Shown here: positions 1-14,508 of the stretch, piece after piece | Layout of the letters: each line of letters opens with the position of its first letter | Position numbering within the stretch: position 1 is the first letter of the stretch | From: Chlamydiia bacterium | GTDB lineage: Bacteria; Chlamydiota; Chlamydiia; Chlamydiales; Rhabdochlamydiaceae | Length of the DNA stretch: 14,508 bases | Direction: 5' to 3' | NCBI GenBank assembly: GCA_963804085.1 | Contig: CAWDOQ010000007.1 | Span: forward strand, 1-14,508 | Notes under the pieces: generated by a model | The model's input: only the letters and a program-made list of their open reading frames with translations | Told to the model about the DNA's origin: nothing | Database searches by the model: none | Program-made: the position numbers and the translations under genes

Positions 1-1089
1 CTTGATGACTTCGTTGCCTCGAACAGCTTGATTGGATGACTCCTTGAGCAATGCGCTCACTGCTTTAATCGGATTCCCATCGAGCACGATCCAAATAAGA
101 TCTGACAGCCTTGCAATATCGCCCTGAAAGATAGGTCAATCTGTTGTTATCGAGATAAAGCATGAAAAGATTGGGTAGATCTCCTATTTGAGAGGGAAGA
201 TCTGCAAGCGCATTATTTGAAAGATAGAGCCTTACTAATCCTGCTGATCATGCTAATCGATGGCGAGAGCTCTGTAAGTCCATTGTTATTCCAATGGAGC
301 AGTTTCAAGTTAGACAAGGTATACACAAGCGGAGGGATCTTAGACATTTGATTGCCATTCAAAGAGAGCTCTTTAAGACGCGGCATCTCACGAAGCGCTT
401 GAGGCACACAGGTAAGACAGTTGTTGTCTACCGAAAGAGTATCTAGCTGTTTCAAACTACCCAGAGCCTCGGGAAGAGCGGTGAGCCAATTGTCATTCAG
501 ATAGAGCTGCTTTAGACCTGGAAAATGAACGATCTCGTCCGGAAGCTGTGTGAGCGCCTGGTTATATAAATCTAGCATCTCGATTCCTTTAAGCGCAGGA
601 AGATGGCCCTCTAGCCAAGTGCGTATCTGCTTTGCCTTTTCTTTTTCATCTCCTCTTAAAAGAGAGCAAAAGGGTCTTAGCAGCTGGAGAGTAATCACAC
701 ACCCTCTGAAAAAAGATGAGTAGGTTGTGATCCTGCTGCTTTTTTTTGTTCCACTTGCAAAGAGCAAGAAGCTGCTCAGGACGCAGAACAGATGCGCGCG
801 AAAGACTCATCGAATTTTAAAAGCGCGTCTCTGAGGTAAATTCCCTTTGCTTGTCCAATGACCCTATAAGAGATGGCACAGACACGCAGGCGCACATCCT
901 TCGGCCCGACAAAACCATCTACAAAAGTCCGAAGCGGAGCTAGGTTTGATATCCGGTATAGAGTTTTGGGTAGAACAACCATTTCAGTGCTTCGTGGAAC
1001 TTTTTAGAAACCAGCTCCAGATATTGAGGTTCCTGCAAATAGGTGGCAATAGATGCCCACAAATGATTATTTACTTTTGCAATAGTCAT
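1..1089 (-). pseudogene. Frameshifted leucine-rich-repeat protein with a possible F-box-like N-terminus (chlamydial effector type); runs off the left edge
   Basis: ATG at 1089 with AAGGA upstream opens MTIAKVNNHLWASIATYLQEPQYLELVSKKF (stop at 940). Coding continues in ORF 982..776 and in ORF 767..213, which has clear LxxLxLxxNxLxxLP repeats. Further LRRs lie in other frames below ~240 (LVRLYLSNNALADLPSQIGDLPNL, YLDNNRLTYL, LSDLIWIVLDGNPI). About five breaks in total. Confidence 0.8.
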
Positions 1090-1154
1090 AAATTTCCTTT
1101 GTTAATTATGTGTATTTTACGCTTTTTACAACAAACTAACAATTATTAAAAATA

Positions 1155-1191
1155 TTTCCGCATTGCGGAAAATTCAATAATTTTATATGTT
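1155..1191 (+). promoter_or_regulatory. Palindromic operator-like site overlapping a putative sigma70/sigma66 promoter
   Basis: TTTCCGCA-T-TGCGGAAA (1155-1171) is a perfect inverted repeat in the AT-rich divergent intergenic region. TTGCGG (1163-1168)-N17-TATGTT (1186-1191) precedes the ATG at 1209. Confidence 0.4.
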
Positions 1192-1208
1192 AAAAAAAAG
1201 GTTTACAT

Positions 1209-1817
1209 ATGAAGCAAATGAAAAAATTGCATGTTTCGAAGAAAAAAGCGATCGGGCTCTCTATGGCCCTCTTCCTGGTCGGACTCGCCATCATCTCTTA
1301 CCTAGGAGCCTGGTGGCCGGGGATAATGCTCGTAATCGGGGTTCCTCTTGCCCTTCGCGAATACCTGATGGGCAATATTTACGATACAGCGATCACACTC
1401 GTGATCTTTTTAGGCGTCTTTGTGACCGTTACTTTCAATATTTCTGAGAAGTTCCTGCTCCCTGTGCTCTTCATGCTGGGAGGCATCTACATCTTCTTCC
1501 GCGACTTCATCGAAGACAAGACCATGTCGGAGGCCGACCGCGAAGAGGACCTCAACGAAGAGCTCGAAGAAGACAAAGACAAGAAAAGAGATAATCCCCT
1601 CCTAGTGGACGAAGTGGACAGGCACAAAGAAGGTGGACGTCGTGGACGTCGGGGACAGCGCCAAGAAAGAGCCTTAGAGCCCAAGAGATCTCCGTCCACT
1701 TCGTCCACTAAGTCCACAACTCTTCTGTCGACTTCGTCCACTAAGGGTCTTCTGCGCCTGCCCACTATGTCCACCGTTTCTGGGGCTCTTTTCTTACCCT
1801 GTAAAGCCTTTCCGTAA
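1209..1817 (+). CDS. Small multi-pass membrane protein with an acidic tail; the real coding part probably ends near 1590 and the rest is read-through into a repeat
   Basis: About four hydrophobic segments with a WWPGIML motif, followed by EADREEDLNEELEEDKDKK. Residues after ~1590 are translated GTGGAC/GTCCAC repeats (VDEVD, STSSTKST). An out-of-frame TAA lies at 1592-1594. Confidence 0.75.
   Translation: MKQMKKLHVSKKKAIGLSMALFLVGLAIISYLGAWWPGIMLVIGVPLALREYLMGNIYDTAITLVIFLGVFVTVTFNISEKFLLPVLFMLGGIYIFFRDFIEDKTMSEADREEDLNEELEEDKDKKRDNPLLVDEVDRHKEGGRRGRRGQRQERALEPKRSPSTSSTKSTTLLSTSSTKGLLRLPTMSTVSGALFLPCKAFP
1603..1774. repeat. Inverted array of 9-nt-period GTGGAC/GTCCAC units
   Basis: GTGGAC at 1605, 1614, 1633, 1642 and GGGGAC at 1651. 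GTCCAC at 1694, 1703, 1712, 1736, 1769, with GTCGAC at 1727 and GCCCAC at 1760. Positions 1603-1619 are the perfect reverse complement of 1694-1710. Confidence 0.9.
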
Positions 1818-2329
1818 ATCCACCCTCTTTTTTTGAAAGCATCTGCTTGAGCTTGTAATTGCCTATCCAAAAGTGCGCAAGCTACAGAAAGTAGAGCTAG
1901 CACCCCATTCGCTGCTATCTCAGGAATTTCTTCCTGCTTAGAAGAGACACTTTTTGCCCAAAGAGCAAACTGGTCTGCTGTAGTAAACCTCTGATCTATG
2001 AGTTTCTGACGGCAAAGATCAGTACGTTTCCAAATCTCCATTCCTCTCTGCCTCAGAAAATCCTCATAATCTAGCTTCAACTCTTCCAAGCTAGCTCGTG
2101 CAACGTTCGTCAGTTTAAGCTCTGTTTTTTTCGAAGTTCCCGAAGCTTGACTGCCTTCCGCAATGTTCTGCACTCCCGAGCGAGCAGCTTGCACCATCTG
2201 ATCATGCGTGCGGCTATTTTTAGCAATAAATTTGTCGCAAAAGCGTACAGTAATGTCATAGATCAGCTGCGCCAGCTGAAATGATTTTAAATTCCGATAG
2301 CCACCATGTTTAGCAATCAACTTTTCCAT
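1765..2329 (-). CDS. Four-helix-bundle protein (23S rRNA IVS protein-like) with a four-helix-bundle suffix domain; one extra base in an A7 run
   Basis: Motifs GGYRNLKSFQ, RTHDQMVQAARSGVQNIAEGS and TELKLTNVARASLEELKLDYEDFLRQRG. Removing one A from the A7 run (T7 at 1828-1834 on +) restores AFKKEGGFTERLYRVRKEPQKRWT* with the stop at 1765-1767. Confidence 0.85.
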
Positions 2330-2494
2330 GGCGATCAATCTTCTTCCGACCTAGATCGATTGTCAAGTGTTTCCTTGACACTTTAACAGACAAATATGAA
2401 CAAGTATGGCATGCCGAAGGGAACTCCAAAAACAAATTGAACTTCTTGACTTCGCCGAGGAGTGACCTTTAGAATAACAAAAAAAGGCATACGT

Positions 2495-2815
2495 GTGAAA
2501 AAGATCCAAATCAGTTTAGATAAACGCAAGATTGAGAGATTCTGTAAGAAATATCATATTGTGTACTTGGCTCTTTTTGGGTCTGTTTTAACTTCGAACT
2601 TTTCAAAGAAAAGCGACATAGACATATTGGTCAGATTTGAGAAAAAACACATTCCTCATCTTTTTAGTTTTGCAGGTATTGAATCAGAACTCACCGAAAT
2701 TATTGGACGAGAAGTCGATTTAAAAACTCCAAACGATTTAAGCCCTCTCTTTCGAAACGAAGTCTTAGCAAAAGCGAAAACAATCTATGGAGAACCGAAC
2801 AGTTTTAATAGGTAA
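2495..2815 (+). CDS. Minimal nucleotidyltransferase (MNT/MntA-like antitoxin)
   Basis: LFGSVL...SDIDILVRF (GS-x10-DxD) and ELTEIIGREVDLKT motifs in a ~106-aa protein. GTG start at 2495 is preferred; 2462 is the alternative. Confidence 0.88.
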   Translation: MKKIQISLDKRKIERFCKKYHIVYLALFGSVLTSNFSKKSDIDILVRFEKKHIPHLFSFAGIESELTEIIGREVDLKTPNDLSPLFRNEVLAKAKTIYGEPNSFNR

Positions 2816-3002
2816 TTTGCTTTGCCCATAAAAGCGAAAGGCCCCGAGGTAGTCCTCGAGGCTCAGACGCCGGTAGGGTAGTCCCGACCCACTTAGAACC
2901 AACATCTTGCTCATCTTACCATTTTTTATCAACTTAGAGGCAAAACATGAGACTAAAAGATGGTCTAAACGACTCACAAATGACGCAGAGCTGGGCATTT
3001 GA

Positions 3003-3031
3003 AGAACTCCTGCGTTAACGCAGGAGATTCT
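3003..3031. repeat. Perfect 20-bp palindrome
   Basis: CTCCTGCGTT|AACGCAGGAG at 3007-3026, extended by AGAA/TTCT with a 1-nt bulge. Confidence 0.8.
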
Positions 3032-3075
3032 CCCCATGTAAGGAGCTCCTGCTTCGCGTCGCATTATCTATATAG

Positions 3076-3300
3076 CTCGGCTAACTCGCCCCTAAGAGCC
3101 ACTTGCAAAAATCCCCGCCCCAGAAAAATCGAAGATTTTGAGTCAGTTTGCTGGGGCTGGCAGCAGCCCGAATCCCGCCATCGGGGACATACTCGAGGAG
3201 AGTAGGACCCGATGGCCGGACAGCAAAATGGCTCAAAAGGGCGATTTTGCTGGGCGGGAATTTTTGCAAGTGGCTCTGAAGGGGCGAGATTGCGCTCGAG
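3076..3300. mobile_element. Long nested palindromic element (MITE-like, resembling Rickettsia palindromic elements)
   Basis: Imperfect ~75-bp arms at 3076-3153 and 3221-3300. Core ends are AGAGCCACTTGCAAAAAT (from 3095) and ATTTTTGCAAGTGGCTCT (to 3277). There is an inner hairpin CCATCGGG..TACTC..GAGTA..CCCGATGG. No credible ORF. Confidence 0.7.
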
Positions 3301-3348
3301 CAACATGTTCAAGACGCAATCTTACAACTGGACTCAATCGACCCCAAA

Positions 3349-3537
3349 GTGGTAAAAAGGTGTACTAAAGAAAAAATCAGACAATACAAAGATGAATTCG
3401 AGCGAATAGGCAATTTGACAATTCTAGATCCTGATCCCAACAGCCAATGGAACCATGAATTTATTAATGATTGCTACCAGATGACCGTTCAAAAAATTGT
3501 CCAAAAATACCGTGAACCACATGGCAAACAATCTTGA
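3349..3537 (+). pseudogene. Short fragment resembling the C-terminal DUF1524/GmrSD HNH-type motif
   Basis: RIGNLTILDPDPNS resembles the IGNLxLLxxxxNS motif, but the upstream EH motif is absent and there is no good start. Confidence 0.3.
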
Positions 3538-3889
3538 TGCTTCTTTGAAACAAAAAAAGCTCAAGCAAAAGTTAACTATTTATACTGTCATCTATGTCGT
3601 TCTTTTCCCTATTTTGGCGTACGCGGGTTGGCTTTCTCCTATGGCAGTTGATAGCCCGCGGGGCGCTTCCATCTTCCTCGCACTATTCATCGTTTTCATC
3701 ATATTGTTAATGCCCATATCTGTTCCTGTGAGTATCTACCTCATGTGGTCGAGATATTGTTCCAAAAAGTACGATAAAGCGCGCAGATTTGCTTTGTTAC
3801 CGCTTTACACGATCATTCTCGTCTTCGTCATGCTTGAAATCACCTCCTGGCTCGAACGCTTCTTGTCAAAGATCTTTAATGCTGGATAA
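3521..3889 (+). CDS. Hypothetical membrane protein (about 3 TM helices)
   Basis: ATG at 3521 is in frame with ORF 3497..3889. Basic N-terminus followed by three long hydrophobic stretches. Confidence 0.75.
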   Translation: MANNLDASLKQKKLKQKLTIYTVIYVVLFPILAYAGWLSPMAVDSPRGASIFLALFIVFIILLMPISVPVSIYLMWSRYCSKKYDKARRFALLPLYTIILVFVMLEITSWLERFLSKIFNAG

Positions 3890-3900
3890 ACAAGTTGAAA

Positions 3901-4271
3901 ATGCTATTCTCGTAATTTACAAGGGAGCGATATGCCTGTTAAGATCATTGAGCAACAAGTCCCAAGAGCAGACCTGCAAGATCTGGAACTGAAAAATAAG
4001 CATGGCGCTTTAGTAAAAGCGGTTGTCGATATTGAGCGCGCAATTATGGTTGCGGGAATGACCATGCATTCGGATGGAGAGGAGATCCTCTTAGAGAACG
4101 GGTGAAACAAGCTGATCTCTGGGGAATTAATTTATATCTGCAGCAATCTGATGATGAGTGGATCGAATACGATTCTATGATCAACCTTAGGCCTTCTCAA
4201 GGCAATGATTCTCGAGGAGTAGACGATCCAGCGATCCGCCAAAAAATTCAAGAAATCGTCAATCGATTAGT
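3901..4271 (+). repeat. Direct repeat copy 1 (~371 bp) covering the DUF5674-like gene and its leader
   Basis: Near-identical to 4926-5297. Visible differences are GGGTGAAAC vs GGGTCAAAAC (~4104) and AATCGATTAGT vs AATCAATTAGT at the end. Confidence 0.95.
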
Positions 4272-4308
4272 ACGATTTGAAAATGCAATTAGGTATCGCC
4301 TCCACTGA
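3932..4308 (+). pseudogene. Frameshifted copy of the DUF5674-like gene
   Basis: ATG at 3932 reads to a premature TGA at 4103-4105. The remainder (QADLWGINLY...) is in ORF 4102..4308. Confidence 0.85.
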
Positions 4309-4799
4309 AACTGATGTTGAGCAAAGTGGGGTGTTAATCAATACCGTTTTCGCAATGTCTCAGCATATTTTACGAAAAGAGAGTGAATTGATCTCTATCG
4401 AGAAGCGTGATGAAGAATTGTCAGGGGAAATTAAAGAACTGCTTGTTCTACGAAAGCAAAGTCAAATAGTGGGGACGGTTGTATTGCAACTAGCACACGA
4501 AGCAGCATATGTTGTTTACCTAACAAGAGACACGAGTCAGCGAAAAGGAATTGGGAAAACTTTGATGGCATATGCTGAAGCTCGCGCTAAGAATACGCAC
4601 GAGAAAAAAAAGATGCGAGCTTCAACAGTATATCATCCTAAATATCCTCAAACAAAATTAATCAGCTGGTATGAAGCTCAAGGCTATAAATTACTCCCAC
4701 TCGACAAGGAACGTACTCCGACTCAATCGCAGCAAGAAGCTTCGGGAATGTGAATTTCACAGTGAAGCGCGTTTTAAGTATTTTGAAAAGAACATTTAG
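4283..4799 (+). CDS. GNAT-family N-acetyltransferase, probably frameshifted near the 3' end
   Basis: Acetyl-CoA motif A QRKGIGKTLMAYAE and motif B WYEAQGY. The frame stops at 4753, but an alternative frame from ~4728 gives ...ARFKYFEKNI* (4799), a typical GNAT C-terminus. Confidence 0.8.
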
Positions 4800-4925
4800 A
4801 ACGCGGGTATCTAATCAAAAGTGCTGATTGCATCTCGCCACCTCCAATTTGGAAGAGGCCCCATCCGTTGTTTTCTCATACGATAAAGGCGCTTAGTAAA
4901 GACGATTGCGTTCTCATAACATGTG

Positions 4926-5297
4926 ATGCTATTCTCGTAATTTACAAGGGAGCGATATGCCTGTTAAGATCATTGAGCAACAAGTCCCAAGAGCAGACCT
5001 GCAAGATCTGGAACTGAAAAATAAGCATGGCGCTTTAGTAAAAGCGGTTGTCGATATTGAGCGCGCAATTATGGTTGCGGGAATGACCATGCATTCGGAT
5101 GGAGAGGAGATCCTCTTAGAGAACGGGTCAAAACAAGCTGATCTCTGGGGAATTAATTTATATCTGCAGCAATCTGATGATGAGTGGATCGAATACGATT
5201 CTATGATCAACCTTAGGCCTTCTCAAGGCAATGATTCTCGAGGAGTAGACGATCCAGCGATCCGCCAAAAAATTCAAGAAATCGTCAATCAATTAGT
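4926..5297 (+). repeat. Direct repeat copy 2
   Basis: Matches 3901-4271 at an offset of 1025, or 1026 after the indel. Confidence 0.95.
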
Positions 5298-5310
5298 CAA
5301 ACAAACGTGA
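4957..5310 (+). CDS. DUF5674-like protein
   Basis: 117 aa with VKAVVDIER, MHSDGEEILLENGSKQADLWGINLY and IEYDSMINLRPSQGNDSRGVDDPAIR. GGGAG RBS upstream. Confidence 0.8.
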   Translation: MPVKIIEQQVPRADLQDLELKNKHGALVKAVVDIERAIMVAGMTMHSDGEEILLENGSKQADLWGINLYLQQSDDEWIEYDSMINLRPSQGNDSRGVDDPAIRQKIQEIVNQLVKQT

Positions 5311-5642
5311 GTCCAGGATTGGAACATTTAGAAGCAGCCAAAGTTAGTTGGGCAAAATTTTCTCTCGTTGAGCAGTTGGCAAATATTGGCAGCGAGGTCA
5401 GTCGCGCTCTGCGTGCCAAAGGAAACCATGCGCGCTATTGGGGTGCCGTGACTCGTGCCTTAGACTTGTTTTATCTCACGGTCGAAGATCCACGGTGGAA
5501 GGGACGCCTAAGAGAGATCTTGCGGGTGCGCGAACTCTTTGCAGCAGCTGCTCTTGGCAGCGACGAATTTCAAACATCACTCGAAGACTTGGATCGTTAT
5601 TTTGATGTCTATGCATGGCTTGCTCGAGCTGAGCGGGATTAA
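5307..5642 (+). CDS. Small alpha-helical hypothetical protein translationally coupled to the DUF5674-like gene
   Basis: GTGA start/stop overlap at 5307-5310. Motif WxxFSLVEQLANIGSEVSRA...RALDL...RLREILRVRE. Confidence 0.8.
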   Translation: MSPGLEHLEAAKVSWAKFSLVEQLANIGSEVSRALRAKGNHARYWGAVTRALDLFYLTVEDPRWKGRLREILRVRELFAAAALGSDEFQTSLEDLDRYFDVYAWLARAERD

Positions 5643-5655
5643 GAAGAGAGAAAAA

Positions 5656-5691
5656 GTCTTTCTTCTATCCTGCTCATCCTGCCATCCTGTT
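5656..5691. repeat. ATCCTG triad (8-9 nt period)
   Basis: ATCCTG at 5667, 5676 and 5684 in the gap between convergent genes. Approximate reverse complement of 11981-12016. Confidence 0.75.
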
Positions 5692-5713
5692 ATTTTTCTT
5701 TTCTTAGTTTCGG

Positions 5714-6760
<1,047 letters not shown>

Positions 6761-6783
6761 TTACGGCAATCGGAATCACGATC

Positions 6784-6824
6784 ACGTGCCCGTGTGCGTG
6801 CCCGTGCCCGTGCCCGAATTTTTT
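6784..6824 (+). repeat. Left arm of a 41-bp inverted repeat (GTGCCC tandem units)
   Basis: ACGTGCCCGTGTGCGTGCCCGTGCCCGTGCCCGAATTTTTT pairs with 7175-7215. Confidence 0.95.
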
Positions 6825-6833
6825 GGAGATATA

Positions 6834-7253
6834 ATGTTTGATCATGAAAAGCTCGATGTTTATAAGACAGCTATCGAATTTGTTGTTTTGTCAGGTCAAA
6901 TTATAGAACATATGCCCAGAGGCAAAAATTATTTGGCTGATCAGTTACAACGCGCCAGCTCTTCGATTCCTTTGAATATTGCCGAAGGGGCTGGTGAATT
7001 TTCAATCAATGAAAAATGCAGATTTTATCGCATGGCAAAGCGTTCTGCAACAGAGTCTGCTGGAATCCTGGATGTCTGCAAAAGTCTACAATCGATTGAA
7101 GAGAACCAATACAACGAGGGACGAAAACTATTATTGAGAATTGTCTCTATGTTAATCAAGATGGCACAAAAAAGAGAAGATTCGGGCACGGGCACGGGCA
7201 CGCGCGCGGGCACGTATCAGGAGACTTGGGAGACATCTGACAGAAATGGTTGA
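6834..7253 (+). CDS. Four-helix-bundle protein (23S rRNA intervening-sequence protein / Avd-like family)
   Basis: GGAG RBS at 6825-6828 and ATG at 6834. Motifs FDHEKLDVY, LADQLQRASSSIPLNIAEGAG and KCRFYRMAKRSATE. The GTGTGTRAGT tail is encoded by the right repeat arm, and the stop overlaps the pknD start. Confidence 0.92.
   Translation: MFDHEKLDVYKTAIEFVVLSGQIIEHMPRGKNYLADQLQRASSSIPLNIAEGAGEFSINEKCRFYRMAKRSATESAGILDVCKSLQSIEENQYNEGRKLLLRIVSMLIKMAQKREDSGTGTGTRAGTYQETWETSDRNG
7175..7215 (+). repeat. Right arm of the 41-bp inverted repeat (GGGCAC tandem units)
   Basis: AGAAGATTCGGGCACGGGCACGGGCACGCGCGCGGGCACGT forms 37 Watson-Crick and 4 G-U pairs with the left arm. Confidence 0.95.
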
Positions 7254-10020
7254 AAAAATAGGACGCTACGAAATTGTACGCAGTTTGGGCAAGGGCGGGA
7301 TGGGCGAAGTCTTCCTCGCGCGCGATCCTGCCTGCGGGCGTCTGGTCGCGGTCAAAAAGATCAGGCCCGATCTTGCCCAGCATAAGAGCATACAAGAGCG
7401 CTTTTTAAAAGAGGCGAAGATCGCCGCACAGCTGACTCACCCTTCGATCATCCCTATCTACACGATCGATGAGGAGAACTGTTTTTATACGATGCCTTAC
7501 GTCGAGGGCGAGACACTCAAAGAGATTTTAAGAATTGTCTACAAACAACAAAAAAGCGGCAAGATCACCCATCCGATCGGCTCTTCGATCTTAGCGCTTG
7601 TACGCGTCTTCTGGAGCGTCTGTCAAGCGATCGCCTACTCCCATTCTAAAGGTATTCTACATAGAGATCTGAAACCAGAAAACATCATCGTTGGAAAGTA
7701 TGGCGAAGTGATGCTCCTCGACTGGGGCCTTGCCGACTTTATCTTCGGGCAGCAAGAGGAGTTGACACTCCCCTCTCTTTCAAATGGAAATCTCACACAC
7801 CCGGGAAAAATCCCGGGCACGATCGCCTACATGGCACCGGAGCGGGCTCATGGAGAAAAATCGAGTGTGCTCACCGACATCTATGCCCTGGGCGTCATTC
7901 TCTACTACCTACTCACTCTCCACCTTCCTTTTGAGCGCACCACACTAAAAGAGTTCCGCAAAGAGATGAAAGAGGAGAAGCTGATCGATCCTACCGAGAT
8001 CGCTCCTTATCGCGACATTCCTTTACAGCTCTCCGAAATCGCCAAAAAGTGTTTGGCTCAAGACAAAACGGGGCGCTACCAAAAAATGTCTGAGCTCACG
8101 AGCGAACTGGAAAACTTCATCGAGGGAAGGCCCGAGTGGCTGACAGCTGCTCGTCTAAACATCGACAAAAAAGAGGATTGGGAGTTTCAGGAAAATATTC
8201 TAATGGCCAAGCACATCGCCATCACACGCAGCCCTGACGTGATGGAGTGGGTCAACCTGATGATCTGTAAAAACTCGTTTGCCGGAAACATCAAGATCCA
8301 GACTAAAGTCCGCCTTTTAGAAGGCGGCCAAGGCGTGGGCATTCTACTTGGCATTCCCGAAGCACAAGAGCGCATCGGCTTTGGCGATGGCTACTCGCTC
8401 TGGATTTCAGAAAAAGATCTGGCTATGACCAAACTCATTCGCTCTCACGTAGAGCTGATGAGCATTCCAGAGAGCGGTCTAGAAAAAGAAAAGTGGTACA
8501 ACGTGCGCATCGAGATGGTGGAAAACCATCTACGTTTTTATTTGGACGATCTCTTGCAGTGTCACTACATCAGCCAGCTGCCGCTTACAGGCACACACGT
8601 GGGACTGCTCTTCCGCGATGCAGACTTCGAAATGCAGGAGCTAGAGATTTTTGTCGGCAGCCAAAACGTGATGATCAACTGTCTCGCTATCCCCGACGCC
8701 TTTTTGGCAAATAAGCTCTATAAAAAAGCGCTCATCGAATACCGACGCATCGGCTACAGCTTTCCCGGAAGAGCCGAGGGAAGAGAGGCTCTATTTCGAG
8801 CAGGCATCACTCTTTTAGAGCAAGGGATCAATGAGACAAAAAAACTGACAAAACAGAGGCTCTGGCTTGCAGCATTAGAAGAATTTGGCAAGCTGCGTCC
8901 CACACCGGGCGCTCCCTTAGAGTATTTAGGAAAATCGCTCGTCTACAAAGCGTGGCAAGAGACCGATGAGGAGATCAAGTGCTTAGAGCTTGCCATTCGC
9001 AAATACCCGCACCACCCGCTCCTCTTTATTTTAATCGAAGAGATCGTCTTTCGCTTGCACGAGAGCTCGCTCTACAACAGATATGCAGCTTATCAGCTCG
9101 CGCTTTTGGCTTTAAGACACCTGCCGCAAATATTTCACAGCCCGGATAACGCAAAGCTTCTTACAAGCTTGCAAACCCATCGAGAGCCCCTCTTTTTTCT
9201 AGAAAGGCCTCTAGAGAAGCCTCAAGAGTCTGAAAAAAACACAGCTATGGCAATTGAGCTCGCTTTTTGGCTGGCAAAACCAATCACACTTATCGAAATC
9301 ATCGAACAGAGCACCACTTCTCCCCTTCTTGTCGGAAATGCACTCTCAGCTCTTTTGCAGCTAGGCTGCACAAAGGCAGTGCAAGAGTGCCTTTCTTTTG
9401 TTAAAGTCGAGGAGAGCCTCTTTTCGCTCGCTCTTTTGGCACACAAGCAGCCCACTAAAGCCCTTGCTCTTTTCTTTGCAAAAGCCAAACACCCCTACAC
9501 GTTTGCAGAGCTGCGCGCGCTCTTTTCTATCCTCATGACACTGCTCGACAAAGGAAAGCCAGGGCAGATTTTGCACTATGTAAATGCCATCTCGGATAGC
9601 CCAGAGCTGGACAGCTTGCTTTTAAGAGCTCTTTTACTTAGCGCCTTTTGGGAAGAGGCGAAGCAAATATTTGAAAAGTACCCCATAGAAGAGCTCTCGC
9701 AAGAAAGTAGTCCTTTGTACTATCTTTTTGGCTGCTGGTTATGGGCAACAGAAGGAGAGACGATCGGGCGGGCCCACTTTTCGGGAGTATCCGAACTTAC
9801 TACCCCGCCCACCTCAGCCCTGCTCGCCCACTACGTAAACGGGAAGATCAACCTAAAAAAAGGGTGGATCGAGAAGGCCTTTTACTGGGAAAAGATCGAA
9901 CTTTTGCGCCAGCTCGTCCTCTTCTACCAATGCCAGAGCAGAGGTAAAGAGGCGGCACGTATGCAGAAAAGATTGAACAAAGAGTTAAAACATGTCTCAT
10001 CTCTCTATACCTCTCCCTGA
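7246..10020 (+). CDS. pknD: Hanks-type Ser/Thr protein kinase, chlamydial PknD-like
   Basis: LGKGGMGEV, VAVKK, HRDLKPEN, DWG, GTIAYMAPE and DIYALG motifs. 924 aa with a long C-terminal region (CLAIPDAFLA, YRRIGYSFPGRAEGREA, GAPLEYLGKSLVY) as in chlamydial PknD. Confidence 0.9.
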   Translation: MVEKIGRYEIVRSLGKGGMGEVFLARDPACGRLVAVKKIRPDLAQHKSIQERFLKEAKIAAQLTHPSIIPIYTIDEENCFYTMPYVEGETLKEILRIVYKQQKSGKITHPIGSSILALVRVFWSVCQAIAYSHSKGILHRDLKPENIIVGKYGEVMLLDWGLADFIFGQQEELTLPSLSNGNLTHPGKIPGTIAYMAPERAHGEKSSVLTDIYALGVILYYLLTLHLPFERTTLKEFRKEMKEEKLIDPTEIAPYRDIPLQLSEIAKKCLAQDKTGRYQKMSELTSELENFIEGRPEWLTAARLNIDKKEDWEFQENILMAKHIAITRSPDVMEWVNLMICKNSFAGNIKIQTKVRLLEGGQGVGILLGIPEAQERIGFGDGYSLWISEKDLAMTKLIRSHVELMSIPESGLEKEKWYNVRIEMVENHLRFYLDDLLQCHYISQLPLTGTHVGLLFRDADFEMQELEIFVGSQNVMINCLAIPDAFLANKLYKKALIEYRRIGYSFPGRAEGREALFRAGITLLEQGINETKKLTKQRLWLAALEEFGKLRPTPGAPLEYLGKSLVYKAWQETDEEIKCLELAIRKYPHHPLLFILIEEIVFRLHESSLYNRYAAYQLALLALRHLPQIFHSPDNAKLLTSLQTHREPLFFLERPLEKPQESEKNTAMAIELAFWLAKPITLIEIIEQSTTSPLLVGNALSALLQLGCTKAVQECLSFVKVEESLFSLALLAHKQPTKALALFFAKAKHPYTFAELRALFSILMTLLDKGKPGQILHYVNAISDSPELDSLLLRALLLSAFWEEAKQIFEKYPIEELSQESSPLYYLFGCWLWATEGETIGRAHFSGVSELTTPPTSALLAHYVNGKINLKKGWIEKAFYWEKIELLRQLVLFYQCQSRGKEAARMQKRLNKELKHVSSLYTSP

Positions 10021-10540
10021 GATCACAAAAAGCGAAGTGGTCTATAAAGGCCTCTTCGACTTGCACCACGATGAGCTTGCGCTCCCTGAGGGAATCAGCC
10101 GCGATTACACCTCTCTTTTGATGCCCTGCGATGCAGCAGTCACCCTTGCAGAAACCAATGAGGGCAAGCTGGTCATCAACCTAGAGTACCGCCACCCCAC
10201 AAGAACATGGCTCTTAAGCGCCCCCGGAGGACGTATCGACAAAGGAGAGACACCGCTTGAGACCGCGAAACGTGAGCTTCTTGAAGAGACAGGCTATAGC
10301 GCAAAAGAATTTAAACTGGTGGGAAGCGTCTACCCCTTTCCGGGTCTTTGCAACCAGAAGATCTACTTTGCCCTCGCGTATGGCGCAAGCCAAGTTCAAG
10401 CGCCCAAGCGCGAACCCTTCGAACTCATCCAAACAACACTTAAAACCCTTGACGAGTTAAAACAAGAGATCGCACAGGGATCTCCTGTCGACGGAATCCT
10501 CTGCACCGCCCTTTTCTATGCATCAAATTCAAGTAGATAA
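9992..10540 (+). CDS. NUDIX hydrolase (ADP-ribose pyrophosphatase-like)
   Basis: Nudix box GRIDKGETPLETAKRELLEETGY preceded by EYRHP. Overlaps the end of pknD. Confidence 0.92.
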   Translation: MSHLSIPLPEITKSEVVYKGLFDLHHDELALPEGISRDYTSLLMPCDAAVTLAETNEGKLVINLEYRHPTRTWLLSAPGGRIDKGETPLETAKRELLEETGYSAKEFKLVGSVYPFPGLCNQKIYFALAYGASQVQAPKREPFELIQTTLKTLDELKQEIAQGSPVDGILCTALFYASNSSR

Positions 10541-11198
10541 TCTCGTCGTAGACGTTGTCCGAAAAGGGATTAAGAATTTCTATGTGCGCATCTATCCCGA
10601 TGGACGGGTCCGAGTCACCTCTTCGATTTTTACAACAGACGCATTCATTCGTAAATACCTCACAAAAAAGATGCCCTGGATCCAAAAAAAATTGGAGCGG
10701 TTTGCCAAACTACCCAGACACTCTCCCATCCAAATGATCGCAGGAGAGACGCACTACTTTCTGGGCCAAGCCTACCGGCTCGAGCTAAGAGAATCTTCTT
10801 GCGATGTAGAGCGCGATGATGAGACCAAATGTCTCTACATGCCACCTGGCCACACAAGCCAACTTAAAGAGATTCTCGACGACTGGTACAAAAGCGAGCT
10901 TAAAATGCTCCTGCCTCCCCTGATCGAGAAATGGGAAAAGATCATCGCTGTCAAAGCTCACCGGTGGAGCGTCAAAAAAATGAGAACGCGCTGGGGCAGT
11001 TGCAACATTCAGAAAAGGCGGATCTCCCTCAACCTAGAGCTTGTGAAAAAACCCCTCCCCTGTCTCGAATTCGTACTAGTCCACGAGTTAGTTCATCTAC
11101 ACGAGCGCCTGCACAATAAACGCTTCTACGCACTCATGGACAAATTCCTCCCCGACTGGCGCGAGCGCGACAAGCAGCTCCTCGGCCCTTTAGACTGA
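10518..11198 (+). CDS. YgjP/DUF45 (M48-like, SprT-like) zinc-dependent hydrolase
   Basis: KKMRTRWGSCN, LNLEL, VLVHELVHL (HExxH), HNKRFY and LPDW motifs. Confidence 0.92.
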   Translation: MHQIQVDNLVVDVVRKGIKNFYVRIYPDGRVRVTSSIFTTDAFIRKYLTKKMPWIQKKLERFAKLPRHSPIQMIAGETHYFLGQAYRLELRESSCDVERDDETKCLYMPPGHTSQLKEILDDWYKSELKMLLPPLIEKWEKIIAVKAHRWSVKKMRTRWGSCNIQKRRISLNLELVKKPLPCLEFVLVHELVHLHERLHNKRFYALMDKFLPDWRERDKQLLGPLD

Positions 11199-11210
11199 TA
11201 ATTCTGCTTT

Positions 11211-11849
11211 TTATTGTACGATACAGTCCAGGAGCTCGCCTACAGCTTCGATTGTCGCCACATGCCCCTCCATCACAGCCTCTCTCAGAACAGCTTTATA
11301 ACTTTGATTTTCTAATTTAACGAGGTCAGAACATCTTTTGCAGATGGGTTGCCAAACCAGATCGTTTTCTGCATAAGTGCGCCAAAGTTTACAAGTTTGA
11401 GTAACCTGTGCAATTTCTTTTGGTTGCAAGAATGAGAAAGAGTGAATCCATATGTTCTTTATTCCTAGTGTGTCTGTTTGAACAACAGGCGTCATTTTGT
11501 CTAAAACGAGCCAGTCAGCTACTTGTGCGTTGCTTGCGGCACTATCGGGATTGAACAATATGGAGCCTGCTCTAACAAATGTGCCTAGAAGCGTGCACGG
11601 AAGCACTAAAAGCAAAGAAATCGTAAGGATTACGATCCGTACGGCTAAATTTTGACAACAGGGTTCTGCATTTTCGATGGGAGTGACGACATTTCGCAAA
11701 ATGTCGACATTAAAGCTGCAACCCGCGCGTGAATCTAAAGCCGCATTCAGAAGGACGTGCAGAGGTGCAAAAAGTATCCGGCTTGCAAATTGATCAGCAT
11801 AGTCATTGTTTTCTATACTCGTTGTAAAAAATGCTTCTATTTTTGTCAT
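11211..11849 (-). CDS. F-box domain protein with a central hydrophobic hairpin (putative host-directed effector)
   Basis: In-frame ATG at 11849; the upstream part of ORF ..12245 overlaps repeats. Hydrophobic LAVRIVILTISLLLVLPCTLLGTFVRAGSILF, then F-box-like IWIHSFSFLQPKEIAQVTQTCKLWRTYAENDLVW. Confidence 0.78.
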   Translation of the reverse strand: MTKIEAFFTTSIENNDYADQFASRILFAPLHVLLNAALDSRAGCSFNVDILRNVVTPIENAEPCCQNLAVRIVILTISLLLVLPCTLLGTFVRAGSILFNPDSAASNAQVADWLVLDKMTPVVQTDTLGIKNIWIHSFSFLQPKEIAQVTQTCKLWRTYAENDLVWQPICKRCSDLVKLENQSYKAVLREAVMEGHVATIEAVGELLDCIVQ

Positions 11850-11980
11850 AAAATTAATTTTTAATGCATCAAATTTTACAACAATTGGCGTTAAATAAAC
11901 AGCGAAAAGATGTTTTAAAACACAAGCAGAAGCCTCTGTACTGGAAAAAATTTGGAAGACTTTGGAAGACAAAGAGTTAA

Positions 11981-12016
11981 AGCAGGATGGCCAGGATAAG
12001 CAGGATGAAGAAAGAC
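11981..12016. repeat. CAGGAT triad (9-nt period)
   Basis: CAGGAT at 11983, 11992 and 12001, followed by GAAGAAAGAC. Inverted copy of 5656-5691. Confidence 0.75.
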
Positions 12017-12070
12017 AGACAAAAATCATGTTTTTTCTTTCTGTTCTCTTAATCACGAAATGGTAAAAAA

Positions 12071-12347
12071 CTGCGAAGCAGGGATAAGTCGTGGTGGAGA
12101 AAAACGGACAGGGGCTTAACCGCAAAGCGGTAAAAAGCTGCGAAGCAGCGACAGGTGCTAGCCGGGGGTGACGAAGGAACCCCCGGTACGAACCCCCAAC
12201 AAATAGAGCCACGAAGTGGCGACACTCACATAAAAGTTTCACCACTTACGTGGTTCTTTTGTTGGATTCTAACCGTAGGTTCCTTTCGGTCACCTACGTC
12301 TATCACTGTGTAGCCACTACGTGGCAAATCACCGCTTCGCGGTTAAG
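12071..12347. repeat. Composite palindromic REP/BIME-like element built from mini-hairpins
   Basis: Outer inverted repeat CTTAACCGCAAAGCGGT (12115-12131) / ACCGCTTCGCGGTTAAG (12331-12347). Inner paired hairpins at 12159-12187 and 12272-12302. Triloop hairpins include GCTGC-GAA-GCAGC, GCCAC-GAA-GTGGC and GCCAC-TAC-GTGGC. Confidence 0.8.
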
Positions 12348-12420
12348 ACATCTGGCATATTCTTAGTTGCGAAAACAGCTGTTTCGCGTCTGCTTTTTTG
12401 TATTTTTCCTATGGCCTGAA

Positions 12421-12438
12421 TGTATCAGATGTGATACA
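12421..12438. promoter_or_regulatory. Putative autoregulatory operator of the XRE gene
   Basis: TGTATCA-GATG-TGATACA inverted repeat just upstream of the start codon. Confidence 0.5.
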
Positions 12439-12449
12439 CATCTATGATT

Positions 12450-12731
12450 ATGAAAAAGAATAAACACAGAGGCTCTAGTTTTGATGACTTCCTTAAGGAA
12501 GAAGGACTTTTTGAGGAGTGTAATGCAGAAGCAGTAAAACGGGTTATTGCATTTCAATTAGAAAAAGAACTCAAGAAACAGAAATTGACCAAGACACAAC
12601 TCGCAAAAAGAATGCATACAAGCCGCGCCGCTGTAAATCGCATCCTTGATCCCCGAAAAACCTGCAGCCTGAAATCTCTTGTTATGGCTGGTGTTGCTCT
12701 CGGCAAGCAACTGCGCGTATCATTAGTCTAA
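12450..12731 (+). CDS. XRE-family HTH regulator (HigA-like antitoxin)
   Basis: N-terminal NKHRGSSFDDFLKEEG and HTH LTKTQLAKRMHTSRAAVNRILDP. Alternative start at 12444. Confidence 0.85.
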   Translation: MKKNKHRGSSFDDFLKEEGLFEECNAEAVKRVIAFQLEKELKKQKLTKTQLAKRMHTSRAAVNRILDPRKTCSLKSLVMAGVALGKQLRVSLV

Positions 12732-12757
12732 TACCGTTTATGAAAAGGTAAAAAGCA

Positions 12758-13033
12758 ATGGATGATACTACTCCTGAAATGGCTGAGAAAATGCGCGAAC
12801 TCATTCGCGCAAAATCGCCTATTGAGCGCTTGAAAATGGGCAGCTCCATGCATGAGACATCTAGGCGCTTAATCATTGATGCCATTTTGAGAGAGAATCC
12901 TGACATTTCGCCAGCAGAGCTGCGCAAGGAGCTTTTTTTGAGCTTCGATCGCGATGACTTTAGTCCTGAAGAGCGGGAGAAAATCCTGGAGGAACTGGGG
13001 AAAGTAAATCTTCCTTTAAATCTATCACGCTAA
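12758..13033 (+). CDS. Small helical hypothetical protein (DT[S/T]PE...SPxERL type, antitoxin-like)
   Basis: MDDTTPEMAEKMRELIRAKSPIERLKMG...RENPDISPAELRKELF. AAGG upstream. Confidence 0.75.
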   Translation: MDDTTPEMAEKMRELIRAKSPIERLKMGSSMHETSRRLIIDAILRENPDISPAELRKELFLSFDRDDFSPEEREKILEELGKVNLPLNLSR

Positions 13034-13078
13034 TTTTTCGTCCATTAAGCGCCCTTTTTGCCGGATAAGCGCAAGCGA

Positions 13079-13630
13079 TTAAATATTTGCGATGAAAAAG
13101 GCGGGTTTGACGTCTGCTTTTTGATATTTTTCTTTGAGCTCGCTCAGCATGTTGTCGACCACTTTTTGCACTGCTTTTTCTAAATCGTTTTGATTTTGAT
13201 CCAAAAAGCAGCGTTTTTCCCAAGCGAGTCCTGACACGAGAAATTCCTTATTTGAAATAAGTTCAGCACCGCTGATAAGCTTCATCGACACAAGAATCAC
13301 TGGAAGATATTTCGCTGGCGTATCTGCTTTAAAGCTCTCTTCTGCAACAGGTCCGATCATTATTTCTAGCACGCTGCTCGGCGATGAAAAATTTCTCGGT
13401 TCATCTGGCTCTACTGTGCCAAATGCGGAAAGGGATTTTTCTATAGATGCCTTTGTCTTCTTTTGGCTAATTTTTGAAGAACAGGTGATTGGCATCACAC
13501 ACACATTAGTGAGCTGAGAAAAAATCGTTCTCGGACACCGCGCAACTTGCTCTTCTGCACATATCGATTGTGAAAAAACAGCAGCGTATAACAATAGCGC
13601 TGTTAAACATCTAGTCCCAAGCTGGATCAT
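13079..13630 (-). CDS. Hypothetical secreted protein
   Basis: In-frame ATG at 13630 gives the signal-peptide-like MIQLGTRCLTALLLYAAVFSQSICA|EE. Overlaps the stop of the upstream gene. Confidence 0.7.
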   Translation of the reverse strand: MIQLGTRCLTALLLYAAVFSQSICAEEQVARCPRTIFSQLTNVCVMPITCSSKISQKKTKASIEKSLSAFGTVEPDEPRNFSSPSSVLEIMIGPVAEESFKADTPAKYLPVILVSMKLISGAELISNKEFLVSGLAWEKRCFLDQNQNDLEKAVQKVVDNMLSELKEKYQKADVKPAFFIANI

Positions 13631-14300
13631 CTGGTACTCCAAAAGTGCGCCATTTTTGAAACTTTGCAATTATAGGCGATACACATGTTGTCCAAAAAGC
13701 ACCCGAATTGCAACATCTAATACATGCCTCTTCAATAGAGGTTATCAACTTATTGAGCGTCCAAGCAACTTCTCGCCTCTTAAAACATGCTATCACACCT
13801 GCTCTCAATCCTTCGGCTGTTCCGCTTACGCGGTCAACGCAGTCTCTAATAGAAAGCTTTTCATTAGGATCAGCAAATTGTACGGGCTGATCTGGAATAA
13901 CTGCCCCCAATGGTCTATCAAACCATTGCACGCGTTGTGAAGCCCCTTCTTTGCAGCCATGTTGTACCAAGAAAAAACATTCAACAGCCGCGACATCTTC
14001 ATTAAAATCTTCTTCATATTCTAAAGCAGCATCACACAATGTTTTTCCCCACAATGCAGTCCCCATATTTTCTTCCGAAACACCGCTCTTTTGGTAATCG
14101 GCGATCACCTGATTGAACTTAACTAATGCTTCTTGAAAATTGTCCATAGTAAACAATTCCATCCCTTGGTCATTTAACTGACTGTAAGCCTGGTCTATCA
14201 GGAGCATCTCTTCATGAATCACCTGGTGATCACAATCACAACTATAACAATCTAACGTGCAAAAGATGAGTAGTGTTAAGTATTTAAGTGTTTGCTTCAA
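13611..14300 (-). CDS. Secreted cysteine-rich protein with a TPR-like helix pair
   Basis: TTG start with GGAGG upstream and a signal-like N-terminus. TPR-like LNDQGMELFTMDNFQEALVKFNQVI. Cys-rich C-terminus CIRCCNSGAFWTTCVSP. Confidence 0.75.
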   Translation of the reverse strand: MKQTLKYLTLLIFCTLDCYSCDCDHQVIHEEMLLIDQAYSQLNDQGMELFTMDNFQEALVKFNQVIADYQKSGVSEENMGTALWGKTLCDAALEYEEDFNEDVAAVECFFLVQHGCKEGASQRVQWFDRPLGAVIPDQPVQFADPNEKLSIRDCVDRVSGTAEGLRAGVIACFKRREVAWTLNKLITSIEEACIRCCNSGAFWTTCVSPIIAKFQKWRTFGVPDDPAWD

Positions 14301-14388
14301 AGAAAAGGCCCTCCGTAAAAAAAATTTGGCAAAAGTTACTCCTGGAATGCATTTTTGTCAAAATTATCTCTCCATTTCTTCAGGAGAA

Positions 14389-14485
14389 ATTGACTTGAAA
14401 TGGACACGAATGGACGGGGCCCAAGAGAACTAGCTTAAGTTTCTTTCTTGGCGCATGTCCATTTCACGTACCATTTTCATGCCAT
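14389..14485. repeat. Inverted ATGGAC/GTCCAT triad element related to the 1603-1774 array
   Basis: ATTGAC at 14389 and ATGGAC at 14400 and 14410. GTCCAT at 14457, GTACCAT at 14468 and TGCCAT at 14480. The spacer shares TCTTTCTTGGCGC and GCCCAAGAGA with 1658-1688. Confidence 0.7.
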
Positions 14486-14508
14486 TTTTCTTACTTGTCC
14501 TTTTTCGT

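Follow-up and report, generated by a model that had tools for sequence, protein, structure and literature searches.

Within the window, the whole 14,508-nucleotide stretch of Chlamydiia bacterium DNA analysed here, positions 6784-7215 are probably an ORF-bearing copy of a mobile palindromic family with inverted 6-nt-repeat arms and a four-helix-bundle (4HB) gene in the loop, inserted in the leader of pknD (Table 1). On the best reading, this family is a previously undescribed one of tandem-repeat palindromic mobile elements.

Table 1. Features of the trpS-pknD region, in coordinates of the window
Feature	Position	Strand	Basis
trpS (tryptophan--tRNA ligase), left neighbour, divergent from the cassette	5714..6715	-	TIGR00233, 258 bits; PF00579
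Left remnant of the old trpS-pknD spacer	6716..6783	.	Sequence; + strand fold
Left palindrome arm, made of five CG-phased 6-nt repeats of GTGCCC type and a T-rich stretch at the inner end	6784..6824	+	Repeat search, fold, diagonal scan
Shine-Dalgarno-like GGAGA of the 4HB gene, from the first base past the left arm	6825..6829	+	Unpaired or just locally paired in the fold
4HB protein gene, 139 aa	6834..7253	+	PF05635, 82.5 bits; TIGR02436, 76.5 bits
Right palindrome arm of GGGCAC-type repeats, read in frame as ...SGTGTGTRAGT	7175..7215	+	Repeat search, fold, diagonal scan
Right remnant of the old spacer, with two GGAGAC motifs upstream of the pknD ATG	7216..7245	+	Sequence
pknD (Ser/Thr kinase), right neighbour	7246..10020	+	NF009651, 853 bits; start overlaps the 4HB stop by 8 nt

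Structure of the palindrome and its gene

A diagonal scan aligns the two arms in a gapless stem of 41 positions, with 37 Watson-Crick pairs and four non-canonical pairs (6793:7206, 6795:7204, 6820:7179, and 6823:7176) that are each T:G on the + strand, and a repeat search delimits a Watson-Crick core of 39 nt, 92% complementary, with 354 nt separating the arms. Folded as + strand RNA, positions 6770-7230 reach -174.4 kcal/mol (z = -8.19, none of 100 shuffles as good) in a structure closed by the 41-position stem, compared with -148.5 kcal/mol (z = -6.86) for the - strand. The + strand fold adds three outer pairs, 6780-6782 with 7216-7218, past a 1-nt bulge at 6783. The original prediction, made from the letters of the sequence, had described both the ungapped stem with its four U-G pairs, reproduced here by sequence, diagonal scan, and fold, and the three extra pairs. 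The trinucleotide ATC at 6781-6783 recurs at 7216-7218, and so stands on both sides of the window copy, where it is ambiguous between a 3-bp duplication and an extension of the stem, both of which fit. The structure is not an assembly artefact, as a second allele (C19, 98.4% identity) has arms identical to those of the window, and a contig from a metagenome of another run spans 6300-7210 unbroken. An intrinsic terminator was considered and rejected, with the arms lying 350 nt apart and a terminator scan returning just one weak 5-pair site within the left arm.

The loop holds an intact 4HB gene, as predicted, with the encoded protein scoring above the curated cut-offs of both PF05635 (33.8 bits) and TIGR02436 (24 bits). 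At the level of sequence the protein matches PDB entry 2gsc_A over residues 3-85 (E 3.4e-8), and a pentameric ring has been reported for a solved PF05635 member (PMC4990558). The conserved part of the protein stops near residue 112, with the tail encoded by the right arm and the old spacer, and the reading frame was correctly described as crossing the right arm to overlap the pknD ATG at 7246. In the C19 allele, indels at 7129 and 7168-7169 alter the 3' end of the gene. Judged from codon comparisons, the 4HB protein is under purifying selection, with a family median dN/dS of 0.125 (117 usable of 780 pairs). PADLOC returned nothing for either 4HB-type protein of the window.

The ribosome-binding site begins at the first unpaired base, again as predicted, with GGAG starting at 6825 and the ATG at 6834. 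Only 9 nt lie between the left arm and this ATG, leaving therefore no space for an internal promoter of the 4HB gene, and a promoter scan found no promoter-like site on the + strand. We infer that a promoter for the 4HB gene and pknD must sit in 6716-6783 or in the arm.

Insertion at the trpS-pknD site

The window cassette is shown to be an insertion into a short divergent trpS-pknD spacer, that is, the pknD leader. No 4HB gene was found at the trpS loci of 29 related genomes (tblastn, E ≤ 1e-5), and the 11 of these genomes in which trpS and pknD are divergent neighbours have spacers of 28-224 nt, compared with 530 nt in the window. Empty trpS-pknD sites, which the original prediction had suggested seeking in relatives, are thus represented by 11 spacers without a 4HB gene; no contig joining the two flanks across an empty site was found in four DNA runs. 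The earlier suggestion of a mobile stem-plus-4HB cassette is borne out by these empty sites and by homologues that are flanked by inverted tandem repeats of differing sequences.

Paralogous cassettes and short hairpins in the same genome

A profile search of this genome gave six PF05635 matches, and the window 4HB protein aligns with two paralogues at 58 and 68% identity. Paralogue L001, with its gene at 1444-1839 of that locus, lies within 78-nt arms and has an ABC ATPase gene on one side and a permease gene on the other. Paralogue L004, with its gene at 1456-1836, lies within perfect 27-nt arms, in a stem of ~54 nt, and is flanked by two co-directional genes, one ORF being GTPase-like and the other endonuclease III-like, which we take, by eye, to be mnmE and nth. 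Across all three paralogues identity is 58-68%, the arms differ, and each gene sits in its own arm family, these families being distinct and multi-copy (99, 61, and 45 places, with 0, 0, and 4 places in common). A 24-mer of the window left arm, allowing up to three substitutions, occurs at 61 places in the genome.

Scanning by pattern for the two types of CG-phased arm gave 57 pairs, of which 54 have loops of 11-83 nt and 3 a 4HB gene, as well as 40 further unpaired arms. A separate probe for the third arm type found 11 pairs, 10 of them short. A conserved loop of 13 nt, in either orientation, is common to most short hairpins, loops of intermediate length (20-83 nt) retain inner-arm tracts resembling those of the L001 cassette, and repeat number differs among the hairpin copies, with 17 of 41 short hairpins perfectly complementary across the outer 26 positions. 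Measured against crude ORF calls, 41 of the 54 short pairs overlap no ORF and 13 overlap one, and enrichment for a spacer type is unclear (28 co-directional, 14 convergent, and 12 divergent, on a background of 65/17/17%). No target-site duplication could be defined for the window copy, for the hairpins, or for a 567-nt unit described below. Four DNA runs show the arm sequences to be present many times over in soil metagenomes, with an arm depth of 326 versus ~7 in one soil metagenome run, and include contigs with 20-35 nt between the two arms.

This genome also holds other cargo between other inverted tandem-repeat arms, namely a split gene of the GxxExxY family, TIGR04256, and a Doc toxin-antidote pair.

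Occurrence in relatives and other phyla

The arms are present in all five relatives with an intact 4HB gene, and in G005 and G024 the abundant hairpins share arms with the genome's own 4HB cassette. In counts of the arm pattern (CG plus four bases, five times, then CG), which rest on related genomes and on crude patterns, six of the seven genomes that contain a strong 4HB match give 121, 169, 37, 10, 8, and 6, and 32 of the other 34 genomes give at most 3, or no more than the control. Genome G016, just 58% complete, has 12 arms and no 4HB match, and G001 has a 4HB gene with a single pattern match.

Flanking inverted tandem repeats, which the original prediction had proposed looking for at homologous loci, are present at 30 of 36 close homologues by a flanking stem score of at least 15, with the remaining six below this threshold, compared with none of 400 random positions, the highest score at these control positions of the same genome being 14. 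Arms of 6-nt repeats surround close homologues in Chlamydiota, Gammaproteobacteria, Verrucomicrobiota, and others, with GTGCCC-type arms accompanying related proteins in the three named phyla, and none of the 36 lies in rRNA. In one genome, a 567-nt unit with sharp bounds and with arms and ORF inside is present in at least 43 copies, and 43 of these show no flank in common. A class-level sample has 29 PF05635 loci, of which 19 reach the same stem score (10 fall below it), 18 of the 19 having a period of 7 and some arms being G-rich period-7 arrays; one locus (L153) lies inside 23S rRNA, with period-7 arms. A heptamer tandem-repeat load of at least 10 was found in 27 of 42 genomes with PF05635 versus 26 of 157 without. 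In 21 of 27 cassettes the upstream neighbour gene shares the orientation of the cassette, which is not clearly above the 65% background. All that a poorly resolved protein tree (8 of 37 inner branches starred) shows is that the hosts are interleaved and that this genome's three paralogues do not group together. Gene and arms have stayed linked through apparent transfers between phyla.

Two other explanations bear on these distributions. The hairpins could be independent host repeats, REP- or terminator-like, with the 4HB gene a separate selfish gene that homes into their loops and takes the arms as its target. We consider this unlikely, although it would sit well with the excess of ORF-less over ORF-bearing hairpins (54 versus 3), with the 13-nt loop that most short hairpins share in either orientation, with three paralogues in three different arm families, with the other cargo noted above, and with the description of IS elements that target REP sequences (PMC1525189). 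A gene homing into resident hairpins is difficult to square with genomes in which gene and arms occur together whilst extra arms are few or none (counts of 1, 2, and 5, none above the control, in G042, G043, and G045), or with the 567-nt unit, which holds both arms and the ORF throughout its copies. The accompaniment of related proteins by GTGCCC-type arms across three phyla, and the tracking of 4HB presence by hairpin load among relatives, likewise argue against it.

More doubtful still is a purely DNA-level and functionless origin, in which slippage grows the repeats, template switching perfects the palindromes, and the 4HB gene is a passive passenger. Broken 4HB genes do occur (one with a TGA stop in G006, and an rRNA copy with two stops in G083), and the variable repeat number, the perfect outer positions of 17 of 41 short hairpins, and the strand-neutral mismatches described below are all as such an origin would have them. 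A passenger gene would, however, be poorly reconciled with a dN/dS of 0.125 across hosts, with a gene-arm linkage that survives apparent inter-phylum transfers, with the pairing of every paralogue with its own arm family, and with the co-occurrence of 4HB genes and repeat load in two separate samples.

Strand bias and the relation to pknD

Across the stems of the family, G-U and A-C mismatches are balanced, with 31:26 among close homologues, 24:25 in the class sample, and 17:12 (p = 0.46) when stems are oriented by co-directional neighbour genes, and the 4:0 ratio of the window copy is not significant alone. Selection on a sense-strand RNA is therefore unsupported, and the earlier interpretation of the strand-specific wobble as such selection finds no support in the family. 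As far as stem sequences can tell, the balanced mismatches carry no sign of RNA-level selection beyond DNA complementarity, and a purely DNA-level palindrome would look alike.

Frames that enter the right arm are common, occurring in 13 of 34 cassettes, and the tail looks like the product of a lost stop codon, as tblastn matches in other cassettes run beyond the stop and on into arm sequence. It is very improbable that the stem is an RNA device under sense-strand selection which controls pknD or couples its translation to the 4HB gene at this locus. Although the four of four U-G pairs, the 26 kcal/mol advantage of the + strand fold, the overlap of the 4HB stop with the pknD ATG, and the co-orientation of a 4HB gene lacking space for its own promoter would suit it, relatives share the trpS-pknD arrangement without the cassette, paralogous cassettes lie at unrelated genes, the arms are copies of genome-wide repeat families, the family mismatches are balanced, the frame into the arm recurs elsewhere with a tail resembling a lost stop, the C19 indels change the 3' end of the 4HB gene, and GGAGAC motifs belonging to pknD itself precede its ATG. 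On the best reading, the stem is part of a mobile element and no pknD regulator. The original description of an IVS-like cassette coupled to pknD stands for the stem-closed PF05635 loop outside rRNA (no Rfam rRNA match), and falls for the coupling, with pknD spacers of relatives lacking a 4HB gene.

Proposed biology of the element

In the mechanism that we propose for the mobile palindromic element, the 4HB gene would be transcribed from the pknD side of the spacer, as there is no space for a promoter of its own, and the transcript would fold into a hairpin of 41-44 bp. A double-strand-specific RNase (RNase III) may then cut this hairpin, so that a 4HB mRNA closed by its stem is freed and the pknD mRNA stays usable. 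A search for sequencing runs containing this stretch listed none of RNA. Such excision would explain the tolerance of these elements in leaders, in operon spacers, beside tRNAs, and in rRNA. A precedent is provided by the IVS of Coxiella, an element with a terminal stem of 28 bp that RNase III cleaves in vitro and that carries tandem heptamers beside its ORF (PMC4990558). The 4HB protein may bind its own repeat arrays as their cognate partner, and be required for the hairpins to spread or to be maintained. Profile searches of the window gene for a movement enzyme found no transposase domain, with PF05635 the sole match, and we know of no catalytic activity for 4HB proteins.

RNase III itself was not found in this 91%-complete assembly (TIGR02191, PF14622, and PF00035), which most likely reflects an assembly gap, given that RNase III was found in 38 of 40 relatives and that the assembly likewise lacks the genes that adjoin rnc in two relatives. 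Among hairpin-bearing genomes, G005 has RNase III, and the hairpin-rich G024 is without a match but 80% complete.

Comparison with known systems

The window cassette resembles the intervening sequences (IVSs) of 23S rRNA in Leptospira, Coxiella, and others, in which terminal inverted repeats close a loop of ~350-450 nt with a PF05635 (S23p) gene, and short tandem repeats stand beside the ORF, as do the heptamers of Coxiella (PMC4990558). The 23S rRNA copy at L153, with its period-7 arms around a PF05635 gene, extends this likeness. Unlike the IVSs, the window copy lies between protein genes in an mRNA leader, and positions outside rRNA are likewise occupied by 36 of 36 close homologues and by 28 of 29 class-sample loci; the 23S gene of this genome (C16:20-2796) is covered by three adjoining match pieces without a large insertion. 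Furthermore, the window ORF family is under purifying selection whereas the Coxiella ORF has been described as decaying, and RNase III excision has been shown for IVSs whereas for the window cassette it would be expected by analogy.

With REP/REPIN sequences and their RAYT genes, the element shares many short intergenic palindromes, few genes flanked by inverted palindrome copies, and a separate repeat family for every gene paralogue. It differs in that the gene encodes a 4HB protein and not an HUH/Y1 transposase, PF01797 being found at another locus with other repeats, and in that the arms are 6- or 7-nt tandem arrays and not a single REP stem. That other locus, a PF01797 gene between 63-nt inverted repeats at C17:57700-58364, is a textbook REP/RAYT example in the same genome. 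Long copies with an ORF, accompanied by numerous short ones without it that share their termini, are also reminiscent of MITEs with an autonomous partner, from which the element departs in having no transposase, no defined target-site duplication, and a short form that is nearly all one hairpin.

Avd, the accessory protein of diversity-generating retroelements (DGRs), belongs to PF05635 (PMC10053308). In contrast to Avd, the window gene has trpS and pknD as neighbours and no adjoining reverse transcriptase, and its repeats are inverted tandem arrays and not a template/variable pair. Inverted tandem-repeat arms are, to our knowledge, no part of the description of DGRs.

The G-rich period-7 arms of some class-sample cassettes are similar in kind to the abundant intergenic 7-nt arrays of Xanthomonas (GGGAATC) and Nostoc, which often occur as convergent opposite-strand pairs and whose function is described as not known (PMC4692102). 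In that source these arrays are, unlike the arms here, treated as quadruplex-forming repeats, and its main text contains neither 'S23' nor 'four-helix' (PMC4692102). A link between the Xanthomonas and Nostoc heptamers and 4HB cassettes is offered here as a lead; a 4HB protein of solved structure comes from Xanthomonas, and Nostoc has paralogues.

Wider meaning

Three matters have so far stood unexplained and apart: the origin of rRNA IVSs with their S23p ORF, the function of the large and patchy PF05635/TIGR02436 family, and the origin of the abundant inverted 6-7-nt tandem arrays in bacterial intergenic DNA. The evidence presented here ties these puzzles together, with the gene usually found between arrays, outside rRNA, and in several phyla, and with the arrays multiplying without the gene in the same genomes. 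The cyanobacterial STRR repeats may be a further example of such arrays. It is conceivable, though we put it forward tentatively, that non-DGR PF05635 proteins in general are cognate partners of 6-7 nt tandem-repeat palindromes, forming a widespread selfish class like RAYT-REP without a known transposase, of which the rRNA IVSs would be the subset that landed in rRNA, and the Xanthomonas heptamer arrays, possibly with the STRRs, the ORF-less progeny. A literature search largely confined to open-access papers found none on PF05635 genes between tandem-repeat palindromes outside rRNA.

For the genomes concerned, these results suggest that hairpin-bearing spacers, including operon spacers and the pknD leader, owe their shape to a selfish element rather than to regulation. 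At the level of annotation, the dipeptide repeats that end many predicted 4HB proteins are accounted for by a frame that reads into the arm.

Structure of the window cassette

The inverted arms around the four-helix-bundle (4HB; PF05635/TIGR02436) gene between trpS and pknD pair as the original prediction described, gap-free and with four exceptions to Watson-Crick pairing, all T:G on the + strand and all at the predicted positions, with a repeat search placing the Watson-Crick core of the stem at 39 nt and 92% complementarity. Folding of both strands of 6770-7230 as RNA agrees with this, the + strand being closed by the 41-position stem with three further outer pairs past a 1-nt bulge (-174.4 kcal/mol, z = -8.19, none of 100 shuffles equally good), compared with -148.5 kcal/mol for the - strand. 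Also as predicted, a GGAG motif starts on the first base past the left arm and the 4HB frame continues through the right arm to a stop 8 nt into pknD, the C-terminal part past residue ~112 being arm-encoded. The protein has a sequence match to PDB entry 2gsc_A (E 3.4e-8). With just 9 nt between the left arm and the 4HB ATG, transcription of this gene would have to begin within 6716-6783 or inside the arm, and it probably continues into pknD.

The structure is real, given that a second allele on contig C19 of the source genome (G000), at 98.4% identity, has identical arms, and that a single metagenome contig spans 6300-7210. The C19 allele carries indels, due perhaps to true variation or to homopolymer error, that let the 4HB frame continue without a stop into pknD, for a total of 1121 aa. 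Read depth in soil metagenome runs rises to 326 over the left-arm segment and 100 over the right-arm segment, against ~7 elsewhere in the stretch, and some soil metagenome contigs connect the two arms by 20-35 nt only.

Coordinates and properties of the cassettes, neighbouring genes and other repeats
Feature	Location	Strand	Details
Palindrome arms	window 6784-6824 with 7175-7215		gap-free pairing, 41 positions, 37 Watson-Crick (sequence and diagonal scan)
4HB ORF	window 6834-7253	+	intact, 139 aa, within loop; PF05635 82.5 bits, TIGR02436 76.5 bits
pknD	window 7246-10020	+	NF009651 853 bits; right neighbour
trpS	window 5714-6715	-	other neighbour
C19 allele of window 6600-7400	G000 C19:343300-344400		one inserted base at 7129, two deleted at 7168-7169; no arm differences
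4HB paralogue L001	G000 C10		78-nt arms; between ABC ATPase and permease genes
4HB paralogue L004	G000 C10		27-nt perfect arms in ~54-nt stem; between GTPase-like and endonuclease III-like ORFs
283-aa ORF	window 1487-2338	-	TIGR02436 36.7 bits; four-helix-bundle suffix domain TIGR04258 35.6 bits (under cut-off 40)
Weaker PF05635 pair	window 2075-2287 and C19 counterpart
567-nt unit (arms and 4HB ORF)	L072-L100, L102-L115 (4.26-Mb chromosome)		at least 43 copies
GxxExxY gene (TIGR04256)	L158, G000 C4:46918-47404		split into two ORFs; between 53-nt inverted arms of another short repeat
Doc toxin and putative antidote genes	L159, G000 C23:6964-7870		between 38-nt inverted repeats
IS200-like Y1 transposase gene	L160, G000 C17:57700-58364		PF01797 94.9 bits; between 63-nt inverted repeats
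~190-nt element	window 3089-3283		39-nt inverted ends, 85% complementary
372-nt direct repeat	window 3901-4271 and 4926-5297		99.2% identity
344-aa ORF	window 11211-12245	-	F-box-like domain PF12937, 32.4 bits; eukaryote-type domain

Insertion between trpS and pknD

The window cassette is inserted DNA with no specific tie to pknD. Empty trpS-pknD sites, which the original prediction proposed to look for, are found amongst relatives, with no 4HB match at the trpS loci of 29 related genomes of other genera, and with trpS and pknD divergent neighbours in 11 of these, separated by 28-224 nt compared with 530 nt in the window; subtracting 6784-7215 from the latter leaves 98 nt, inside the range of the relatives. 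The further proposal of a device controlling pknD is not supported, as relatives' spacers lack the 4HB gene and the paralogous cassettes of G000 lie at other genes. Of 34 cassettes, 13 have a frame that enters the right arm; the other 21 stop before or at it, and in several of these tblastn matches carry on beyond the stop into dipeptide repeats encoded by the arm. That the ORF overlaps the start of pknD is thus a by-product. The trpS loci of two more relatives carry different insertions (925 and 1339 nt), and the trpS-pknD spacer has received different palindromic insertions in different lineages. In one relative (G016, locus L016) the spacer, 224 nt in length, consists of a long hairpin unrelated in sequence.

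Tandem-repeat palindromes in the source genome

The G000 assembly (2.13 Mb, 24 contigs) holds six PF05635 matches: two are the alleles of the window gene (in the window and on C19), two are full-length paralogues on C10 and two form a weaker pair. Each of the C10 genes sits between inverted arms and ends ahead of the right one, and the ORFs flanking L004 are, judged by eye, presumably mnmE and nth. The three proteins share 58-68% identity and their arm sequences differ. The ORF holding the weaker match contains inverted repeats of another short tandem unit (1603-1621 with 1725-1743), and its C19 counterpart sits among 35-43-nt inverted repeats of yet another.

A pattern search of the genome for CG-phased hexamer arrays recovered 154 arms, forming 57 pairs with 40 left unpaired; 54 pairs enclose loops of 11-83 nt and three enclose a 4HB gene. 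In the commonest hairpin, two complementary 32-nt arms, the same as those of the L001 cassette, enclose a 13-nt loop that occurs in either orientation; a GTGCCC subtype shares its arms with the window cassette. When up to 3 substitutions are allowed, 24-nt probes from the three cassettes match 99, 61 and 45 places, with 0, 0 and 4 places in common, so that the arm families are nearly separate; the third provides 11 pairs, 10 of them short. Hairpins with 20-83-nt loops retain purine/pyrimidine tracts resembling the inner arms of L001. By crude ORF calls, the short hairpins are intergenic, mostly within 30 nt of a gene end, and show no clear preference for any spacer type. These observations support the window cassette as the ORF-bearing form of a large tandem-repeat palindrome family.

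Homologues and relatives

A search for related loci gave 290 confirmed relatives, of which 79 loci were kept: 43 on one 4.26-Mb chromosome and 36 in Chlamydiota, Legionellales and other Gammaproteobacteria, Verrucomicrobiota, Alphaproteobacteria, Myxococcota and unclassified records. With an ungapped scan penalising G:T and A:C equally (threshold 15), 30 of the 36 have the flanking inverted repeats expected from the original prediction (28 score at least 20; arms 15-105 nt), compared with none of 400 random positions. The period is a clean 6 in 12 of these 30, against 4 of 1000 random 35-mers with a period of any length. None of the 36 lies in rRNA, and two directly follow a tRNA gene. The 567-nt unit is 94-99% identical over its 43 loci (97-99% in all but three), with sharp ends, unrelated flanks, some tandem copies and no evident common flank; small subterminal hairpins, alike at the two ends, are in direct orientation. 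Hosts are interleaved in the protein tree, where the three G000 paralogues do not group, and a median dN/dS of 0.125 (117 usable of 780 pairs) indicates purifying selection on the ORFs.

Within a class sample centred on a Legionella-like genome, 43 of 201 genomes (one of the 43 unpublished) have PF05635. Of 29 loci analysed, omitting that of the unpublished genome, 19 have a stem scoring at least 15, 18 with period 7. One locus, L153, lies within a 23S rRNA gene, its ORF having two stops; amongst the others a tRNA gene lies within ~150 nt of the stem in three and further off in two, and the remainder have no Rfam matches. At least 10 heptamer arrays are found in 27 of 42 genomes with PF05635 versus 26 of 157 without, an odds ratio of 9 from a crude count that excludes two unpublished genomes and is uncontrolled for relatedness and genome size. 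At L065, L068 and L151 the stem has a tRNA gene at a distance of 10-110 nt (upstream at the first two, downstream at the third), and these cassettes would be parts of tRNA precursor transcripts.

Runs of six in-phase CG dinucleotides were counted in 41 genomes with the reversed pattern as control, giving 121 matches (control 24) in G000, 169 (7) in G005, 37 (2) in G024, 12 (2) in G016, 10 (1) in G006, 8 (1) in G010, 6 (3) in G013, a doubtful 6 (4) in G034, where listed matches are not of GTGCCC type, 3 (39) in G036, and at most 2 elsewhere. Strong PF05635 matches occur in G000, G001, G005, G006 (with a stop codon), G010, G013 and G024; six of these seven have an arm excess versus one clear case (G016, 58% complete) in the other 34, counts that are descriptive rather than a statistical test, the genomes being kin. 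Arms flank the gene in all five relatives with an intact copy, and the abundant hairpins of G005 and G024 share arms with their own genome's cassette. The G013 cassette (L124, C6:276986-278046) immediately follows the RNase III gene in the same orientation, which may be coincidence.

RNA or DNA level

The original prediction took the strand-specific wobble bias of the window stem to suggest selection on a sense-strand RNA. Across the family, G-U and A-C counts are balanced, at 31:26 in close homologues, 24:25 in the class sample and 26:24 in 41 short hairpins (17:12, p = 0.46, when oriented by co-directional neighbours), and the window copy, at 4:0, thus gives no evidence for such selection. 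Perfect pairing across 26 positions in 17 of the 41 fits recent copying or homogenisation between arms.

As a transcript duplex of 41 bp, the stem would be a textbook substrate of RNase III. This enzyme was not found in the G000 assembly, most likely because of an assembly gap, as 38 of 40 relatives have it and its neighbour genes are likewise missing from G000. In the available text of PMC4990558, a Coxiella intervening sequence (IVS) with a 28-bp stem is cleaved by RNase III in vitro, and by analogy the window cassette could be excised from its transcript.

Known systems and other cargo

The reading as an IVS-like mobile cassette outside rRNA is supported, and widens to an ORF-bearing form of tandem-repeat palindromes. 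The same portion of PMC4990558 describes IVSs with S23p ORFs for rRNA only, and the part of the literature covered yielded no report of PF05635 genes between tandem-repeat palindromes outside rRNA. Heptamer arrays, possible quadruplex formers, occur in inverted pairs in Xanthomonas and mostly unpaired in Nostoc according to the main text of PMC4692102, from which 'S23' and 'four-helix' are absent, and PF05635 is treated as Avd-like, in a diversity-generating retroelement context, in the available text of PMC10053308.

GxxExxY, its N-terminus at L158 encoded by the arm, is a second protein family in this type of cassette. The 63-nt repeats of L160 recur elsewhere in G000 and are unrelated to the hexamer arms, a classical RAYT/REP arrangement. 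The ~190-nt window element, present in at least eight other places in G000 at 85-97% identity (C8, C10 three times, C16, C17, C19), looks like a separate miniature repeat family.
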